Source: Victivallaceae bacterium
GTDB lineage: Bacteria > Verrucomicrobiota > Lentisphaeria > Victivallales > Victivallaceae
Length of the DNA: 64,000 nucleotides
Direction of reading: 5' to 3'
Assembly (NCBI GenBank): GCA_045654745.1
Contig: JAZONW010000015.1
Span: 2,250-66,249 of the forward strand
How positions within the stretch are numbered: position 1 is the stretch's first letter; every line of letters starts with the position of its first letter. Below the pieces are notes generated by a model. The model ran no database searches, had not been told where the DNA came from, and saw only the letters and a list, made by a program, of their open reading frames with translations. The position numbers were made by a program, and so were the translations under genes. Of the stretch, positions 1-64,000 are shown in pieces.

Positions 1-44
1 CCGCTTCTCACAACATCTCCTTTGACGGCGGTTTTTGAAATATT

Positions 45-2597
45 TCAGATCTTCTTGAGCAACACAAGATCTGCGGTATTGGCAGTGCCGAGTAAAAGCC
101 GTGACGGTTGTGATACGATCGGGTGTAAAGAATCCTTACCGCTACTCAAATTAAAACGGTACGGGGCTGTGTCATCTATTCTCCATCTGCTGAAATAATC
201 CAGATCAAAGAAAATTTGTGTTTTCCGGTTTGTGTGAATAATTTCCACACCATTAATTAAATCAACATTGTGATCGTGGCGGTCGGAGGAAACTTTGAAA
301 TCTATAATTTGCATCATCCGGAAAGGTTCAAATTCAACTCTTACCGGTTGAGAAAACCTGTCGATATCCACGATAAACTTATTGGCATCGCTGTAAAAAC
401 TGCCACAGCTGCCGTCAAGATTAAATGCAGAAGCATTTTCTTTGGGATAAAGAAGATAATATTTACCTGTTTCTCCACGGTACTCTTTCAATATATCAGC
501 ATTAAGATTAAATGTGTCTATCAAACTGTCACACTCTTTGAGCAGGTTGGCTCTGGCACGGAGCTTCTCCGGGAAAAAAAGAAAACTTTCCACCTCGGCG
601 TGGTAACCCAGACGGGAATCTTTTTCACAAAGTTCAGCAAGTCTGAAGGTGTCTGTTATTTCATCTGTAATAAGCTGATGTATAAAGGATTTATTATCTT
701 TGCCAAGATAGATCATTTCCTCTCTTGCCTGGTAAAATTCAAAGAGTCGCTGCATACTGGCAGTCTGGATCGCAATGGTTTCAATCACACCTGCTTCTTT
801 TTGCTGTTCAGGTGTTATTGCTGCCTGACGGATCAGAGAAACGCTTTTTCTCATAGGGGTAGCCATCAAGCGAGTTAAAAGGCGAATTTCATTCGGAGTA
901 TGTTCGTATCCAAAGTATTCTCCATAACGATCTCCTGAATTTTTCGGAAATGCTTGCGTATAGCTCGGTGCAACAGGAGTGTCAACCGGATAAAGATACC
1001 AAGGGGTGACAACAGCATTATGCATAGGTCCGAACCACTTGAAAAGCAGGTTTTCCGGAAAATATTGGTACCCCTCACCGAGTTTCTGCCACGCACTGGC
1101 TGCAAGATGGGCATTCTTTCCCCAGAGAGGTTTGGCCAGTTCCAGCAGGAAATCATCTTCGTTTTTCGGCATGGGATCAAAAGATAGCCTGCCGGCGGCA
1201 CGATTCATTATGCCGGGGGCAGATCCGAAATACCAGCATTGCATCACTGCACAGCAATTGACTTGCCGCAGATTTTTGTAGCGTTGAAAAAGTATTCCTG
1301 GTACAGGAATGTATGGTACAGAAGCATTTTCGTGAGAACATCCGGTTTGCATTTTTGCGGCAAATGTTGGGCGCTCTGCGGCAAGTTTCAGAAAATATTC
1401 CGAGGGACCGGCGTAAGAGAGGGAATAATCATGCACTGTGTGGTTTCTGCCCAGCTGGCAATTGTTCCCGCCTGTTTCTATGTTATGTATCATTTGGGCA
1501 TTATCGGGCCACATTCTGGCGATTTCCAGACGCAAAAACTGTTCCGGATCGTTTTTGAAGTGTATCGGCTCGTAAAACCAACCGAAAAATTCTGCATCAG
1601 GCTGATATTTTTTTACCGTATTTGCCATAATACTGGCAATTTCGCTGAAAAGCTCTGCGGCACTGCGTTGAGAGCATAAGGCGCAGTTGCAGTGTTGGAC
1701 ATGATCATAAAGCTTCCATAGAGCACATGGTACAGCATCCTCAATGCACATGATGTTGATAAGCCCACCGAGGCCTTGCACGTGCGAAAAGATATAACCA
1801 ATTGTTTCCTGCAGATATTGTTTGCCGGCAGGAGCAGAGGTACAGAATGCCGCAGTATCGCCGCTTTTGTGGCCGCCGAGTTCAGGATGGCGGGCCAGGT
1901 CGTTGGTTGAACCGCTTTTCCAGACGTCGTCAGCAAAAACTCTGGGTTCTGCCATAAAAATATAGCACTTTATGCCGTATAAAGCGCATTTATCTGCAAC
2001 TTTTTGCAGTTTTTTCAGAATTATGTCAGCTTTTTCTCCCCTCTCCGGAAAAAAGGAACAGGGCATATCATTCAGGTAAAGCGTGAGCCACACTCCATTG
2101 AGGCGATCGTGCATGATTCTATCGAGGTATGCATCCGGATAGTAGTCAAAATCATCAGTGAGTTCATCAAGTTTCAGAGGCGGTCTTGAAGTAGGGGCAA
2201 AAAAGCACCTTGATATCCGGCGAGGAATAGCAGGAGCCTGACGAAAAACACCGTGTTCTCTGTTACGAAGTCTATCTTCCAGCTCGCACACGCCGTAACG
2301 CAATCCGGAATCATCTTTAGCGGTAATCCTGATGGAATCCTCTTTGCATTCAAGAATGAATTCTTCCGGTTTCAATGCCGGATCTAAAATAGTTTCAACC
2401 TCAATCCCGCCGGAAGCAACTGTAAAGTGACGTTCCAATGAATTTCTTGCAGCAATAGGAAGTTCCGAGTGCTGTAAATCAAGAACAATTTCAGGTATCA
2501 CCCATGTTTCAAAAGCGGAAACTTCTTCTGTCAGTGCTGAGATATCCCGCTTGGGAAAATCTATGTTTTCAAAAACAGATAATTGTGCGTATTTCAT
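45..2597 (-). CDS. Hypothetical cytoplasmic protein (850 aa), possibly glycoside-hydrolase-like
   Basis: Single long ORF with no signal peptide. The N-terminal segment (IRITAKDDSGLRYGVCELEDRL) resembles the small N-terminal domain of GH20/GH67-type hydrolases. No catalytic motif was recognised by eye. Confidence 0.4.
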   Translation of the reverse strand: MKYAQLSVFENIDFPKRDISALTEEVSAFETWVIPEIVLDLQHSELPIAARNSLERHFTVASGGIEVETILDPALKPEEFILECKEDSIRITAKDDSGLRYGVCELEDRLRNREHGVFRQAPAIPRRISRCFFAPTSRPPLKLDELTDDFDYYPDAYLDRIMHDRLNGVWLTLYLNDMPCSFFPERGEKADIILKKLQKVADKCALYGIKCYIFMAEPRVFADDVWKSGSTNDLARHPELGGHKSGDTAAFCTSAPAGKQYLQETIGYIFSHVQGLGGLINIMCIEDAVPCALWKLYDHVQHCNCALCSQRSAAELFSEIASIMANTVKKYQPDAEFFGWFYEPIHFKNDPEQFLRLEIARMWPDNAQMIHNIETGGNNCQLGRNHTVHDYSLSYAGPSEYFLKLAAERPTFAAKMQTGCSHENASVPYIPVPGILFQRYKNLRQVNCCAVMQCWYFGSAPGIMNRAAGRLSFDPMPKNEDDFLLELAKPLWGKNAHLAASAWQKLGEGYQYFPENLLFKWFGPMHNAVVTPWYLYPVDTPVAPSYTQAFPKNSGDRYGEYFGYEHTPNEIRLLTRLMATPMRKSVSLIRQAAITPEQQKEAGVIETIAIQTASMQRLFEFYQAREEMIYLGKDNKSFIHQLITDEITDTFRLAELCEKDSRLGYHAEVESFLFFPEKLRARANLLKECDSLIDTFNLNADILKEYRGETGKYYLLYPKENASAFNLDGSCGSFYSDANKFIVDIDRFSQPVRVEFEPFRMMQIIDFKVSSDRHDHNVDLINGVEIIHTNRKTQIFFDLDYFSRWRIDDTAPYRFNLSSGKDSLHPIVSQPSRLLLGTANTADLVLLKKI

Positions 2598-2605
2598 TAG
2601 ATACT

Positions 2606-2639
2606 CAAAAAATAACTGCTGACATTCACCAGCAGTTAT
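2606..2639 (-). terminator. Rho-independent terminator after the Aas-like gene
   Basis: 10-bp perfect stem ATAACTGCTG/CAGCAGTTAT (2612-2621 and 2630-2639) with an 8-nt loop. A T-run follows on the minus strand (A-run 2607-2611 on plus). Confidence 0.6.
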
Positions 2640-2647
2640 ATCTGATT

Positions 2648-4930
2648 TTATGCCTCGATTTCCGATGCCATTTCTTTGAGGCGGCGGAGATCCAGTTTGC
2701 CGCTTCCTAGAAGCGGAAGTTCCTCGATGCGGTAGAAATCATCACGCTTGGGCAGCCAGATGTTGGGCAGATTCTTGGCTCTCATATGCTCAATGCCGGC
2801 TTCCGGATCGAAATCTTCCGGGGTGTAGAAAATTACCAGTCTTTCACCTTTTCTGGCATCGGAGCGGCTGCTCACTGCCACGATACGGCTTTCGCTCGGA
2901 TAGTATTCACGCAGAGCATCCTCGATCGCTTCGTGCGGAACCATTTCTCCGCCGATTTTGCTGAAACGCGATGCTCTGCCGGTGATATAGACGTAACCGT
3001 CTTCACTCATTTTTGCCATATCACCGGTGTTGTAGTATCCGTTTTGGATGACCCGGGCGGTCTGTTCCGGATCATTGAGGTAACCATTCATCACGATACC
3101 GGCTTTGACCTGCATCAGACCGGACTGGTTGGGGCCGAGTTCCACGCCGGTGTCAGGATCGACAATACGCACGTGGATACCGGGCAGGGGGGAACCGATA
3201 CTGCCCGGGTGCGGACTGCGGGTGGCAAGGTCGTAAATGGAGTTGTTGAAATTGATGGTCACGATCGGGGACAATTCGGTACAACCGTAACCCTCGATCA
3301 TGATTTTGCCGGTTTTTTCATAGTATTTTTCCACCAGTTCTCTCGGCAGTTTTTCTGCTCCGGCAACGGTGATACGCAAGGTTTTAAGCTGTTCGCCATT
3401 GGCTTTGTGCAGATATTTCTGCATAAAGGTCGGGGTCGCCGCCAGAATGGTCAGTTTGTTCTTTTCGATACCTTTGATGATTTCTTCGGCATTGAGGGGA
3501 CTCAAATGGAGCAGCACCGGAACTCCGCGGAGGCAGGAAAGCGCAAAGCAGACCATCAAACCGAAAGAATGGAAAAAGGGCAGGTTGCCGACCACTTTGT
3601 CTTTGCCGGTCACCGCCGCCATACGCAAAAATGCCCAGGCGTCGCAGTTGATATTGCGATGGGTCAACTGTACTGCCTTGGGTGTGCCGGTCGAACCACT
3701 GGAAAAGAGCAGTACCGCCTGACGGTGCATATTAAAAGCACTGTAAGGTGCCAACTGGCGGACAAGCATTTTGCCGGGGGTGAAAATCACCCGCATAATG
3801 GCTTTGAATTTCATTCCGGAAGTTACGCTGGGGGCAAGATCTTCCAGGATGACCATATTTTCATTGGCTTCCCATTTGATTTTTTCCAGAAATTTGCGGC
3901 TGGTGAAAATCGTTTTGATTCCGGCACGGGCAGCAGAATCCAGGGCGACTTTCTGTCCGGCACTGAAATTGATCATCGCCGGTGTCCGGTCTGCCAGCAT
4001 CGCACTCAACAGCAACGCCGCAGTCATAGAGCTGTTGGGCATAAGAATACCGACATAGCCGTTGTCTCCGCGGTCAAGTTCCCGGACAAATCTGGTGAAA
4101 ATCACCAGCCGGACCAGCATGGAAAAGTTGCTCGTCCATTTATTTGTTATGGCATCGCCGAAAAGTTTCTGGAAAGGATGGCGTTTCGCCCGCAGGACAA
4201 ACGAAGTGTGGATCGGGGTTTCACCCGGTTGGGGACGGCGTTCCACACTGGCACCGAGTTCGGAAATTTTCTGACGCAGCTGAAATGCTGTCGAGGTGCG
4301 GCTTACCGGATCGCCGATCGCCAGACTGAAATCCACCGGCAGACGGTCGGGAAAAAGGAAGTGCATCTTGCCGTTGACGTAAGAAAAAAGTCTGCCGTGA
4401 AGCATACCGATACGCACCGGCAGCACTACGACTTCAGTGTCGGACGGCAAAAGCGGTTCCACACCGGAGCGGAAACGCATCATATTGCCGTTGCCGGAAA
4501 TTTCACCCTCGGGGAAATAGCATATCACTTCGCCGTTGCGCAAGCGGGAACGGATACCGTTGAAAAAGTTCTTGAGTTCGCTCGGACGGCGGGGATTCGG
4601 TACTTTGATTACGCCGAGATACCAGAAAATGAAACGGGTGGGGATGAATTCGAGGATCTCTGCACGCACCATAAAACGTACCCGCCGGGGGCAGGCCAGC
4701 TGGATCAGCAGCAGGTCGATCAGTGAAACGTGATTGGCAACAAAGACGATCGGACCGGATTTGGGAATGTTGTCAAGTCCGAACATCCTCAATCTGAATA
4801 TCGTGTGAAAAAGGATGAATCCGATGATCCGCAATGTCCATACTTTAAAAATAAGTATGAAAAGAACCACTGCGGTAACTGACAGCGTGCCGATTGTCAC
4901 GTGCTGCATGATCTGCTCAAAAGAAGACAT
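2648..4930 (-). CDS. aas: Bifunctional acyltransferase / acyl-ACP (acyl-CoA) synthetase, Aas-like, with N-terminal TM segments
   Basis: N-terminal PlsC-type acyltransferase HX4D motif (ANHVSLID). C-terminal AMP-binding domain with FSSGSTGTPKAV and the GYG..TE/YNTGD motifs. 760 aa and the domain order match Aas. Confidence 0.75.
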   Translation of the reverse strand: MSSFEQIMQHVTIGTLSVTAVVLFILIFKVWTLRIIGFILFHTIFRLRMFGLDNIPKSGPIVFVANHVSLIDLLLIQLACPRRVRFMVRAEILEFIPTRFIFWYLGVIKVPNPRRPSELKNFFNGIRSRLRNGEVICYFPEGEISGNGNMMRFRSGVEPLLPSDTEVVVLPVRIGMLHGRLFSYVNGKMHFLFPDRLPVDFSLAIGDPVSRTSTAFQLRQKISELGASVERRPQPGETPIHTSFVLRAKRHPFQKLFGDAITNKWTSNFSMLVRLVIFTRFVRELDRGDNGYVGILMPNSSMTAALLLSAMLADRTPAMINFSAGQKVALDSAARAGIKTIFTSRKFLEKIKWEANENMVILEDLAPSVTSGMKFKAIMRVIFTPGKMLVRQLAPYSAFNMHRQAVLLFSSGSTGTPKAVQLTHRNINCDAWAFLRMAAVTGKDKVVGNLPFFHSFGLMVCFALSCLRGVPVLLHLSPLNAEEIIKGIEKNKLTILAATPTFMQKYLHKANGEQLKTLRITVAGAEKLPRELVEKYYEKTGKIMIEGYGCTELSPIVTINFNNSIYDLATRSPHPGSIGSPLPGIHVRIVDPDTGVELGPNQSGLMQVKAGIVMNGYLNDPEQTARVIQNGYYNTGDMAKMSEDGYVYITGRASRFSKIGGEMVPHEAIEDALREYYPSESRIVAVSSRSDARKGERLVIFYTPEDFDPEAGIEHMRAKNLPNIWLPKRDDFYRIEELPLLGSGKLDLRRLKEMASEIEA

Positions 4931-4987
4931 AACAAAAAACTCCGTTTGAAATAAAGGTTGTAAAAAGTTAAATCAAAAAAACACAAA

Positions 4988-5004
4988 ATCTTTCACTGAA
5001 AGAT
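4988..5004. promoter_or_regulatory. 17-nt perfect palindrome in the divergent aas / rpmF-plsX-fabH intergenic region
   Basis: ATCTTTCA-C-TGAAAGAT read directly from the sequence, 58 nt upstream of the aas-like start codon. Confidence 0.3.
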
Positions 5005-5243
5005 AATATACCATAAAAAACGCTTCTGTCAAGGGCGGAAGCATTTAAAGTTATGATTATTAAATTAGTCCGTATATGCGAAAAATGCAAGCCTAAACAG
5101 AAAAACAGCCATTTTGCCATGAAATAAATTGAAAAATATGAAATCAGGTGATATATTTATAAGTTGTCAAATGATTTTTGCATAAAAACGAGTTTGATTT
5201 GTTGAAATTTTTACGTACTTAAATATTCAAGGAGAAAAAGAAA

Positions 5244-5423
5244 ATGGCAGTTCCGAAAAGAAAAACTTCCCGTATGCAGCGTCGTCAGCGCAAAGCCGCC
5301 AACCGTTACGAAGGTGTGCAGGCTACTTACTGCCCGAAATGCAATGCTCCCGTTGCTCCGCACCGGGTCTGCAAAGCTTGTGGTACTTTTGACGGCAAAC
5401 AGATTTTGAGTGTCGAAGACTGA
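5244..5423 (+). CDS. rpmF: 50S ribosomal protein L32
   Basis: 59-aa ORF, below the ORF-track cutoff: MAVPKRKTSRMQRRQRKAANRY...CPKCNAPVAPHRVCKACG. GGAG lies about 10 nt upstream. It sits in the conserved position before plsX-fabH. Confidence 0.9.
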   Translation: MAVPKRKTSRMQRRQRKAANRYEGVQATYCPKCNAPVAPHRVCKACGTFDGKQILSVED

Positions 5424-5462
5424 ATTTTTTATCCGGTGTCATCCTGAACGGAATCAAAGATC

Positions 5463-6512
5463 ATGAAAATCGCAGTTGACGCATTCGGTGGTGATTACGC
5501 TCCCGGTGTTGTTGTGGAAGGGCTCGCTATGGCAGTGCCCCATTTCCCGCAGTGCGATTTTCTTTTGGTCGGACATCAGGAAAAAGTAGAGTTCTATCTG
5601 GAAAAATACGGATTGGCAGGTCATCCCCGTATTGAGGTGGTTCACGCCGCTTCGGTATGCGAAATGTCCGATCCGTCAACCATCTCTCTGCGTCAGAAAC
5701 GCAATTCATCCATCACCATCGGAGCAAGACTGCTCAAAGAGAAAAAAGCAGATGCGATGATAACTCCGGGACATACCGGTGCTACCGTCGCAGCTACCAA
5801 AGTCCTTGCCCGTACCCTGCCGGGGGTCGATCGTCCCGCATTGGGAGCAAGTCTGCCGACCCAGAAGCTTGGCAAACGTTTTTTGCTTATGGATGCCGGC
5901 GCCAATGTTGATTGCCGTCCGCTGAATCTGGTGCAGTTTGCAGTTATGGGTGGAGTTTACGCCGAATATCTCTTTAAGGCTAAATCGCCCAGAATCGGTC
6001 TGCTCAGTGTCGGCGGAGAGGATTCCAAAGGCAATGAGTTGACCAAAGAAACTTTCAAAATACTGGAAAAACTCCCGATAAATTTTGTCGGCAATATTGA
6101 ACCAGATGCCGCATTTGAGGGTGAAGTCGATGTGTTGGTCTGCGAAGGTTTCGCCGGTAATGTGCTTTTGAAAACCGCCGAAGGACTGGCAAAATCGACT
6201 TTCAGCTGGCTCAAACGGGCAATCACCCGCAATGCTATGCGTACACTCGGCGCTTTGCTCGCCCAGAATGCGTTTCGTGAACTTAAATCTATCGGAGCAT
6301 CTGAAACCGTCGGCGGCGCTCCTCTCCTGGGGATAAACGGTATTTGTCTTATCGGCCATGGTTCATCCACCCCAAAGGCTGTGTATAATGCTATCCGCGG
6401 CGCAGTTGAATGTGTGGAGTTTGATCTCAATGATCGCATCGTCCGCCGGATCAGTGAATACGGTGTCAGCGTTGAACAATTCAAAGCGGCGGCAGAAGTG
6501 CCGGCAGAATAA
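5463..6512 (+). CDS. plsX: Phosphate acyltransferase PlsX
   Basis: MKIAVDAFGGDYAP N-terminus, 349 aa, in rpmF-plsX-fabH synteny. Confidence 0.95.
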   Translation: MKIAVDAFGGDYAPGVVVEGLAMAVPHFPQCDFLLVGHQEKVEFYLEKYGLAGHPRIEVVHAASVCEMSDPSTISLRQKRNSSITIGARLLKEKKADAMITPGHTGATVAATKVLARTLPGVDRPALGASLPTQKLGKRFLLMDAGANVDCRPLNLVQFAVMGGVYAEYLFKAKSPRIGLLSVGGEDSKGNELTKETFKILEKLPINFVGNIEPDAAFEGEVDVLVCEGFAGNVLLKTAEGLAKSTFSWLKRAITRNAMRTLGALLAQNAFRELKSIGASETVGGAPLLGINGICLIGHGSSTPKAVYNAIRGAVECVEFDLNDRIVRRISEYGVSVEQFKAAAEVPAE

Positions 6513-6527
6513 AACGGAGTTCACTCT

Positions 6528-7517
6528 ATGAGTATTATGATTGCAGGGACTGGGTCTTATATCCCGGAAAAAATCCTGACCAATGCCGACCTGGAAAAAA
6601 TGGTCGACACCAGTGATGAGTGGATTGTCACCCGTACCGGTATTTCCGAAAGACACATCGCCCGTCCCGATGAAACCACCGCAACTATGGCCGCTACCGC
6701 AGCACGCAGAGCTCTTGAAGCCGCCGGAATGCAAGCAGGTGAACTTTCGGCGATCATCATTGCCACCACCACTCCGGACTATACTTTTCCCAATACCGCA
6801 AGCCTGGTGCAGCGTGAAATCGGTGCCACCGGATGTTTCTGTCTGGATATAAGTTCTGCCTGTACCGGATTCATCGCCGGTCTTGAATTGGCTTTTTCAC
6901 TGGTAAAAAGCAATCCTAATTACCGTTCTGTACTGGTGATCGGGGCGGAAAAACTCTCGGCTATAACCGATTGGAGCGACCGCAATACCTGTGTGCTTTT
7001 CGGAGATGGAGCCGGTGCCGCTATCATTCGCAAGATCGATGACGGCAATGATACAAGTGCTTTGCTCGCCAGTGATATTCACGCTGACGGTACATTTGCT
7101 GAAATCCTCTGTCTCCCCGGCGGCGGTAGCAAAAATCCGGCAACCCACGAAACAGTAGATGCTCATTTGCACTATATTCATATGGAAGGTCGGGAAACTT
7201 TTAAACTGGCTGTCAACGCGATGGTCGATGCTTCCCGCAAGGTTTTGGAAACTGCCGGAGTGTCGCTGGAAAATATTGCCATTGCAATTCCGCATCAGGC
7301 TAATATCCGTATTATTCAAGCAGTGGCAAAACGCTTGGGGTTGGATGATGACAGAGTCTATGCCAATATAAACCGCTACGGCAATACTTCTGCCGCTTCG
7401 ATCGCTATTTGTCTTGATGAGGCCGTCCGTGCCGGAAAGATCAAACGCGGCGATCATGTCTTGCTGACTGCATTCGGCAGTGGTCTGACCTGGGGTGCGA
7501 TGCTTTATCACTATTGA
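6528..7517 (+). CDS. fabH: 3-oxoacyl-ACP synthase III
   Basis: 329 aa. Carries LDISSACTGF (active-site Cys), HQAN and GNTSAAS motifs. Confidence 0.95.
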   Translation: MSIMIAGTGSYIPEKILTNADLEKMVDTSDEWIVTRTGISERHIARPDETTATMAATAARRALEAAGMQAGELSAIIIATTTPDYTFPNTASLVQREIGATGCFCLDISSACTGFIAGLELAFSLVKSNPNYRSVLVIGAEKLSAITDWSDRNTCVLFGDGAGAAIIRKIDDGNDTSALLASDIHADGTFAEILCLPGGGSKNPATHETVDAHLHYIHMEGRETFKLAVNAMVDASRKVLETAGVSLENIAIAIPHQANIRIIQAVAKRLGLDDDRVYANINRYGNTSAASIAICLDEAVRAGKIKRGDHVLLTAFGSGLTWGAMLYHY

Positions 7518-7533
7518 CCTGGGAAACTGCACT

Positions 7534-8043
7534 ATGTCTGTAGATGAAACTGTCAGTGATAAATTAGTTGATACCCGCGAAAGATTGCGCCGGGAATACA
7601 ATGAATTCAATCAGATTCCCATCCGCGATATAAAAACTCCTCCGCCTAAACTCGCCGAAAGGATCGCGGTTCCGCAACGTACTGAGTTAGACCGTGACTG
7701 CCGCGAACTGGAAGGCCGTCTGCTGTCAAGTCTTGCCACTGTCATTGCTGAATTGGAAGAAATCGATTTCCGACGGGAAAAACTTGCTAAATGCAAAGAC
7801 GATTTGCAGAATATATGCGATGAATTGCAAATTGTTGCCGGAAACGGTTCAAATCAGCAGGAAATCGAGCGTTTGAGATTGAATTTTTTCCGTGCATCCG
7901 GAGTTGTTCCGTCTGCAGGTATTTCTCTGCCGCAAATCGAGGAAAAAAATACCGGAAAAGAGTTTAAAACTTTTCCGGTAGTGATTGCAATCATTTGCAG
8001 TGCGCTTATTATCGCCGGTGCAATGCTGATCTGTTTTATCTGA
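7534..8043 (+). CDS. Hypothetical coiled-coil protein with C-terminal TM anchor
   Basis: The ORF-track entry 7495..8043 overlaps the fabH end. The first ATG after the fabH stop is 7534 (MSVDETV). The C-terminus FPVVIAIICSALIIAGAMLICFI is hydrophobic. Confidence 0.45.
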   Translation: MSVDETVSDKLVDTRERLRREYNEFNQIPIRDIKTPPPKLAERIAVPQRTELDRDCRELEGRLLSSLATVIAELEEIDFRREKLAKCKDDLQNICDELQIVAGNGSNQQEIERLRLNFFRASGVVPSAGISLPQIEEKNTGKEFKTFPVVIAIICSALIIAGAMLICFI

Positions 8044-8053
8044 GATCCTCTTT

Positions 8054-9766
8054 TCAGATGATTTCCTGCATATCCACAATATTCAGCTGCGGTGTCGTTG
8101 TGTCCTGATGCTGATTCAACTGCGGTGTCGCTAGCACATCAATGACTTTACCGTAAAATTCCTGGGGACTGCGGTTGAATGCAATGAATTCCATCTGTGC
8201 AGATGAACTTTGCAGAATACCGCGGGTATGGGCCCCGCCGCCCACCGCTGAACAGCGGACGACCCGCAATTCATTGAAACGATAGACCGGTTTGGGGTTG
8301 CTGTGACCGAATGGGGAGAGTTTGTCCAGATATTCAAAAAACTCATCATCCATTTCATTCAAAGTGGCCTCGCCGTCATAGGAAATGAAACTTTCCAGAT
8401 CAGCGGTGCTTATCTGTTTGCGGATCTCTGTATCCATTGCTTCAAAAAACGGTGCGATACGGTCAGTCTGCAATCCGATACCGACAGCCATAGGGTGACC
8501 GCCGAAACGATTGAGTAAATCGGCGTGGCGGCTCAAAACTTCCACCAGATTCAGACAGGCGATACTGCGTCCGGAACCGTATGCTTCATCGCCCTGGATC
8601 GTCAGCACGATGGTCGGTCGGTTGTAGTCGCGGGTGAGCCGGGATGCCACAATACCGATGACGCCCTGATGCCAGTTTCTGCCGGCGACCAGCAGAGAAT
8701 AGGGACTCTGCCAGGCAAGGTTGCGTTCGATCTGCTCTTTGGATTCCTGATATATTTCCTGCTCTTTTTCCTGCCGGATACGGTTGTAGGTTTCCAGTTG
8801 GGCAGCACAATCGTAGGCTTCGATGATATGGTCGCTTTCCAGAAGTTTCAACGCGACATTGGCATCACCGACGCGTCCGGCGGCGTTGATTCTCGGGGCA
8901 AGGCGGAAAGTTATATCCGAAGGCGAAAGGCCGGATTTGATTTTAGAACTTTCGATCAGAGCTCTGACGCCGGGGCGGATCTGTTTACGCAAAGCCATAA
9001 TGCCGTATTTCACCAGAATACGGTTTTCTCCCAGCAGTGGTACGATATCTGCAACAGTGCCGAGGGCGACATAATCAAGGATCTCTTCCAGATGGGTGTG
9101 AAATCCGCCGCAATTGTTTTCTCTGCCGTATTTGATAAAAGCGTGGCAGAGTTTGAATGCCGCACCTGCTCCGGAAAGCAGATGGAGATCTTCCAGTTCG
9201 GGATAGATTTTGGCGTTGATTACCGCCAGAGCTTCGGGCAGTTCGGTACCGGCTTCGTGGTGGTCAGTGACGATGACATCGATACCCCGGTCGGTGGCTT
9301 CTTTGACAGCATCGCAACTAGTGATACCGCAATCAACTGTGACCAGTACGCCGCATGTCCCGAATGCTTCGAGTGCTTTTTGCAGAGATTCCGGAGTGAA
9401 GCCGTAGCCGTCATCGAAACGGTGGGGAATAAACGAGTGTACAGTAGCTCCGTTATCCCGCAGCACCCACGCCAGCAAAGCACTGGCAGTGATACCGTCG
9501 GTGTCGTAGTCGCCGTGGATGAGGATGGGTTCATTGTCAGAAATCGCCCGCCACAATCTTGCGGCGGCATCTTTGATGCCGGGGAAGCGATAGGGGTCGC
9601 TCAAGTTAGACAGTCTGGGGTCAAGAAAGCGGCTGACTTCGCTGCTCTCGATGCCACGGGAGGCAAAATACACGGCAATCGGACGCGGCAATTTATGCTC
9701 GCGTTGAAGTTTCCCGATTTTTTCTTCCTGATTACCGCCGGTAAGTTTCCAATTTTTCAATCCCAT
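8054..9766 (-). CDS. recJ: Single-stranded-DNA-specific exonuclease RecJ
   Basis: DHH-family motifs (HGDYDTDG, VTVDCG, VTDHHE) plus a DHHA1-type C-terminal part. The track start 9826 is GTG without an RBS, so the ATG at 9766 (MGLKNWKL) is preferred. Confidence 0.88.
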   Translation of the reverse strand: MGLKNWKLTGGNQEEKIGKLQREHKLPRPIAVYFASRGIESSEVSRFLDPRLSNLSDPYRFPGIKDAAARLWRAISDNEPILIHGDYDTDGITASALLAWVLRDNGATVHSFIPHRFDDGYGFTPESLQKALEAFGTCGVLVTVDCGITSCDAVKEATDRGIDVIVTDHHEAGTELPEALAVINAKIYPELEDLHLLSGAGAAFKLCHAFIKYGRENNCGGFHTHLEEILDYVALGTVADIVPLLGENRILVKYGIMALRKQIRPGVRALIESSKIKSGLSPSDITFRLAPRINAAGRVGDANVALKLLESDHIIEAYDCAAQLETYNRIRQEKEQEIYQESKEQIERNLAWQSPYSLLVAGRNWHQGVIGIVASRLTRDYNRPTIVLTIQGDEAYGSGRSIACLNLVEVLSRHADLLNRFGGHPMAVGIGLQTDRIAPFFEAMDTEIRKQISTADLESFISYDGEATLNEMDDEFFEYLDKLSPFGHSNPKPVYRFNELRVVRCSAVGGGAHTRGILQSSSAQMEFIAFNRSPQEFYGKVIDVLATPQLNQHQDTTTPQLNIVDMQEII

Positions 9767-9895
9767 AAAATTCTCTTTCTTGTTATCATAACATATAAGA
9801 TAACCCCGGAATGCGTTTTTTTCCACACGGTAACGGAAAAAAGTGGGAGTATGTCAAAAAAATGTATATTACAAGCGGATTTCAGGACATAAAAA

Positions 9896-9972
9896 TGGCG
9901 TTCTCAGTGCGGTTCGAACGCACGACCTGCTCCTTAGGAGGGAGCCGCTCTATCCAGCTGAGCTATGAGAAC
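9896..9972 (-). tRNA. tRNA-Arg (anticodon CCT)
   Basis: Hand-folded 77-nt cloverleaf: acceptor GTTCTCA/TGAGAAC, anticodon loop CTCCTAA, T-loop TTCGAAC, encoded CCA. Confidence 0.9.
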
Positions 9973-9976
9973 GCTT

Positions 9977-10005
9977 AAAAAACGGCACAGAAATATCTGC
10001 GCCGT
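9977..10005 (-). terminator. Terminator hairpin between the LysM gene and tRNA-Arg
   Basis: Stem ACGGC(A/G)CAG/CTGCGCCGT (9982-9990 and 9997-10005, one mismatch). T-runs flank it on both strands. Confidence 0.5.
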
Positions 10006-10031
10006 ATCTTTTTTAATTGTCTTGACCGGAC

Positions 10032-11021
10032 TTATTCCGCGCTGGTGGCAACGGGGACGAAAATCGGTTCGTTGGCTTTGATCATATCGCCTTTGACAGA
10101 CGGATTGTGTTTGCGGATAAACTCAACAGTGGTGTTGTGTTTTTTGGCAAAATCATCAACCGAAATATCTTCTTCGGCAACGACAGGAGTAGTTTCCTGG
10201 GCGATATCGGCGTCAGCTTCCACTGTGACCGGTTCTGTAACGGCAGTTTCAGGTGCGGTGACAGGAGTTTCAGCTGCAGTTGCAGTGTCGGGCACGACAA
10301 CAGGAGTCAAAGCCGGTTCGGCGGTGTCAACAGCCGGAGTCTGGACCGGTTCAACAGTTTTGCCGGCGGTGGTTTTGCCGGGGATGATCAGTTTGTCGCC
10401 TACCTGCATCCGTCTGGCGGATTCAGAAGTGAGATTGTTGACTTTCATAAGTTCCGTCAGTTTGACATTGTTGCGTCTGGCAATGCGTTCGGGAGTGTCG
10501 CCGGATTTGACGACGTAAAAACCGTCAGCATCGAGTTTGACCGCAGTTTTTTTGCCGGAATCGGTGTTTTTTGCACTGACTTTTTTAATGGTCTTGCCAT
10601 CGGGAATGATCAGTTTTTTGCCGATGCGGAGACGTTTGGCATTTTTGGATGTCAAATTGTTGACGGACATCAGGTCTGTGAGTTTCACACCGTGCATCTG
10701 GGCGATTCTACCGAGGGTGTCGCCCTTTTTGACGATGTATTCACCGCCTTTGGCGGCTTTGCCGGGGATTTCACCGACGCCGCCGGAAGAAACGACACCG
10801 GTCATAGGTTCAAATGCCATCGCGGGGGCATCAGTTTTGGCAACTTCGGGCTGTGCCGGGAGATCAACGATTTCATTCTGGATGGGGGCAACAGTGATTG
10901 GTTTCGGGTCATCGATCGCAGCCGGGACATATCCCCGGTTGCCCATCACATCATTATCAAAATCAAAGCAACCCACGACTGCCAACAAACCGGCAACTGC
11001 CACCAACAATTTTTTGTCCAT
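10032..11021 (-). CDS. LysM-repeat lipoprotein (peptidoglycan-binding)
   Basis: Lipobox LAVVGC. Two clear LysM units (YIVKKGDTLGRIAQMHGVKLTDLMSVNNL... and YVVKSGDTPERIARRNNVKLTELMKVNNL...) and a degenerate third at the C-terminus. A P/T/A/E-rich linker joins them. Confidence 0.85.
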   Translation of the reverse strand: MDKKLLVAVAGLLAVVGCFDFDNDVMGNRGYVPAAIDDPKPITVAPIQNEIVDLPAQPEVAKTDAPAMAFEPMTGVVSSGGVGEIPGKAAKGGEYIVKKGDTLGRIAQMHGVKLTDLMSVNNLTSKNAKRLRIGKKLIIPDGKTIKKVSAKNTDSGKKTAVKLDADGFYVVKSGDTPERIARRNNVKLTELMKVNNLTSESARRMQVGDKLIIPGKTTAGKTVEPVQTPAVDTAEPALTPVVVPDTATAAETPVTAPETAVTEPVTVEADADIAQETTPVVAEEDISVDDFAKKHNTTVEFIRKHNPSVKGDMIKANEPIFVPVATSAE

Positions 11022-11161
11022 GAAAATTTTCCTTTGCTGCTTGCCGGTAATCCGGCGTTGTTAATGTAAAGATTTCTGACACATAAATATAATATAAAAA
11101 AGCAAGTGCATAATGTCAACGCAAAAGTCTATAAAAAAGCAAAAAAAATCACTTTTTTTTA

Positions 11162-13039
11162 TCAATGGTCGCGCTTCTCTGCCAGTTCTGCCCAGCGGTC
11201 GATGGATTTATCCAGTGTTTCGCGTAAAAAATCCAATTCTTTTTGCATTTTCGGCTGTTCTTTGCCGTGTCTGGCATAAAAATCAGGTTGCGAAAAAACA
11301 GTTTCCATTGCGGCTATTTTTTCTTCGAGTTCCGGGATTTCCTTTTCCAGATTTTCCAGTTCCCGGTTTTCGCGGAAAGTCAATCCGCTTTGGGGTTTGT
11401 TTTTTGGTTGTACTGTTTTTTCCGGGATAGTTTTATTCTCTTTGACGGCGGTTTCATTTTCCGGAAAGAGTTGTTTTATTTTTGCCTGATATTCCTCATA
11501 TCCGCCGAGAGAAAAGACCGCTTTGCCGTTGTGGAAACCGATGACAGCATCGCAGACCCGGTTAATGAAATAGCGGTCGTGACTGACAACGATAACAGTG
11601 CCGGGGAAGTTTTCGATGGATTCTTCCAGCATCCGCAGGGAGGAGAGATCAAGGTCATTGGTCGGTTCGTCGATGATAAGCAGGTTGCCTCCCTCCTTGA
11701 ATTGTTTTGCCAGAATGAGCCGTGCTTTTTCGCCGCCTGAAAGATATTGTATTCTGGTATTGATCCTGTCGTCCTCAAAAAGGTATCTGCGCAGGTATTC
11801 CCGTACAGAAACTCTGCCTTCGGGGGTGGTTATGTAATCGACCCCGCCGGAAATTTCCTCATATACAGTTTTGGAATTATCCAGAGCCACCCGGTGCTGG
11901 TCGATGTAATTCATTTCCACTGCCGGAGCTGTTTTGACACTCCCGCTTATTGGTGGTGTCTGACCTGAAATGATCGAAAGCAACGTGCTTTTGCCGGTGC
12001 CGTTGTTGCCAACGATGCCGAGTTTCATCCCCGGAGTGATTTCCAGATCAAAGGCATCAAAGAGTATTCTTTTTCCGAAACCTGCCTGCAAACCGGATAA
12101 TTCCAGACATCGGTCCCCCAGTCGGGCAGGGGGGAGCAGGATCGGCTTGATTTCCCCGGTTTTCACCGGAGAAGATACCGCAGAAACTTCCTGAAAACGT
12201 TTCAATCTGCCGAGGTTGCGTTTCAAGCGGGCTTTGGGGGAACGCCTCACCCAGTCGATTTCTGAACGCAGGAAACGCTGGCGTTTGCTTTCCAGAGCAT
12301 CGGCCCGGTATTCTCTTTCGGATTTCTGGTGCAGAAATTCGGCATATCCGCCGTCACTGCTGAAAAATTTACCGTTGTCCAGTTCGATCACCCGATGGGC
12401 GATGCGATCGAGGAAATAGCGGTCGTGGGTGACAAACAAACACGCTCCGCGATAACGGGCGAGATATTCCTCGATCCATTCGATCGCGCCGATATCCAGA
12501 TGGTTGGTAGGTTCATCCAGCAGCAGGAGATCGGGTTCGGAAATCACCGCCGCCGCCAGTGCGACCCGCCGTTGCTCTCCGCCGGAAAGGAGCGATATCC
12601 TGCTGTCGGGATGAGGCAGATGCAGTGCGTCGGAAACGGCATCTATCCGGGGCTGCAGATGCCAGGCATCGTGGTAATTCAAGAGGTTTTCGATGTGCGA
12701 AGCCTCGTTGCTGCCCGGCGGCAGGGATTCATAACGCTTTATAAGAGATTGAAAAAATCCGGTGCCTTCCAGCAGTACTTCCCGGACGGTTATCTCCGGA
12801 GTGAGCAGAAAATCCTGCCGCAATATCCCCACCCGCAAATCTCTGCGCCGGTTGATAGAGCCTGCCGGAGGAATATTTCTGCCGCAGATAATATCCAGCA
12901 AAGTGCTTTTGCCGCAACCGTTTCTGCCGACCAGAGCGACTCTTTCGTTTTCGTGCACAGCGAGGGATGCCGAGTCAAAAATGACTTGTTTCCCAATGGA
13001 TAGTGATATATCAGTACATTGCCAGATTACTTCAGCCAT
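11162..13039 (-). CDS. ABC-F family ATPase (Uup-like, C-terminal coiled coil)
   Basis: Two ABC cassettes (GRNGCGKST and GNNGTGKST Walker A, LSGGE signatures, LLLLDEPTNHLD and LLIIDEPTNDLD Walker B). No TM domain. 625 aa. Confidence 0.9.
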   Translation of the reverse strand: MAEVIWQCTDISLSIGKQVIFDSASLAVHENERVALVGRNGCGKSTLLDIICGRNIPPAGSINRRRDLRVGILRQDFLLTPEITVREVLLEGTGFFQSLIKRYESLPPGSNEASHIENLLNYHDAWHLQPRIDAVSDALHLPHPDSRISLLSGGEQRRVALAAAVISEPDLLLLDEPTNHLDIGAIEWIEEYLARYRGACLFVTHDRYFLDRIAHRVIELDNGKFFSSDGGYAEFLHQKSEREYRADALESKRQRFLRSEIDWVRRSPKARLKRNLGRLKRFQEVSAVSSPVKTGEIKPILLPPARLGDRCLELSGLQAGFGKRILFDAFDLEITPGMKLGIVGNNGTGKSTLLSIISGQTPPISGSVKTAPAVEMNYIDQHRVALDNSKTVYEEISGGVDYITTPEGRVSVREYLRRYLFEDDRINTRIQYLSGGEKARLILAKQFKEGGNLLIIDEPTNDLDLSSLRMLEESIENFPGTVIVVSHDRYFINRVCDAVIGFHNGKAVFSLGGYEEYQAKIKQLFPENETAVKENKTIPEKTVQPKNKPQSGLTFRENRELENLEKEIPELEEKIAAMETVFSQPDFYARHGKEQPKMQKELDFLRETLDKSIDRWAELAEKRDH

Positions 13040-13041
13040 AA

Positions 13042-15150
13042 TTATTTGGGAAATTTGATGATTTTAGGCTCAAGCGGAGCAAAGAAGATTTCTTTTTTGC
13101 CGGCGGCGGTGTCAAGAGAAACAGTTTTGCTGAATCCATCCAGATTGATGATGAGCAGTATGATTTCTTTTTCATCCTCTCTGGCGGCAGCCGCAAAGCG
13201 GACAGGGATTTTACGCAAGAAATCACGGGCTGGCTTTTTTGTCAGAAAATCCCGGGAGAATTTCTGTAATTCAATACCTATGCCCTGGTATAAAGACCAT
13301 ATGCGGGTATTGTCAGCGGGGATGCCGCCGTGCCCCATATGAAAGATGGTTCCGGCAAAATCATTGAGCAAAGCCAGATAAGCTCCGGCGTAGAGTTCTT
13401 CGGCGGTGCGGTCGCGGGGCGACGGGACACTCGCTCCGAGCCAGATTATCAGGGGTTTGTCAGGCAGTTCGCGCCGGATATTTTTCAAATCCCGGTCAAG
13501 GTGCAGCAGCATATCTTTGGAGTAGCCGCTTTCCCAGGCGGCAATTTCAAGTGCATCGCACAAGTGTGATAATTCCTGCAAAACAGGAATGGAATGGCTG
13601 TGGGTGGAAACTATCGCCTGCGGATGTACTTCCCGTAAAGTTTGTGCAGTAGCGGAGTAGTATTGCAAAAGAGGTATTTGCTGATTTTCGAGGTAAAGCG
13701 GCATATGACATTCGTAACTCAATCTGAAAATCCTGTTTTCAGGTGAGATATTACGCATTTTTTCTGCTATTATACTTTTGAAACCGGGATCAATTTTGAA
13801 ACCTGCTCCGGGCCGGTAGGTCATTTTTTTGCCGGGAAGCCCGGTCAGGATCGTCCCGAATGGATGATGTCCGAAATTTCCGGTGCGGAAATTGAAAAAT
13901 TCTCCCGAAACAGGCACCTTTGAAGTAGAACTGCTGGTGCCGAGCAGAAACTCTTTTTTGCCGTCAAGCGAAAAGAATTTTCCATCTGTTTGGAAATCAG
14001 GGCTTTTTTGCCGTTCAATCAGTTTATCATCTGCGGATACAATGTGAAATATTCTTGAGGCGTGATGTTTACCCGATGCCAGTTTGAAATAATATTTTCC
14101 GGGCGGCAGATCAAGTTTTACTTTGCCTTGAGAGGCAGACGGGATAGTGAGCAGAGTTTGGTTGTTTTCATCGGCAAGGGTGATGACGGCACCGGGAGGA
14201 CAACTGTGAGCAAACGAGAGAGATTCTCCACGGCGGTAGTAGAAACGGTCAATATCAAAGTGTGCAGCCGGATAGACAACTGCAAAACCGTCGAAATTCA
14301 GTTCGCAGTTTACGCCGGTAAAAAGGGTCTGACAGATCCACGGTATGGCATTGATTTTTATCTGATGAAAAAATCTTTTGTGTCCGATTTCATTGCCGTC
14401 AAGTTTGATTTCCACTGCTTTGTCAGTCAGATAACTGGAGGTTTTGCCGTTGACTTCCACAGAGTAACGGACATAATCAGCCTGCTCAAAATTTGCTTTG
14501 ATGACCAGAGTGTTGTTATCTTTGACATAGAGCCGGGAAAAAACCGGGATGTTTTCGCCGTCAAAACGCAATTCACCAAGCTGCTCGATCGAGTGATAAT
14601 TGACTGCGTTTGACCAGCAGGCGGACGGAATGCCGGAAGATTCGCGGGAAACGGCAAAATTGGCTTTCCAGATGCTTTTATCTGCCGGCGTTTTTTCTCC
14701 GAGATCGGCAAACGGTATGACAAACCGGCTTTGCCATTTGCCGTTACTTACCGAAGTGGAGGCCGAAACGGAATTCTGCCACGAAGTATCCCGCTTTCTG
14801 GCAGTGTAAAGTACCCCGTCCGGACTGATGGCAATGTGATAATATATGCCGCTTTGTGGTCGCGGAGCGAGTATTACTTCCATTGTTTCTCCGGCAAAAA
14901 TCATTTCCGGCTTGCGGATGTTTCTGCCCGGAGATCTAAGAGTCTCACCGGGGGCGAGATCACAGGAAATTGCCACATACAAATTTTTGCTGTCACGGGA
15001 AATATCTGCTTCACAGTGAAATGAACTGATCACTCCTGAACTGGTAAAGCCGGAAATTTTTGCCGTCCTGCCGGGGGCAAGTGACAGCTGGGCCGCCAAT
15101 GCAGTAAAACCAAGGAACAAGAGCTGCAGAAATAAGAAACGCTTTGTCAT
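13042..15150 (-). CDS. Secreted protein with CBM9/DOMON-like N-terminal domain, putative glycan-active enzyme
   Basis: Signal peptide MTKRFLFLQLLFLGFTALAA. The N-terminal 200 aa follow the pattern of carbohydrate-binding family 9-like domains. The rest is unassigned. Confidence 0.4.
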   Translation of the reverse strand: MTKRFLFLQLLFLGFTALAAQLSLAPGRTAKISGFTSSGVISSFHCEADISRDSKNLYVAISCDLAPGETLRSPGRNIRKPEMIFAGETMEVILAPRPQSGIYYHIAISPDGVLYTARKRDTSWQNSVSASTSVSNGKWQSRFVIPFADLGEKTPADKSIWKANFAVSRESSGIPSACWSNAVNYHSIEQLGELRFDGENIPVFSRLYVKDNNTLVIKANFEQADYVRYSVEVNGKTSSYLTDKAVEIKLDGNEIGHKRFFHQIKINAIPWICQTLFTGVNCELNFDGFAVVYPAAHFDIDRFYYRRGESLSFAHSCPPGAVITLADENNQTLLTIPSASQGKVKLDLPPGKYYFKLASGKHHASRIFHIVSADDKLIERQKSPDFQTDGKFFSLDGKKEFLLGTSSSTSKVPVSGEFFNFRTGNFGHHPFGTILTGLPGKKMTYRPGAGFKIDPGFKSIIAEKMRNISPENRIFRLSYECHMPLYLENQQIPLLQYYSATAQTLREVHPQAIVSTHSHSIPVLQELSHLCDALEIAAWESGYSKDMLLHLDRDLKNIRRELPDKPLIIWLGASVPSPRDRTAEELYAGAYLALLNDFAGTIFHMGHGGIPADNTRIWSLYQGIGIELQKFSRDFLTKKPARDFLRKIPVRFAAAAREDEKEIILLIINLDGFSKTVSLDTAAGKKEIFFAPLEPKIIKFPK

Positions 15151-15179
15151 CGCCGTTTACCGCAAGTATCCTGTATCGG

Positions 15180-15953
15180 TCAACGGCGTACCGGGATCCC
15201 GGAAGCCGCCAGACCTTCTTTGATTGATGCACAGGTGAAATCTCCGCTGTGTACAATAGAAGCGACCAGGGCCGCACTGGCTTTGCCGGTAGTCAGGACT
15301 TCAGTGAGATGAGATATTTCCCCGGCACCGCCGGAAGCAATGACCGGTACCGGTACAGCTTCGGAAATCATTCTTGTGATATCCAGTTCGTAACCGTTGC
15401 GGACACCGTCAGTATCAATGGAATTCAGACAGATTTCCCCGGCGCCGAGATCGACAGCTTTTTTTGCCCATTCCACCGCATCCAGGCCTTCGGGTTTCCT
15501 GCCGCCGCGGGTGACGACTTCGTAGCCGGAAGGAATCTTTGCCGACACCGGGACTTTCAGTGCGTCCATACCCAGCACCACGCATTGACTGCCAAAGGCT
15601 TTTGCTCCTTCTTTGAGGACATCAGGACGATCCACTGCGAGGGAATTGAGAGATACTTTGTCAGCTCCCGCCAGCAAAGCCATACGCATATCCGCTACAC
15701 TTCTGATGCCGCCGCCTACAGTAAAGGGGATAAAGACTTCTTCGGCGACGTGGCGGACCATTTCGATATCGATACTGCGGTTTTCCGCTGAAGCGGTAAT
15801 ATCGTAAAAAACCAGTTCGTCCACGCCGTCTTCGCAGTAGCGTTTAGCCATTTCGACCGGGTCGCCCAAGTCGATGTTTCCCTGAAACCGCACGCCTTTG
15901 GTCACTTTGCGGTTGCGTACATCAAGACATACGATCAAGCGTTTCAACAGCAT
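15180..15953 (-). CDS. hisF: Imidazole glycerol phosphate synthase, cyclase subunit
   Basis: MLLKRLIVCLDV...GADKVSLNS...ASGGAG. A canonical 257-aa HisF. Confidence 0.95.
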   Translation of the reverse strand: MLLKRLIVCLDVRNRKVTKGVRFQGNIDLGDPVEMAKRYCEDGVDELVFYDITASAENRSIDIEMVRHVAEEVFIPFTVGGGIRSVADMRMALLAGADKVSLNSLAVDRPDVLKEGAKAFGSQCVVLGMDALKVPVSAKIPSGYEVVTRGGRKPEGLDAVEWAKKAVDLGAGEICLNSIDTDGVRNGYELDITRMISEAVPVPVIASGGAGEISHLTEVLTTGKASAALVASIVHSGDFTCASIKEGLAASGIPVRR

Positions 15954-16576
15954 TTTTCCGGTCTCCAGGTCAAAAAGTTTTCAAGTATGGCAAGTCCGGC
16001 TTTGCCGCTGCGCTCCGGGTGAAATTGGGTGGCAAAAAAAGAGCCTGCCGCCGCCGCAGATACGAAACGGAAATTTTCATATTCAGTCGTGCCGGCCGCA
16101 TTTTCTTTGCGGCAGTCAACATAATAGGAGTGGACAAAGTAAAATGCACTGCCGTCAGGGATGCCCTGCCACAGCGGATGCGGCATAGAGAAATCAACGG
16201 TATTCCACCCCATATGCGGTATTTTGATGCTCTTGTCTGCGAAATCAAAAAGTTTGACACATCCCGGAATCATAGAGAGGGCTTCCACGCCTCCGTCTTC
16301 GGCACTGCTTTCAAAAAGCAGCTGCATACCGAGACATATCGACAGCACCGGGGTGTTTCTCGCCATAAGATCTTTGAGCAGAATATCGAACTTGTGTTTT
16401 TTCATACCGGCAAGTCCGCTTGCCGCAGAACCGACTCCGGGAAAAACCACCCGGTCAGCCTGCGATGCAACGGCGGCATCTGCAGTTACTGTGACATCCG
16501 CACCGATATGCTTGAATGCCAGTTCCACACTGGTGAGATTTCCGGCACCGTAATCAAGGATCGCTGTCATAATCAC
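15944..16576 (-). CDS. hisH: Imidazole glycerol phosphate synthase, glutamine amidotransferase subunit
   Basis: Class I GATase with ICLGMQLL (Cys), FHPE (His) and a VFPGVG motif. Overlaps hisF by 10 nt. Confidence 0.95.
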   Translation of the reverse strand: MIMTAILDYGAGNLTSVELAFKHIGADVTVTADAAVASQADRVVFPGVGSAASGLAGMKKHKFDILLKDLMARNTPVLSICLGMQLLFESSAEDGGVEALSMIPGCVKLFDFADKSIKIPHMGWNTVDFSMPHPLWQGIPDGSAFYFVHSYYVDCRKENAAGTTEYENFRFVSAAAAGSFFATQFHPERSGKAGLAILENFLTWRPEKCC

Positions 16577-17463
16577 ATCACCGAATCAGGACGGACGATC
16601 TGGGTGCCGACACCGCTGGAGGTGAAAATTTCCAGCAAAAGAGAATGGGTCAGTCTGCCGTCGATCATATGGACTTTGTTGATCCCGGCATCGAGGGCTT
16701 CCACACAACTGGCGATTTTGGGCAGCATCCCGCCGGAAATAACTTCCTGCCGGATAAGTTCATCGATATCAGTAGTGCGGATGGTCGGGATCACCGAGGA
16801 TTCATCTTCTCTGTCAGAGAGTATTCCGGGGACATCGCTCATAAAGACCAGCTTGCGGGCGTGAACTCCTTCGGCGATCTTGCAGGCGGCAACATCGGCG
16901 TTGATATTGTAAACCTGACCGTCTTTGCCTACGCCGAGGGGAGTGATGACGGGGATGAAACCGGTGGCGAGAGCTTCCATGATGGGAGTTACATTCACAC
17001 CGGTGACTTCACCGACAAAGCCGATTTCCTCTTTTTTGCCGGTAGCGGGATCGACCGCAAAGGTTTTCTGGGCTTTCAGCACCTGCTTGCCGGAAATACC
17101 GCACATTTTGCCGCCGGCTGAACCGCCCAGATCAAGCAGCATACGGTTGACCTGATTGTGCAGTACATCGTCGACGATTTTGATAGTATCAGCACAGGTA
17201 TAACGCAAACCGTGGACAAATTTCACCGGGATGTCGTGTTTTTTCAATTCAGCTGAAATCGCTTTGCCGCCGCCGTGGACAACTATCGGGCGGATACCGA
17301 TGGCTTCGAGCATAACTACATCGCACATCGTGCGGCGGACGAGTTCGGGATCTTCCATAGCACTGCCGCCGAATTTGATCACCATAAGTGAGTTGCGGAA
17401 ATGCTGGATATAGGGCAGGGCTTCCACCAGGACATTGGCTTTAGCGATGAAATCATTGATCAT
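16573..17463 (-). CDS. argB: Acetylglutamate kinase
   Basis: VIKFGGSAM...VVHGGG...NINAD motifs, 296 aa. Overlaps hisH by 4 nt. Confidence 0.93.
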   Translation of the reverse strand: MINDFIAKANVLVEALPYIQHFRNSLMVIKFGGSAMEDPELVRRTMCDVVMLEAIGIRPIVVHGGGKAISAELKKHDIPVKFVHGLRYTCADTIKIVDDVLHNQVNRMLLDLGGSAGGKMCGISGKQVLKAQKTFAVDPATGKKEEIGFVGEVTGVNVTPIMEALATGFIPVITPLGVGKDGQVYNINADVAACKIAEGVHARKLVFMSDVPGILSDREDESSVIPTIRTTDIDELIRQEVISGGMLPKIASCVEALDAGINKVHMIDGRLTHSLLLEIFTSSGVGTQIVRPDSVM

Positions 17464-17587
17464 AACAGTTTTTCTCCTTGTTGAAAATACTATTTTTATC
17501 CCGGGTTTAATATACAGCGTTTTTTCCGCTATCGCAAGTTTTTTTTGACCTTATTGCGCCAATGTCTGCCGCAAAGGTGGCGAAACC

Positions 17588-17616
17588 TTGAAAAATCGCT
17601 GTTTTTGTGGTATTTT
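17588..17616 (+). promoter_or_regulatory. Candidate sigma70-type promoter for lepA
   Basis: TTGAAA (17588-17593), 17-nt spacer, TATTTT (17611-16), about 50 nt upstream of the lepA ATG. Same CTTGAAAAA-type -35 as three other promoters in the window. Confidence 0.35.
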
Positions 17617-17664
17617 ATACAGATGAATGATGTATGAATATAAACAACAGGAAAAACTGTACCT

Positions 17665-19476
17665 ATGGCAGAAATATCCCGTATCAGAAACTTTTGCATT
17701 ATTGCCCATATCGACCACGGCAAGTCCACCCTCGCTGACCGGATGCTGGAAATAACCGGTACCGTCGCCAAGCGCGATTTGATGGAGCAGACTCTCGACG
17801 GTATGGATTTGGAACGTGAACGCGGCATCACCATCAAATCCCACCCGGTGCGTATGATCTATGATCCGGGTGACGGAGTTGAATACGAATTGAATCTCAT
17901 AGATACTCCGGGACACGTGGATTTTTCTTATGAAGTGAGCCGCAGTTTGAGTGCCTGCGAAGGTGCGGTTCTGCTCATTGATGCCACCCAGGGGGTACAG
18001 GCACAGACCGTTGCCAATGTCAATCTCGCATTCAAGGAAAATCTCAAAGTCATTCCCGTTATCAACAAGATCGATTTGCCGGCGGCAAATCTTGAATTGT
18101 GCTACACCCAGATGGAGGAGATACTTGCTCTGCCGCGCGAAGAGGCTCTGACAGTCAGCGGCAAGACCGGCGAAGGAGTGGAAGCGTTGTTGAAGCGTAT
18201 CATTGAAGTTGTCCCGTCGCCGGAAGAATCTTCCGAACCGGGGACCGCGGCACTTATTTTTGACTCTCAATACGATGTTTACCGGGGAGTGGTCAATTTT
18301 GTCCGGGTACAGCGCGGCAGTTTCAAACGCGGCACCAAAGTGAAACTTTTCAGCAACTCCATTTCCAGTGAAATCAAAGAGGTGGGGTTTTTCCATCCCG
18401 AAATGCAGGCGTCTGCTGAACTTACTGCCGGCAGTGTCGGTTATCTGATCCCCAATTTGAAAAATCCGGCGGATACCAAAATCGGAGATACCGTGACTGA
18501 TACCGCCAATCCGGCGGCTGAACCGCTGGCCGGTTTTCAGGAAGTCCGTCCGATGGTTTTCAGCGGTATTTATCCGATAGATACTGCGGATTACGATCAG
18601 TTGCGGGCAAGTATGGCAAAACTGCAGCTGAATGACGCTGCTTTTGTGTATCAGGCAGAGAGTTCTGCGGCACTTGGATTCGGTTTCCGTTGCGGATTTC
18701 TGGGACTGCTCCATATGGAGATCATCCAGGAAAGACTCCGGCGTGAATATAATATGGATATCATCACCACTTATCCGTCGGTGATCTATCACGTTTACCT
18801 GAAATCAGGCGAGATGATCTATCTGGACAACCCCGTTTATCTGCCTGACCCCAGCGGGATAGAAAGAATTGAAGAACCTTTTATCAAATGCCATTTGATG
18901 ACACCGTCGCAGTACATCGGTGATGTGATGAATCTGATGATGTCCAAACGCGGTATCTGTACCTCGACCGACAGTGTGGATGGCAATCAGGTCATTCTGA
19001 CCGCCAGTATGCCGATGCACGAAATATTGATCGACTTTCACGACAAACTCAAAACCATCACCCATGGTTACGGCAGTTTTGATTACGAGCCGGATGAATA
19101 CCGAGCCGGTAAACTGGTAAAACTGGATATTCTGGTCAATGGTGAGCCGGTGGATGCATTCAGTTCCATTGTTCACGCGGATATGGCTTACGAAAGAGGC
19201 AGAGAAATCGCCGAAAGATTAAAAGAAGCCATCCCCCCGCAGATGTTTCAGATTGCAGTACAGGCGGCGATAGGCGGCAAAGTCATCGCCCGCGACACGA
19301 CCCGCCAGCTGCGTAAAAACGTGCTTGCCAAATGCTACGGCGGTGATATTTCCCGTAAACGCAAACTGCTTGAAAAACAGAAAGAGGGTAAAAAGCGGAT
19401 GAAACTCATCGGGCAGGTGAATATCCCGCAGGAAGCCTTTGTTGCTGTTTTGAAAGCCCAGGAATTCAATCAGTGA
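17665..19476 (+). CDS. lepA: Elongation factor 4 (LepA)
   Basis: IRNFCIIAHIDHGKSTLADR, DTPGHVDF and NKID GTPase motifs, with a LepA C-terminal domain. 603 aa. Confidence 0.97.
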   Translation: MAEISRIRNFCIIAHIDHGKSTLADRMLEITGTVAKRDLMEQTLDGMDLERERGITIKSHPVRMIYDPGDGVEYELNLIDTPGHVDFSYEVSRSLSACEGAVLLIDATQGVQAQTVANVNLAFKENLKVIPVINKIDLPAANLELCYTQMEEILALPREEALTVSGKTGEGVEALLKRIIEVVPSPEESSEPGTAALIFDSQYDVYRGVVNFVRVQRGSFKRGTKVKLFSNSISSEIKEVGFFHPEMQASAELTAGSVGYLIPNLKNPADTKIGDTVTDTANPAAEPLAGFQEVRPMVFSGIYPIDTADYDQLRASMAKLQLNDAAFVYQAESSAALGFGFRCGFLGLLHMEIIQERLRREYNMDIITTYPSVIYHVYLKSGEMIYLDNPVYLPDPSGIERIEEPFIKCHLMTPSQYIGDVMNLMMSKRGICTSTDSVDGNQVILTASMPMHEILIDFHDKLKTITHGYGSFDYEPDEYRAGKLVKLDILVNGEPVDAFSSIVHADMAYERGREIAERLKEAIPPQMFQIAVQAAIGGKVIARDTTRQLRKNVLAKCYGGDISRKRKLLEKQKEGKKRMKLIGQVNIPQEAFVAVLKAQEFNQ

Positions 19477-20630
19477 TTGTCTTTTGATTTATCCGTATTC
19501 CGGGATTTTTTCGGGTCAACGAGTGCTGTCAGTTTGTAGTATTCTGCGATTTGTGTGTCTTTTTTATGAAAAAGACAGGTCAAGGAAGACAATTTGGCCA
19601 ATACGATTTTCAAGTATTCTGCGACAGTGATTTTTTCAGCAAAAGCATTAACAGATTTTTTTATGGATGATGGTTTCAGGTGAAGCAGGCGTTTTTGCCA
19701 CCACCTGAAACTGAATTTATCGGATTTGTTGATGACCCATTCAGCTCCCGGAGAATGATTCAGCTTGTTTTGGTAATCAAAAATTTTGCGGAATATTTCA
19801 GATTTTTGCCTGTCAAAACCGATTTGTACCAATATCGATTCATCAAAAAAATCCGGACAGGCACCGAGAATATCTCCGGGGTAAGCCAGTTGGCAATCTG
19901 AAGATATTTGTTTGAGGATATCGACATCGACAGAACTTTTTTTCAGCAGCCACCCGGCGTCAAGAATGAATTTGACAAATGGCATATGCAGATAATTATC
20001 CACGGCGAAATGGCTGGTCAGCAGGCATAAATTCAATTCCGCAGATAGCGTATATGCTGCATCATCAGGATTTGGAGTGATGTGATCCCAGAGGTATTCT
20101 GCCGGTTGGGCTTCGAATCCCGGCAGATGCTGATGTATTTCCAAAAGGATATTATTTTTTTTAAACGGCGGATAATGATGATAAGTTACATTTTCATATT
20201 TTTCTGCCGGTTCGGTTTTTTGCCAGTGATTTTTTTCCAGAAGTTGTATCGCTGCCGGGATATTGTCCGGATGGATCAGTATATCCCAGTCGCTGTATGA
20301 CCGCAGGGCAGGGTCAGGATAATAATTTACTGCCAGATCGCAGCCCTTGATAGGTGCAAACCGGATATTGTTTGAATGAAGAAGCTTGAAAAGTTCCTTG
20401 CGGTAAAAATCATTTTTCAAGGCAAATACCGCATTGAATTGATATTTCTGTTTGAATTTGACGGTAAATTCTTTCGGCAGATTTTTGTTAAAAAAATAGT
20501 AAAAATAGGCCTCAATTTTTTTGTCTGCCGCAAAACGGCAGAAATATTCTCTTTCTTTTTGGGGCAGACAAAGCCAATATCCGGAGGCATTACCGTCGAT
20601 AGTTTGTTTCAACAGATCCAACATAATCAT
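19470..20630 (-). CDS. Uncharacterised nucleotidyltransferase family protein (PF14907-like)
   Basis: IKGCDLAVNYYPDPALRSYSDWDILIHPDN matches the family's KG..la..lY.dp.lR...DiDlLv pattern. Last gene of the glycan operon. 4-nt overlap with the upstream gene. Confidence 0.55.
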   Translation of the reverse strand: MIMLDLLKQTIDGNASGYWLCLPQKEREYFCRFAADKKIEAYFYYFFNKNLPKEFTVKFKQKYQFNAVFALKNDFYRKELFKLLHSNNIRFAPIKGCDLAVNYYPDPALRSYSDWDILIHPDNIPAAIQLLEKNHWQKTEPAEKYENVTYHHYPPFKKNNILLEIHQHLPGFEAQPAEYLWDHITPNPDDAAYTLSAELNLCLLTSHFAVDNYLHMPFVKFILDAGWLLKKSSVDVDILKQISSDCQLAYPGDILGACPDFFDESILVQIGFDRQKSEIFRKIFDYQNKLNHSPGAEWVINKSDKFSFRWWQKRLLHLKPSSIKKSVNAFAEKITVAEYLKIVLAKLSSLTCLFHKKDTQIAEYYKLTALVDPKKSRNTDKSKDNH

Positions 20631-21907
20631 CTTTTCCCTAAAAAGAGATCATCAACAATGATTTCACCGTATTTCAGTTTGATGACGACCCAGAAATGGT
20701 GACAATCACCGGAAACAGTTTCTGAAATCGGGAAATGATACAGCAAAATCCTGTCGTCACCGGCAAAAGTACGGCTTGCTATCCGGTACAGCCCGGTCAT
20801 GTAAGGATTGAATTTGGCAAGATAGAATTCTATTTTGCTATTTTGCAAACATTTGATCGCGATACGGAATTCGTAAGCGCCCTTGAGTGTGTCGTGCGGA
20901 AGTGCTACGAAAACCGAATCATCGGATTTTATTCTTAAAGAATATTTTCCAGAAATCGGATCGACACTTTCTGCTTCGATTTCAGCGTTGGAAAAATTTT
21001 CATATCCTGGCAGATCTTCAATGGAAATATGCTGTGGTATCAGTAAATCCCGGCGGAGCAAAAACTTCTGGCCACTTTGAGCGAATCGTGCTGTCGTCTT
21101 TTCTGTGAGCCGCAGCGGAATCACATTTTCAAATCCCGGGTTGCGGTATATGTTTTTTTTTACGGCAGATGTATCGCTGGCTGCGGTGGTAAATGAGTCA
21201 TAGCGGTAGAGAACAAACGCTTTTTTCTTTTTGCGGTTGACAAATGATTTTCCCAAAAATTCAGTTTTTCCGGGCAGATTTCGTAAAATGCTTTCAAGTT
21301 TTTTTACTTCCTGCGGTTTTAAGTCTGCCACGATATAGACAACGAGATTGGAGTCAGCCAGGTGTTTCAAATCGTTTAGAGGTCCAAATTTATCAGATGT
21401 TTTGCCGGCTGATTGAAAGAGTTTTTCATCAGGAGCAAGTCCGGAATAGTAATGAAATCTGTTAGTCGCTGCACTTATACTGAAAAAAGTGGTGTTGCTG
21501 AAATTTGCCGCATCATTACGGGCAATCATACCGATTCCCCGCAGAGAATTGTAATACGGATCAAAATGCCAGCTTTTTGCCAGCAGACCGGCGGGCAAAG
21601 CAATAATCAGAACCAATTTGATGAATTTTATATACTTTTGCGGCAGAAACGGTAAGAGTATTTCCAAATGCACAACAGCATAACAGCCCAGCACTATCGC
21701 CGGCAGTATCAATGTTACGGCATAACGTTCAGATGCAAGAGTGGTGTACAGCCGCCATGCAAGCATAAAGCAACAGGAAACAATGACTCCTGATATGAGT
21801 TGATTCAATTTTTTGAACTGTCTGACAAGCACCAGACAGCCTGCGATTGAAAAAACGCACAGATATGGCATGATTGCCGAAAAAATTTCATCAAGAGATT
21901 CAAGCAT
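20627..21907 (-). CDS. Membrane protein with C-terminal CBM4_9-like beta-sandwich (possible C-terminal half of a GT-C glycosyltransferase)
   Basis: Several N-terminal TM helices. The C-terminal part begins NPGFENV..., which is typical of CBM_4_9-type domains. The ATG at 21907 lies 2 nt after the upstream stop. The track start 21994 overlaps the upstream gene. Confidence 0.45.
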   Translation of the reverse strand: MLESLDEIFSAIMPYLCVFSIAGCLVLVRQFKKLNQLISGVIVSCCFMLAWRLYTTLASERYAVTLILPAIVLGCYAVVHLEILLPFLPQKYIKFIKLVLIIALPAGLLAKSWHFDPYYNSLRGIGMIARNDAANFSNTTFFSISAATNRFHYYSGLAPDEKLFQSAGKTSDKFGPLNDLKHLADSNLVVYIVADLKPQEVKKLESILRNLPGKTEFLGKSFVNRKKKKAFVLYRYDSFTTAASDTSAVKKNIYRNPGFENVIPLRLTEKTTARFAQSGQKFLLRRDLLIPQHISIEDLPGYENFSNAEIEAESVDPISGKYSLRIKSDDSVFVALPHDTLKGAYEFRIAIKCLQNSKIEFYLAKFNPYMTGLYRIASRTFAGDDRILLYHFPISETVSGDCHHFWVVIKLKYGEIIVDDLFLGKR

Positions 21908-21909
21908 AA

Positions 21910-22674
21910 TCAGAAAAACCCAACGATCCTTGCCCAATAGCGTTCCCAGAAAAACAAGTGGTATTCTTTGCTGAGTCCCATAAGGAAACTGCAAAGTATC
22001 AGACCGGCTGATAACGCAAGCATAGTTACTGCTGTAACAATGAAAGCCTGCCGCCAGGTGATCTGTTTTTCACGCACACAGAAAAATAAAAAGATAAGCA
22101 GACACGGCACTGTTTCTATAGATTCATAACGGGTCAGTATTGCCAGTGCCAAAAGGATCCCGGCACCGGCAGCGGCAAAAATACTATATTTCATACCGCT
22201 GAGCAGCATCAGCAAAATCACTGTTGCGGTCAGAAAAAAACCGACGCAATCTCTGGTTATCAGACTGCATATATTTGCTGCTGTCGGATGACAGGCTGCA
22301 ACTATGGCACAAAAAAAAGCAAAGTATCTGGTTTTATCAAAAACTCTGATGCAGTAATAAAACATCAGCGGCGTCAGCGTACCTGCGACGAAATTGATGA
22401 TTCTCGCCGCTGTAAAGATTTCGATGTCAAACAGTTGCGAAATATTTTTCACCAGCCACAACCAGAATGGCGGCATTGCGGTAACATTCCAGCGTGTGGC
22501 ATCTATTTGCATTATATCATTGTGCTTGATCCAATTGCTGATCAAACTGTGATAATACACTGCGTCATTGCAGATACCATCCTCAAAATGCATTGTGACA
22601 GCATTGTTAATGGCTGCCAACGCAAGGATCATCCATGGAAAATACCAATATATGCAGCAATATTTTTTTGTCAT
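21910..22674 (-). CDS. Polytopic membrane protein, ArnT/PMT (GT-C)-like N-terminal module
   Basis: 254 aa with about 7 TM helices. There is an acidic motif in the first loop (HFEDGICND). Overlaps the epimerase gene by 4 nt. Confidence 0.4.
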   Translation of the reverse strand: MTKKYCCIYWYFPWMILALAAINNAVTMHFEDGICNDAVYYHSLISNWIKHNDIMQIDATRWNVTAMPPFWLWLVKNISQLFDIEIFTAARIINFVAGTLTPLMFYYCIRVFDKTRYFAFFCAIVAACHPTAANICSLITRDCVGFFLTATVILLMLLSGMKYSIFAAAGAGILLALAILTRYESIETVPCLLIFLFFCVREKQITWRQAFIVTAVTMLALSAGLILCSFLMGLSKEYHLFFWERYWARIVGFF

Positions 22675-23651
22675 TTATCCGAAATGTTTTTGTTTTCTTC
22701 CGAACCGAATTCAAAAAGAATTGTTTTTTTCAGGCCTTCCTGCAATGTGTAAGGCGGGACAAATCCGCTTTCATACATTTTAGAAGAATCAAAAACAGTT
22801 TGGGCGCAGAATTTTTTTATTCTGATAGAACTTATCGGGAATCTTCTGCCGGTGAGTTTTGCCAGGATATCGAAACAGTAACCACCCAAAAGACCAAGAT
22901 GATACGGGATTGAGACCTTAAAAGTTTTATGACCTATCGCATTGTTGAATTCTGTGATAAGATCATGCATATTGAAATCCGGCTTGTCTATATAATTGTA
23001 CACAGAATAAGATTGATTGTTTGTTTCAATATTCCATTTCAAAAAGGCGGCAATATTTCCGACATACGCCATTGATTTACAATTTTTGCCATTGCCGATC
23101 ATAATGAATTTAAAGCTGGCAAGCTGCTTGAAAAGATTATACACATTTCCGCGGTTGTTCTCTCCGAAAATCACCGTCGGACGCACAACATTGAGGATGT
23201 TTCCGGCATCGCTCTGCTGCCATTTTTCGTACACGGCTTCTGCAAGCAATTTTGTTCTGCCGTATTCGTTGAAAGGATGTTTCGGAGCGTTTTCGTCGTA
23301 GGCATATTCAGGGAAACCATACACAGCGACAGAAGATGTAAAAACGATTTTGCGGATACCAAGTCCGGTGGCGACATCACAGACATTTTGTGCGCCGTCA
23401 ACATTTACTTCTGTGTAAAGCGACAAGGGCCGGACATCATCCCTGTGTGCTGCTGCCAGATTGACAACGCAATCGCAACCACACATCACTTCGCGCAAAC
23501 TTGCCGGATTGCTCACATCGCAATATTTCCACAACTCCGGATATTTTTTGCTCTGCTCGATATCGCCGATTACAATGTTGTGTTCATTTTTCAGCAAACT
23601 GATCAGACGGCTTCCGACAAAACCGCTTCCGCCAAGAATTAAAATATTCAT
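22671..23651 (-). CDS. NAD-dependent nucleotide-sugar epimerase/dehydratase (SDR)
   Basis: MNILILGGSGFVGSRL Rossmann motif, a YGRTK catalytic YxxxK, 326 aa. Confidence 0.85.
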   Translation of the reverse strand: MNILILGGSGFVGSRLISLLKNEHNIVIGDIEQSKKYPELWKYCDVSNPASLREVMCGCDCVVNLAAAHRDDVRPLSLYTEVNVDGAQNVCDVATGLGIRKIVFTSSVAVYGFPEYAYDENAPKHPFNEYGRTKLLAEAVYEKWQQSDAGNILNVVRPTVIFGENNRGNVYNLFKQLASFKFIMIGNGKNCKSMAYVGNIAAFLKWNIETNNQSYSVYNYIDKPDFNMHDLITEFNNAIGHKTFKVSIPYHLGLLGGYCFDILAKLTGRRFPISSIRIKKFCAQTVFDSSKMYESGFVPPYTLQEGLKKTILFEFGSEENKNISDK

Positions 23652-24466
23652 TTTTTCTTTTCTCTCAGGTTTGAATATATTATTTTAAGTAAAAACACCG
23701 GCATCAGCCGTACGGAGGCTTTGAGTACAATATTCCGTATGGCTTCGATTTTGGATAAAAATCCGATTGAATACTGTTTTTTTGCCAGATCCACCTCGGA
23801 TGCAGCCAACGCCCAACCGCGTCGCCGTTTAAGCATATTTTCCCCGGCTCTGGCCAGGAGCAGAATATCCGGCAGATTTTTACCCTTGCCGCCGGATGCC
23901 AGCACCCGGCACCACAGCCAGTAATCTTCATAACCGGGGAGGTGTTGATAATTGCCGGCATCCAATATTGCTTTGCGGCTGAAAAAAACACTCATGTGAT
24001 TAAACGGATTGCGTTTTTTGGCAAAAGTTCTTATTTCTGCATCATCTTGCGGCAGGATCCTTTTGGAGATTATGTTGTCAGGAGAACCTTGAAATTCCTG
24101 AATCATTCCGCCGCAAATTGCTGTATCCGGAGTTTTGCTGAAAAAATCACACTGTTTTTCAAAACGATCCGGCAGGGAAATGTCGTCGCCATCCATCCGG
24201 GCAATGTATTCACAGGTGCAGTTTTCCACTCCGGCGGCGAGGGCTTTCCCCAGTCCGACATTTTGCGGCAGAGGTACTGTTTTGACCGGCGCCCGGGCAG
24301 AAAATTCATCTATCACCGCATCGAGAGCCGGAGTCAGCGGCCCATCTTTTACAATGACTATCTCTGCCGGTTTGACAGTCTGGTCATCCCAGATGCTTTT
24401 CAACGCCAGCTGTAATTCTTCCGGCTTGTCTTTTATATAACTTGACATCAAAACAGAAAAATTCAT
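23648..24466 (-). CDS. Glycosyltransferase family 2
   Basis: FSVLMSSY...VIVKDG...ARMDGDDISLPDRF, the GT-A fold with DXD. Confidence 0.8.
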   Translation of the reverse strand: MNFSVLMSSYIKDKPEELQLALKSIWDDQTVKPAEIVIVKDGPLTPALDAVIDEFSARAPVKTVPLPQNVGLGKALAAGVENCTCEYIARMDGDDISLPDRFEKQCDFFSKTPDTAICGGMIQEFQGSPDNIISKRILPQDDAEIRTFAKKRNPFNHMSVFFSRKAILDAGNYQHLPGYEDYWLWCRVLASGGKGKNLPDILLLARAGENMLKRRRGWALAASEVDLAKKQYSIGFLSKIEAIRNIVLKASVRLMPVFLLKIIYSNLREKKK

Positions 24467-24469
24467 AGC

Positions 24470-25546
24470 TTATTTCTCCAGACAGGATCTTATATATTCG
24501 TAAGAACGGATTTTTTCATTTGCCAGAATCGCATTGGTTTCACTGTAATCAAAATCCGAAGCCATCAGAGAATCGAGATTTTCCGGCTTCTTTAACTGCC
24601 GTCCGGCACATCCGAGGCTGTTGAGCAGTCCGGAAAGTTTTTCCTGATTGGATTCGCGTATCAGGGCTGCAAACGGCTTGTTGTACTTTATCGACATCAC
24701 GCTGCCGTGAAAAGTATCGGTAACGATCGCTCTTGCGTTTTTCATAATGGAAAGTACTTCAAAAGGGTGGACCACAGCTGTTTCGTCACACCAGGGGAAA
24801 TAAAAGCCCACTCCCAGCAGTTTGCAGTTGTATTCTTTTGCCAGAGCTTTTATTGCAGATATCTCCTCTTTGCGGCGAATGCGGTTCGGATATGTGTATA
24901 TAGCGATATAATCGCCGTAATCGCATTTTTGCTCATATTCCGAAAAATCAAATGCCAGTACCGGGTCAACATGGATTTCTGCATCTCTGCCGGTCAATGA
25001 CTTTATCATATTTTGCGAGTGAACATCTCTGACACTGATATTTTTAATATTTTTCAAATCAGAAGAAATTTCATCCTGCAGATTGTAGCGTTTTATGTCA
25101 TCCATTGTGGTGTGCGAAAAACTTGCAGCATAGGAATATACTTCATCTGCATCCGGCAAATTTCCGTACAAGGCACGGGAATACCCCCAAGGGACCCCTT
25201 TTTGTGCGAAATGAAAGACTTCATCGCTGCCGATAAACACTTTGTTAAAGTGATCAAAGGTATGGATATGTATTCCCAATTGCGGCAGAAATTCATTTTC
25301 CCAGCGGGATTGCAATGCCCTTGTTTTTTTCAGACGGGTCAGTATATCCCAATGCATAAAGCGGTCGATCGCTTTTGCGGCGAGAAAAGAGAGGTTTCTT
25401 TCCAGACCGGGTAGAGATTTTCCGCGCGGGATGTCGATATATTCGCATTGATGTCCGAAACTTTCGATTATCTTTTTCAGTGCAAATGCCTGCAGAAAAG
25501 ATCCGAAGTTATGGATATGCTGCATAGACAGAATACCAATTTTCAT
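24470..25546 (-). CDS. Polysaccharide pyruvyl transferase family protein
   Basis: MKIGILSMQHIHNFGSFLQAFAL N-terminus typical of PF04230. The ATG at 25546 forms an ATGA overlap with the upstream stop. Confidence 0.75.
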   Translation of the reverse strand: MKIGILSMQHIHNFGSFLQAFALKKIIESFGHQCEYIDIPRGKSLPGLERNLSFLAAKAIDRFMHWDILTRLKKTRALQSRWENEFLPQLGIHIHTFDHFNKVFIGSDEVFHFAQKGVPWGYSRALYGNLPDADEVYSYAASFSHTTMDDIKRYNLQDEISSDLKNIKNISVRDVHSQNMIKSLTGRDAEIHVDPVLAFDFSEYEQKCDYGDYIAIYTYPNRIRRKEEISAIKALAKEYNCKLLGVGFYFPWCDETAVVHPFEVLSIMKNARAIVTDTFHGSVMSIKYNKPFAALIRESNQEKLSGLLNSLGCAGRQLKKPENLDSLMASDFDYSETNAILANEKIRSYEYIRSCLEK

Positions 25547-26700
25547 TGTTTTCCCTTGAGTTTTCTTAATATTTTTTTCAAAAATTGTTTGAGCGACAGC
25601 GGAATAAGGTTTTTTATCAGCATTTTCCGGTTGTACAGGCAATAGAGAAAGAATAAAGATTTTCCGCTTTTCAATCCTTCGATGAATCCTTTACGGGTTG
25701 CCGGGGGATTATGCTGCCCGGAAATTTGTTCGAATAAAATATCCGGCAAAGATTCTCCGGTAAGTTTTCCGTATTTATCCAGAGATTCTAAAATTGTTTT
25801 ACCTGTATCGGTCAACGCCAGTGCGGCGGATACGCCGGTGTTGTTGCGCTGATACTTCTCGCCCCAGAAATCTCCGATGCGGATGTCGGCACTGGAATCT
25901 GTGCGACGGAATTTACAGGAGTAGCACGGCTGATTCAATGCGATGTTGCCGAGAAAGGAGTTGAGGAAAAAATCATGTTTCTGTAAAGTGTTGACATACG
26001 ATTTTTTTTCAGTTTCCAATCGCATAGTGAATGAGTGCCAGCCGCAGGATTTGTCTCTCCATTTGGCGGTTGTAAGAGTGGTATCTTTGGCGTAATGTTG
26101 CAAGTAACGCTGCCAGACGTGATAAGAAGGGACGCCGTGACAGAAAAAATCAACCAGTACGAAATTCTGCTCTTTGTGTCGCAGTTGTATCATTCTGCGC
26201 AGAGAATCTATCTGGCATGGCGTGCCGAAAACAATATACTTTTTGCCGTCGAAAAGGTCTGAAAACGCGTCGCTGGTGAAACTTTGCAGATACTTGGAAT
26301 TCATGGAATCAACAAAGGCTTCTATCGTATCTGCTTTAAAGTGGCAGGCAATATTTTTTTGGAGGTCATATTTTACGCCGACAGCACTCCAGCCGCGATC
26401 AAATATTGCCTGCGCCAAAGCCCATCCCAGCCCGCCGCTTGATGCTTTTTGTAAAATTATTTTATCATTGTGTATAAATGAAAACGGCACCGGAGACGGC
26501 AGTTTTGATACCGGAGCCGGGTCTGCTGAATTCTGCGAACAGACTTTTTGGCAGATATGGCAATCGGTACAGTTGCTTTCATTTATTTCCGGAATGAAAA
26601 AGCCATCTCCGGATTTGACCATTTTGATTGCCCCGGCAGGGCAGGCAGCTGCACATACTCCGCAACCGCAACATTTTTTTTCGTCGATTATCTGTTTCAT
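25543..26700 (-). CDS. 4Fe-4S ferredoxin-domain / coenzyme F420 hydrogenase beta-subunit-like protein
   Basis: Two CxxCxxCxxxC clusters (CCGCGVCAAACP, CTDCHICQKVCS). This family commonly partners pyruvyl transferases in capsule/EPS loci. Confidence 0.7.
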   Translation of the reverse strand: MKQIIDEKKCCGCGVCAAACPAGAIKMVKSGDGFFIPEINESNCTDCHICQKVCSQNSADPAPVSKLPSPVPFSFIHNDKIILQKASSGGLGWALAQAIFDRGWSAVGVKYDLQKNIACHFKADTIEAFVDSMNSKYLQSFTSDAFSDLFDGKKYIVFGTPCQIDSLRRMIQLRHKEQNFVLVDFFCHGVPSYHVWQRYLQHYAKDTTLTTAKWRDKSCGWHSFTMRLETEKKSYVNTLQKHDFFLNSFLGNIALNQPCYSCKFRRTDSSADIRIGDFWGEKYQRNNTGVSAALALTDTGKTILESLDKYGKLTGESLPDILFEQISGQHNPPATRKGFIEGLKSGKSLFFLYCLYNRKMLIKNLIPLSLKQFLKKILRKLKGKQ

Positions 26701-26711
26701 CGATCACCCTT

Positions 26712-27587
26712 TTAAAACAGCAGCCACTCCGGCATTTGTATTTTGCAGTTGATTTTTGTATTTGTCCATTTTTCCGGAGCGCAGACGATTTTGTTTTCAT
26801 GCGGATTGAGAAATGCCGCCCACCAGGAAAAAGAGCTGTTGGCAATAATATTATCCTGACACATTGCCATTAATTGCATATCTTTGAAACTGTCATCTCC
26901 CCGGTTGAAATCGACGCAGGTGACTTGATTGCCGCCGAGCAGGGGGACGATGTTTTCCCGGCAATAATCCATATCATCTGAAAAAATGAAAAAGTGCGGG
27001 GAGCGACGATTTTGCAAAATATATCCGATCGCTTTACGGTAGTATTCGATACCGCATAATCCGGCATAATTCGGGGCCTTGAGATAGTCGCCTCTGCGGA
27101 TATGGATACTCACACTTGCGTCGCTCCGGCGGATTTCCTCCGTCGTTTCGAGATTATTGCTGTCGGTGAAATCGGGGAAACGGTAAGTGGCCTTTATCTC
27201 ATTAAAAACATCTTTGAAATAAAGGTGGTTTTGCCAGTAGCCGTCGAATATACGGTCTCCATCTGCAGTAAGCACTGTTGAGTTAAAAGTATAATCTGCG
27301 GCTTCAAAACATTCGGATTTTTTACGCAGTTTCAACTTTTTTATAATACGCTTAAGCGTATAATTAGAGGTGTACCAGCACAGTTTTTTAAGTTGCTCAA
27401 CAGAAGCTTGCGGCAGGGACAATCCGAAAATTTTTTTCAGTTCCAGTCCGTTATGGACTTTGTAGGATGAAAACACCGAAGTATCCACCAGGATTTTTTC
27501 CTGCGGAAAAGCTTTTTTCAGGGCCAGAAAAAGTGCATATTGAAACATCTGATTTCCCAGCCCGCCAAGTATTCTGACAACTTTCAT
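26712..27587 (-). CDS. Alpha-1,2-fucosyltransferase (GT11)
   Basis: ILGGLGNQMFQYA N-terminal motif and the HIRRGDY motif are both GT11 hallmarks. 291 aa. Confidence 0.88.
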   Translation of the reverse strand: MKVVRILGGLGNQMFQYALFLALKKAFPQEKILVDTSVFSSYKVHNGLELKKIFGLSLPQASVEQLKKLCWYTSNYTLKRIIKKLKLRKKSECFEAADYTFNSTVLTADGDRIFDGYWQNHLYFKDVFNEIKATYRFPDFTDSNNLETTEEIRRSDASVSIHIRRGDYLKAPNYAGLCGIEYYRKAIGYILQNRRSPHFFIFSDDMDYCRENIVPLLGGNQVTCVDFNRGDDSFKDMQLMAMCQDNIIANSSFSWWAAFLNPHENKIVCAPEKWTNTKINCKIQMPEWLLF

Positions 27588-27607
27588 TATGTTATCCCTT
27601 TGATCAT

Positions 27608-28393
27608 TTAAAATTTCAGATACCAGCGTATGGCGGAAAAGAGCTTTTCAAAACCATGCAGCAGTTTTGCTGCCAGACCCGGCGGTTGCTTACGGAAATA
27701 CTCATCAACTTTCACCTTATCTCTGATAATGATTTTGGCAGCGGAAGTATCTCCCCAGCCTTCCGGGTGTCCATACCGGCAGTCCAAGCCCAATGGCGGA
27801 TTCTGGTGCATATAACAGTTGAGGTGAGATTCATCGTGAAACTTTGCAATGATGCCGCGGTCATAGTCATCGCGGATATTTTGCGCCAGAATTTTTGACA
27901 TTTTAATGAAATCCTGACTTCTGCCGCCGTTCAAACCGCCCATATAATAATGGTATGGAGGCTCACCGGGCGGGATGTAAGCCAGCGATTTTTTGTTTCT
28001 TTCGTACGCAAAAAATGCCGGATGACGTTTTTTTATTGCTTCTGCCGGATGGATGATTGCCATCATAAAACCATGTTCTTCCTGCGGGATGAATTCGGGT
28101 CCGACCTCCTGCCTGAACTGCATATTGGCGTTAAAGAAAAAGAGATAATCCATTTCCTGCAATTGTTTTTCAATGGATAAAAATGTCTCAAAACGGAAAA
28201 GAGAATCAGCCGGAAAACCTTGACATCTTTTGGGGATGACGGTAATATTTTCTCCGTGAATGTTGTCAGCATCGGTAAAGACAAAATAATGTTTATCCGC
28301 ATCTTTTATGAAAAATTTTTCGCATGATTCATAAAAACCCTGCCAAAAACAGGAATATTTCCCTGTGGCGATATAAAGAATACCGATTTTCAT
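27608..28393 (-). CDS. Glycosyltransferase family 6 (alpha-1,3-Gal/GalNAc transferase, blood-group A/B-transferase-like)
   Basis: FFFNANMQF (bacterial NXN in place of DXD), AYERNKKSLAYIPPGEPPYHYYMGGLNGG and FHDESHLNCY align by eye to mammalian GTA/GTB [28 protein letters not shown] and WHDESHLNKY. The ATG at 28393 forms an ATGA overlap with the wzy stop. Confidence 0.88.
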   Translation of the reverse strand: MKIGILYIATGKYSCFWQGFYESCEKFFIKDADKHYFVFTDADNIHGENITVIPKRCQGFPADSLFRFETFLSIEKQLQEMDYLFFFNANMQFRQEVGPEFIPQEEHGFMMAIIHPAEAIKKRHPAFFAYERNKKSLAYIPPGEPPYHYYMGGLNGGRSQDFIKMSKILAQNIRDDYDRGIIAKFHDESHLNCYMHQNPPLGLDCRYGHPEGWGDTSAAKIIIRDKVKVDEYFRKQPPGLAAKLLHGFEKLFSAIRWYLKF

Positions 28394-29661
28394 GAAACCC
28401 TCCATGTCGTTGTTTTGAATATCCAATCTGCAAATCCAAAGGTTTCTATATCCAGTAGAAACCATGTGGGGATGTATATGGTTTTGAAGCATATATTCCG
28501 GCACAAATCAGGATCTTGAAATGATGGCGAGAGCAGAATCGGTTGTGCCGCAAAAATCAGATAGCCGATAAAAGATACTGTAATTGCGATACGCAATATT
28601 TTCCATTGGTTTGAATCAAAATGAGTTTTCAATATCGGATACGTCACTAACAGACCGGATGTGATGGCTATGATTTGGAATCTTATCCGGATGGTATATT
28701 GCGCAGCTATGAATGCCGCAAAATATATAGCCGCGGATATTAAAAAAAGAGAAAACATATACGTATTCACCCGGTCTTTATACTTTATGGCATTGTACAT
28801 CAGAAAAAGACACCACCCCAGCGAGAGAGTGACATAAATATAATCACTGCCGTAGATAAAACGGCCTCTGCCTGATGTGTAGGTTGCGATACGGGAGTTG
28901 TCAAACACATTTTCTGATATTCCCAGATAGTGTATTCTGGTCATGATCACGACATAAAACAATAATATCAGCGAGAAAAATATCCAACTTCTGCCCAGCG
29001 GTTTCCCCCAGGAAAAAAGATAGAGCAAAAGGCATGGGGACAAAAGTATTATACTGTCGTGGATGTTGTATGCTGTCAAAAATAAAATTATTGCCAGCGG
29101 CAGAGTGAATTTTTTGGTGAGCCCCGGCAGCAGGACGAGGGCAAGAGCAAGGGCATTTCTGGTGTAGCCTAACAACGGCAGAAATCCGATCATAGCAAAA
29201 AAGCAGAAAATTATTTCGTTCAGCGAATCTCCTGCCGTTTTTTTAGCACATAAATACCAGATGGATAAAATACAGAAATATACTACACACCAGAAATACA
29301 TAAAAGGAATATCTTCTCCGAAAAATCCGGCAAATTGTTTTTCCAATAAATAAAACCAATCTTTGCTGAACCATCCGGGTTCCCCTATATCATGGCTGAT
29401 GACAAACAAATAGCGTAATTGGTGAGCGATAGTATCCCACACAGGGGTGGTATATGTAAAAATAAGAGTCAGTAAACTGACGCTCATAAAAATCATCGGC
29501 AATCCTTTTTTGTACTTGCCAGCAATAAAAATCAGCAGCAGAAATCCCCAAAGCGGAGGCAATATAAACAAAAGCGGCAGGTAAAATAATAAATTCCACC
29601 CGCTGCCAGTTGTTTTTTGAGACAAATCTGTATTGTTATCGTTTTCTGCGACTGTATTCAT
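28390..29661 (-). CDS. Wzy-type polymerase (EpsG-like polytopic membrane protein)
   Basis: 423 aa with more than 10 TM helices, aromatic-rich. Positioned between glycosyltransferases in a Wzx-containing locus. Confidence 0.6.
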   Translation of the reverse strand: MNTVAENDNNTDLSQKTTGSGWNLLFYLPLLFILPPLWGFLLLIFIAGKYKKGLPMIFMSVSLLTLIFTYTTPVWDTIAHQLRYLFVISHDIGEPGWFSKDWFYLLEKQFAGFFGEDIPFMYFWCVVYFCILSIWYLCAKKTAGDSLNEIIFCFFAMIGFLPLLGYTRNALALALVLLPGLTKKFTLPLAIILFLTAYNIHDSIILLSPCLLLYLFSWGKPLGRSWIFFSLILLFYVVIMTRIHYLGISENVFDNSRIATYTSGRGRFIYGSDYIYVTLSLGWCLFLMYNAIKYKDRVNTYMFSLFLISAAIYFAAFIAAQYTIRIRFQIIAITSGLLVTYPILKTHFDSNQWKILRIAITVSFIGYLIFAAQPILLSPSFQDPDLCRNICFKTIYIPTWFLLDIETFGFADWIFKTTTWRVS

Positions 29662-29723
29662 TTCAGATTTCCGGTTTTCCTAAAATATATATCTAAAAAA
29701 AAAATTGTCAAGTTTTTTTACTT

Positions 29724-30797
29724 TTATACAGCAGTTTTATTATTTTCCTCTGTCACAAAATTAAAAAAGCCATTCATGAAATCCGGTATGTCGTTGCGTT
29801 CAAATTCCATATTTATACCACTTCCCGTCAGATAGATGAAACTGCTGGTGAATTTAGCCCGCAAAGTTATCGAGCAATTTTGATTGAGCAATTTGAAAAT
29901 CAGGATCTCTGTCGGCAAACTGCCGGCCATATATTTTATTTGGTTTTGACCGTCGCTTTTTTTATCCTTTATATGCGGATGATATTTTACAATAAGCGCA
30001 TCATATTTTTTCAAATCACTCTCATCATAAATCGCGGTACCGCTCCATTCAGTCGGCAGTAGAAGCACTTCTTGATCTTTCATTTCATCCAGCCACGGAT
30101 AAGCGGAAAAATCAAAAAAACGATCCAGTTTTTTAAAGTTTTCGCAAGGGGAAAATTTCAATTGACGCAGAACTTTTCTTGAACGGCACGGGATCAGGGG
30201 GTATTGCGGATAATAAAGGTGGATCTCTTTTGTCCACTTGCTGGTATTGATACCGGTACCGCAACCGGAAATAAGATGGGCAAGTTCTCTTATCCATTCA
30301 AAACATAATTTACTTATCCAGCGGTGTTTGGCAAGAAAGGGATGGTAAATGGAAAAGGCAACATCGGATTTTGCATAGTTGCCGATGCCTTCCTCAATCA
30401 GGCAAATCCTGCATTTGCGATTGTGCAGTTCTTTCATGAAAAAATTGTTTATTACGCCGTAATCCATCGCATTCCAGTACACTGCAATATTTTTTATTGG
30501 CAGAATGCTCGCCTGCGCCTCTTCTTCCTGATTGAAAAATTCCACCATATCCCACGATGAATCCGTTTCGCGGATGAAATCAGTGAATTTCGCGGCATCG
30601 GCAAATGCGTTTACGACAATGAGCAGGGAAAAAGCATTGGCATCCAGATCAATTGCTTTGAGATTCATGTATTGCAGCGGTTTGGTAATTAAAAAAATGT
30701 GAACAGGTTTTCCGTTGCTGATTTGATTTACCCGGCCGGCAAATTGACGGTCACACTTTTTGCCAAGCAACAGACAATTTAAAAATCTGGTTACCAT
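29724..30797 (-). CDS. Putative sialyltransferase (GT52-like)
   Basis: HIFLITKPLQYMN (compare the TxxQ region of Neisseria Lst). LIEEGIGNY matches the D/E-D/E-G motif and VKYHPH matches the HP motif. Co-located with NeuB/NeuA-family genes. Confidence 0.5.
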   Translation of the reverse strand: MVTRFLNCLLLGKKCDRQFAGRVNQISNGKPVHIFLITKPLQYMNLKAIDLDANAFSLLIVVNAFADAAKFTDFIRETDSSWDMVEFFNQEEEAQASILPIKNIAVYWNAMDYGVINNFFMKELHNRKCRICLIEEGIGNYAKSDVAFSIYHPFLAKHRWISKLCFEWIRELAHLISGCGTGINTSKWTKEIHLYYPQYPLIPCRSRKVLRQLKFSPCENFKKLDRFFDFSAYPWLDEMKDQEVLLLPTEWSGTAIYDESDLKKYDALIVKYHPHIKDKKSDGQNQIKYMAGSLPTEILIFKLLNQNCSITLRAKFTSSFIYLTGSGINMEFERNDIPDFMNGFFNFVTEENNKTAV

Positions 30798-30810
30798 TTT
30801 TGAAAAACCT

Positions 30811-32250
30811 TTATATATTCATTTTTTTATTGTTCAAGAGTTTTAGAGCACTGCCGGTGACGGTTTGCAATTTTTTGAAATTCAACCCAACAAAAATAAC
30901 CAGCGGTATCCACAAAACAGTTCTTTGCGGATACAGGAATACCAGCAGCAGCGAGCCGAGATAAAGCGGCAGCAGGCGTAGAGAAATGCTCTCCTGCCAT
31001 CGTTTGCGTTGCTGCATAAGTTTTTGTGCATACAGATTAAGCACCAGCGAATAGGTGCCGTAGGTCATTAATGTCGCACAGATGATATGATCAAACCTTA
31101 CATTTAAATATGCCAGAAACAAAGCGAGAGTTATATTCAATACCAAGGCTCCGGAAGTCATAAATACAAGTTTCATTTCTTTGTTTTGAGCAAGTAAAAA
31201 TGTGTTGTACGCAAAGCAGTTGGAATACATGATAAGGGTGAAAACTATCAGGATGAAAGGTTCAAAGCTGTTACTGTATTTTGGGACAAATACAAAAAAC
31301 ATCCATGCCGCGGCCAATATTACATACAGCAAAGCGTGCATAGCGTACAAATAAGTTTCGCGCATTTTGGATATCGCATTAAAAGCTTTGTCCATATTGT
31401 TCCCCTTGAGAATATCTATCATCTTGGGGAAAATCAGAAAAATGAGACTGTCTATCAACAGCAGAACCCCGTGTGCGAGGGAGAACCCAAACGCAAAATA
31501 ACTGAATTCCTCCACCGGATAATATTTGCTGATCACTGTTTTGGTTGACAGTACGATAAAACTGAAACCGGCATTATACAGAAAAAGGCAAAAGCCTTTG
31601 TAAAAAACTTCTTTCATTACAGGCAGTGAAATTTTACCGGCAGAACTTATGGTACCGGTGCAAAGGTAAATTACTATTCCAGCGGCAAAAGAGAGCAGAT
31701 ACGCCGCCAGCAGAGACCAGAGCAGAGTTTTGCCGGAAGCAAAAAACAGCAACAGCAGCATACAAACAGGCCACATCGTCTGGGCGATCGTAATTTCCCA
31801 TATCCGGTTTTTCACCCTGACGACATTCATCATAAAAGATGCAAAATAAGAGAGGATGATCAGCATAGCAACGGCATAAACCGCATTGCCAAGATCGTAT
31901 TTCGCAAATAGAGAAATACCGAAAATGCGGTCATAAACGGCAACCAGCACTGGAGGCAGGCTTATCAAAAAATTCAACACGAGAGCGTTGAAAAGATAAT
32001 TTCTGGATTTATCCTGATTTTCCTTGTTTTGCACAAGCAAAATAGTTATGGCGTTGCCGATACCCCAGTTGCAGGTCGAACCGATGTTGAAGAGCAAAAG
32101 TATAAAGCTCCAGATGCCGAAATAATAGACTCCGAGTTTATTCGCAGTAAAAATAGATGCGACAAACAACAGTCCCAGAGATAAATACCGGCTGCAAATA
32201 TACCAGAAAAATTTGTTTTTTAGTATTGAAAAAAATAAATTTCCAAGCAT
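30811..32250 (-). CDS. wzx: Wzx-type polysaccharide flippase (MOP superfamily)
   Basis: 479 aa with about 12-14 TM helices, in a typical position in a Wzy-dependent locus. Confidence 0.75.
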   Translation of the reverse strand: MLGNLFFSILKNKFFWYICSRYLSLGLLFVASIFTANKLGVYYFGIWSFILLLFNIGSTCNWGIGNAITILLVQNKENQDKSRNYLFNALVLNFLISLPPVLVAVYDRIFGISLFAKYDLGNAVYAVAMLIILSYFASFMMNVVRVKNRIWEITIAQTMWPVCMLLLLFFASGKTLLWSLLAAYLLSFAAGIVIYLCTGTISSAGKISLPVMKEVFYKGFCLFLYNAGFSFIVLSTKTVISKYYPVEEFSYFAFGFSLAHGVLLLIDSLIFLIFPKMIDILKGNNMDKAFNAISKMRETYLYAMHALLYVILAAAWMFFVFVPKYSNSFEPFILIVFTLIMYSNCFAYNTFLLAQNKEMKLVFMTSGALVLNITLALFLAYLNVRFDHIICATLMTYGTYSLVLNLYAQKLMQQRKRWQESISLRLLPLYLGSLLLVFLYPQRTVLWIPLVIFVGLNFKKLQTVTGSALKLLNNKKMNI

Positions 32251-32287
32251 AATGCAATCAGACTTTCGGCACGGAGGTCAGGTTAAA

Positions 32288-33100
32288 TTAAAATTTAAAA
32301 CGCTTTATAAAGAAAAATTCGCCATCAGGATAGTTCCCGCAGTATTCGTATCCCATTCTGGTGTAAAGCGAGTGGGCTCTGATGTTGGCAGGCACGCTGG
32401 TCAACATGATACCGCCGCAATCTTTTGACGCGGCATACTCATCGGCATGATTCAGGAGGATCCTGCCCAGATGTTTGCCTTTCCAGCTTTCTCTCACTGC
32501 GATGCCGAGCCAGGGGATTTTTGTGTCCAGATCCCAGAGGAAGACATATCCGGCAATTATTTCAGTTCCTCCCTGTTTGGCAATTGCTGCAAAATGAGCC
32601 TGATCTTTGGCACCTCTGCCGGCAAAAAAGTCCGTCGCCCGGATAAGATTGACGTCGTTGCGGTTAAACATGGCTCTGGTGTCGCCAGCCATCTGACCGA
32701 AAAAATCCAACAGCATCGGCAGATCATCCGGAGTCAATTCACGCATAACGGTTTCGGCGACATTTACACTGTCAAAAGAGGAAACGATATCCAGCACCAC
32801 CAAATTTTCATCAACGATGGGTACAGCACTGATATTGTGCTCGACCAGGAAGCGTTCTGCATGGCTTCTCTCAGTGTCAAAGAGAAATTTCGGGTGACGG
32901 TTGATCGCATTTTTTACATTGTCAGAGAGAGAACCGCCAGTTAATATAAAACGCCGTATGTCGCCATCATTGACAACACCTGTCAATCTGTCGTTTTCGA
33001 CAAGGAAAAGATTTTTTTTGCCGTGTTTGTTGAGTTTTTCCAGGACATCGTGCAGTGTTTCACTGCCATCGATGAAATATTCGATAAGGTTTTTATCCAT
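32288..33100 (-). CDS. CBS-pair + GNAT N-acetyltransferase fusion
   Basis: N-terminal CBS pair (LFLVENDRLTGVVNDGDIRR..., ISAVPIVDENLVVLDIV). C-terminal GNAT (GIAVRESWKGKHLGRILLNHADEYA). The ATG at 33100 (MDKNLIEY) is preferred over the track start. Confidence 0.7.
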   Translation of the reverse strand: MDKNLIEYFIDGSETLHDVLEKLNKHGKKNLFLVENDRLTGVVNDGDIRRFILTGGSLSDNVKNAINRHPKFLFDTERSHAERFLVEHNISAVPIVDENLVVLDIVSSFDSVNVAETVMRELTPDDLPMLLDFFGQMAGDTRAMFNRNDVNLIRATDFFAGRGAKDQAHFAAIAKQGGTEIIAGYVFLWDLDTKIPWLGIAVRESWKGKHLGRILLNHADEYAASKDCGGIMLTSVPANIRAHSLYTRMGYEYCGNYPDGEFFFIKRFKF

Positions 33101-33114
33101 GACCTCTCCGTGAT

Positions 33115-33837
33115 TTATAAAACACATGAAACTGTTTTTTTATGGCGCTGTTTCAGATAGTTTAAGACACATTCTGCAAAATCAAAATCTTCTTGATTGT
33201 CAATATCAACCGCATTTTCCCATGGGATTTCAAAAAAACGATGTCCCGTGCCGTAAAAATTTTTTTCTTTTTTTAATGCTGCGGCTTGGGCAACCCAGAT
33301 CGCTCCGGTCGGGCAGAACAAATCAGGCAGATCTTGTGAACGGACAAAAGTGTTTTTGAAAAGTTTTTCCCCTTTTCCCTGATTATCAACAGATAATGCC
33401 CACCATGGATTCATCCAGCCAAATTTGAATACGGACAAGGAAAAGGTGTTGTTATTGCTCATATGGAAATTAAAGATGTCCAACAGATTTTGTGTTGTTT
33501 TCAAAGGGCAGTTTGCCATCAGCTGCACGACATGGTCATAACGTTCGCCGAAATACTCTTCTGCTTGAATGAGGGCTGTCAAAGTTGCTTCGCTTACGGG
33601 GGTATGGTCATCGGCACAACTCTGTCTCAAAAACGGTACCTCTGCACCATATTCGAGTGCTGTTTGAGCAATTTCTTCCGAGTCAGTACTAACTATGATA
33701 TGCTTGAATATTCCACTTCCTTCGGCTACTTTTATTGAGTGCGCAATCATTGGGATACCGTCAAACGGCATAATATTTTTGCCAGGCATTCGCTTTGAGC
33801 CGCCACGGGCAGGTATTATGGCAATGCAATTTGACAT
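33115..33837 (-). CDS. neuA: CMP-nonulosonic acid synthetase (acylneuraminate cytidylyltransferase family)
   Basis: IAIIPARGGSKRMPGKNI N-terminal motif and RSQDLP. The ATG at 33837 lies 1 nt after the neuB-family stop. The exact sugar (Neu5Ac, Pse, Leg or KDN) is not resolvable by eye. Confidence 0.7.
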   Translation of the reverse strand: MSNCIAIIPARGGSKRMPGKNIMPFDGIPMIAHSIKVAEGSGIFKHIIVSTDSEEIAQTALEYGAEVPFLRQSCADDHTPVSEATLTALIQAEEYFGERYDHVVQLMANCPLKTTQNLLDIFNFHMSNNNTFSLSVFKFGWMNPWWALSVDNQGKGEKLFKNTFVRSQDLPDLFCPTGAIWVAQAAALKKEKNFYGTGHRFFEIPWENAVDIDNQEDFDFAECVLNYLKQRHKKTVSCVL

Positions 33838-33838
33838 T

Positions 33839-34897
33839 TTATCTGATATCCTCCCAGCGCAAAACATCATCTTCAAGAATATCTCTTGCTGCAGTTCTGC
33901 CGTAAATATTGAATATTTCATTCGGGGGGATGCCCAGACCGGGGCGTTTGGCTGTCAGGTCTTCGGGAGATATGACAGTCCCTTGGGGGATTGGACGCAA
34001 AGCAACCACGCTGCGACGGAATTTTAATTTTTTTGCTTCTTCGTCTGCAGATACCGTCCGTTGCAGGCTGCCCATTGATTTTGCAATGATTTTGGATTCC
34101 TGAACAATCATTTTCATTTCTTCCGGATCGGCGGAAATCATATGATCCCACCCCGGCAGGTCTTTGTCAATGGTAAAGTGTTTTTCGATAACACAAGCTC
34201 CGAGAGCAACTGACGAAATGGGAATGGAATACCCCATTGAGTGATCGGAAAAACCGACCGGGTAGCCAAAGGTCTGCTGAAGCATTGTTATGTTACGCAG
34301 GTTTATGTCTTCGTATTTTGGCGGATAAATAGCAATACAATGAAGCAGCACAATATTGTGATTACCTTCGTTTTCAATCGTCTTGACAGCTGTTGCAATT
34401 TCCTCCAGCGTACTCATTCCGGTAGAAAGAAGAACAGGTTTGCCGCTTTTGGCTATATGTTTCAGCAGGAGCAGGTTGTTGATGTCCATTGAAGCTACTT
34501 TATGAAAAGCCACACCCACTTTGTCAAGAAGATTAACTTCCTCATTGGCAAACGGGCTAGAGGAGAAATCAATTTCATGCTTGTCGCAGAATTCTTTTAA
34601 CTCAAAGTGCTGCTCCGGGCGGAGATAGTATTTTTCGCACATTTCGCGAAGAGAACCGAAATGTTTTTTAGGGCTGTCATTGTATTTGGTATTACGGTCA
34701 TATTCTTCTCTGGCAATCAGTGTCGCCGGAGACCAGGACTGGAACTTGACAGAATCGACACCGCATTCTTTGGCTGCCAAGATCATTTCTTTTGCAAGAA
34801 TCATATCGCCATTGTGATTAGAACCAATTTCCGCAATGATGTACGGTTCGCAAAAGTTATAGAGTTTTTTGTTTTGCGTTAACTGTATTGTGTCCAT
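33839..34897 (-). CDS. neuB: Nonulosonic acid synthase (NeuB/PseI/LegI family) with C-terminal SAF domain
   Basis: YIIAEIGSNHNGD...VDSVKFQ...GFSDHS...EKHFT motifs, 352 aa. First gene of the glycan operon. Confidence 0.8.
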   Translation of the reverse strand: MDTIQLTQNKKLYNFCEPYIIAEIGSNHNGDMILAKEMILAAKECGVDSVKFQSWSPATLIAREEYDRNTKYNDSPKKHFGSLREMCEKYYLRPEQHFELKEFCDKHEIDFSSSPFANEEVNLLDKVGVAFHKVASMDINNLLLLKHIAKSGKPVLLSTGMSTLEEIATAVKTIENEGNHNIVLLHCIAIYPPKYEDINLRNITMLQQTFGYPVGFSDHSMGYSIPISSVALGACVIEKHFTIDKDLPGWDHMISADPEEMKMIVQESKIIAKSMGSLQRTVSADEEAKKLKFRRSVVALRPIPQGTVISPEDLTAKRPGLGIPPNEIFNIYGRTAARDILEDDVLRWEDIR

Positions 34898-35089
34898 AGT
34901 TTATGCCTCCTTTGCCAATCATTAATTGGTTTTACATGTAACTGCTATAAATATAGCATCTTTTACAGCAATTGCAAATAATGTAGTAAAACGGTGCAAA
35001 TTGGTTGTCTGCTTTGTTGCAGATCGGTTGAAGTCATGCTATATTATAAATGTTGTCAGATGTTTGTTAGCATAAGGTTATGGTGATTT

Positions 35090-35881
35090 ATGGAAAAGTT
35101 TTTGCCTGTGCAGGGAATGAGTGAATTACTGAAAATCCATTTCTGCTGTTATGAGGAAAATATTTTTCCTTGGATACAGGATGATCTGACGACTCCCTCC
35201 TGGCGTTTTTACTGGAATAAAACTCCCGGGGGGTGTCTCAAAGTCGGAAACAGCATCATCCCGCTTGTGCCGGAAAAATTTTATATCATCCCCGGTTATC
35301 TGCAATTTTCCACTTTCGCAGAAACCCATTTTTCACAGTTTTATATCCACTTCAACCTCTCTGACCGCATCTCTCTGCCGCAGGAGATTTTTACCCTGGA
35401 TGCCGATCCGGAAATTATTGCAGTCATAGAAAAATTCATCGCCCGTCCGCAGGTGTGGGAAAACTGTCAACTCACTCACCTGACGGCAGTTTCGGTTTTG
35501 GGGACATCGCTGTTGCGGCTGGATGAAAAATTATTCACAATGCCGCCGGAATATGACCCGGCGATAGAAAAAGTTATCGGCTTTATCGACCGTCACCTTG
35601 ATAAAATTTATACCAATGAGTATCTCGCCGGGCTCGCCGGGATCAGCCGCAACGGTTTTATCCGCTCTTTTGCCGCTCAAACCGGAGAGTCCCCGCAGAA
35701 TTACTGCCGCCGGAAACGTATAGAAAAAGGCTGTGAATTGCTTCAATTCACAGACCTTTCCATAGATGAGATCGCTGAAAAGACCGGATTTTCCGATCGT
35801 TTCCATTTTTCCCGGGTTTTCTGGAAAACTGTCCATACCAATCCCGGAGCATTTCGCCGGCAAATGCGGCGGCGCAAGTGA
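35090..35881 (+). CDS. AraC family transcriptional regulator
   Basis: C-terminal double HTH (YLAGLAGISRNGFIRSFAAQTGESPQNYCRRKRIEKGCELL...IAEKTGFSDRFHFSRVF). Confidence 0.85.
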   Translation: MEKFLPVQGMSELLKIHFCCYEENIFPWIQDDLTTPSWRFYWNKTPGGCLKVGNSIIPLVPEKFYIIPGYLQFSTFAETHFSQFYIHFNLSDRISLPQEIFTLDADPEIIAVIEKFIARPQVWENCQLTHLTAVSVLGTSLLRLDEKLFTMPPEYDPAIEKVIGFIDRHLDKIYTNEYLAGLAGISRNGFIRSFAAQTGESPQNYCRRKRIEKGCELLQFTDLSIDEIAEKTGFSDRFHFSRVFWKTVHTNPGAFRRQMRRRK

Positions 35882-35885
35882 TTTT

Positions 35886-37148
35886 TCAGCGTTTTGCCAA
35901 TACGCTTTTTTCGTAATCAGCAATTTCTGCGCTGACGGCATAATCAACCGGCACATCGCGGCTGATGCAGTAATGATCCCATACCGCTCCCCACGGCAGA
36001 TTTTTTGCCGCTTCCTGCAAAATCAGACGGTTGGTGAAATCTCCTTTGGCTTCGGCGGCACAGGCTTCTTGTGTTGGAGTCAGCAGTGCGCAGAGCAGTG
36101 ATTTCTGCCAGCATCTCGCACCGACAACCCACGCCGCAATGCGGTTGATGCTGGCGTCAAAGTAATCCAGTGTACAGAAAATGTTTTTTCCGCCGTCACA
36201 GTTGCGGACGGTTTCTGCCGCCAATGCCCGCAAGTTGTCATCAAACACAGTGACGTGGTCACTGTCCCAGCGGACGCCGCGGCTGATGTGGAGCAGGATC
36301 TTGCCCTGCTGGCAGGTAATGGAGGAAATTTTGTCGGCGATGGATTCAGTCGGATGAAAATGTCCGGTGTCAAGGCAGATGAGTTTATTGTTTTTTGCCG
36401 CATAAGTGAGATAGAAATCGTGAGAACCCACAGTGTAGGATTCCACACCGATACCGAAAAGTTTGGATTCTACGGCATCCAGAAGTTCGCTTTCCGGGAA
36501 TTTTTCCTCAAAGGTGGCATCCAGACTTGCCAGCAGTCTTTCCCGCGGGGCACGGCGGTCGGAGGGAGTATCTTTGTAACCGTCCGGCACCCAGATGTTG
36601 CAGACGCAGGGAATACCGGTTTTGCGGGCAAATTCCGCACCGATCCGGCGGCAGGCTTTGCCGTGATCCACCCAGAAACGACGGATGGCTGGATCTTCGT
36701 GAGAAAGCGACAGCCCGTGGTCAAGTTTCGGATGGGAATAATATGCCGGGGCGATATCCAGACCGATTTTTTTATCCACTGCCCAGGCCATCCAGCCGGA
36801 GAAATTGTCAATAGTATAACTGTCGCGATCCTGCCCTTTAGCTATACTGTCAACTTCATGGCCCTGCAGACAGACTTTAAGACTTTTGGCGGGGAGCAGC
36901 GAGAGTGCCTTATCCAGATCCTGCCGCAGTTCATCGGAATTTCCGGCTCTGCCGGGATAGTTGCCGGTGACCTGACAGCCGCCGGTGAGAGCGTGAGTGG
37001 AAGCTTCAAACCCGGCGACATCATCGCCCTGCCAGGCATGAATACTCAAAGTGATCTTATCCAGCGTCTGCAGTACTTTTTCGGTGTCGATACCGTACTG
37101 ACTGTAAATTTCACTGGCGACAGAATAAAGTTTGCTGATTTTGTCCAT
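35886..37148 (-). CDS. rhaA: L-rhamnose isomerase
   Basis: LDKITLSIHAWQGDDVAGFE closely parallels E. coli RhaA [20 protein letters not shown]. 420 aa. Confidence 0.88.
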   Translation of the reverse strand: MDKISKLYSVASEIYSQYGIDTEKVLQTLDKITLSIHAWQGDDVAGFEASTHALTGGCQVTGNYPGRAGNSDELRQDLDKALSLLPAKSLKVCLQGHEVDSIAKGQDRDSYTIDNFSGWMAWAVDKKIGLDIAPAYYSHPKLDHGLSLSHEDPAIRRFWVDHGKACRRIGAEFARKTGIPCVCNIWVPDGYKDTPSDRRAPRERLLASLDATFEEKFPESELLDAVESKLFGIGVESYTVGSHDFYLTYAAKNNKLICLDTGHFHPTESIADKISSITCQQGKILLHISRGVRWDSDHVTVFDDNLRALAAETVRNCDGGKNIFCTLDYFDASINRIAAWVVGARCWQKSLLCALLTPTQEACAAEAKGDFTNRLILQEAAKNLPWGAVWDHYCISRDVPVDYAVSAEIADYEKSVLAKR

Positions 37149-37210
37149 AAAAACACCTCTTAAACAAGTTTTTATCCGTTTGTGATGAAATATAACCCGT
37201 CAAAAGATTT

Positions 37211-37227
37211 TATCCTATGGATATAAA
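37211..37227. promoter_or_regulatory. Operator-like motif TATCCTATGGATATAAA upstream of rhaA
   Basis: Contains the palindrome TATCC-N3-GGATA. A 16/17 identical copy lies at 38744-38760. Confidence 0.4.
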
Positions 37228-37275
37228 TTGCTATTTTATGAATAATTGAAACAGTTGCGGCATGTTGTTGTTGGT

Positions 37276-38709
37276 TTATCTGCCGCGCCAGATGAATTTT
37301 TCACCCCAGAAAGGCATCAGCGCATCTTTTGAATATTTCCGGCAGATATCCATGTCTCCACTCAAATTGCCATAAGGGAGTATCCAGAAAAAGGGTTTGC
37401 AGTGACGCATTTCAAGCGAGTGTGAGATGAGGGCATATTGCGGTTTGATTTCCCGGATCATTTTGTCAATCAACAGTTTTCCGCCTGGACGGGGATTGCA
37501 GATAAAAAAATCAATCTTGCTGTCCGGAACATAATTTTCGTGAAAAGAGGCATCACCGGTATGGTAGATGATGCAGTCATCATCACTTTGACCGCATTTG
37601 ATTAGATATTGATTCATCAATATGGCATCGTTACCGGGATTGGCACCTTGATGGTTTTTGGTGATTTTTACCGATATATTTTTGAAATCAAATTGCGCTG
37701 GGGGAAGCATTTTGAACGGTGAATCATAGAAATTTGAAATGATCGGTTTTCCCATAGCTTTCATTTTTTCCATAAGCGGCGAATTATAGTGATCTGCGTG
37801 TTTGTGGGTAATCAGCAGGAAGTCAAGCACTTCTGCCAATTTTACTGCCCGGCGGTGGTCAATGTCGATTCCGAAACAACTGTCTGCCGTTTTGATCACA
37901 TACCCGGTGTTATAAACCATAAAAAGTGCAATCTCTTTGCCGGACAATTGTGTGTTTTTTATATTGTTGAGAGTTTTATCTATGGCACTTTCATAGAAAT
38001 ACAGGATCGGATATTTTTCGCAATACTGCTTGAGGCGTTTGGGCTCCATATACGGTTGGGAAACAAAATCTTTGAAAACATTTTGATCCATTGCGATTAC
38101 AGCATTGTTAAGGATTTTTTCCATAACACAGCGTTTTTTTGTGTTTACAGCGGGGTACTCCATTGCTTCTGCAAGTTTTTGGAGTTTTTCCACAGTGGGA
38201 GTTTCGTCAGCGATATTGCGGAGGGGAACTTCGCCAAAGGCAAAAGAAATTGTCCCCGGGGCACCGATGTTGACATTTGCAATCAACAGATTTTTACCCT
38301 TTTTTAGCGAAAATTCGGCAATAAAGTTTTCTTTGTCTGCCTGTTCAAATGGACGATTACCGTATTCGCGATGATCGACTATTTTTCTGCCGTTGAGCAA
38401 AATTTCAAATTTTGATCTCGCTCCGTATCCCCAGACCTTTAGCATATCTTTACCGGAAATGATTTCCTGCATAAAAACGCCGGAACTTACGGGTGCAGAT
38501 TCATTTTTTGCACTCCAGAAGTCGTTTTTGTCAAAAGTTATTTTTTTGCCTTTGACTCCGTTGAGACTCTCCGGAATAGATGTCAATACGGCAAGACTTT
38601 CAGTTTTGACATTCTGCACCGGAAAAAAAGTCCATTCTTTGCTTATAACAACATCAGCCAAAAGGGAGAATACACAAATAAACGCTGCCACAGATAGAAA
38701 ATTTTTCAT
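37276..38709 (-). CDS. Secreted protein with C-terminal MBL-fold metallo-hydrolase domain
   Basis: Signal peptide MKNFLSVAAFICVFSLLA. HxHxDH motif (THKHADHYN). The N-terminal 250 aa are unassigned. Confidence 0.55.
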   Translation of the reverse strand: MKNFLSVAAFICVFSLLADVVISKEWTFFPVQNVKTESLAVLTSIPESLNGVKGKKITFDKNDFWSAKNESAPVSSGVFMQEIISGKDMLKVWGYGARSKFEILLNGRKIVDHREYGNRPFEQADKENFIAEFSLKKGKNLLIANVNIGAPGTISFAFGEVPLRNIADETPTVEKLQKLAEAMEYPAVNTKKRCVMEKILNNAVIAMDQNVFKDFVSQPYMEPKRLKQYCEKYPILYFYESAIDKTLNNIKNTQLSGKEIALFMVYNTGYVIKTADSCFGIDIDHRRAVKLAEVLDFLLITHKHADHYNSPLMEKMKAMGKPIISNFYDSPFKMLPPAQFDFKNISVKITKNHQGANPGNDAILMNQYLIKCGQSDDDCIIYHTGDASFHENYVPDSKIDFFICNPRPGGKLLIDKMIREIKPQYALISHSLEMRHCKPFFWILPYGNLSGDMDICRKYSKDALMPFWGEKFIWRGR

Positions 38710-38743
38710 AAAACGACCTGCTGTAAGTGATTTTACCGATGAA

Positions 38744-38760
38744 TATCCTGTGGATATAAA
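38744..38760. promoter_or_regulatory. Second copy of the operator-like motif (TATCCTGTGGATATAAA)
   Basis: 35-51 nt upstream of the MBL-domain gene start. It sits in the divergent intergenic region shared with the 38870 gene. Confidence 0.4.
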
Positions 38761-38869
38761 ATAGTACCAATGACAAAAAAAATCAATTAAAGGCTTGTAA
38801 AAAAATATACCGATGTTATATTGTGTGGAGAATTATTGAGCTGATATGTAATATAGGAGAGGAGCTCAA

Positions 38870-40372
38870 ATGATAAATTCAACTTCAATCATAAAACATT
38901 ATTTTATTTTGGGAGCAATGGTGTTCGCAAATTTTTTGGTATACGGCAAAGCGTTTGACAAACGCAACTGGGAAATCCGGTATTCATCCTTTGACGGGGT
39001 GGAGGCACGGGCGGTGGAGTTCCTGTATGGCGAACTCGGCAACCGGATACTCCGCGATCCCGGCAGTTATGTCCTGCACACTTTGAAGTGTGAAAAAATT
39101 TTAGAAAAACTCCCTGAGTCCAATGCTTTTATTATCGGAGAATGGGGCAAAAATCCGCTGTTGCAGCGTTTTATCGACAAAGACGAAATCCCCGCTAATG
39201 GTTTCAGAATACGCATTGTGAACAATCCTGAATCAGCAGATCACCAGCTGGTCTTGATCGCCGGGGATGATCCGGCGGCGGTATTGTATGGTGTTGTTAC
39301 CTGTGTGGATGATATTCTGCCGGCGATGGCTCCGGATATCGGCGGCAGTATCAGATTCTGGGATAATATTTTTGAGCGTCCGCTGAAACCTTGTGATTAT
39401 GCTGATGCTCCGCAAACTCTCGTCCGCAGTGTCTTTACCTGGGGGCATCCGATCGGGAATTTCAGAGAATATTTCAAAAATATGGCGAGATTGAAAATCA
39501 ATAGGGTCTATCTCTGGAATGACTATCCTCCGCTTAATGCGCAGGAAATAGTTGATTTTGCTCACAGTTGGGGGATCGATATATTTTGGGGCTACGCCTG
39601 GGGATGGAGTACTGACTGTGCTGCTTCTGACTTGGCAGACTTGAATAAATTAAGCGATGAAATATACGCAAAATATCGTGATGTCTGGAGCAAACTCCCC
39701 GGAGATGGCATATACTTTCAAAGTTTTACTGAACTGCGCAGTGATAAGATCAACGGTAAATCTGTGGCCGAAAATGTTATCCAGTTGGTTAATATGACTG
39801 CACGCAGGATATTGCAGGATAAGCCCGACTTGAAAATTGTTTTCGGATTGCACGCGACTTCAGTAAAAAAAGATTTACCTGCGATTGCACAAACCGATCC
39901 GAGACTGGAAATTCTGTGGGAAGATTGCGGAGGTTTTCCGTATTACAATCTGCTCAGTGAGGATACAGCAAAAGATGACGAATTTGTACAGAGTCTGATT
40001 GATATGAAACGGGATATGGGATTGGTTTTCAAAGCTCAACTTATGCAGCAGTGGGTCGGCGGTTTTGTCCATCAGAAAGGTGCTTACATTATGGGATGCA
40101 ACGGCGAAAAAATGCATCAGCACGATGTCGATATCACCACACCTTTTTGGCGTGAATACAGCGCATTATGGCACCGTAATGCCCCGCGGGCATATCAGGT
40201 CGCCAAAGATATACACGCTGTTTCAAAACATATCGAGTTGAATCTTGCGGCTCAATTGAATGGGCCGGTGAATTTCCCGACTGCATTTGTTGCGGAAATT
40301 TTCTGGAGCACAAATAAATCTTGTGCAGATATCATCGATATTATTTTGCGCCGTTCATACGTCAGAAAATAA
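38870..40372 (+). CDS. Hypothetical exported protein, glycoside-hydrolase-like
   Basis: N-terminal signal/anchor. The LVLIAGDDPAAVLYGVVTCVDDIL segment is like the N-terminal domain of GH20/GH67-type enzymes. The catalytic family could not be determined. Confidence 0.4.
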   Translation: MINSTSIIKHYFILGAMVFANFLVYGKAFDKRNWEIRYSSFDGVEARAVEFLYGELGNRILRDPGSYVLHTLKCEKILEKLPESNAFIIGEWGKNPLLQRFIDKDEIPANGFRIRIVNNPESADHQLVLIAGDDPAAVLYGVVTCVDDILPAMAPDIGGSIRFWDNIFERPLKPCDYADAPQTLVRSVFTWGHPIGNFREYFKNMARLKINRVYLWNDYPPLNAQEIVDFAHSWGIDIFWGYAWGWSTDCAASDLADLNKLSDEIYAKYRDVWSKLPGDGIYFQSFTELRSDKINGKSVAENVIQLVNMTARRILQDKPDLKIVFGLHATSVKKDLPAIAQTDPRLEILWEDCGGFPYYNLLSEDTAKDDEFVQSLIDMKRDMGLVFKAQLMQQWVGGFVHQKGAYIMGCNGEKMHQHDVDITTPFWREYSALWHRNAPRAYQVAKDIHAVSKHIELNLAAQLNGPVNFPTAFVAEIFWSTNKSCADIIDIILRRSYVRK

Positions 40373-40380
40373 AACGAAAG

Positions 40381-41355
40381 TCAATACTGGTTCAGCATTT
40401 TTTGCAGAGCCTGTCTGAATTCCGCTTGAAGTTCTGTTGGTTCAAGCAGTTTGATATTGCCTTCCTGCGACAGGATAAAGGGAAAAAGCACTTCTTTTGC
40501 CACTGCCGGGATTTCCACCGTCCCATCTTGATGGATGACCTGGTGGCTGTGAAGCGGAGAAGATTTCAATCTGTCCAGAGCATAAGATTGAGCATGGAGT
40601 TTGACATTTCGGATTTTTTCAAATCCGAGGAAGTCATCCGGATTTACCGACTCAATGATTTTTTTATCTGGTTTGAATTCGCTTTTAAGCAATTCGGCAC
40701 TCTTTATCCGCTGTAAAGCAAAAGTCCGCGGTTGATTTTTCAGACGGCAGATACCTTTGGTGTACCAGGAATTATTGAAAAATACCATAGTATGCGGTTC
40801 AATGATCCTTTCTGATAAATTTTCCTGCCAGTCAGCATAAGAGATTTTTATCAGATGGCAGGTCTGCCAGCCTTGAAAGACGGTCATAAATATATGAGGT
40901 TCGAGATTGGCATACAATCCGGAAAGGATCGTCAGACTTGACATATTTGCAGTATCCAGAAAATCCGGATTGTTGTTTTGCAGCAGGAAATCCACTGCAT
41001 TACGGATTTTGTTTTTCAGCGGAGCCGGGAAAATATCTTCCGCGATCCTTGCCCCGATGACAGCGGCGATCATTTCGTTTTCATCCAGCAGGGCAGGGGC
41101 GATGAAATCCCAACCGTGGTGTTTGAGATAGTAACCATTGCGGGCGCGGTCAAATGCCAGCGGACAGCCGAATTCATCCTGCAGAGTTTTCATATCCCGC
41201 AGAATGGTTTTTTTACCGCAGTCGATTTCCAGTTCTTCTTCCACAGCAATGCGCCGGAATTCCTTGATCAGTGTTTCCGAATTCGGGTAGCGGTTTTCTT
41301 TGAGCAGGGCGGCGATCCGCATCAGGCGGTGGATCTGGGATTTTTGCATCGGCAT
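40381..41355 (-). CDS. WYL-domain transcriptional regulator (HTH-WYL-WCX architecture)
   Basis: N-terminal wHTH (IHRLMRIAALLKENRYPNSETLIKEF). Central WYL-like segment (IIEPHTMVFFNNSWYTKGICRLKNQPRTFALQRI). 324 aa. Confidence 0.8.
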   Translation of the reverse strand: MPMQKSQIHRLMRIAALLKENRYPNSETLIKEFRRIAVEEELEIDCGKKTILRDMKTLQDEFGCPLAFDRARNGYYLKHHGWDFIAPALLDENEMIAAVIGARIAEDIFPAPLKNKIRNAVDFLLQNNNPDFLDTANMSSLTILSGLYANLEPHIFMTVFQGWQTCHLIKISYADWQENLSERIIEPHTMVFFNNSWYTKGICRLKNQPRTFALQRIKSAELLKSEFKPDKKIIESVNPDDFLGFEKIRNVKLHAQSYALDRLKSSPLHSHQVIHQDGTVEIPAVAKEVLFPFILSQEGNIKLLEPTELQAEFRQALQKMLNQY

Positions 41356-41414
41356 AATGACATTCTCCGGAAAAAATTATGATTTTTTTTGTTTTCCTGA
41401 AACAAAGGGACAAA

Positions 41415-41428
41415 AGATGTCCACTTGC
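41415..41428. promoter_or_regulatory. 14-nt motif AGATGTCCACTTGC (core GGAC-N7-GTCC) in the WYL/MFS divergent region
   Basis: An exact reverse-complement copy lies at 45944-45957. This copy is 60-73 nt upstream of the WYL start codon. Confidence 0.5.
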
Positions 41429-41487
41429 GGATAATATATTACCTGTAATGAATAAATGCAAACTGCAAAATAAAAGGAGTTTGAATT

Positions 41488-41589
41488 ATGCTGAAAAAAT
41501 TTTTTATCAGAATTTTCCGCAGTGCAGATAAAAAAACGGTCAATACTTCTACGCCGTGCCGCTGCTGTCAACTGCTACTGCCTTTTTGA
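41488..41589 (+). CDS. Candidate 33-aa Cys-rich small ORF (MLKKFFIRIFRSADKKTVNTSTPCRCCQLLLPF)
   Basis: Strong SD AAAGGAG (41473-41479) 8 nt before the ATG. It is below the ORF-track cutoff and lies 126 nt upstream of the MFS gene. Confidence 0.3.
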   Translation: MLKKFFIRIFRSADKKTVNTSTPCRCCQLLLPF

Positions 41590-41715
41590 CAGAAAGAATA
41601 AAATTACCTGAAAGTTATTTTTCCTGTTTGTATTTTGCTGAAAAGGGTTCTATATTAACAAATAACTGAAAAAACATGTTAAAAAACAGCAAATATACAA
41701 CAAAGGGAATATTAT

Positions 41716-43005
41716 ATGATTTATCCAAGTCTGACCGATGCACAGATGAAAAAAAGCCAGAAATTTTATATCGGCTTTAATTTGCTCAACGGTATCGGTT
41801 ATCTCTGTGTTGGTGAAATGATCGGGCTGATAATCGCAACGTTGGGATTTCCAGATGTGATATACACTATCAACGGTGCACTTTTCAACATCGGCTGTAT
41901 CTGGCTGCCGCTCGGTAAGATCGCCACTTCCAAATGGGGTGCCGCCAAAACCCAGTCGAACTTCTGGATATTGCGTAATTTATCTGCCTTGATAATGGTT
42001 TCCTGCGTTATCTGGGTATCATTGGGATATATTTACATCGCCGGAGCGTTTTTGCTGTTTGGTGCATTTATTTTTTACGGTTGCCGTTCAGCCGGGGGAG
42101 TGATGTCAACCGCTTTGGTCGGAAATATTACAGATGCAGACGGCAGAGGCAAATTGCTGGCGTTTGCCAGTATGGCTCACAATATTGTCAGTGCAGTTAT
42201 ACATATCGGTCTGGGATGCCTGATGCTTTACAATCCGTCGATATGGATACTTTTCGGAGTGGTTATTTTTGGAGCGGTTTGCGGGATACTGTCTGCAGTT
42301 TGCCTGCGTTGTATCGATGAGAGCGATGCCATTATGAAAGCCGCAAAAACGCCTCTGATTGCCGATGCGTGGAGTTGTCTTAAAGATTCCGGTTTCCGCC
42401 GGATGGTCATCGCACAGGTTTGCTTTTCTCTGTCGACTGCATTGACTTTTGCGTTAAATGTCCTGATTTTGAAACGCGGATTCAATCTGCCCAATGGCTG
42501 GATCATGCTGATCAACTTTTTCGGCGGTCTGCTCTATGCTGCGGCGGCACGTCCGGCATCAATACTGGGGGATAAAATCGGTCCCCGCAAAGCGATGATT
42601 ATTGGGCACAGCGTGATGTTTTTTATAATATTTTTCTGGCAGGTCGTACCGGCGGAATTTCATTGGTGGAGTGTCGCGCTGCTGCTTTTGATGACCAGTA
42701 TCAGCAGTATGTGCTTCGGTATCTGCAGCGGGATGTACTTTTTGAGATGCATTCCGGTGAAGCACCAGCCGTCAGCTGCTACTTTACAGCAATTGATCAA
42801 CGGCGTGCTGACAGGTTTTATTGCGATGGGGCTTACCACGTTGCTGTGGAGTTTGTGCGACAGATATTGTGCAGATTACATCAGGATCGTTGAAACTTAC
42901 GGTATCGGAGTTGCCGGGATGGAACGTTACCGCTTTTTCTTTTTGCTTGCTCTGCCGTTTGTAGCTCTCGGCTGGATTGGTGTCTGGAGCCAGAAAGAGG
43001 TTTAA
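41716..43005 (+). CDS. MFS transporter
   Basis: 429 aa with about 12 TM helices. RBS AAAGGGA upstream. Confidence 0.7.
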   Translation: MIYPSLTDAQMKKSQKFYIGFNLLNGIGYLCVGEMIGLIIATLGFPDVIYTINGALFNIGCIWLPLGKIATSKWGAAKTQSNFWILRNLSALIMVSCVIWVSLGYIYIAGAFLLFGAFIFYGCRSAGGVMSTALVGNITDADGRGKLLAFASMAHNIVSAVIHIGLGCLMLYNPSIWILFGVVIFGAVCGILSAVCLRCIDESDAIMKAAKTPLIADAWSCLKDSGFRRMVIAQVCFSLSTALTFALNVLILKRGFNLPNGWIMLINFFGGLLYAAAARPASILGDKIGPRKAMIIGHSVMFFIIFFWQVVPAEFHWWSVALLLLMTSISSMCFGICSGMYFLRCIPVKHQPSAATLQQLINGVLTGFIAMGLTTLLWSLCDRYCADYIRIVETYGIGVAGMERYRFFFLLALPFVALGWIGVWSQKEV

Positions 43006-43609
43006 TTTTTAACGCGCCAGCTCATCTGTGAGCGGATGTGAGGGTATCGGATTGTCGTATCTCCGTAGGTTTGGTTTGTAAAATTACGGCAGAGAGTCCG
43101 AAGTTCTTTGTCTATGTAGATTTGGTCATTATCTTCTTCGGTTTTTTCCAATATTTTCAGCCGCCGGGCAAAGAGTGCGGCGTTGTCGTGCAGATATTTT
43201 TGAAAGAGTCTTTCCAAAATATCTGCCGATTCTGGTTGGAGGATCGTTCCGGAGGGTGAAAAATACCAATCAAAATCGGGAATGTTATCTTCCAGAGTGC
43301 TGCATTCCAGAATGGGTAAAACTTCCGGATTAACCATAAAATCGCATTTGATCTCCAGTTTGTAATAAATATTATTATCATCCCAATCGTCGACAAACGG
43401 TTTGGAAATGATTTCCCCGGCGGCAACGACACCGCAAGTTCCGTATCCGACTTTGATCATAAAAAACGATTGCCTATTTTTATATTTCTGTGTTCTTCAA
43501 CGGTAAGCTCGGTGCAATTATTTTCGTACATAATTGCTTCCAGAAATTGCTTCGTGGAGCAGTAAGGATTTGCCGGATCCCATCGGAGGATAATACAATT
43601 TTTTGTCAT
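43002..43609 (-). pseudogene. PUA/EVE-like-pattern protein split by a frameshift at a T6 run
   Basis: A 50-aa ORF 43457-43609 (MTKNCIILRWDPANPY...IKIGNRFL*) overlaps the ATG of ORF 43002-43460 (MIKVGYGTCGVVAAGEI...). One extra T in the T6 run (43461-43466) would fuse them into ...IKIGNRFFMIKVGYG..., about 202 aa. Confidence 0.5.
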
Positions 43610-43631
43610 AATATTTTCCATACAATATTTT

Positions 43632-44474
43632 TTATTTTTGACAAATCACAATGAAATCATTGATGAGTTTATCCAACTTTTTTCGGTCTTTGACCGCGGC
43701 AAGCCAGCGTTCAGGGATGGCGGAATATCCGTAATAAGCACCGGTAATTTGTCCGCAGACAGCGCCGATACTGTCGGCATCTCCCCCCAGATTGACCGCC
43801 GCTGTCAGAGCATTTTCAAAATTATCTGTGGTATGAAAAGCCCACAATGCTGCCTGAAGTGTGGAAACTACCCACCCGGAATTGTTTACTTTTTCCCGGA
43901 TGGTATATTCAGATACAACCCCGGTTTTACTGCCGGATAAGTGCTCCCGGCAAATGTCAGCCATTAAATCCAGTGTTTCCCGGACTTTACAACTGGCGTG
44001 AGTGAGATCGCTCACTTCGTGGATTATGCGGTTGCCCGGAGTGTCGCCATTAAGCAGCAAAGTCGGAGCAAAACGCATAATGGAGCCGTTGCCCTGCGAA
44101 TTTTCAAAACCGTTGACAAGATGCCCTTGTTTCAGTTCGGTGATCCCTTTTGCCGTCGCCGCGCCGACATCAAAAGCATAGTCCAGACTGGAACAGAATC
44201 CATCGTCATACCAGCGGATGAAATTACCGGCAATATCTTTGAGGTCGTATCCCTGACGTCGGACGGCACTTGCCATAATGCACAGAGCCATTGCGCCGTC
44301 ATCGGTCCAGTATCCCGCCGGCGTATTGAAGTGTTGACACGGTATCATTTCTGCGACATGAGGGAAAGAATCCATCTCCATAAATTGTACCGGCGAACCG
44401 AGACAATCTCCCACGATCAATCCCCACAGCATTCCCCGGATACGGTCATATTTTTCGGCAGTTATTGTATTCAT
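43632..44474 (-). CDS. ADP-ribosylglycohydrolase family protein (DraG/ARH-like)
   Basis: IRGMLWGLIVGDCLGSPVQF N-terminal motif, YWTDDGAM, and a C-terminal GGDADSIGAVCGQITGAYYG metal-site motif. 280 aa. Confidence 0.85.
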   Translation of the reverse strand: MNTITAEKYDRIRGMLWGLIVGDCLGSPVQFMEMDSFPHVAEMIPCQHFNTPAGYWTDDGAMALCIMASAVRRQGYDLKDIAGNFIRWYDDGFCSSLDYAFDVGAATAKGITELKQGHLVNGFENSQGNGSIMRFAPTLLLNGDTPGNRIIHEVSDLTHASCKVRETLDLMADICREHLSGSKTGVVSEYTIREKVNNSGWVVSTLQAALWAFHTTDNFENALTAAVNLGGDADSIGAVCGQITGAYYGYSAIPERWLAAVKDRKKLDKLINDFIVICQK

Positions 44475-44475
44475 T

Positions 44476-44877
44476 TTACAGATCTTTCATATAAATTTTT
44501 ACGGTTATCGTCACCCAGTTGCTGAATTCGGCAAATTCTACATTCACGACTTTGCCATAAAGTATTTTGCCTCCGTCTAGCAGGCGGGCAAGGATTTCAT
44601 TTTTTCTGCGCGGGACATATCCAAGTTTTTTTCCGGCTGCATTGTCGATACGGATCGCAAGATCATCATATTTATTATTTGCCTCCCGCACCAGGTAAAC
44701 AACAGTGCCTGTGGGCAGAGATTGAGCTTCTTTTTCAATGTCTTTGACAAAACCGGTTCCGGCGATTTCGCATTCCAAAAGAAAAAGTTCCTGCACAAAA
44801 GGCATTACAAGACCACCGCCTTTGTTAAGTTTGGCGATATCATTCCATTTGTCAAGTTTTATAAGATCATCTGCCAT
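44476..44877 (-). CDS. HIRAN-domain protein
   Basis: CEIAGTGF...GTVVYLVREANNKYDDLAIRIDNAAGKKLGYVPRRKNEILARLLDGG matches the HIRAN pattern (rep.N.yD.nAi.v....iGyvp...a..la.lld). The ATG at 44877 lies 2 nt after the upstream stop. Confidence 0.75.
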   Translation of the reverse strand: MADDLIKLDKWNDIAKLNKGGGLVMPFVQELFLLECEIAGTGFVKDIEKEAQSLPTGTVVYLVREANNKYDDLAIRIDNAAGKKLGYVPRRKNEILARLLDGGKILYGKVVNVEFAEFSNWVTITVKIYMKDL

Positions 44878-44879
44878 AG

Positions 44880-45695
44880 TTAATATTCTGCTCTTATCTC
44901 TTTGAGAAAGGTTATCTGGTTTTTGCAAATACGGATCTCGTTATCCAGTTCCCGCCGTTTTTTTCTTACCGCATCAGGGTCGGACAGGATGGTTTCATAG
45001 GAAAAAGGAATCCTCTGCCGCGTATCGGAAATCTGTTGGGTCAAATCAAAAGTTTTTTTCAGGATTTTTTCCAATTCCTCCCGCAGCAAAGTCAAAGAGT
45101 CTATTTTTTCAACATAATCGATTTTGCCGGAGAGTTTCTCCTCTGCTATATCAGCTAAAAGGAAAAGTTCGTCCCAGTCATTCGCTTTGTAAGCCGCCTG
45201 GATTTGCTCCCAAAGCATATCAGCACCGGCGGGGAGGTCGGGATTCAAATCCGGATGCAGTTTGCGAACGATGTCGTGATAGACTTTTTTGAAAGTTTTT
45301 ACTTCTTCATCAGTCCATTTCCTTGCTGCGAAATGCTCCCTCGCTGTTTGTAATTGGGTCTGCATGGTTTCCAGTTGTGTTTTATAGTCGGCGAATTCTT
45401 TTTCTATGATTTGCTTCACTTCATCATTGGTAATTTTTGTCTCCCGGTTGCGGGCAGCTTGAAAGAGCGATATTTCCCGTTTCAACCGCAGTATTTCCAC
45501 CTGACAGGAAAAAAGTTCATGTTCTTTTTTGCCTAGTTTTAGCATATATTCTGTTTCCAGATTTTTGCCGACCACGCCGATAAGCTGGGAATATTCTTCT
45601 ACCAAAGTGGTATAGTTTTCCCGGGCAAGTTGCAGATCTTTTTTTGTCTTTTCAAATTCGGGGCTGAGGGTCAAAAAATCTTTTGGGATTATCAT
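44880..45695 (-). CDS. J-domain (DnaJ-like) coiled-coil protein
   Basis: The central segment VKTFKKVYHDIVRKLHPDLNPD...WEQIQAAYKANDWDEL carries the HPD tripeptide. Flanking regions are heptad-rich. 271 aa. Confidence 0.7.
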   Translation of the reverse strand: MIIPKDFLTLSPEFEKTKKDLQLARENYTTLVEEYSQLIGVVGKNLETEYMLKLGKKEHELFSCQVEILRLKREISLFQAARNRETKITNDEVKQIIEKEFADYKTQLETMQTQLQTAREHFAARKWTDEEVKTFKKVYHDIVRKLHPDLNPDLPAGADMLWEQIQAAYKANDWDELFLLADIAEEKLSGKIDYVEKIDSLTLLREELEKILKKTFDLTQQISDTRQRIPFSYETILSDPDAVRKKRRELDNEIRICKNQITFLKEIRAEY

Positions 45696-45701
45696 TGAGT
45701 A

Positions 45702-45875
45702 TTACCTTTTTATTTCAGCTAAAAGTTCGTCACTTAAATAAAGTTGATCATTTTTGTCAGCGTTGAGCATATACAGAACATTGTGAAATAGTATCGCCCA
45801 TCGAAAACAGGTTTTTTGTGTATAATGTTTTCCGGGAAACGGGTCGTGTTGCAGCATAAATTCATAGCATCCCAT
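45702..45875 (-). CDS. Doubtful small ORF (57 aa from the first ATG)
   Basis: The track ORF starts at a TTG (45947). An alternative overlapping frame also exists. No recognisable motif. Confidence 0.15.
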   Translation of the reverse strand: MGCYEFMLQHDPFPGKHYTQKTCFRWAILFHNVLYMLNADKNDQLYLSDELLAEIKR

Positions 45876-45943
45876 CCGGGAATAACACAGTTTTTTCCAT
45901 AAAAACCTCCATGAAGATGTTTCTTTAATGTAATATAGTGCAG

Positions 45944-45969
45944 GCAAGTGGACATCTTGCGTCCACTTG
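45944..45969. promoter_or_regulatory. Inverted repeat CAAGTGGAC-N7-GTCCACTTG containing the 14-nt motif shared with the WYL promoter region
   Basis: 9-bp perfect arms (45945-45953 and 45961-45969). It lies between the Lon-like stop (46044) and the J-domain operon. No T-run follows, so it is not a canonical terminator. Confidence 0.5.
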
Positions 45970-46043
45970 AATTGTGGCGTAAAATATTTTTGATTTTTTT
46001 TTGAGAGAAACAGGTAGATATTCGGTTGTTTCGGGATGCCGGA

Positions 46044-47861
46044 TTACTTGAAACTGATCAACAACGCTTTGGCGTACAAAGCAGAATACCAGTAATCTTC
46101 CAAAATTTCTTCAAGGTTGTCTTGAGAGTTTTCTATGGACTCTGCAATTTGAAATGCCCGGATCGGTTCAAGAGAGGGGATGGAGGAAACAAAACACTCC
46201 TGCAGATTTTTCAATGCGCTTTCCCGGGCATTTCTGATCAAATACTGGGCAAAATCTGTGCTGATATCTCTGTATTTGCGAACCAGCAAAACCGTACTTT
46301 TGACAAATGCTGACACTTGCAGTTTCAGAGAAACCTGTGTGTGATAGTCCGTCGGATTTGAAGCAATATCATTGTGGTATTTCAAAGCAAAATCACTGAT
46401 TGTCGCTGCCAGATATTCATTTATTTCAATATCTTCCCGGTATTCATCATTGGGGAATTCTGAAAACGCGGCATTTTTTGTTGCCACCTGGGCTGTCTTG
46501 AAAAGGTTTTCCACTTTTGAAGCGGCAGAGTTAGGCTGCTTGTGCGGCAAGGTTCCGGCGATTTCATCGTGAAGTTTGACTTTATCCTTTTGCGAAAAAG
46601 CCGCCAGTTCACCGCTTTGCAGCAGGAATAATTCCAGCAACTTTTCATTTTCAAATTGTTCTTTGGATAAATGCAGATTTTTGATTGATTCGTAATGACT
46701 GTTGAGTGCATGTACAGCTGCCAGTAAATCTGAAACATTTTCCGGGTCTTCCAACTGGGCTGAAATTGGTGAAGGATGCCGGTCGGGGGAGGTGGAAAGA
46801 GTTTCTTGCAATTTATTTTCGTGCTCGTCGAGCAGTCTGTAAACGGCATTGGTGGCAAATTCAAAATTCCGTTTGTGTATTTTTGCCAAAACTTTTTTGG
46901 CATTGCCGAAAAGCGGTACTTGCCACTTTTTGTGTGCCTGTAAGGTTTTCAGAGCGGTTGTAAACATGGCATAGTGTTCTATGATCCGGAAAATAGCGGC
47001 AGGGAATTTGCCTTCTCTGAATAATTTTTCAAAACCGAAATTGATGTTAAACATTGTACAGACAGAGTTGACAGATTCTTCCGGGATTTTTTTCAGGATG
47101 TCAGTGAGCATCGCGAGATATCTGTTATACTCTTTTTTGAATAATTCTTCGGCATCCCGGGAAATTGCGGTTACGGATTTTTCGTTGATGTATTTTTTTT
47201 CCGGGAAAGATTTGTTGTAGATAAAAGCGAATGCTTCTTCGATATTTCCGACGGGAAAAATGGCGATATCAAGTTTTTCTGCCAGATTGATGATATCGAT
47301 AAGTTTTCCGCTGGCATCTTCGATCATTCTGCGGTATCCGGGGACGAATATGCGTTTTTTGCCGGCTTTTGCGGCAGCGATGATTTTTTCGACGATGCCG
47401 CCGACATCACCGATGGTGCCGTCCGGGAAAATGGTTCCGGTCATGGCAAAATCATCGGGCAGTGAAAGTCCGTCGATCGCGGATAAAATGGCGAGACAAC
47501 TTACCGCACCGGCACTTGGGCCATTGATATCGCCCTGAAATTCGACTGAAATTTTCACTCCGTGCAAGGCGTTGTTGCGGAGCATGGCTGCGGTTATAGC
47601 GGCGAGCCACAGATTATCCCGGATCTCTTTGCCGCTGCCGTTTGGAGTGTCATCGGTAACGGCGATACGCAAGGGTTTGTTTTCATTTGTTTTCTGAAAT
47701 TCAAAAGGCAGATAAGTCAATTTGCCGTTGTTTCCGCGGATTGCCAAACAAGGTATATTGTACGAAACAGTATATGTATTGTTGTTTGCACCAACTTGGA
47801 TAGAGGCCGTATCTGCGGTCATATTTTTGCTTTTTTTACCTCGTGCAGGATTGAAGTGCAA
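46044..47861 (-). CDS. Stand-alone Lon (S16) protease domain fused to a roughly 380-aa helical domain of unknown function
   Basis: DINGPSAGAVSCLAILSAI (catalytic Ser) and AMTGTIFPDGTIGDVGGIVEKIIAAAKAGKKRIFVP (catalytic Lys). No AAA+ module and no signal peptide. The track start 47861 is TTG; the first ATG is 47822. Confidence 0.7.
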   Translation of the reverse strand: MHFNPARGKKSKNMTADTASIQVGANNNTYTVSYNIPCLAIRGNNGKLTYLPFEFQKTNENKPLRIAVTDDTPNGSGKEIRDNLWLAAITAAMLRNNALHGVKISVEFQGDINGPSAGAVSCLAILSAIDGLSLPDDFAMTGTIFPDGTIGDVGGIVEKIIAAAKAGKKRIFVPGYRRMIEDASGKLIDIINLAEKLDIAIFPVGNIEEAFAFIYNKSFPEKKYINEKSVTAISRDAEELFKKEYNRYLAMLTDILKKIPEESVNSVCTMFNINFGFEKLFREGKFPAAIFRIIEHYAMFTTALKTLQAHKKWQVPLFGNAKKVLAKIHKRNFEFATNAVYRLLDEHENKLQETLSTSPDRHPSPISAQLEDPENVSDLLAAVHALNSHYESIKNLHLSKEQFENEKLLELFLLQSGELAAFSQKDKVKLHDEIAGTLPHKQPNSAASKVENLFKTAQVATKNAAFSEFPNDEYREDIEINEYLAATISDFALKYHNDIASNPTDYHTQVSLKLQVSAFVKSTVLLVRKYRDISTDFAQYLIRNARESALKNLQECFVSSIPSLEPIRAFQIAESIENSQDNLEEILEDYWYSALYAKALLISFK

Positions 47862-47948
47862 TTTTTACTTGGAATAACCTATCACATAAACCGCTGAAAT
47901 TCAAATAGAAAATCAAAAAAAATTTTACAAACTTCAAAAAAGAAACAT

Positions 47949-48197
47949 TTGCAGAAGATGCGACAGCCTGGACATGCTACTGTTGATATGACTGTCCGCT
48001 ACACGCACGTGGCTCTGGATGCCAAAATCAAAGCTGTTCAAGCTCTTCCTGTATTAGGTGATAATCGCATTCAGAACGATACCTTTGCGGAGGTTATTTG
48101 CAATCTTCCGGCAGAAAAACTTCCACGTCTGGCAACACTTCTGGATGCTTATCTGCCATTAAGTCAAAAAGAAGAACTGTTATTGAAATTGAGATAA
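47949..48197 (+). pseudogene. Tyrosine recombinase (phage integrase) 3' remnant
   Basis: Only the extreme C-terminal catalytic box is present (GHATVDMTVRYTHV, catalytic Tyr), then an unrelated tail. No upstream integrase sequence is present. The track 'start' is TTG. Confidence 0.6.
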
Positions 48198-48214
48198 CTC
48201 AAACTGAAAAATAT

Positions 48215-48243
48215 GGAACTGTCAAGAACAGCTTGACAGTTCC
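48215..48243. terminator. Bidirectional hairpin terminator
   Basis: 12-bp perfect stem GGAACTGTCAAG/CTTGACAGTTCC with a 5-nt loop and T-runs on both strands. It lies between the convergent integrase remnant and the 125-aa gene. Confidence 0.65.
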
Positions 48244-48287
48244 GCAGTGTTTTATAAATTTGTATGATTTAATACGCAACAGCTATT

Positions 48288-48665
48288 TTAAAAATTCCAA
48301 CCGTTTTGTCTGCTCGTTTCCAACGCCTGTTTTGCCATACTTTTTATTGCTTCTTCGGCACAGTATTTCATTATGGCAACAAAGTAAATACTCTGAACGA
48401 TGTTGTTTAATTCATTGCATAATTGCCAGTCAGAAATGTTACCGGACCGTAAAGCATTCATAAAAAATTGATTTGGCAGATAATATTTATCCAGCAGCTT
48501 CAACAATGTATTGATTGCTTTCTGCCGCTCAAAAACCTGCAATACCCCGATAGCTTCCTGCCGGTCATTTTCTATTTCCATTGCCTTACAACAGCCTTCA
48601 AGAAATTTTTGCAATGTTTCCGTTTGCTGCTTTTGTATTTCCCATTGTTCTTCTGAATAATACAT
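48288..48665 (-). CDS. Hypothetical 125-aa helical protein, last gene of the AT-rich cassette
   Basis: Good RBS (AAAGGAAAGGA) before the ATG at 48665, 36 nt downstream of the ATPase stop. No motif recognised. Confidence 0.5.
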   Translation of the reverse strand: MYYSEEQWEIQKQQTETLQKFLEGCCKAMEIENDRQEAIGVLQVFERQKAINTLLKLLDKYYLPNQFFMNALRSGNISDWQLCNELNNIVQSIYFVAIMKYCAEEAIKSMAKQALETSRQNGWNF

Positions 48666-48701
48666 TGTGTCCTTTCCTTTGTATAACTATTCTAACTTCA
48701 G

Positions 48702-50423
48702 TTAAAGCAAAAGTTGATTATCAGCAATAGATGGATATTTTTTGTTTATTTTATCTCTAATTTCTTTTTCTTGTGCCTGTACTAAAGGATTTTTAACTTC
48801 AATAAGAGCTTCTAAAAGACTAATACAAAAATCTCTGCAAATTTGAGAATTCCGTTTACACCATGCTTCAAATAAAGTAGCAGATGAAGGACCGAAATGT
48901 CCATCTCGCTGTTGCTCATCAAACCATTTTTTATAGCGTTTTTTCTTTTCTTGTTCGCTTGTTAACAGAGGATCTGCTTCAATATTGTTGTTATTTGCTA
49001 TGCAAAAGCTTTGTTGAACTCCCATAATGTCCCAAATTTGATCATCATCATTCAAATTAACCAAAAAAAGATTCATTTCTTTTTCAATGAAGTATTGCCC
49101 CGGTAGAGATAAAAGTGTTTTTGATTTTTTGGAAATTAACGATTTTGAATCTGGGTCTAATATATAAATAACTTTTTGAAAATCGGGTATTTTTTTACTG
49201 ACCAGATGGCGAACAATATTCAGTAAAACACCATTTGATAAACATGTTTCAGAATTACGATTTTCTGTATTAAATGTCTTCAAGCAACCATCAAAAATAC
49301 GTCCAACTATTCGCTTGAAAAAATTGCACCCTACAACATCTTCAAACACAATTGATGTTTTCTCTATTTCTCGAATTTTTGCTTTCTTTTGAATGTGTGC
49401 TAAATCAGATGCAACAAAATCATAATCTACATCATTATTTATTTCAACATTTTTACCTTTTTTCTGGAAATAAACACATTTTACGTTTGATTTATGTTTT
49501 TGCAAAGCATCTTCTAATACAGGCAATGAATGCGTTGTTGTAATGATCTGAATATTTAGACTAGTGGAATATTCTACTAATTTTTGAAGTAACAACTTTT
49601 GGGCGACGGGGTGTAATGTTGCATCAAATTCATCTATCAACAATACACCTCCTTGATAATGCTCTTTTAGTTCCTTTTTTAATCTATGGAAAGAAATAAT
49701 TGCACTTATAATCTGTCCCAAATTATCTTGACCAGCAGAGGCACTTTCTGCATCAAAATAAGTAGTTTCAACTGAATGATATGATTGTTTAAAACTTTTT
49801 CCAGTATTCAGGTGTTCCGGCAAAAGTTTTTCATTACCATTGCAAATCATAACAACTCGATAAATATCATTCCAAATACGCTTCTCATCTTCTGGTAAAA
49901 CGTCTTTTCCGATAATATCTTTTTTGGATAGTGTAGATAACGGTCTTAAACGTTCTAAACCTAAATATATTACAGGATGTGGGAAGTTGCCTACTCCGGG
50001 AGACCTGTTGGTACTATTGGTAACCATACGAATACTTTGTTCTCCTCTTTTCTCTGATCTTACGGGTAATTCACTACAACCATCATTTATTACCTCACCT
50101 TTTAACCGCAAGACATAATCAAGGTTTCTCGGCTTATCAAATTTTTGAGAAATACGAAATACTTCAGAAAATTTAGCTTGAAAATTTCGTTCACCAACAG
50201 TTTTATATCTAGAAAGGTCAAAACTGTCGTACACTCTTGTATAAATAGATAACTTCTCTCTTTTTTTAGGGAACCCCAATGGTTGTGCAATCATGCCGAG
50301 TAAAGTTGACTTAGCAGTACCATTCAGCCCAGCTAATAAAGTTACCCGATCTCCTAATTCAATATTTGTTCCTGGGATAAAGCAACGAAAACTGTTAACA
50401 TAAATACTTTGAACTGATATCAT
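48702..50423 (-). CDS. ABC/SMC-type ATPase with C-terminal Toprim-like (OLD-family/DUF4435-like) domain
   Basis: Walker A GLNGTAKST, signature-like SAGQ, Walker B VLLIDEFDATLHP, H-loop TTTHS. The C-terminal part has IVFEDVVG and YILDPD motifs that resemble Toprim Glu and DxD. 573 aa. Confidence 0.55.
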   Translation of the reverse strand: MISVQSIYVNSFRCFIPGTNIELGDRVTLLAGLNGTAKSTLLGMIAQPLGFPKKREKLSIYTRVYDSFDLSRYKTVGERNFQAKFSEVFRISQKFDKPRNLDYVLRLKGEVINDGCSELPVRSEKRGEQSIRMVTNSTNRSPGVGNFPHPVIYLGLERLRPLSTLSKKDIIGKDVLPEDEKRIWNDIYRVVMICNGNEKLLPEHLNTGKSFKQSYHSVETTYFDAESASAGQDNLGQIISAIISFHRLKKELKEHYQGGVLLIDEFDATLHPVAQKLLLQKLVEYSTSLNIQIITTTHSLPVLEDALQKHKSNVKCVYFQKKGKNVEINNDVDYDFVASDLAHIQKKAKIREIEKTSIVFEDVVGCNFFKRIVGRIFDGCLKTFNTENRNSETCLSNGVLLNIVRHLVSKKIPDFQKVIYILDPDSKSLISKKSKTLLSLPGQYFIEKEMNLFLVNLNDDDQIWDIMGVQQSFCIANNNNIEADPLLTSEQEKKKRYKKWFDEQQRDGHFGPSSATLFEAWCKRNSQICRDFCISLLEALIEVKNPLVQAQEKEIRDKINKKYPSIADNQLLL

Positions 50424-51304
50424 TTTTCATCTCCCATCGTATGTTTTTTATGGATTAACAATTCCGAAGCAATTCTTACCTTCTGCATAGTGTATTGAAT
50501 AGGAAATTCTTCAATTATGATTCCTGAAAAATTTTTGTATATATCTTTTATTTCAGAACAATTATCGTAAGTCATTAACCAGGGGCAAAAATCGAAATTA
50601 TTGATATGGTCTGCCAATGCGATGTGATCTTCTGTCGTATAAAAGTTTAAATACAATTTACTGCCATTGTGAAAATACGGAGGATCTAAATATAAAAAAG
50701 TATCTTGAGGAGTTGAGGTTAAAAAAGGCAATGTTTTTAGAAAATCAATTGCATCCATAGATACAAATTTGATATGTTCATGGTTAGACGCAATTGTTTT
50801 AATTTTTTCTATTAAAGAACCTTTTTTAAAGCGTGCATCCAAAGTGTAGTTGCCGTTTTGCAAATATCCACCAATCGGGCCAGCCTTGGGCAAAATGCCA
50901 GAACGGTTACATCTATTTAGAAAAAAAGTTGAAAAGCCAACTAACAATAAATCTTTTTTATTTTTTAAGTTAAATTGCTGAATATTATCATAAATATTCC
51001 TTTGTATTTTCCATTCTTTGATGGATATTGGTGTGTTTTCGATGCATTCAATGAAATCATCTGGCATAGAAAGTATACTTTGCCAGAAAGAAGCGATGTG
51101 AGGGTCAAAATCATTGATAACAATATTTTCTATATGTTTATTAAGAAGCAAGGCAAGTGCGACACCCGCACCTCCTGCGAAAGGTTCACAATATGTTCCG
51201 TGTGATGATATGCCATATTTTTTTAACATTTCGACAAAGAAATTGGCAATGGAAGCTTTGCCACCGGGATACCGAAGTGGACTAAAACTATTTCTGCTTC
51301 CCAT
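50420..51304 (-). CDS. N6-adenine DNA methyltransferase, Dam/D12 class
   Basis: LRYPGGK, EPFAGGAG (motif I) and LYLDPPYF (motif IV). ATGA overlap with the ATPase gene. The ATG at 51304 follows AGAAGG; the track start is TTG. Confidence 0.85.
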   Translation of the reverse strand: MGSRNSFSPLRYPGGKASIANFFVEMLKKYGISSHGTYCEPFAGGAGVALALLLNKHIENIVINDFDPHIASFWQSILSMPDDFIECIENTPISIKEWKIQRNIYDNIQQFNLKNKKDLLLVGFSTFFLNRCNRSGILPKAGPIGGYLQNGNYTLDARFKKGSLIEKIKTIASNHEHIKFVSMDAIDFLKTLPFLTSTPQDTFLYLDPPYFHNGSKLYLNFYTTEDHIALADHINNFDFCPWLMTYDNCSEIKDIYKNFSGIIIEEFPIQYTMQKVRIASELLIHKKHTMGDEK

Positions 51305-51358
51305 AATAATCAATACCTTCTTAATCTTTAATAATTATAGTTTAAGTTTGCCGTTTAA

Positions 51359-51469
51359 TCATGAAACCGGATTCATTGAAATCAGCAAATAACGACCGCG
51401 TTGCGTTTTACCAGAAGCGTCAACGCTTCCCAGTTCTTGAGAACCACATTTTTTCAAAAAGTATTTCAT
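51359..51469 (-). CDS. 36-aa ORF (MKYFLKKCGSQELGSVDASGKTQRGRYLLISMNPVS), possibly an N-terminal remnant of a lost gene
   Basis: Starts 2 nt after the XRE stop. It is below the track cutoff, and its function and reality are uncertain. Confidence 0.2.
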   Translation of the reverse strand: MKYFLKKCGSQELGSVDASGKTQRGRYLLISMNPVS

Positions 51470-51471
51470 AA

Positions 51472-51678
51472 TCAATCCACCTGTTCAATTTCCATAATAT
51501 CAGCAATACCACATTCAAGGGCGGCACATATTTTCAGCAAAACATCAGTCGTAACATTCTCTCCTTTTCCAAGTTTAGCGAGAGTTACTGAACTTATCCC
51601 GGCCAGCTTTCTCAAATCGCCCTTTGTCATTTTTTTATCAATGAGCAATTTCCACAGTTTCCTGTAATCTGTTTTCAT
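51472..51678 (-). CDS. XRE-family HTH regulator (controller-protein-like)
   Basis: MTKGDLRKLAGISSVTLAKLGKGENVTTDVLLKICAALECGIADIMEI is a Cro/C1-type HTH. The ATG at 51678 is preceded by GAGGA. Confidence 0.8.
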   Translation of the reverse strand: MKTDYRKLWKLLIDKKMTKGDLRKLAGISSVTLAKLGKGENVTTDVLLKICAALECGIADIMEIEQVD

Positions 51679-51759
51679 ATTTATGTCCTCAAGGTGCATA
51701 TCAACGTATTACATATCCGAAAGTAATATATCACAGAAAAGAAGAATTTACAAACCCAA

Positions 51760-51819
51760 GATTTGCAAAAACAAATTTTTTTTATACCAGCAAGAAGAAA
51801 AACAATCGATTTGCAAAAA
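51760..51819. repeat. Two direct copies of GATTTGCAAAAA (51760-51771 and 51808-51819)
   Basis: Read directly from the sequence, 48 nt apart, upstream of the XRE gene. Confidence 0.6.
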
Positions 51820-51833
51820 ATTTGAGTTATATA

Positions 51834-51845
51834 TCACTATAGTGA
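51834..51845. promoter_or_regulatory. Perfect 12-bp palindrome TCACTATAGTGA
   Basis: Read directly from the sequence, about 155 nt upstream of the XRE start. A possible operator. Confidence 0.35.
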
Positions 51846-51937
51846 GATAAGCTCACGATCAAATATCAGCCTTGCCGGTTCTTCGGGATCGGCAGGGATT
51901 TTTGTCCATTAACAATCCTTACTTGAAGTTTGGGTTA

Positions 51938-51972
51938 TTGCTTACAATTTTGCTTACATCCTATGTAAGCAA
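51938..51972. repeat. Three copies of the 9-mer TTGCTTACA (two direct, one inverted)
   Basis: 51938-51946, 51950-51958 and the inverted copy 51964-51972 (TGTAAGCAA). They sit at the tRNA-proximal edge of the AT-rich cassette. Confidence 0.6.
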
Positions 51973-52065
51973 ATCGTAAGTAGAGAGTCAAATCATCAAC
52001 CTTAACCAATAGATACCAAAGTTGTCAAGAGCGATGAGATGTAAGCGTAAATCGTTGATTTTGAG

Positions 52066-52097
52066 CAAAAAAAAGGACTTGTCGTTAAACAAGTCCT
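52066..52097 (-). terminator. Rho-independent terminator of tRNA-Met
   Basis: 9-bp stem AGGACTTGT/ACAAGTCCT (52074-52082 and 52089-52097), followed on the minus strand by a T-run of at least 7 nt (A-run 52067-52073 on plus). Confidence 0.7.
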
Positions 52098-52106
52098 GTA
52101 AAGTGC

Positions 52107-52181
52107 TGGTAGCGGGGGCTGGAATCGAACCAACGGCCTTCAGGTTATGAGCCTGACGAGCTACCACTGCTCCACCCCGCA
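52107..52181 (-). tRNA. tRNA-Met (anticodon CAT), initiator-like
   Basis: Hand-folded 75-nt cloverleaf. It is close to E. coli tRNA-fMet (GCGGGGTGGAGCAG...CTCATAA...). There is a position 1:72 mismatch (T.T), encoded CCA, and only two G-C pairs at the base of the anticodon stem. Confidence 0.85.
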
Positions 52182-52194
52182 ATGTCTTTCATAT

Positions 52195-52222
52195 AAAATA
52201 ATCCGCTTTTGGCATTTGTCAA
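52195..52222 (-). promoter_or_regulatory. Candidate promoter of tRNA-Met
   Basis: On the minus strand: TTGACA (52222-52217), 16-nt spacer, TATTTT (52200-52195), about 14 nt before the tRNA 5' end. Confidence 0.45.
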
Positions 52223-52391
52223 GTTTTTTGAAGCAAAAAAATTGATCTTTTTTCAGGTTTTGATCCATTGTATCCAAAGAAATGTATTTGTCCTGCCGCA
52301 CAGCACAAAAACTTCCACCGTTTCCTTGCAATAAATCTTTGAAGTTGTATATTACATCTTGTTCCGCAGATTCACAGACGCAGGAGATAAT

Positions 52392-53201
52392 ATGGTCATC
52401 ATAAATAAACCATGGGAAACCGCATTCCCGCCGCACAAGGTTTTCGGCAACACCTATTTCGCCGGAACGATTCCTGCTTCATCCCATTTGATAGATACCG
52501 GCAACGGACTTGTCGTAATCGATACCGGATATCAGGAAACCCTCTACCTCGTATTGGAATCTATCCGCACTCTCGGTTTTGATCCGCAGGATATAAAGTA
52601 TATCCTCCATTCACACGGTCATATCGACCACGCCGCCGCCACCCGCGCACTTGTCGAACTTACCGGCGCCGAAACTTTTGTCGGGGCAGGGGATGCCGAT
52701 ATGGTTATGGGAAAAAATGACCTCTCCTGGGCCCCTGAATACAATATGGATTTCCCCGGCGCTTTTACTCCGGATCATCTGCTGCACGACGGGGATAAGA
52801 TTTCTCTCGGCAATGTCGAAATCGAATGTGTCGCCACCCCGGGGCATACCGCCGGTACATTTTCTTTCTTTTGGAATGCCGGTGAACTTGACGGTAGAAG
52901 CATCCGTGCCGGGATGATGGGCGGCGCCGGGATCAACAGTATGGAATCGTGGTACATACGCAAATATCATCTGGAAAAATACAATTTGCGTGAAGCTTTT
53001 GCCGGCAGTATAGAGCGCTGCCGCCGGGAAAAAGTTGACGTCGTGATCGGCAATCATGTCGGCCACAACAAAATGCAGCAAAAATATCCTCTGCTTGCCG
53101 CCGGAAATGAAAACATTTTTGTCGAACCGTCAAGATGGAATGCCATGCTGGATGAGTTCGCCGCCAGTCTGGAAAAACTGAATATCTCCGACCCACTCTG
53201 A
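52392..53201 (+). CDS. MBL-fold metallo-hydrolase, subclass-B3-like motif set, no signal peptide
   Basis: HSHGHIDH (HxHxDH) and ATPGHTAGT (GHT.G). The N-terminal pattern VFGNTYFAGT...SHLIDTGNGLVVIDTG is like B3 enzymes. The ATG at 52392 follows AGGAGA; the track start is TTG. Confidence 0.65.
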   Translation: MVIINKPWETAFPPHKVFGNTYFAGTIPASSHLIDTGNGLVVIDTGYQETLYLVLESIRTLGFDPQDIKYILHSHGHIDHAAATRALVELTGAETFVGAGDADMVMGKNDLSWAPEYNMDFPGAFTPDHLLHDGDKISLGNVEIECVATPGHTAGTFSFFWNAGELDGRSIRAGMMGGAGINSMESWYIRKYHLEKYNLREAFAGSIERCRREKVDVVIGNHVGHNKMQQKYPLLAAGNENIFVEPSRWNAMLDEFAASLEKLNISDPL

Positions 53202-53759
53202 AGTTTTCTGTCAAATGCGGCGTGGAAGATATAAATGTTGAGCGAGTTTATATCAGCTATGATGAGTATCTGAACGGAAAGAAGAAACGTCCGTTGTATC
53301 TGGCAACAGCGACCAGGCAGCAACAAGGCTATCCCCAGACGGAACTTGTTGAAACCGATATAATATATCACCTGAAAATAAAAAGTCAAGCATTTCTTTG
53401 TATTCCGAAGCCGCTTCGGGCTGGACAAAAGAAATGCAGGATTAGCAAGTGAGATAGAAAACGCTGTAATAAGAAAGGAAAAGAGATTTGGCGACATCCC
53501 GGGGCTATCCGACAACAGTCAATTGACAGGTTAGATTCAACTGTAATGTCACATGACAAGCAACGAATCAGCTCCCTATCTGGGCGTACACCGGAAAATG
53601 TTGCAGATGCCACCAGCTTACTTGGATCCAAATCTGGACATAATATAAACCCGTTTGCGAAAAAGTCAAGTGATTATGCGACGCAGAGCCGATATATGAA
53701 ATCATATCGGCAACCCGTCAAAAAAGGAACACACAAGCATCCATAAACGGTAGTTTAAA

Positions 53760-53844
53760 TGGTGCGCCGTGTGGGACTTGAACCCACACGCCTTGCGGCA
53801 CAGGAACCTAAATCCTGCGTGTCTGCCAATTTCACCAACGGCGC
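53760..53844 (-). tRNA. tRNA-Leu (anticodon TAG)
   Basis: 85 nt. Acceptor GCGCCGT/ACGGCGC, anticodon loop TTTAGGT, long variable arm, T-loop TTCAAGT, encoded CCA. Confidence 0.9.
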
Positions 53845-53853
53845 ATTTGCAAA

Positions 53854-54297
53854 TCAGTGTTTTCCGGTGCTGCCGAATCCGCCGGTGCCGCGGTCGCTTT
53901 CGGATAGTTCATCTGCCAAAACCAATTCGCAACCGGTCAGTTTGGCAATGACCATCTGGGCGATCCGGTCTCCGCGTTTGATTTCAAAAACATCAGGCCC
54001 GGGGTTGAACATAATGATCCCGACTTCACCGCGGTATCCTGCGTCGATCGTTCCGGGGGAATTGGTCAGGCTGAGGTTGTGTTTCAGGGCCAGACCGCTG
54101 CGGGGGCGTATCTGGGCTTCGTATCCGACCGGGATTTCCATGGAAAAGCCCGCCGGGACAAGCGTACTGCGTCCAACTGACAGCAGGCAATCATTTGCCG
54201 CACGCAGATCATAAGCTGCATCATCCGGGTGTGCTTTTGCCGGGAAAAGATCACTGCACCCTTCTTTCATCTTGATGTTGATTTGGCATTCTGTCAT
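53854..54297 (-). CDS. dut: dUTP diphosphatase
   Basis: AAYDLRA, RPRSGLA, GTIDAGYRGE, RIAQMV and RGTGGFGSTG motifs. 147 aa. Confidence 0.95.
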   Translation of the reverse strand: MTECQINIKMKEGCSDLFPAKAHPDDAAYDLRAANDCLLSVGRSTLVPAGFSMEIPVGYEAQIRPRSGLALKHNLSLTNSPGTIDAGYRGEVGIIMFNPGPDVFEIKRGDRIAQMVIAKLTGCELVLADELSESDRGTGGFGSTGKH

Positions 54298-54337
54298 TGG
54301 GGCGACTCCTGAAAGTTACTTTTTTTTCTGTCTATTT

Positions 54338-54366
54338 AATCTAACGCATCCGGTACTTTTTTTCAA
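54338..54366 (-). promoter_or_regulatory. Candidate promoter of dut-tRNA-Leu
   Basis: On the minus strand: CTTGAAAAAAAGTAC, then N17 spacing from TTGAAA to TAGATT. A near-identical 31-nt element (24 identical positions, same spacing) lies at 55825-55855. Confidence 0.45.
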
Positions 54367-55262
54367 GTCAGTGACGGAGCAAAAGCCAATATTGCCGCTC
54401 CTGTCAATATCAGTATCAGTGCGACAAGTTTACGGCAGAGATTTTTTTCACGGAAAAACACTATTCCGTAGAGAAAAGGTATCACTGCACTGCTCCGCCG
54501 CAAAAACGAAAGGATCGAAATTCTGGTGTCCGGCATAGAAAGGGCGTAAAAATAAAGACAATCTGCCACGATCAGCATAATACCGGTAAGCGGGATGCTC
54601 CATTTCCAGACAAAGGCTGTGCCGCGGCAGAAAAAATATTTTCTGACCAGCATTGCCGCTCCGAGTATCAGCGTGAGGTAGAGCGAAAAATAAAATTGTA
54701 CTGCTTCTTTGGCAATGGCAAGAGTATTGAGCAGAAATTTATCATAAAGAGCCGAAGCTGCTCCGGCAAGCGTACCGGCAATGATAAGCATCATCGCTTT
54801 GCTGTGCCATTTGAAACCCTCGCTGTGGCCGAGTGAGGAAAAGAGGATGAAACCGGCAAAAACTGCCGCCATCCCCGTCCCTTGCAGCAGGGTAGGGATC
54901 TCGCCGAAAATAAAAAGACTTCCCGCCAGTGTCCACAAAGGGGCACTCGCCCGTATCGGAGCGGCAAGAGACAATGGCAGATCACGCATTGCGTAGTAAA
55001 CGCAGACCCAGCTGATGGTGACGATGACGGATTTCAACAGTATCAGCCAGAGAGTTTTCTGCCCGGGCATCATTACAAGAGCATATCTGCCGCTTATCGC
55101 CAGGCCGGCACAAAAAAACAACAACCCTGAAAAAGTTGCCCAAAAAAGTACCGGCATAACGGAATTGCCGGCTACTGAATGCTTTTTCAGAATGTCATAT
55201 ATGCCCAGAGCCAGTGCCGAAAAGATTATCGGCAGGGCAAAATGCTGAAGCTGGGAGAGCAT
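54363..55262 (-). CDS. EamA/DMT-family transporter
   Basis: 299 aa with 10 TM helices arranged as two EamA-like halves. Confidence 0.75.
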   Translation of the reverse strand: MLSQLQHFALPIIFSALALGIYDILKKHSVAGNSVMPVLFWATFSGLLFFCAGLAISGRYALVMMPGQKTLWLILLKSVIVTISWVCVYYAMRDLPLSLAAPIRASAPLWTLAGSLFIFGEIPTLLQGTGMAAVFAGFILFSSLGHSEGFKWHSKAMMLIIAGTLAGAASALYDKFLLNTLAIAKEAVQFYFSLYLTLILGAAMLVRKYFFCRGTAFVWKWSIPLTGIMLIVADCLYFYALSMPDTRISILSFLRRSSAVIPFLYGIVFFREKNLCRKLVALILILTGAAILAFAPSLT

Positions 55263-55271
55263 CGGACAAAA

Positions 55272-55751
55272 TTATCTGGCAAAACGCAGAAATTCAGCTT
55301 TTATCACCCGGCGGTAGGTGGATATCCCGGTAGTGGTTTGCCGGGTGCGTCCGAATGCACTGCCGTAGTTGAGGTCGACATCCCGGTTGATCTGCCGCCA
55401 GCTGCTGGATGTGTCATCGTAATCAAACTGGGTTTGAAATAAAGGAGTGGATGCGGCGTGCTGCGGAGATACTTTCTGCTCGGTGATGAGAATGGCGTCG
55501 GCGCCGTTGGAAGCGGCTTCGCTTTTAAGTTTTTCGATCATTTTTTCCCGGCTGACATCCTGATAATTGGCGGATACGGAAGCGGTTCCGAGGACGGCGT
55601 ATTTCTGCTGCGGCAGGTTTTCCGGAGTGTAGTATTTCACCTTGTCGGCACTGGTGATGACACTTTCACTTCTGCCGTCGTAGGAGTAAGAGATGCAACC
55701 GCTGCAAAACAGCATTATACTGAAAGCCGCAAGCAAAAAAATATTTTTCAT
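55272..55751 (-). CDS. Lipoprotein of unknown function
   Basis: Signal peptide plus lipobox MLFCSGC. 159 aa. Confidence 0.6.
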   Translation of the reverse strand: MKNIFLLAAFSIMLFCSGCISYSYDGRSESVITSADKVKYYTPENLPQQKYAVLGTASVSANYQDVSREKMIEKLKSEAASNGADAILITEQKVSPQHAASTPLFQTQFDYDDTSSSWRQINRDVDLNYGSAFGRTRQTTTGISTYRRVIKAEFLRFAR

Positions 55752-55825
55752 TTTTATTCCTGTTTTTTATGTTTTTTCTGTCAAAATGCCGGTTTTTTTG
55801 CCGGACATATTTCTTTCGTCGATAT

Positions 55826-55854
55826 AATCTAACATTTTTAGTACTTTTTTTCAA
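55826..55854 (-). promoter_or_regulatory. Candidate promoter of the lipoprotein-EamA unit
   Basis: On the minus strand: CTTGAAAAAAAGTAC, N17 spacing, TAGATT. Twin of the element at 54337-54367. Confidence 0.45.
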
Positions 55855-55949
55855 GAGTTGTTGCCTTATTAGTTGAATTTTTTGGCAAAAGGTGATATTT
55901 TAAAACCAAGATTGGTTTCAATCCCCCTTAACAGAGGAGTTACAGATAG

Positions 55950-56819
55950 ATGATGGATCTCAGTGGCGTATATACAGCACTCATTACCCCTTTCGCAGGT
56001 GGAAAAGTTGACTATCCGGCGTTTGAAAGACTTATCGAAAATCAAATCAAAGGCGGTGTCGCTGGCATCGTCCCCGTCGGTACCACCGGAGAAAGCCCCA
56101 CTCTCGATTACGATGAACACAGCAAAGTTATAGAATGTGCCATCAAATGCGCCGCCGGAAGATGCAAAGTCATCGCCGGTACAGGAGCTAATTCCACCGC
56201 AGAAGCAATCAGATTGACCGCTGAAGCCAAGGAGATGGGGGCAGATGCCACTTTGCAGGTTACTCCGTATTACAATAAACCCACCGGCGAAGGTATGTAC
56301 CGTCATTTTTCGGCGGTCGCTGAAGTCGGTTTGCCGGTCGTACTCTACAACGTTCCCGGACGCAGCGGCGTGCCGATCCCCGTTGATGTCATTGCCAGAC
56401 TTTCTGAAAATCCGGCAATCGTGGCGGTCAAAGAAGCCGGCGGCAATGCTGACCGGGTTTCGCAAATTCTGGAAAAATGCGACATTTGCGTATTGAGCGG
56501 TGACGATGCGCTGACTCTGCCGATGATGTCTCTCGGTGCCAAAGGTGTCATCAGTGTCGCTTCTCACATTATTCCTGAGCAGGTCGTTGCTATGGTCAAT
56601 GCCGCTCTTGCCGGAGATTTCAAAACCGCACTTGCCATTCACCGCAAATATTACAGACTGTTTTGCGATCTGTTTATCGAGAGCAATCCGATCCCTGTCA
56701 AGGCTGCGATGGAAATGGCCGGATTCACCGCCGCAGAATATCGCCTGCCGTTGTGCGGGATCAGTGACAGCCACCGTGAAATTCTGCGTGAAACTATGAA
56801 AAAATGCGGAGTTTTGTGA
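55950..56819 (+). CDS. dapA: 4-hydroxy-tetrahydrodipicolinate synthase
   Basis: GVYTALITPF...GIVPVGTTGESPTL...YNKP... A canonical 289-aa DapA. AGAGGAG lies upstream. Confidence 0.93.
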   Translation: MMDLSGVYTALITPFAGGKVDYPAFERLIENQIKGGVAGIVPVGTTGESPTLDYDEHSKVIECAIKCAAGRCKVIAGTGANSTAEAIRLTAEAKEMGADATLQVTPYYNKPTGEGMYRHFSAVAEVGLPVVLYNVPGRSGVPIPVDVIARLSENPAIVAVKEAGGNADRVSQILEKCDICVLSGDDALTLPMMSLGAKGVISVASHIIPEQVVAMVNAALAGDFKTALAIHRKYYRLFCDLFIESNPIPVKAAMEMAGFTAAEYRLPLCGISDSHREILRETMKKCGVL

Positions 56820-56820
56820 T

Positions 56821-57393
56821 ATGAGCAGCGACAGTTCAAAAAAGAAACTTCCGCCGCAGCGTCTGCTGCATGAATTGGCAATGCAGGATATCAAAGAGGT
56901 GCTTGCCAAAAATTTTCATATCGTCGAAAACAAAATCCTTTACCGTTCCGCCCAGCCGGAACGCAAGGAATTTATCGAACTTGAACGCAAAGGATGCAAA
57001 AGTATTCTCAATCTGCGCTGCAAACACAGCGATCTTGCCAAAATCAACGGCCTTAAATTGCGGGAATACCGTTTGCAGACCCATATCGTAACCAAAGATG
57101 ACATCATTCAGGCTCTTTCGGTGATCCGTGATGCCGAAGTACCCATTCTGGTGCACAGCTGTGCCGGTACTGACCGCACCGGTATCATCGTTGCGGCTTA
57201 CCGTATCGTTTTCCAGAATTGGAGTGTCGATGATGCTCTGGCGGAATACAACGATGTCCTCTACGGCAAACACCGCCATATTTACCGTCATTTGAGCCGC
57301 ATCATCCGCCGGATAGACTGGGATGAAATAAAAACGGTCATCGGTGAGCCTCAATGGCGTTCCAATGAAGTTCAGGAAGCTCTTGCGGAGTGA
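56821..57393 (+). CDS. Protein tyrosine / dual-specificity phosphatase family protein
   Basis: CX5R P-loop VHSCAGTDRTG. 190 aa. Confidence 0.75.
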   Translation: MSSDSSKKKLPPQRLLHELAMQDIKEVLAKNFHIVENKILYRSAQPERKEFIELERKGCKSILNLRCKHSDLAKINGLKLREYRLQTHIVTKDDIIQALSVIRDAEVPILVHSCAGTDRTGIIVAAYRIVFQNWSVDDALAEYNDVLYGKHRHIYRHLSRIIRRIDWDEIKTVIGEPQWRSNEVQEALAE

Positions 57394-57400
57394 TTTTTTT

Positions 57401-58666
57401 ATGGCTGAAGTGTCAGAAATGCAGGCCAGACTTCTGGAAATGGGCAGGCAGGCCCGTGTTGCCGCCGCAGAACTTGCGGTGATGGATTCTGATGCCAAAA
57501 ATGCCTGTTTGCGGCGTATGGCATCGCGTCTGCGTGCCGCCGCCGACAATATCATATCTGCCAACCGGAACGATGTCGCCAATGCGGTAAAAAACGGTCT
57601 TTCTGCGGCGATGATCGACCGGTTGACTCTGAATGTCGAACGCATCGAAAATATGGCGGCCGGTCTGGAAACGGTTGCTTCTCAAAGCGATCCGGTCGGC
57701 AGAGTTATTTCTGAAAATGTCAGACCCAACGGACTTGTTATCAGCAAAGTATCGGTGCCTTTTGGCGTGATCGGTATAATCTATGAATCCCGCCCCAATG
57801 TCACCTCGGATGCCGCAGGTATATGTATCAAAGCCGGTAATGCGGTGATACTCCGCGGCGGCAGTGAAGCGTTTGCTTCCAATCAGGCCATCGCCCTCGA
57901 ACTTGATCGGGCGGCGGTGGAATCCGGTCTGCCGGATGGTGTGGTACAGTTGCTCCCGTGGACAGACCGGGCGGCAGTGCCTCTGATGCTTGCTATGGAT
58001 AAATATATTGATCTGGTTATCCCCCGCGGCGGAGAAAGCCTGATCCGCGCTGTGACCAAAGATGCAACTATGCCGGTGTTGAAGCATTATAAAGGAGTGT
58101 GTCACCTCTTTGTGGATAAAACCTGCGATTTTGATTCGGCGATAAACATCATCGTCAATGCCAAATGTCAGCGCCCCGGGGTTTGCAATGCTCTGGAAAC
58201 GTTGCTGATCCATCGCGATGCCGCCGCCGGATTTGTACCGCTTCTCGCCGCGGCTCTCGGTGCGAAAAAAGTGGAATTGCGTGGCGATGCAGAATTCTGC
58301 AAACTCTGCCCGCAGGCTCTCCCTGCGACCGAAAACGATTACTATGCAGAATACCTTGACCTGATCCTTGCTATCCGCATTGTGGATGATGTCAAAGCGG
58401 CGGTAGATCATATCAATACTTACGGTTCCCGGCACAGCGACGGTATATTGAGTAACGATGCCGGAAATATTGAATATTTCCTCAAACGCGTGGATTCTTC
58501 AAGTTGTTATGTCAATGCATCCACCAGATTCACCGATGGCGGTGAATTCGGGATGGGGGCGGAAATCGGTATCAGTACCGATAAGCTCCATGCCAGAGGG
58601 CCTATGGGCGCTGATGAGTTGACCAGTTACAAGTATCTCATCCGCGGTAATGGACAAATACGGTAA
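57401..58666 (+). CDS. proA: Gamma-glutamyl phosphate reductase
   Basis: Aldehyde-dehydrogenase-fold ProA (IYESRPNVT..., CNALETLLIH). The ATG at 57401 follows the PTP stop; the track start overlaps the PTP gene. Confidence 0.92.
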   Translation: MAEVSEMQARLLEMGRQARVAAAELAVMDSDAKNACLRRMASRLRAAADNIISANRNDVANAVKNGLSAAMIDRLTLNVERIENMAAGLETVASQSDPVGRVISENVRPNGLVISKVSVPFGVIGIIYESRPNVTSDAAGICIKAGNAVILRGGSEAFASNQAIALELDRAAVESGLPDGVVQLLPWTDRAAVPLMLAMDKYIDLVIPRGGESLIRAVTKDATMPVLKHYKGVCHLFVDKTCDFDSAINIIVNAKCQRPGVCNALETLLIHRDAAAGFVPLLAAALGAKKVELRGDAEFCKLCPQALPATENDYYAEYLDLILAIRIVDDVKAAVDHINTYGSRHSDGILSNDAGNIEYFLKRVDSSSCYVNASTRFTDGGEFGMGAEIGISTDKLHARGPMGADELTSYKYLIRGNGQIR

Positions 58667-58681
58667 TAAGGAAGAGTACTG

Positions 58682-60463
58682 ATGATTGTACCGATGAAAA
58701 AAGTTTTGCTGCTGGCAGTCGCATCTGAAAAAGAAGCGGCGCTGGACGCTCTGCGCGATGCAGGAGTTATGCAGATCACCACCACCGGCACCACCACCCG
58801 CAAAACCGATTATGCCGCTACGACACTGGCTTTTGGCCGCAAAGTTTCTGCCGTGCTGAAAAATACCGCGGCAGGTCTGGAAAATATCCCCGAATGTCAA
58901 AATGTATCCGGGCAGGAAATCGTGGAAAAATGCGGTGTCGCTATTGAGCGTCAAAGCAAACTTGCCGGAGAAATCGAAACCATACAGAATAAGTTGAAAC
59001 AACTTGCCCCGTGGGGATATTTTGACCGTGCTTCGCTGGATGGTCTCAATGAAAAAGGTGTGGATATCCAGCTATGCTCTGCGTCTGCCAGAGAATTCAG
59101 CAAATTATCGGAAATAGAAAATATTTCACTGGTTGAACTTCGCCGGGAAAAAGGCAAGATTTACTTTGCCGCCGTTTGTTGCGGAGCAGATCCTGAGGCT
59201 CTGCTTGCTCTGCCGGCAGTGAAACTCAATGCCGATGATAATCCGGCAATGCTGCAGAAAAAACTGAATGAACTTCTTGGCGAATACAATGATTGCACTG
59301 CCGTCTTGCAGGGATTTGCCGGTTGTACCGGAGTGGTGGAAGAATATCTGCTGACTTTGGAATCTGATTGGGAATTCAGTCAGGCTATGGATTCCTGTGT
59401 AGATCACCGCGCGGTGATTTCTCTTGGCGGATTTGTGCCGGATTTTTCTGTTGCCAAATTGCAGGAATATGCCGGTAAACACGGCTGGGGATTGGTTATT
59501 TCAGATCCGGAAGCATCCGATGATGTCCCGGTTCTGTTAAAAGAATCCAAATTCAGCCGCACCATTAAACCGCTTTTTGACTTCCTCGGCATCCTGCCCG
59601 GATACCGTGAAATGGATATTTCCGGCGGCGTTTTGATATTCTTTACCGTTTTTTATGCTATGATCATCGGTGATGCCGGTTATGGATTGCTTTTTACTTT
59701 GGCTTCGCTGTTGGGAACTTTGAAATTCCGTCATAATGAAAAAGCCCGTACGCCTTTGAAACTTGCGTGGATTTTGAGTATTGCCACCGTGATATGGGGC
59801 GGACTGTCAGGCAGTTTTTTCGGCGTGGAAGTCGGTGGATTGCCGTGTCTGACCGGTGAAAGCAAAAATACAGTGATACAGATTTTCTGTTTCCTGCTTG
59901 CGGTTGCCCAGTTGTCACTCGGACATATCTGGAGTGCAATACACCAGCGCAATTGGAAAAGTTTCGGCTCCCATGCCGGTTGGACTTTGATCATTCTGGC
60001 AAATTTCTTTCTGGCGGTGCGGATCATTGTCGTACCGGGGGATTTCCCGCAATATATGTATTACTTTTACGGGGCGGGACTGCTTTTGGTACTGCTGTGT
60101 GGAATCGACTGGAAAAATGCCGCAGATGTTTTCCAGTTCCCATTTTCTGTCATCGGCAGTTTTTCGGATCTGTTGAGTTATATCCGTCTTTTTGCAGTCG
60201 GGATGTCCGGTGCTTATATCGCCAGTAACTTTAACGGTATGGGTATGGATGTTATTCATGCTTCGCCGTGGCTGATCCTTGCCGGTGCTGTCGTCATTGT
60301 ACTTGGCCATCTGCTCAATATTTCGCTTGCAATGATGAGCGTACTGGTTCATGCCGTGCGTTTGAATACATTGGAATTTTCCAACCATACCGGATTGACG
60401 TGGAGTGGAAATGCTTTTCGCCCTTTCAAAAACAAATCAACCTCTAATAAAAAGGAAAAATAA
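58682..60463 (+). CDS. ntpI: V-type ATPase subunit I
   Basis: N-terminal soluble coiled region (MIVPMKKVLLLAVASEKEAALDALRDAGVMQI) plus a C-terminal polytopic domain with the conserved Arg region (LSYIRLFAVG). 593 aa. Confidence 0.85.
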   Translation: MIVPMKKVLLLAVASEKEAALDALRDAGVMQITTTGTTTRKTDYAATTLAFGRKVSAVLKNTAAGLENIPECQNVSGQEIVEKCGVAIERQSKLAGEIETIQNKLKQLAPWGYFDRASLDGLNEKGVDIQLCSASAREFSKLSEIENISLVELRREKGKIYFAAVCCGADPEALLALPAVKLNADDNPAMLQKKLNELLGEYNDCTAVLQGFAGCTGVVEEYLLTLESDWEFSQAMDSCVDHRAVISLGGFVPDFSVAKLQEYAGKHGWGLVISDPEASDDVPVLLKESKFSRTIKPLFDFLGILPGYREMDISGGVLIFFTVFYAMIIGDAGYGLLFTLASLLGTLKFRHNEKARTPLKLAWILSIATVIWGGLSGSFFGVEVGGLPCLTGESKNTVIQIFCFLLAVAQLSLGHIWSAIHQRNWKSFGSHAGWTLIILANFFLAVRIIVVPGDFPQYMYYFYGAGLLLVLLCGIDWKNAADVFQFPFSVIGSFSDLLSYIRLFAVGMSGAYIASNFNGMGMDVIHASPWLILAGAVVIVLGHLLNISLAMMSVLVHAVRLNTLEFSNHTGLTWSGNAFRPFKNKSTSNKKEK

Positions 60464-60465
60464 AA

Positions 60466-60921
60466 ATGACAAATGAAATCATGCAATCTCTCGCCCTCGG
60501 TGCCGGTTATGCTGCAGTAGGTCTTGCCGCAATCGGTTCATCCATTGCGACCGGTATCGCCGGTCAGGCTGCTGTCGGCGCCTGGAAAAAATGCTATCAG
60601 CAGGGCAAAACCGCACCGTTTTTGCTGCTTGCACTGGTCGGTGCTCCGCTGTCGCAGACAATTTATGCAATGATTATTATGATGATCATCAAAGGCAACC
60701 TTGCCACTGCTCCGCAGAATGCAATGCTGTATCTGGTAGTCGGTGTTTTTGCCGGTTTGGTGCAGATGTTTTCTGCTCTGTATCAGGGTAAAGCCGCCGC
60801 CGGTGCCTGCGTGGCTTTTTCTGAAACTGATCAGGGTTTTGCCAACTATCTGATGGTGCTTGGTATTGTTGAAACCTGTGCCATTTTCGGTCTGGTCTTC
60901 TCTCTGATGATCATGTCCTGA
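60466..60921 (+). CDS. ntpK: V-type ATPase proteolipid subunit K
   Basis: 151 aa with four Gly/Ala-rich TM helices (duplicated c-subunit). It lies immediately after subunit I. Confidence 0.85.
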   Translation: MTNEIMQSLALGAGYAAVGLAAIGSSIATGIAGQAAVGAWKKCYQQGKTAPFLLLALVGAPLSQTIYAMIIMMIIKGNLATAPQNAMLYLVVGVFAGLVQMFSALYQGKAAAGACVAFSETDQGFANYLMVLGIVETCAIFGLVFSLMIMS

Positions 60922-60948
60922 TCCCGCCGGAGAACATTTTGTGAATTC

Positions 60949-60981
60949 AGGCATCCGGCGTAAGATCCGGATGCCTTTTTT
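60949..60981 (+). terminator. Rho-independent terminator after ntpK
   Basis: 10-bp stem AGGCATCCGG/CCGGATGCCT with an 8-nt loop, followed by TTTTT. Confidence 0.75.
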
Positions 60982-61005
60982 CTGTTTGATACGCCTGTTT
61001 TGATT

Positions 61006-62316
61006 ATGAAAAAATCCGGCAGAATACAGACTTTACAATTGCTGAAATACACTGTTTACACCGGTGTGGCGGTATTGGCGGTGATGTATATCGTGCTTGC
61101 TCTGATATGGAGCAATCACTTGCCTTACCGCTTCCGCTGGTATGCTAAAATCGTGATAAAAACAGGTGTGTGGCTGGTTCTGCTGGATTTTGCGATACTG
61201 TTCATTATCAGTGTATGTGATTTCTGCCGCTGGCAATGGCAAAGGGGAATGAAACTTGTTGCCGGCGGTGTTATTATGCAGATTTTTTCGTTGTTTGCTC
61301 TTGGCGGAGCAGTTCTCTTTGATTATATCGGGCCGGCAAAAGATCATTTTGCCGACAAACTCAAACTGCCGGAAAATGTTGCCCTGATCATTCCCGATGA
61401 GGATAAAAGCATCATAGATTTCCGCAGTGCTCCCGCGGGCAGTTTCCAGCGCCGCATTCTCGCGTCAGTGAAAAACGGCAGACGGTTGAAAGATGATGAA
61501 AAAATCTCTCTCCCGGCACTGGAAAAACTGATGGAGTCACCCGTAAAGAGAAAAAAACTTTACCAATATCTGGCATCATCGCCGGACTGGCGGCTTTATT
61601 CTGATTCCCGCGGTGGATTGCACGCCGTACGGCGTTTTGTTGACCACAGTGGAACTCCCGTTGCTTCGGCAGACGGATATTATTCTTTTTACGGCAGAAA
61701 ACCGGATGACCGTTACAGTTTCCGCCTTGATATCGGGCTGGAAGGTTTGAGCTGGAATGGACGTCTGGCAAGGGAGGGGGCTGAAATAGAGCCATCCCAT
61801 CGCCGCAAAAGTATGACCCGTTTTTTTGCCGGAGATGCTCTGGTGGAAATTATTGAGGAATGCGGTCAAAGCGGTCGTCCGATGACTGCCTCTACCGTTG
61901 CATGGCTGCAGCAGGAGTTCAGCAAACTGGAACTGAAATCACCGGACAAAAGCAAAAAGCCCGGAGTGGTTTTGCGTGGCGGCAAAGGGGTATATACTGC
62001 TGATATTTACTGCAATCCCGGAGAAGCAGGCAAAATCTATCTCAAAGCCTTTGAAGTTACCGAGGAAATCCCATTGTCAGCCTACCGGTTGAAACATTAT
62101 GCCAATGAACGTACGGGGTTTTCCGAAGATTCGGCTGAAATGTTTTTCGGTCAGATAAAATTCAATATTTACGAGGGTGACTGGGGGGAATTTTACGGTG
62201 TGCGTCTGGAAGTTCACTTCGTCCCGGACGACAGCGATAAGCCGGAAAGAAAATTACTCGAAGGATTCTTTCAGATCGAGGGCTGGATGCGTTCACCTGC
62301 CCAGATCACGCCCTGA
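61006..62316 (+). CDS. Hypothetical membrane protein
   Basis: Three to four N-terminal TM helices followed by a soluble roughly 300-aa domain. First ATG is at 61006. Confidence 0.5.
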   Translation: MKKSGRIQTLQLLKYTVYTGVAVLAVMYIVLALIWSNHLPYRFRWYAKIVIKTGVWLVLLDFAILFIISVCDFCRWQWQRGMKLVAGGVIMQIFSLFALGGAVLFDYIGPAKDHFADKLKLPENVALIIPDEDKSIIDFRSAPAGSFQRRILASVKNGRRLKDDEKISLPALEKLMESPVKRKKLYQYLASSPDWRLYSDSRGGLHAVRRFVDHSGTPVASADGYYSFYGRKPDDRYSFRLDIGLEGLSWNGRLAREGAEIEPSHRRKSMTRFFAGDALVEIIEECGQSGRPMTASTVAWLQQEFSKLELKSPDKSKKPGVVLRGGKGVYTADIYCNPGEAGKIYLKAFEVTEEIPLSAYRLKHYANERTGFSEDSAEMFFGQIKFNIYEGDWGEFYGVRLEVHFVPDDSDKPERKLLEGFFQIEGWMRSPAQITP

Positions 62317-63199
62317 CCATGCCGATATCATCGGCATTGCAAAAAATCATTGCCAAACGATCCATACCCAAAGCACATCCGGATGATTCCGGCAGACCGC
62401 TGTCCAGAGCTTGCATAAATTCCACTGCCTCCGGATATTTTGCCATATTTCTTGCCTCTCTGAATGCGGCACTTGCTTTAAATCTGGATTTTTGCTCGTC
62501 AGCATCGGTCAACTCGCCAAAAGCATTGGCAAGTTCCATGCCGGAAATATACATTTCCCACCGCTGGGCAGTCAGTGGATCGTCGGGCGAAATACGCGAG
62601 AGCGATGCTCTTGCCGCCGGATAATCCATTAAAAATGTTATCTTGCCATTTCCCAGTTCGGGTTCCACTTTTGTAACCATCAATTCATCAAAAATGTCCC
62701 CCTGCCGGTCGGCTTCAAAAGCGGAAATCCCGGCATAACGGCGGAAAGCATCATCGACGGTGATATATTCAACTTGAGAAAAATCTATTTCCCGGTCAAG
62801 ATAAGTGATTTTTTCTCCGCCGGTAAGCTCCCGGACTGTAAAGCGCAGCATTTCGTGGGTAAATGATGCCAGAGTAAGATAGTCGTACCCGGCGGCGTAG
62901 TATTCCAGCATAGTGAATTCCTGACGGTGCTTGCGGCCATACTCACCCAGCCGGAAACAACTGCCGATCTGAAAGATTTTTTCCGCTCCTTTTGCCAGCA
63001 GACATTTCATTTCCAATTCAGGACTGGTACGCAAAAAAGCATCCAGCGACGGAACTGCTTCGATATATTCTTCCGGGGCAGGGGCGGCAATGCGCACGGC
63101 TGTCTCAGTTTCGATGAAATCATGCCGGTAAAAAAAATCACGCACTGCGCGCAACAGTTGCGAACGCAGTGCAAGATTTTGCAAAAGTTGTTTTGCCAT
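62306..63199 (-). CDS. epmA: EF-P--(R)-beta-lysine ligase (truncated class II LysRS paralogue)
   Basis: Class II aaRS core without an anticodon domain (FRLGEYGRKHRQEFTMLEYY, GCALGMDRL). 297 aa. Directly downstream of efp. Confidence 0.8.
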   Translation of the reverse strand: MAKQLLQNLALRSQLLRAVRDFFYRHDFIETETAVRIAAPAPEEYIEAVPSLDAFLRTSPELEMKCLLAKGAEKIFQIGSCFRLGEYGRKHRQEFTMLEYYAAGYDYLTLASFTHEMLRFTVRELTGGEKITYLDREIDFSQVEYITVDDAFRRYAGISAFEADRQGDIFDELMVTKVEPELGNGKITFLMDYPAARASLSRISPDDPLTAQRWEMYISGMELANAFGELTDADEQKSRFKASAAFREARNMAKYPEAVEFMQALDSGLPESSGCALGMDRLAMIFCNADDIGMVRA

Positions 63200-63204
63200 A
63201 CGGA

Positions 63205-63771
63205 TTATGCTTTGCTGACACGTTCAGCGTATTCACCGGTACGGGTGTCGATTTTGATCACATCGCCCTGATTGATAAAAAGCGGTACCTGCAATTCATA
63301 ACCGTTGTCGATTTTCGCCGGTTTCATCACATTGGTAGCGGTATCGCCACGGACGCCGGGTTCGGTTTCGGTGATTTCTTTTTCAATAAAAGTCGGCAGA
63401 GTGATTTCAATGGGTTCGCCGTTGAAAAGAACGAAATTGCAGAGGCTTTCTTCCAGCAGGAAGTAGATCTTGTTGCCCAGGGTTTCAGCGGAAACAGCCA
63501 TTTCTTCGTAGGTATCCGGATCGCTGAAAATGTAGCTGTGACCGTCGAAATAAGAGTAATACATTTCTCTTTCTTCGATATCGGGAGTATCCATTTTATC
63601 GGTGGGACGATAGGTTTTTTCCATACCGATACCGGTGATCATATTTTTCATACGGCAGCGGTAAAGGGCCGTACCTTTGCCGGGTTTGCAGAATTCGAAT
63701 TCGGTAATGACCCAGGGGGCTCCGTCGATCAGGATCTTGAGACCTTTTTTCAAATCAGAAGCACTGTACAT
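63205..63771 (-). CDS. efp: Elongation factor P
   Basis: MYSASDLKKGLKILIDGAPWVITEFEFCKPGKGTA with the modifiable Lys in the PGKG loop. 188 aa. Confidence 0.95.
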   Translation of the reverse strand: MYSASDLKKGLKILIDGAPWVITEFEFCKPGKGTALYRCRMKNMITGIGMEKTYRPTDKMDTPDIEEREMYYSYFDGHSYIFSDPDTYEEMAVSAETLGNKIYFLLEESLCNFVLFNGEPIEITLPTFIEKEITETEPGVRGDTATNVMKPAKIDNGYELQVPLFINQGDVIKIDTRTGEYAERVSKA

Positions 63772-63811
63772 AATTTTTCTCCTTGTTTATCAACTTTTTA
63801 AAGATTCTCTT

Positions 63812-63840
63812 AATATATACCTTAAACGGCTTTTTTTCAA
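63812..63840 (-). promoter_or_regulatory. Candidate promoter of efp-epmA
   Basis: On the minus strand: CTTGAAAAAAAGCC with TTGAAA, 17-nt spacer, TATATT. About 40 nt upstream of the efp ATG. Confidence 0.45.
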
Positions 63841-63999
63841 GCTCCTGTATCTTTTTTAGCGAGCTTGGATAAGTTGTCCGGCAAAAACTCCGGCGGAATG
63901 GGGGATGAAGCAATTATTTCTCTGCCGCTGACCGGATGGCAGAATGATATATCGGATGAATGAAGTGCCTGCCGGTTGAGTACAAGTATTTTTCGGTCG
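63837..63999 (-). CDS. Partial CDS: C-terminus of an RluA-family pseudouridine synthase
   Basis: The frame running off the window end reads ...ILVLNRQALHSSDISFCHPVSGREIIASSPIPPEFLPDNL...*. This matches the family C-terminal pattern LHa..l.F.HP.tge.....p.P..f. Confidence 0.5.
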   Translation of the reverse strand, partial: DRKILVLNRQALHSSDISFCHPVSGREIIASSPIPPEFLPDNLSKLAKKDTGA

Positions 64000-64000
64000 G

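Follow-up and report, generated by a model that had tools for sequence, protein, structure and literature searches.

The 64-kb stretch of Victivallaceae DNA analyzed here (the window) holds a composite locus whose five genes, encoding a Lon-like protease, a J-domain protein, a HIRAN protein, an ADP-ribosylglycohydrolase (ARH/ARG), and a PUA-like protein, are not one conserved unit. The conserved core is a tightly coupled J-to-HIRAN gene pair with a swappable accessory gene beside it. The pair is widespread yet undescribed: no published description of a J-HIRAN module was found in our literature search, and prokaryotic HIRAN proteins have been called uncharacterized (PMC11090510). The preliminary description of this DNA had recognized no named defense system in the block, consistent with the PADLOC search, in which the J, ARH, Lon-like, and EVE-like (gene X) proteins had no match and the HIRAN protein had the C-terminal part of PDC-M03B as its sole match.

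In every one of the ~18 distinct loci, J and HIRAN lay side by side, overlapped, or were separated by no more than 74 nt. These loci come from Lentisphaeria, Lachnospiraceae, Atopobiaceae, Methanobrevibacter, and four IMG/VR viral contigs and cover four phyla including an archaeon. J followed by HIRAN was the sole order always kept in these independent loci, and for this pair the coupling proposed earlier therefore holds. In the window, 2 nt separate the stop codon of J (44880..45695, minus strand) from the ATG of HIRAN (44476..44877, minus strand). The J protein is an all-helical coiled coil with an embedded J domain. Its Pfam DnaJ match (5e-5) stays under the gathering score, but against solved J domains the family profile scored 1e-7 over helix II, the HPD motif, and helix III, and the HPD is intact inside a coiled coil, as described previously. 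Across 17 relatives, H147 and D149 of this motif never vary and P148 hardly does. The AF2 model (pLDDT 90) found no fold match in the PDB by Foldseek, and a coiled coil stands where the canonical helix I would be. At E ≤ 1e-30 and 50% identity the family falls into at least 1,065 clusters, and some members in other genomes carry an ARH or an unknown domain fused N-terminally.

Several J-domain proteins lack the DnaJ-type client-binding region, among them phage RB43 Rki, DjlA, and HscB. Like these, the window protein has its J domain, HPD intact, set in an unrelated scaffold and would be expected to deliver DnaK to one place or client. Unlike them, it has a coiled coil for helix I and an obligatory partner that is predicted to bind DNA ends, and Foldseek showed no likeness to them in sequence or fold outside the J domain. 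That partner is a stand-alone HIRAN protein, as previously reported (Pfam HIRAN, 6e-17), with PDB matches to the bacterial stand-alone protein 3k2y (2e-10) and to the HIRAN domain of HLTF (7e-3). R64, N68, and D71 are invariant in 15 partners and align, together with a residue that is mostly Y or H, with the PNNPYD loop of HLTF HIRAN, whose NNPYD part touches the 3'-terminal nucleotide, including its 3'-OH, in the HLTF structures. The window protein differs from HLTF in having no helicase, nuclease, or kinase partner, and the J-associated subfamily has its own conserved N-terminal extension of ~30 residues (P26 invariant, F27 nearly so).

The pair lies in an operon with its own promoter, consisting of a palindromic operator, a remnant of gene X, J, HIRAN, and ARH (43632..44474, minus strand), with a second, decayed X copy after ARH. 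ORF and Pfam checks reproduced the gene calls, domains, and gaps reported earlier, including the single nucleotide between the HIRAN stop and the ARH ATG. Gene X (~178 aa), to which tblastn shows the copy after ARH to be homologous, immediately precedes J in seven Lentisphaeria-type arrangements. An intact homologue was modeled at pLDDT 95 and gave EVE and YTH domains as its best PDB matches, and one relative of X carries a fused HD domain resembling that of a (p)ppApp hydrolase. Both X copies in the window are decayed. The remnant (45702..45900, minus strand) occupies the ancestral site upstream of J and is internally deleted; a DNA alignment with locus L006 shows that the leader, the ribosome-binding site, and stretches of ~150 nt from the 5' end and ~50 nt from the 3' end survive, whereas ~310 nt are gone. 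The product of orf73 matches the X N terminus (blastp, 6e-5). The other copy (43002..43621, minus strand), decayed or strongly diverged and away from the usual position, is the gene previously called PUA- or EVE-like and frameshifted. Both parts of that call stand, given the EVE/YTH-like fold of the intact homologue and the location of the frameshift. The gene is a split ORF (43457-43621 plus 43002-43460) disrupted where the T run at 43461-43466 is one base short; with a seventh T the reading would continue as ...GNRFFMIKVG, matching GDxFFMLKVG in the family. In this copy, 7 of the 22 residues invariant in the family and 7 of the 20 near-invariant ones have also disappeared, and the C terminus runs ~27 aa past the usual family end.

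The operon is apparently turned on by a regulator that senses DNA damage. Its operator/promoter-like element (45930..45969, minus strand; AAGTGGAC-N7-GTCCACTT-N8-TATATTAC) contains the perfect palindrome GTGGAC-N7-GTCCAC, which occurs once in the 64 kb (0 expected) and which, with its spacing to TATATT, is kept upstream of X or J in L006 to L009; L013 has a degenerate version, GTTGAC-N7-GTCTAC. A second copy (41403..41442, plus strand; GGGAC-N7-GTCCACTT-N8-TATATTAC) points away from a gene for an HTH-WYL-WCX regulator (40381..41355, minus strand; Pfam WYL 4e-15, WCX 1e-6; PADLOC WYL 7e-25), a candidate controller of the operon. The two elements form the top inverted repeat of the 8-kb region (40 nt, 78% match), and a search with the element pattern gave four matches against 0.02 expected. 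In L006 the same element occupies the same divergent position upstream of a WYL gene, and an 82%-identical regulator orthologue lies near X-J-HIRAN in L006 to L008. WYL-WCX genes also adjoin the module in L011, L013, and L015. Five arrangements pair such a gene with the module. The regulator is thus linked to the operon through a common operator-like element, a site predicted from sequence.

This arrangement is reminiscent of CapW/BrxR and DriD, regulators with the same domain architecture (PMC11662680; bioRxiv 10.1101/2022.04.27.489752; PMC13228613; PMC9186387, PMC13004042). DriD and CapW are sensors of single-stranded DNA that bind palindromes of ~20 bp, and DriD sites keep a constant spacing to the -10 element and take the place of a -35 (PMC9186387, PMC13004042, PMC11662680). 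As in CapW and CapH/CapP immune operons and the DriD regulon, a palindrome of ~20 bp lies by the promoter, with a copy at the regulator's own gene. As at DriD promoters, the window palindrome sits at a fixed 8 nt from a -10-like TATATT, a layout from which repressor or activator mode is not readable. WYL and CapH/CapP-like regulators alternate between J-HIRAN loci, as they do in immune operons responsive to single-stranded DNA: the pair is flanked by capH/capP-like genes in L031 and in L033, and L032 has a capP-like gene ahead of the pair. What differs from the CapW, CapH/CapP, and DriD operons is the cargo, J-HIRAN alone or together with EVE or ARH, which is not mentioned in the part of the literature on these regulators that our search covered.

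The ARH is the accessory gene of the window locus, a slot filled by the EVE-like X in most Lentisphaeria-type loci and by a Macro gene in one. Its metal-site motifs GDCLG and GGDADS, said earlier to be retained, are visible in the translation together with TDD. Pfam (4.7e-57) and the best PDB matches (2cwc, Lmo0067, Tri1, and DraG) agree on the family, and the NCBIfam scores for Tri1 (2e-52) and DraG (4e-35) both fall under the equivalog cut-offs. Conservation of the J-HIRAN-ARH order, which the preliminary description had itself named as decisive, is absent outside this genome: among the ~18 distinct loci, ARH adjoins the pair in the window alone. ARH or Macro is directly adjacent in 2 of the ~18 loci, and 14 lack any ADP-ribose enzyme nearby, which counts against the explanation proposed below.

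The ARH may thus be a recent, functionally unrelated insertion, as its GC content differs from that of J-HIRAN. More broadly, J-HIRAN might be self-contained and the recurring ADP-ribose theme might stem from variable regions rich in such genes, an explanation that we consider unlikely but the best of the alternatives. The ARH has 48.9% GC against ~41.7% for J and HIRAN (41.9% and 41.5%), its closest relatives (58 to 59% identity) have unrelated neighbors, and the Macro gene directly upstream of J in L017 is of the common MacroD/YmdB type beside holB and could be a housekeeping neighbor. However, three of 150 J-family representatives (P0371, P0382, and P0429) are fusions with an N-terminal ARH that stem, at the protein level, from two ARH subfamilies. 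One of them, P0371 (Pfam ARH, 2e-66), stands for 159 sequences, one named from Fretibacterium. Such fusions are hard to explain by chance, and the 1-nt spacing suggests cotranslation of HIRAN and ARH. Furthermore, ARPP-1 and ARG lie 2.3 kb upstream of J-HIRAN in Methanobrevibacter, and Tpt1/KptA and NUDIX genes lie near it in L038. By a post hoc estimate, ADP-ribose genes occur at four loci against 0.14 to 0.7 expected (Poisson p, 1e-5 to 6e-3). This independent recurrence in fusions and in Macro, ARPP plus ARG, and Tpt1/KptA neighbors keeps the ADP-ribosylation reading alive, and the ARH link to J-HIRAN looks real even though the gene order is unique to this genome. The earlier suggestion that the block senses or reverses ADP-ribosylation at DNA ends is accordingly better supported, but for a J-HIRAN core with a variable accessory and not for the gene string as drawn.

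The closest published idea is that of the ARG-centric host systems against viral ADP-ribosylation, a computational prediction alone (Iyer, Burroughs, Anantharaman, and Aravind 2022, PMC9503650, section 3.8), in which ARG, WYL, ARPP, and HIRAN are linked and ARPP-HIRAN and ARPP-WYL gene pairs are reported; this independent link, too, speaks against chance. Shared features are an ARG/ARH gene near which no partner ADP-ribosyltransferase was found, a one-component WYL regulator, a chaperone-type component, and a changing set of accreted genes, Macro and phosphatases among them; the kinship extends to L035, where ARPP-1 plus ARG lie close to J-HIRAN, and to L013, which has a rhodanese/DSP-type phosphatase. 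The core of those systems is ARG, whereas here it is J-HIRAN, to which ARG is added as an accessory now and then. The chaperones in those systems are vWA, SseB, and TY-Chap, with no mention of J domains or DnaJ in PMC9503650, where HIRAN figures solely as an ARPP partner, and the window has neither a phosphatase nor ARPP. An ADP-ribose-removing enzyme is likewise found in DarTG, DraT/DraG, and Tre1/Tri1, and the window ARH is nearest the Tri1/DraG-like arginine-specific group while scoring far under the Tri1 and DraG equivalog cut-offs. Unlike these transferase-hydrolase pairs, it has no ADP-ribosyltransferase among its annotated neighbors, and DarG relies on a Macro domain rather than an ARH.

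We propose, giving it an even chance, a stress-induced operon that brings DnaK to DNA 3' ends together with a swappable reader or eraser of ADP-ribose or modified bases. Single-stranded DNA from DNA damage or phage replication would act on the WYL-WCX regulator, or at other loci on a CapH/CapP-like pair in its role, and turn the operon on. HIRAN would anchor the complex at 3'-OH ends, and the J domain would recruit DnaK and trigger its ATPase, so that an end-bound protein is unfolded or stripped. The accessory protein might then read or erase a nucleotide modification, ADP-ribose or some other, carried by that protein or by the DNA. The outcome would be either repair and tolerance of DNA damage or immunity to phage. 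Binding between J and HIRAN, DnaK recruitment, and binding of the WYL regulator to the palindrome are all predicted steps. The locus has no nuclease or other effector, and an immune system without one is unusual.

Rather improbable, in our view, is a toxin-antitoxin or abortive-infection pair, in which a J protein without a client-binding domain misdirects or exhausts DnaK and HIRAN serves as antitoxin or DNA-triggered switch. The genes are small, translationally coupled, and patchy, occur on viral contigs and by R-M, AbiE, and transposase genes, and have regulators like those of immune operons; HIRAN proteins beside HipA kinases have been predicted as antitoxins (PMC11706625). Yet most Lentisphaeria copies lie among metabolic genes, the regulator is of a stress-responsive type rather than a classic autoregulator, and the recurring reader/eraser genes would go unexplained. 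We attach a similarly low probability to a purely host accessory of DNA-damage tolerance or repair that plays no part in conflict and belongs to a DriD/PafBC-like regulon for the clearance of stalled 3' ends. This would fit the recognition of 3' ends at stalled forks by HLTF HIRAN, the Y-family polymerase genes that are divergent neighbors in L031 and L033 (another lies in L009), RtcR and RtcB in L006, and the government of damage responses by DriD-type WYL-WCX regulators (PMC9186387). It fits less well with the patchy cross-domain spread, prophage-like contigs, R-M neighbors, and CapH/CapP-like genes, all typical of mobile conflict genes. The repair reading overlaps our preferred explanation, from which it differs in purpose alone.

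The Lon-like gene (46044..47822, minus strand; ATG at 47822, alternative TTG at 47861) is adjacent to the operon and is judged an independent, unrelated neighbor outside the module. The Ser-Lys protease domain fused to a helical domain, noted earlier, was found again as an ATPase-less S16 (Lon_C) domain (3.6e-11) with a GPSAG motif, the lysine of EKIIAAAK, and a helical domain of ~400 aa. Its relatives (30 to 47% identity) lie in three unrelated neighborhoods with no J, HIRAN, or ARH nearby, which argues for an independent gene; it was found at no other J-HIRAN locus, and in the window it sits upstream of the conserved element that separates it from the operon. The model first drawn, one conflict or ADP-ribosylation-reversal system of all five genes with the protease as effector or regulator, is very improbable: co-directional, close spacing and a position by a PD-Lambda-5-like island and the WYL gene speak for it, but it is contradicted by the missing conservation of the J-HIRAN-ARH order, the unrelated neighbors of the Lon-like and ARH relatives, and the nature of the PUA-like gene as a decayed copy in the wrong position. 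Of the low GC content attributed to the block, J, HIRAN, and Lon (43.6%) are indeed below the 45.2% of the whole window, but ARH is above it. The surroundings were as described, with the WYL regulator identified as WYL-WCX, the R-M-like island as a PD-Lambda-5-like methyltransferase (1e-100) with an ATPase, and the tRNA as tRNA-Met.

The minus-strand open reading frames between 43002 and 47861, their coordinates and their domains are as the preliminary description placed them, according to an ORF check and Pfam, and its observation of a gene string is confirmed. The string consists of a Lon-like S16 protease gene (46044-47822 from an ATG, with an upstream TTG at 47861; Lon_C, 3.6e-11), the gene for J, an all-helical coiled-coil protein with an embedded J domain (44880-45695; DnaJ, 5e-5, below threshold), a gene for a stand-alone HIRAN-domain protein (44476-44877; HIRAN, 6e-17), a gene for an ADP-ribosylglycohydrolase, ARH (43632-44474; ADP_ribosyl_GH, 4.7e-57), and a frameshifted frame split over 43457-43621 and 43002-43460. 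J is separated from HIRAN by 2 nt and HIRAN from ARH by 1 nt. The portrayal of the block as low in GC holds loosely: J and HIRAN (~41.7%) lie below the window (45.2%), whereas ARH (48.9%) lies above it. As had been anticipated, the block falls outside the named defence systems, since the only part that PADLOC recognised was the HIRAN domain, as the C-terminal part of PDC-M03B.

In every one of the ~18 independent loci encoding a J relative that we collected, a HIRAN gene directly follows J, either overlapping it by 4-13 nt or lying 1-74 nt apart. These loci come from Lentisphaeria and Victivallaceae, uncultured Lachnospiraceae, Atopobiaceae, Methanobrevibacter, a high-GC unknown organism and four IMG/VR viral contigs; the present DNA is from a Lentisphaeria-type bacterium of the gut or rumen. 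When 1.84 billion representatives were searched with a profile, at least 1,065 clusters fell in the J family at E<=1e-30. A genome scan with a seven-sequence J alignment, using a single peptide pattern, yielded seven loci, and a further scan of viral contigs, this time with a J alignment of Firmicutes type, led to the same four contigs again; GenBank phages and PLSDB plasmids, when searched, held no J homologues. Although it scores only 23.7 in Pfam DnaJ, where the gathering score is 27.8, the J domain is real, because the family profile (17 members) matches solved J domains at 1e-7 over helix II-HPD-helix III and because the HPD residues are conserved, with H147 and D149 invariant and P148 nearly so across the 17 sequences. 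Helix II, the HPD loop and helix III are present and helix I is unrecognisable. A fold search with the J protein returned only coiled-coil look-alikes of no significance, the best being ClyA (E 0.1). In its HIRAN partner, the pocket motif NNKYDD aligns with NNPYDK of HLTF, and R64, N68 and D71 are invariant among 15 partners. Full-text literature searches in which HIRAN was paired with J domain, DnaJ, EVE domain or defence terms returned no description of the pair, and prokaryotic HIRAN proteins have been termed uncharacterised (PMC11090510). We class the core J-HIRAN pair as undescribed, and the operon itself as being of a stress-regulated conflict or repair type.

The split frame proved by tblastn to be homologous to a gene of ~178 aa, here called X, which lies directly upstream of J in seven Lentisphaeria-type arrangements, giving the order X-J-HIRAN. 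X has no Pfam family. Its intact homologue P0235 models at a pLDDT of 95.4 and in Foldseek matches 2ar1, 2eve and YTH domains (E 8e-5 to 1e-3, TM 0.5-0.58); in the PDB, the model comes closest to EVE, YTH and THYN1 domains and to the N-terminal domain of VcaM4I, which reads modified cytosine. The earlier guess of a PUA/EVE-like fold was correct, as judged from the EVE/YTH-type fold predicted for this homologue. In the split copy (43002-43621), one base has apparently been lost from a T run at 43461-43466, which shifts the frame, 7 of the 22 invariant and 7 of the 20 near-invariant residues are gone, and the C terminus runs ~27 aa past the usual end of the family; this copy seems to be out of place and decaying. 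It also contains an 18-nt near-perfect palindrome (94%; 43190-43226). A second remnant of X, at 45702-45900, occupies the ancestral position upstream of J; its leader and ribosome-binding site are still there, as are ~150 nt at its start and ~50 nt at its end, with an internal loss of ~310 nt. X thus appears to have been lost twice in this genome, and the operon has ARH instead.

X was absent from the viral contigs searched, and Pfam and PADLOC gave no match for longer or fused X relatives. In one of these, P0354, the EVE-like X domain is fused to a small HD domain whose best match is the (p)ppApp hydrolase 7smg (1.4e-10), a fusion that hints that X-type domains may work with nucleotide-derived ligands. 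The X profile does not match the N-terminal extensions of J proteins, most of which are likewise without a match in Pfam or PADLOC. The J scaffold also carries N-terminal domains of two more families, ~90-155 aa in length, one in P0358, P0390, P0386, P0379 and P0474 and the other in P0357 and P0363; they match no Pfam family, show no similarity to X and are candidate alternative sensor or reader modules. The same two databases returned nothing for several J-HIRAN neighbours, namely those of 226 aa in L031, 251 aa in L035, and 175 and 145 aa in L013.

The Lon-like protease, proposed as a member of the module, is judged not to belong to it: no other J-HIRAN locus (~18 loci) has a Lon-like gene, and its relatives occur in unrelated contexts. 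The protein represents an ATPase-less S16 protease family specific to Lentisphaeria, Victivallaceae and Kiritimatiellae, with a helical C-terminal domain of ~400 aa and with N termini that consist of nothing, a signal peptide or a zinc ribbon. Its relatives (L019-L021) have DUF463, DUF697 and dynamin genes around them in one locus, a Sel1/TPR partner in another, and otherwise housekeeping genes. Identification with BrxL or another Lon-like protein of PADLOC is contradicted by the lack of any PADLOC match as well as by these contexts, and N-terminal truncation is ruled out, since the closest relative, P0116, has the same start and the window copy is full length.

The block adjoins an island of low GC (47949-52181; 31-36% GC) that is bounded by a tRNA-Met gene (52107-52181), of which no attachment-site repeat was found in the island. 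It comprises a plus-strand C-terminal fragment of a tyrosine integrase (47949-48197; phrog_1, 3e-4), a 125-aa ORF (48288-48665), a gene for a 573-aa AAA_15/GajA-PtuA-like ATPase (48702-50423; phrog_3940, 3e-93; GC3 21%), an overlapping gene for a D12 methyltransferase resembling PD-Lambda-5_B (50420-51313; PADLOC, 1e-100) and a small HTH gene (51472-51699). A strong hairpin with a 13-bp stem (48214-48244), terminator-like in both directions, separates the integrase fragment from the 125-aa ORF.

The ARH protein keeps the motifs GDCLG, TDD and GGDADS. It is closest to the ARH of T. thermophilus, Lmo0067, Tri1 and DraG and scores far below the equivalog cut-offs (Tri1, 178 bits versus 490; DraG, 121 versus 337). 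Its closest relatives (58-59% identity) sit among unrelated neighbours, and an ADP-ribosylglycohydrolase gene is adjacent in one and nearby in one of the ~18 J-HIRAN loci. The order J-HIRAN-ARH, whose conservation elsewhere had been set as a test of the idea, is repeated in none of the other ~18 loci, and by that test neither the three-gene nor the five-gene module stands. Adjacency alone is insufficient to tie ARH to the pair, and the fusions and other loci add more. Three of the best 150 J representatives (P0371, P0382 and P0429) carry an N-terminal ADP-ribosylglycohydrolase domain, and these domains fall in two subfamilies; P0371 (WP_299298938.1) represents 159 sequences, including one of an uncultured Fretibacterium. 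In P0429, the catalytic aspartates are gone (GEIADS, no DD motif, GSDCSA), and this domain may be an ADP-ribose-binding reader rather than a hydrolysing enzyme. The X-HD fusion of P0354 fits the ADP-ribose theme as well. Elsewhere, J is immediately preceded by a Macro-domain gene (L017), ARPP-1 and ARG genes lie 2.3 kb upstream of J-HIRAN in Methanobrevibacter (L035), Tpt1/KptA and NUDIX genes are present in L038, and a DSP/PTP-type phosphatase gene in L013. Loci with ADP-ribose enzymes number four versus 0.14-0.7 expected by a post hoc estimate, so that the enrichment beside J-HIRAN is suggestive only. The original interpretation is partly supported: it had the unit and the role of the protease wrong, was right about novelty and is plausibly right about ADP-ribose.

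Upstream of the X remnant lies an operator-like element (45930-45969, minus strand), AAGTGGAC-GCAAGAT-GTCCACTT-GCCTGCAC-TATATTAC, whose palindrome GTGGAC-N7-GTCCAC occurs once in 64 kb (0 expected by chance). A 40-nt copy (78% match; 41403-41442, plus strand) is located beside the gene for a WYL-WCX regulator (40381-41355; domains confirmed) and is directed away from it; the two elements form the top inverted repeat of the region, and a pattern search gave 4 matches versus 0.02 expected by chance. The element also precedes X in L006-L009, and L006 has it next to its orthologous WYL gene as well; in L013, a degenerate version, GTTGAC-N7-GTCTAC, is found upstream of J. In all copies (window, L006-L009, L013), the 8-nt spacing to TATATT is constant. 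The operon and the WYL-WCX gene thus have a site in common, which we predict to be the binding site of the regulator. The module occurs together with WYL-WCX genes in five arrangements. In the Firmicutes-type viral loci, capH-like and capP-like genes bracket J-HIRAN (L031 and L033, two distinct viral contigs) or a capP-like gene precedes it (L032). DriD and CapW, dimers of the HTH-WYL-WCX type, recognise palindromes of ~20 bp, and ssDNA switches their DNA binding; DriD sites occupy the place of the -35 element at a fixed distance from the -10, and in immune operons CapH/CapP is the alternative regulator that responds to ssDNA (PMC9186387, PMC13004042, PMC11662680, PMC13228613, bioRxiv 10.1101/2022.04.27.489752). 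By analogy, we infer that the operon is induced by ssDNA, that is, by DNA damage or phage replication. A scan for sigma-70 promoters and terminators did not rise above shuffled controls and leaves the operon boundaries undefined, and the only Rfam matches are the two tRNAs.

Two published concepts come closest: the predicted ARG-centric systems, and immune operons under WYL or CapH/CapP regulators. The window shares regulatory features with both. ARG-centric systems have been predicted as host systems that counter viral ADP-ribosylation; in them, ARG occurs together with phosphatases, chaperones, Macro/NADAR, ARPP and a regulator of the WYL or Nudix kind. The paper behind this prediction also notes that ARPP genes pair with HIRAN and with WYL genes, and it does not mention the J domain (Iyer et al. 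2022, PMC9503650). Like these systems, the window has an ARG/ARH without a coupled ADP-ribosyltransferase or sirtuin (no ART or SIR2 domain was found in ten neighbouring proteins scanned) and a one-component WYL regulator nearby. Unlike them, it has neither a coupled phosphatase (R-P, HD, calcineurin-like or HAD) nor ARPP, and whereas ARG is their conserved core, ARH is occasional among J-HIRAN loci. Operons of the CapW/BrxR/DriD type are similar in having an HTH-WYL-WCX regulator with a ~20-bp palindrome at the promoter and at its own gene, and the predicted fold of P0235 recalls EVE/PUA-like readers of modified bases. Other assignments fail. PDC-M03 is matched only through ~100 C-terminal residues of the M03B models (1e-10 to HIRAN), with no match to M03A; a DarTG, DraTG or Tre1-Tri1 pair would need an ART, of which there is none among the neighbours, and the hydrolase is below the equivalog cut-offs; and a HipA-HIRAN toxin-antitoxin has no kinase beside the pair in the window or the loci examined, the kinase gene of L007 lying ~9 kb off at the far end, not adjacent to the pair.

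In the closest syntenic relatives (L006-L008; 5379-9385 in L006), the orthologous WYL gene is separated from X-J-HIRAN by an RtcR-RtcB RNA-repair operon and by genes for a 152-aa coiled-coil and an HNH-like 89-aa protein, and a YggL-like gene follows HIRAN. A gene for a Y-family (ImpB/MucB/SamB) polymerase diverges from the capH-like/J/HIRAN/capP-like cluster in L031 (5327-6568) and L033 (6002-7243), and an IMS polymerase gene lies ~9 kb away in L009.

The module could serve either repair and tolerance or immunity. The Y-family polymerases, the DriD-like regulation and the metabolic surroundings in Lentisphaeria favour repair, while the patchy, cross-domain distribution, the prophage-like contigs, the LlaJI, MmeI and PD-Lambda-5 neighbours and the CapH/CapP-like genes favour immunity. 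Classical abortive infection is made less likely by the lack of an obvious effector. As to mechanism, we envisage that HIRAN would anchor a complex at 3'-OH DNA ends, where the J domain would bring DnaK and trigger its ATPase, such that a bound protein is remodelled or stripped; the accessory, which is ARH in this locus and EVE-like X, Macro or a fused domain in others, would recognise or remove ADP-ribose or another modification on protein or DNA. The anatomical conclusions are very likely sound, and the overall explanation, mechanism included, could as readily be wrong as right. More tentatively, and with some doubt on our part, J-HIRAN might be the core of an unrecognised, widespread class induced by ssDNA or DNA damage, in which a 3'-end sensor steers Hsp70 to nucleoprotein targets, with ARH, Macro or EVE modules as interchangeable readers or erasers of ADP-ribosylation, or of a different nucleotide modification, carried by DNA ends or by proteins bound to DNA, as a chaperone-based counter to phage or toxin ADP-ribosyltransferases. 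Host countermeasures to such enzymes are so far a computational prediction only (PMC9503650).

Bacterial HIRAN gains a constant partner, a dedicated Hsp70 co-chaperone, with ssDNA as the likely inducing signal. If the proposed mechanism is true, this would be the first case of a dedicated adaptor delivering DnaK to DNA ends, and chaperone action would be physically tied to the reversal of ADP-ribosylation. The J family is testable, with >1,000 sequence clusters in bacteria and a methanogen, and its natural ARH-J fusions settle which of the parts act jointly. For genome scanning, the lesson is that the five-gene string appears to be a lineage-specific accretion round a two-gene core, with two decaying copies of an ancestral third gene.

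Some minor features concern the operator pattern and its surroundings. A third match to the operator half-pattern, with one mismatch (GGATCTCTTTTGTCCACTTG), is found at 30221-30240 inside a minus-strand gene and could be due to chance or be another candidate WYL regulator site. The second operator copy is followed by an AAAGGAG ribosome-binding site with a 33-codon ORF (MLKKFFIRIFRSADKK...; 41469-41570, plus strand), after which comes an MFS transporter gene (41716-43005). The short ORF could be a leader peptide or a remnant, and WYL control may extend to the MFS gene.

Follow-up and report, generated by a model that had tools for sequence, protein, structure and literature searches.

A 64,000-nucleotide stretch of DNA from a Victivallaceae bacterium (hereafter the window) encodes a D12-class methylase and an overlapping ABC ATPase, which most likely form an uncatalogued relative of PD-lambda-5 and OLD-type anti-phage systems. 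The best explanation, to which we assign a probability of roughly 0.4, is a two-gene defence module in which the methylase marks the host and an OLD-like ATPase-nuclease cuts unmarked DNA. The pair is carried by a decayed 4.2-kb tRNA-Met island.

A decayed tRNA-Met island carries the cassette

The cassette spans positions 48288-51699 of the minus strand and comprises, in order, an XRE regulator, a 36-aa ORF, a D12-class methyltransferase, a 573-aa ABC ATPase, and a 125-aa gene. Its description as AT-rich and co-directional in the initial annotation is borne out: all genes lie on the minus strand, and the region from 48 to 52 kb contains the four 1-kb bins of lowest GC in the window (0.31-0.36), the next lowest being 0.375 and most others 0.40-0.54. 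The features of the island and its flanks are as follows.

47949..48197, plus strand: C-terminal remnant of a tyrosine integrase, 82 aa (ORF call; nucleotide homology)
48214..48244, bidirectional: terminator-like hairpin separating the 125-aa gene from the integrase remnant
48288..48665, minus strand: 125-aa protein with no match in family searches; island backbone gene
48705..49376, minus strand: family-specific C-terminal domain of the ATPase, residues 350-573 (AF2 pLDDT 92.5; invariant residues)
49404..50423, minus strand: ABC (OLD/SMC-type) ATPase domain, residues 1 to ~340 (AAA_15, AAA_21; AF2 pLDDT 89)
50420..51313, minus strand: D12-class N6-adenine DNA methyltransferase, 297 aa (PF02086, PADLOC)
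51359..51469, minus strand: 36-aa ORF (MKYFLKKCGSQELGSVDASGKTQRGRYLLISMNPVS) between the XRE and methylase genes (sequence reading)
51472..51699, minus strand: XRE/Cro-C1-type HTH regulator, 75 aa (HTH_26 at 9e-20)
51725..51819, minus strand: promoter-like region (consensus matches only)
52107..52181, minus strand: tRNA-Met (CAT), the integration site bounding the island (ARAGORN)

A related island, L165, allows comparison. There, a segment 89% identical by blastn to the 3' 45 nt of the tRNA-Met gene (52107-52151; L165 8833-8877) adjoins an intact integrase gene, and window positions 47982-48680 are 82% identical to L165 6984-7684, which takes in the 125-aa gene together with the 3' end of a Phage_integrase gene of 432 aa. 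The identity of the integrase remnant rests on this nucleotide homology, because the ORF has no Pfam match. By these alignments, the window island has lost most of its integrase together with the distal att site; a search for a second tRNA repeat found none.

The same tRNA-Met hotspot holds other cargo in related genomes. Family searches, including Pfam and PADLOC, returned no match for the 125-aa protein, which has only 46 homologues, each at least 63% identical; the only one bearing an organism name is from a Lentisphaeria MAG. In L165 and L166, its gene adjoins the integrase or different cargo. The gene, initially annotated as part of the cassette, is on this distribution better placed in the backbone of the Lentisphaeria tRNA-Met island, outside the defence system.

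The XRE gene had likewise been read as a controller-like leader of the cassette. It is not a conserved part: tblastn found no match to it across 80 loci encoding ATPase homologues, and one copy of 57% identity precedes a methylase module of another kind (L100). Possibly it controls the operon without being conserved with the methylase-ATPase pair, and in this lineage it probably does no more than tune expression. Upstream, a consensus match to a promoter (TTGTAA-17-TATATT, 51753-51725) and two exact GATTTGCAAAAA repeats (51760-51771 and 51808-51819), which contain the palindrome TTTGCAAA, form a candidate promoter/operator of the XRE-led transcript. The 36-aa ORF has no match in a Pfam search. 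Its pattern resembles the EcoRII-N motif WL[VI]KRLSGNDTGITGGHQSGIYVP, a resemblance only, and EcoRII genes with this motif occupy the same hotspot elsewhere; the ORF may be what is left of the N-terminus of a B3/EcoRII-N-like DNA-binding domain, or else non-coding. In these sequence comparisons, conservation as a unit is limited to the methylase and the ATPase.

A methylase of the PD-lambda-5_B family

The methyltransferase matches MethyltransfD12 (PF02086) at 1.4e-23, and an ATG at 51304 is its likelier start. By profile score, it is clearly a member of the PD-lambda-5_B family (PADLOC PD-Lambda-5_B, 1.3e-100 and 334 bits; MTase_II, 3e-81). Its earlier assignment to the Dam class has to be revised, as the score against the Dam model, 61.9 bits, falls well short of the cutoff of 114.85. 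The motifs YPGGK, FAGGAG, and DPPY are all present in the translation and show a methylase that is catalytically intact by motif content; DPPY is kept in all 42 methylase homologues from paired loci. A PD-Lambda-5_A (ParB/HEPN) gene is absent from the window cassette.

The ATPase combines an OLD-type ABC domain with a Toprim-like C-terminal domain

The ATPase gene (48702-50423, minus strand) encodes 573 residues, and all motifs initially quoted for it were found in the translation (GLNGTAKST, SAGQ, LLIDEFD, THS, IVFEDVVG, and ILDPD). They include Walker A (K38), the Q/signature motif SAGQ, Walker B (D264 and E265), and the H-loop (H298). Among 69 homologues with 25-46% identity to the window protein, Q232, D264, E265, and H298 are kept throughout and K38 in 68. 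The best whole-model Foldseek matches are the retron Eco8 effector (9lpa_B), Thermus scotoductus OLD (6p74), and GajA (8x5i), with SMC heads also matched. The predicted structure thereby supports an OLD-type ABC ATPase, as first proposed. PADLOC returned weak matches of the ATPase domain to the NsnB, GajA, PtuA, and AriA models. Neither PADLOC 2.0 nor Pfam nor NCBIfam holds a dedicated model for this protein. The initial view of an uncatalogued system is upheld for the ATPase and fails for the methylase; with its methylase in the catalogued PD-lambda-5 family, the module is related to a known system and not wholly undescribed.

In the AF2 model, the C-terminal domain shows a Toprim-like beta-alpha topology. 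Its alpha/beta unit places E361-D362 after beta-1 and D423-x-D425 after beta-3, along with E447, and is followed by a helical bundle that bears K498 and W500. This arrangement recalls the Toprim signature, E-D ... DxD ... E ... K after beta-1 and beta-3 (PMC12065111). E361, D362, D423, and D425, which include the Glu and DxD singled out earlier, are invariant in 69 of 69 homologues; E447 completes the invariant acidic cluster, which K498 accompanies. Invariance and Toprim-like placement of this acidic cluster count in favour of an ATPase-nuclease. However, the Toprim assignment found no backing in any sequence or fold comparison: the domain matched nothing in Pfam, PADLOC, or PDB sequences, Foldseek gave no significant hit (AriB ranked third, probability 0.28), and hhalign did not align it to the OLD Toprim. 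The domain is a putative metal-dependent (Toprim-like) nuclease. It lies at the C-terminal end in the best-scoring 150 of 740 cluster representatives, proteins mostly of about 500-600 aa, the shorter entries possibly being fragments.

Methylase and ATPase are paired across phyla and phages

The stop and start codons of the two genes overlap as ATGA (...GAAAAATGATATCA...), as previously noted, which suggests translational coupling. The adjacency itself, when tabulated, is conserved: of the 80 genomic loci with an ATPase homologue, 48 have a PD-lambda-5_B-family methylase next to it on the same strand, including those of all 12 closest homologues (L001-L012). These paired loci are independent and span many bacterial phyla. 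Where both genes were fully recovered, they always share a strand, in either order. Pairwise identities of the two proteins are correlated (Spearman 0.30, Mantel p = 0.001), and the pair is also carried by the temperate phages ValB1MD-2 and phiNP and found in phrog_3940. Together, these sequence patterns show co-inheritance of the pair across phyla and on temperate phages. They leave very little room for the two genes being independent neighbours, an orphan or solitary methylase that merely shares a defence hotspot with a free-standing OLD-like gene for defence: defence genes do cluster, this hotspot takes other cargo in related genomes, and each gene also occurs without the other, but the 4-nt overlap, the same-strand adjacency in both gene orders, the correlated divergence, and the joint presence in phages all speak against it.

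The methylase has other partners as well. In a scan of 80 metagenomic loci from the methylase side, 34 contained PD-Lambda-5_A only, 14 a window-type ATPase only, and 6 both, and a Schlafen-HerA-NurA trio is the partner in others. This variety casts the methylase as a hub whose nuclease-type effectors can be exchanged, in line with R-M logic. Members of the ATPase family accompany both PD-lambda-5 genes in those six metagenomic loci, in six genomic loci (L001 among them), and in a P2-like phage of Vibrio; three-gene operons of ParB-like, methylase, and ATPase genes exist, and most loci, the window included, lack a third conserved gene. R-M systems of Type II or Type III are frequent neighbours of the pair. 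Four relatives of the ATPase (L041, L046, L052, and L053) are flanked by a bona fide Type II REase on one side and a C5 methylase on the other, and two (L030 and L042) lie inside hsdM/hsdS loci. For about 20 of the 80 relatives, roughly a quarter, no methylase could be recognised within 6 kb.

Comparison with known defence systems

In PD-lambda-5, component A is a ParB/HEPN protein and B the methyltransferase (Vassallo et al, 2022; PMC9519451). The system was validated by experiment, and the need for an mrr-region-deleted host shows the methylase to be active in E. coli (PMC9519451). Both systems are mobile two-gene modules of methylase and effector, on prophages or islands, with methylases of one family. 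However, where PD-lambda-5 has the ParB/HEPN protein, the window effector is an ABC ATPase that ends in a Toprim-like domain and has no PD-lambda-5 model.

OLD proteins fall into classes, with P2 Old and Ts OLD in Class 1, GajA in Class 2, and the retron Eco8 effector in Class 3. The window ATPase (573 aa) is close in length to P2 Old (586 aa), but it lacks a match to the OLD-like Toprim PF20469, which the listed P2 Old homologues carry with one truncated exception. By hhalign, only the Walker B/H-loop segment aligns to OLD. The first acidic motif is FED in the window family and ExxxE in OLD, and the linked gene is a methylase rather than a UvrD helicase or retron.

HEC-04, an experimentally validated ABC ATPase-TOPRIM fusion embedded in Hma systems (Payne et al, 2024), is similarly a single polypeptide of about 500 aa with a C-terminal Toprim, found in methylase-containing defence loci. 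It is the top PADLOC match of the distant family member L041 (a weak match at 2.2e-19 and 67 bits, ATPase part only) and is not among the 25 best for the window ATPase; the genomic partner is a D12 methylase here and Hma there. PARIS (AriA, an ABC ATPase, with the DUF4435/Toprim protein AriB) and AbiL/RloAB also join an OLD-type ABC ATPase to a divergent Toprim, often with R-M loci. Alignments to the AriAB and ATPase-Toprim_I-B models start at Walker B and end near residue 441-450. PARIS, known for its trigger Ocr and its tRNA target, nevertheless consists of two proteins rather than a fusion, and the window Toprim region gives no independent signal.

Menshen comprises NsnA (ParB-DUF262), the ABC ATPase NsnB, and the effector NsnC, and is often linked to solitary methylases (PMC12065111). 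Residues 5-352 of the window ATPase cover positions 3-326 of the 345-position NsnB profile (1.6e-15), and the ParB-like/methylase/ATPase-nuclease variants echo the sensor-ATPase-effector layout. Unlike Menshen, the window lacks both NsnA and NsnC, its effector is fused rather than separate, and the Walker B DE and Q motif are canonical where those of NsnB are degenerate. Type III R-M (Mod and Res) offers another parallel, with two overlapping co-directional genes for a methylase, which could supply sequence recognition, and an ATP-dependent putative nuclease. Res, however, joins an SF2 helicase to a PD-(D/E)xK nuclease, and Mod is a beta-class methylase, whereas here an ABC ATPase with a Toprim-like domain accompanies a D12/alpha-class enzyme, and any complex with the methylase is putative.

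Proposed mechanism and alternatives

In the proposed mechanism, the methylase would mark host DNA at its own recognition sites. The ATPase-nuclease would engage DNA through ATP binding or hydrolysis, alone or complexed with the methylase in a Type III-like manner, and its Toprim-like metal site would cut incoming DNA lacking the methyl mark. The module would thus be a PD-lambda-5 variant with an OLD-like ATPase-nuclease in place of the ParB/HEPN effector. The conserved pairing agrees with the original idea of a self-protecting methylase, but its strict form, in which the methylase protects against its own nuclease, is weakened by the solitary relatives, which indicate that a protecting methylase is no intrinsic requirement of the ATPase family, and by the Type II REase/C5 methylase and hsdM/hsdS loci, where R-M is already complete. 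Further counting against the proposal, the long ATPase insert has family-wide invariant motifs and no obvious variable target-recognition region that would read methylation status, and the characterised ABC-ATPase/Toprim systems (PARIS, P2 Old, and Gabija) are trigger-activated abortive systems rather than methylation-sensitive restriction systems.

Several of these observations would fit a guard-type abortive system ("RM + Abi"), an account we consider rather unlikely. The ATPase would form a PARIS/PrrC-like second line, silent while the methylase or R-M system works normally; an anti-restriction factor of the phage, be it a DNA mimic such as Ocr, or Stp, or an inhibitor of the methylase, would trigger it, as might some other cue from the phage, and the Toprim-like domain would cut host tRNA or DNA, aborting infection. 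Relatives inside complete R-M loci or beside full PD-lambda-5 would be expected of such a guard, and the solitary quarter stand alone as Class 1 OLD does. The nearest PADLOC and fold relatives (AriA/AriAB, PtuA, GajA, NsnB, HEC-04, and retron Eco8) are trigger-activated, OLD-ABC/Toprim modules occur as embedded backup effectors (Payne et al; 2026 BREX survey), and PD-lambda-5 itself was termed a compacted RM + Abi system by Vassallo et al (PMC9519451). Yet the window and most paired loci have no restriction enzyme to guard, the methylase catalytic motif is intact in every pair, the tight overlap and conserved co-orientation fit a stoichiometric enzyme pair at least equally well, and the sequence gives no trigger.

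It is improbable that the ATPase is a sensor or transducer without nuclease activity, its C-terminal acidic domain binding metal or nucleotide or serving oligomerisation. Killing or restriction would then be the work of another protein, such as PD-lambda-5_A at loci that have it or an unlinked nuclease of the host, much as NsnB is thought to control NsnC. The full-length NsnB profile match, the Menshen-like three-gene operons, and the failure of the C-terminal domain to match any nuclease significantly, in structure or in sequence, are compatible with such a role; the missing third gene at most loci, the window included, and the classic Toprim catalytic signature (PMC12065111) argue against it.

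A D12 methylase and an ABC ATPase form a conserved pair

The cassette lies in an AT-rich block bounded by a tRNA gene and an integrase remnant:

52107-52181: tRNA-Met, bounding the block on one side
51472-51699, minus strand: XRE/HTH_26 regulator, 75 aa
51359-51469, minus strand: 36-aa ORF, overlapping the XRE stop
50420-51313, minus strand: D12-class N6-adenine methyltransferase
48702-50423, minus strand: ABC-type ATPase, 573 aa
48288-48665, minus strand: 125-aa ORF
Between the cassette and the integrase remnant: bidirectional terminator-like hairpin
47949-48197: C-terminal remnant of a tyrosine integrase, 82 aa, bounding the block on the other side

The GC content over 48-52 kb is 0.31-0.36, and no other 1-kb bins in the window are as low as these four (next-lowest 0.375, most others 0.40-0.54); the initial annotation thus correctly placed the cassette in the most AT-rich part, and the motifs that it quoted are all found in the translations. 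The ATPase gene lies between those of the methylase and the 125-aa protein; its start overlaps the methylase stop in the sequence as ATGA.

A word-based protein search with the ATPase returned at least 1299 full-length-type homologues of about 500-630 aa, and a scan of one genome per species gave 80 loci, from Kiritimatiellia, Selenomonas, Desulfovibrio, Syntrophales, Collinsella, Fusobacterium, Clostridia, Alphaproteobacteria, Dehalococcoidia, Lactobacillus, CPR bacteria, and a few archaeal MAGs. The same methylase family directly adjoins the ATPase in 48 of these 80 loci, including all 12 of the closest homologues, so the adjacency reported in the initial annotation is conserved across many phyla. 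In all 41 fully recovered pairs the two genes lie on the same strand, with both orders occurring, and the DPPY motif is retained in 42/42 paired methylase sequences. Sequence divergence correlates between the two proteins (Spearman 0.30, Mantel p = 0.001). The ATPase loci have no generally conserved third gene, and Type III or EcoRII systems are frequent neighbours of the paired ones.

The D12 methylase is missing from 32 genome loci. Among these, a C5 methylase adjoins the ATPase in six, a bona fide Type II REase is present in four (at comparison locus L041 in the order REase-ATPase-C5 methylase), and the ATPase sits inside hsdM/hsdS in two; in about 20, no methylase is recognisable within 6 kb. 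A UvrD-like helicase stands beside the ATPase in one distant relative (L033). The pair also occurs in temperate phages: the P2-like Vibrio phage ValB1MD-2 carries the ATPase, the same methylase family, and a ParB-like gene, and Citrobacter phage phiNP carries the ATPase and the same methylase family. The phiNP methylase (L083 5305-6102, OR565852.1 near the record end), found by tblastn immediately downstream of an annotated "AAA family ATPase", is 41% identical to that of the window; the annotation table of OR565852.1 lists no CDS there.

The pair as cargo of a decayed tRNA-Met island

The 125-aa protein has 46 homologues, each at least 63% identical, the single organism-named one being from a Lentisphaeria MAG. 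At locus L165, its gene is flanked by an intact integrase and by a cargo of another kind, XRE-led and Type I-like; at L166, it comes after a Dcm-EcoRII-Vsr-ATPase-D12 methylase array. In a nucleotide comparison, window positions 47982-48680 are 82% identical to the L165 segment that contains the 3' end of the integrase gene together with the 125-aa gene, and the 3' 45 nt of the window tRNA-Met are found again beside the L165 integrase. A second tRNA att repeat was sought within the window and not found. Because of the L165 nucleotide matches and the recurrence of the 125-aa gene beside different cargo, the window is concluded to hold a decayed tRNA-Met integrative island, whose backbone includes the 125-aa gene and integrase and whose variable cargo is the XRE-methylase-ATPase set.

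Across this hotspot (window 47949-52181; L165 6635-8877; L166 781-7381), the constant flank is the 125-aa gene plus, where surviving, the integrase. The cargo is XRE, D12 methylase, and ATPase in the window; Dcm-EcoRII-Vsr with ATPase and D12 methylase in L166; and XRE with a Type I-like methylase/S subunit, a 501-aa protein, and an FRG-domain protein in L165. At L081, a 68%-identical ATPase again follows a methylase, behind Dcm-EcoRII-Vsr and without XRE.

Two genes that the initial annotation had counted into the cassette are not conserved with the pair. The 125-aa protein was rejected as a system component, being absent from all 80 ATPase loci and adjoining differing cargo elsewhere, and its gene belongs to the island backbone. 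The XRE, an HTH protein at the head of the cassette and a possible controller, was likewise rejected as a conserved component: homologues occur in 0/80 ATPase loci and in one of 80 methylase loci. This one (L100 18-2127), the only other case found of a window-type XRE with a methylase module, encodes an XRE 57% identical to that of the window, followed by a frameshifted-looking AlbA_2-like gene and the same methylase family. The window XRE gene is preceded by a promoter-like site, upstream of which GATTTGCAAAAA occurs in two exact copies (51760-51771 and 51808-51819, spacing 48 bp), each with the palindrome TTTGCAAA inside; these repeats are candidate operator sites. The 36-aa ORF, which gave zero matches in a Pfam scan, may be the remnant of a former restriction gene. 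Its sequence YFLKKCGSQELGS...GKTQRGRYLLIS recalls the EcoRII-N/B3-like motif WL[VI]KRLSGNDTGITGGHQSGIYVP of EcoRII genes found elsewhere in the same hotspot.

Directly past the integrase remnant, a minus-strand cluster of co-directional genes (43632-47861) may represent a second module, uncharacterised and related to defence or toxins:

Within 43632-47861, minus strand: 605-aa protein with a Lon_C protease domain
Within 43632-47861, minus strand: 271-aa protein with a weak J-domain (HPD) match
Within 43632-47861, minus strand: 150-aa HIRAN protein (PADLOC candidate PDC-M03B, 1.5e-10)
Within 43632-47861, minus strand: ADP-ribosylglycohydrolase (Tri1/DraG-like)

The methylase belongs to the PD-lambda-5 B family

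The methylase carries both the FAGGAG and DPPY catalytic motifs and matches the PADLOC model PD-Lambda-5_B (PDLC04018) with 1.3e-100 and 334.5 bits over profile positions 4-273 of 291, as well as the REBASE-derived Type II model MTase_II (3.1e-81). Its score against the Dam model TIGR00571 is 61.9 bits, below the cutoff of 114.85; therefore, the earlier "Dam-class" label holds at the level of the D12 fold alone, and identity as a GATC/Dam orthologue was rejected. PD-lambda-5, validated as a prophage system, consists of a ParB/HEPN protein and a methylase of the same family as that of the window; its protection is broad, and its cloning required an mrr-region-deleted host (Vassallo et al, 2022; PMC9519451). 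No cassette protein matches the PD-Lambda-5_A model in PADLOC, where genuine A proteins reach 492 bits (L141).

A reciprocal scan from the methylase covered 80 metagenomic loci, in which the partner is a PD-Lambda-5_A-like protein alone in 34, the ATPase alone in 14, both in six (in the order A/methylase/ATPase), and neither in 26. Some of these last loci hold divergent A proteins, such as that of L141, and others a Schlafen/AlbA_2, HerA, and NurA trio. In L093, L095, L116, L127, and L136 (e.g., L095 3029-8290), the neighbours of the PD-lambda-5_B-type methylase are a Schlafen/AlbA_2 protein (PADLOC candidate PDC-S50), a HerA-like ATPase, and a NurA-like nuclease; together these appear to be another methylase-coupled effector set. 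A protein of ~870 aa with zero Pfam or PADLOC matches adjoins the methylase in L103 (2210-4849, co-directional) and L129 (4878-7472, opposite strand) and could be yet another partner. Given these partner counts, the methylase family is a hub whose effector modules are interchangeable.

An OLD-like ATPase with a family-specific C-terminal domain

Pfam recognises AAA_15 and AAA_21 in the ATPase, covering the ABC ATPase part alone. As in OLD nucleases, this N-terminal part holds Walker A, Walker B, signature/Q, and H-loop elements; D264, E265, H298, and Q232 are invariant in 69/69 homologues and K38 is present in 68/69. The best PDB fold matches of an AF2 model of the whole protein (43 homologues, pLDDT 89) are the retron Eco8 OLD-type effector (9lpa_B, 8.5e-12), the Thermus scotoductus OLD (6p74, 2.7e-11), and GajA (8x5i), followed by PtuA and SMC heads. 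Both conservation and fold thus bear out the complete ABC-type motif set noticed initially. PADLOC returned weak matches to GajA, NsnB (full profile), PtuA, AriA/AriAB, and the retron I-B ATPase-Toprim, and zero matches for the N-terminal 217 residues alone. In NCBIfam the match is PtuA, far under its cutoff, and in PHROGs the entire protein corresponds to phrog_3940 ("unknown function", 3e-93). Homologues, where named, are "AAA family ATPase" or similar; the closest among the matches listed is 98% identical and comes from a Lentisphaeria MAG. The PADLOC, Pfam, and NCBIfam models miss this family, and defence-system censuses therefore undercount it.

The C-terminal domain, modelled alone with a pLDDT of 92.5, is laid out as beta(356-360)/alpha/beta(381-383)/alpha/beta(418-422)/alpha/beta(437-439)/alpha, followed by a helical bundle. 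In this AF2 model, E361-D362 directly follow the first strand and D423-x-D425 the third, E447 starts the next helix, and K498 and W500 lie inside the bundle. A Glu after beta-1 and a DxD after beta-3 form the Toprim signature described for OLD nucleases and RNase M5 (PMC12065111). E361, D362, D423, and D425 are invariant in 69/69 homologues that are 25-46% identical to the window protein, in methylase-linked and solitary members alike.

Homology searches gave a different picture. The domain alone (residues 311/350-573) matched nothing in Pfam and PADLOC, even at E = 10; none of 28 family C-termini matched any Toprim or DUF4435 model in Pfam; and a domain profile returned only noise against PDB sequences. 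With hhalign, the domain showed nothing against a 25-sequence P2 Old alignment (probability 0.1), and the full-length ATPase aligned in the Walker B/H-loop segment only. Foldseek with the isolated model found no match below E = 0.1 in PDB and BFVD (best E 0.2), AriB of PARIS ranking third with a probability of 0.28. No recognisable C-terminal Toprim, by PF20469 (OLD-like_TOPRIM) or structural match, was therefore found in the ATPase. A profile search of 1.84 billion representatives placed the domain in about 740 clusters at 50% identity; among the best 150 of these it is always C-terminal, mostly in proteins of ~500-600 aa, with no bridging architecture. The proposed Toprim thus stands as to the invariant Glu and DxD and their placement, but not as to homology. 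The alignments show conservation of the putative catalytic site; fold class and activity we infer. Because the invariant acidic site has a Toprim arrangement, yet no comparison gave homology, we regard the domain as family-specific and Toprim-like, and as probably a metal-dependent nuclease.

Relation to known systems

The window module shares the B family with PD-lambda-5 but is not this system, since the A gene is missing. Unlike OLD Classes 1-4, the ATPase has no PF20469 match, and it is not flanked by a UvrD-like helicase (Class 2), a retron RT/ncRNA (Class 3), or a separate AriB (Class 4); by these sequence features, it is not recognisable as a member of any of these classes. PARIS consists of separate AriA and AriB (DUF4435) proteins, whereas the window protein is a single fused polypeptide in which Pfam finds no DUF4435 and which AriA models match in the Walker B region only (2e-11). 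NsnB of Menshen is matched, but the cassette lacks NsnA (ParB-DUF262) and NsnC genes. As their partner genes are absent, the module is neither PARIS nor Menshen. HEC-04 falls outside the 25 best PADLOC matches for the window protein; it is the top match for the distant relative at L041, weakly (67 bits) and in the ATPase part only (28-281 of 494). With classical Type II R-M systems the module shares a methyltransferase with FAGGAG and DPPY, but it has no REase of a known family: the REase_II model is absent among the PADLOC matches listed for every cassette protein, whereas the REase neighbouring the L041 relative scores 1.5e-117.

The module is akin in architecture to PD-lambda-5, OLD, PARIS, Menshen, Dam, and HEC-04. 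The initial view that it is not a standard described type is right for the ATPase, which current models miss, but not for the methylase, whose family is catalogued, nor for the theme, which is known. The ABC ATPase classification of Krishnan et al. 2020 may already describe the clade of the window ATPase. Since the module shares its architecture with known systems and the general theme is already published, we regard it as a real, widespread, and unannotated relative of them. OLD-type ABC ATPases with Toprim effectors attached to R-M-like systems have been described (Krishnan et al, 2020, according to a passage in PMC12839542; Payne et al, 2024).

Possible modes of action

Carriage on islands and prophages, defence-island neighbours, a methylase common to a validated system, and the OLD-type architecture together make a defence role very probable. 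For its mechanism, we slightly favour a restriction-like logic (probability roughly 0.4), in which self DNA would carry the mark of the methylase and the ATPase-nuclease, perhaps complexed with the methylase in Type III-like fashion, would attack unmarked DNA. This reading is favoured by the gene overlap, the always-intact methylase, co-inheritance, and the pairing of the methylase with several nuclease-type effectors. The main alternative, somewhat unlikely in our view, is a PARIS/PrrC-like guard that fires upon subversion of R-M or methylation; it draws on relatives embedded in R-M systems and on solitary ones, and it fits what is known of every characterised ABC-ATPase/Toprim system. That the ATPase acts as a transducer only is improbable, its C-terminal acidic residues being invariant, and coincidental neighbourhood of methylase and ATPase is very improbable in view of their correlated divergence.

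A more specific and rather doubtful proposal is that the pair is an unrecognised ATP-dependent R-M class, with the D12 methylase acting Mod-like in specificity and modification and Res replaced by an ABC ATPase of the SMC/OLD type that carries a divergent Toprim nuclease. If so, the methylase family could alternatively plug into ParB/HEPN or HerA-NurA effectors, in a modular "methylase hub" restriction architecture widespread in bacteria and temperate phages. Should methylase and ATPase function as one unit, the methylase family of PD-lambda-5, a validated system whose mechanism is unexplained, would gain a widespread effector. The interchangeable partners (ParB/HEPN, ABC-ATPase/Toprim-like, and Schlafen-HerA-NurA) provide a natural experiment for comparing how differing effectors are coupled to methylation marks, and the pair is a direct test case for whether OLD-type ATPase-nucleases act as modification-sensitive restriction enzymes or as abortive sensors only.
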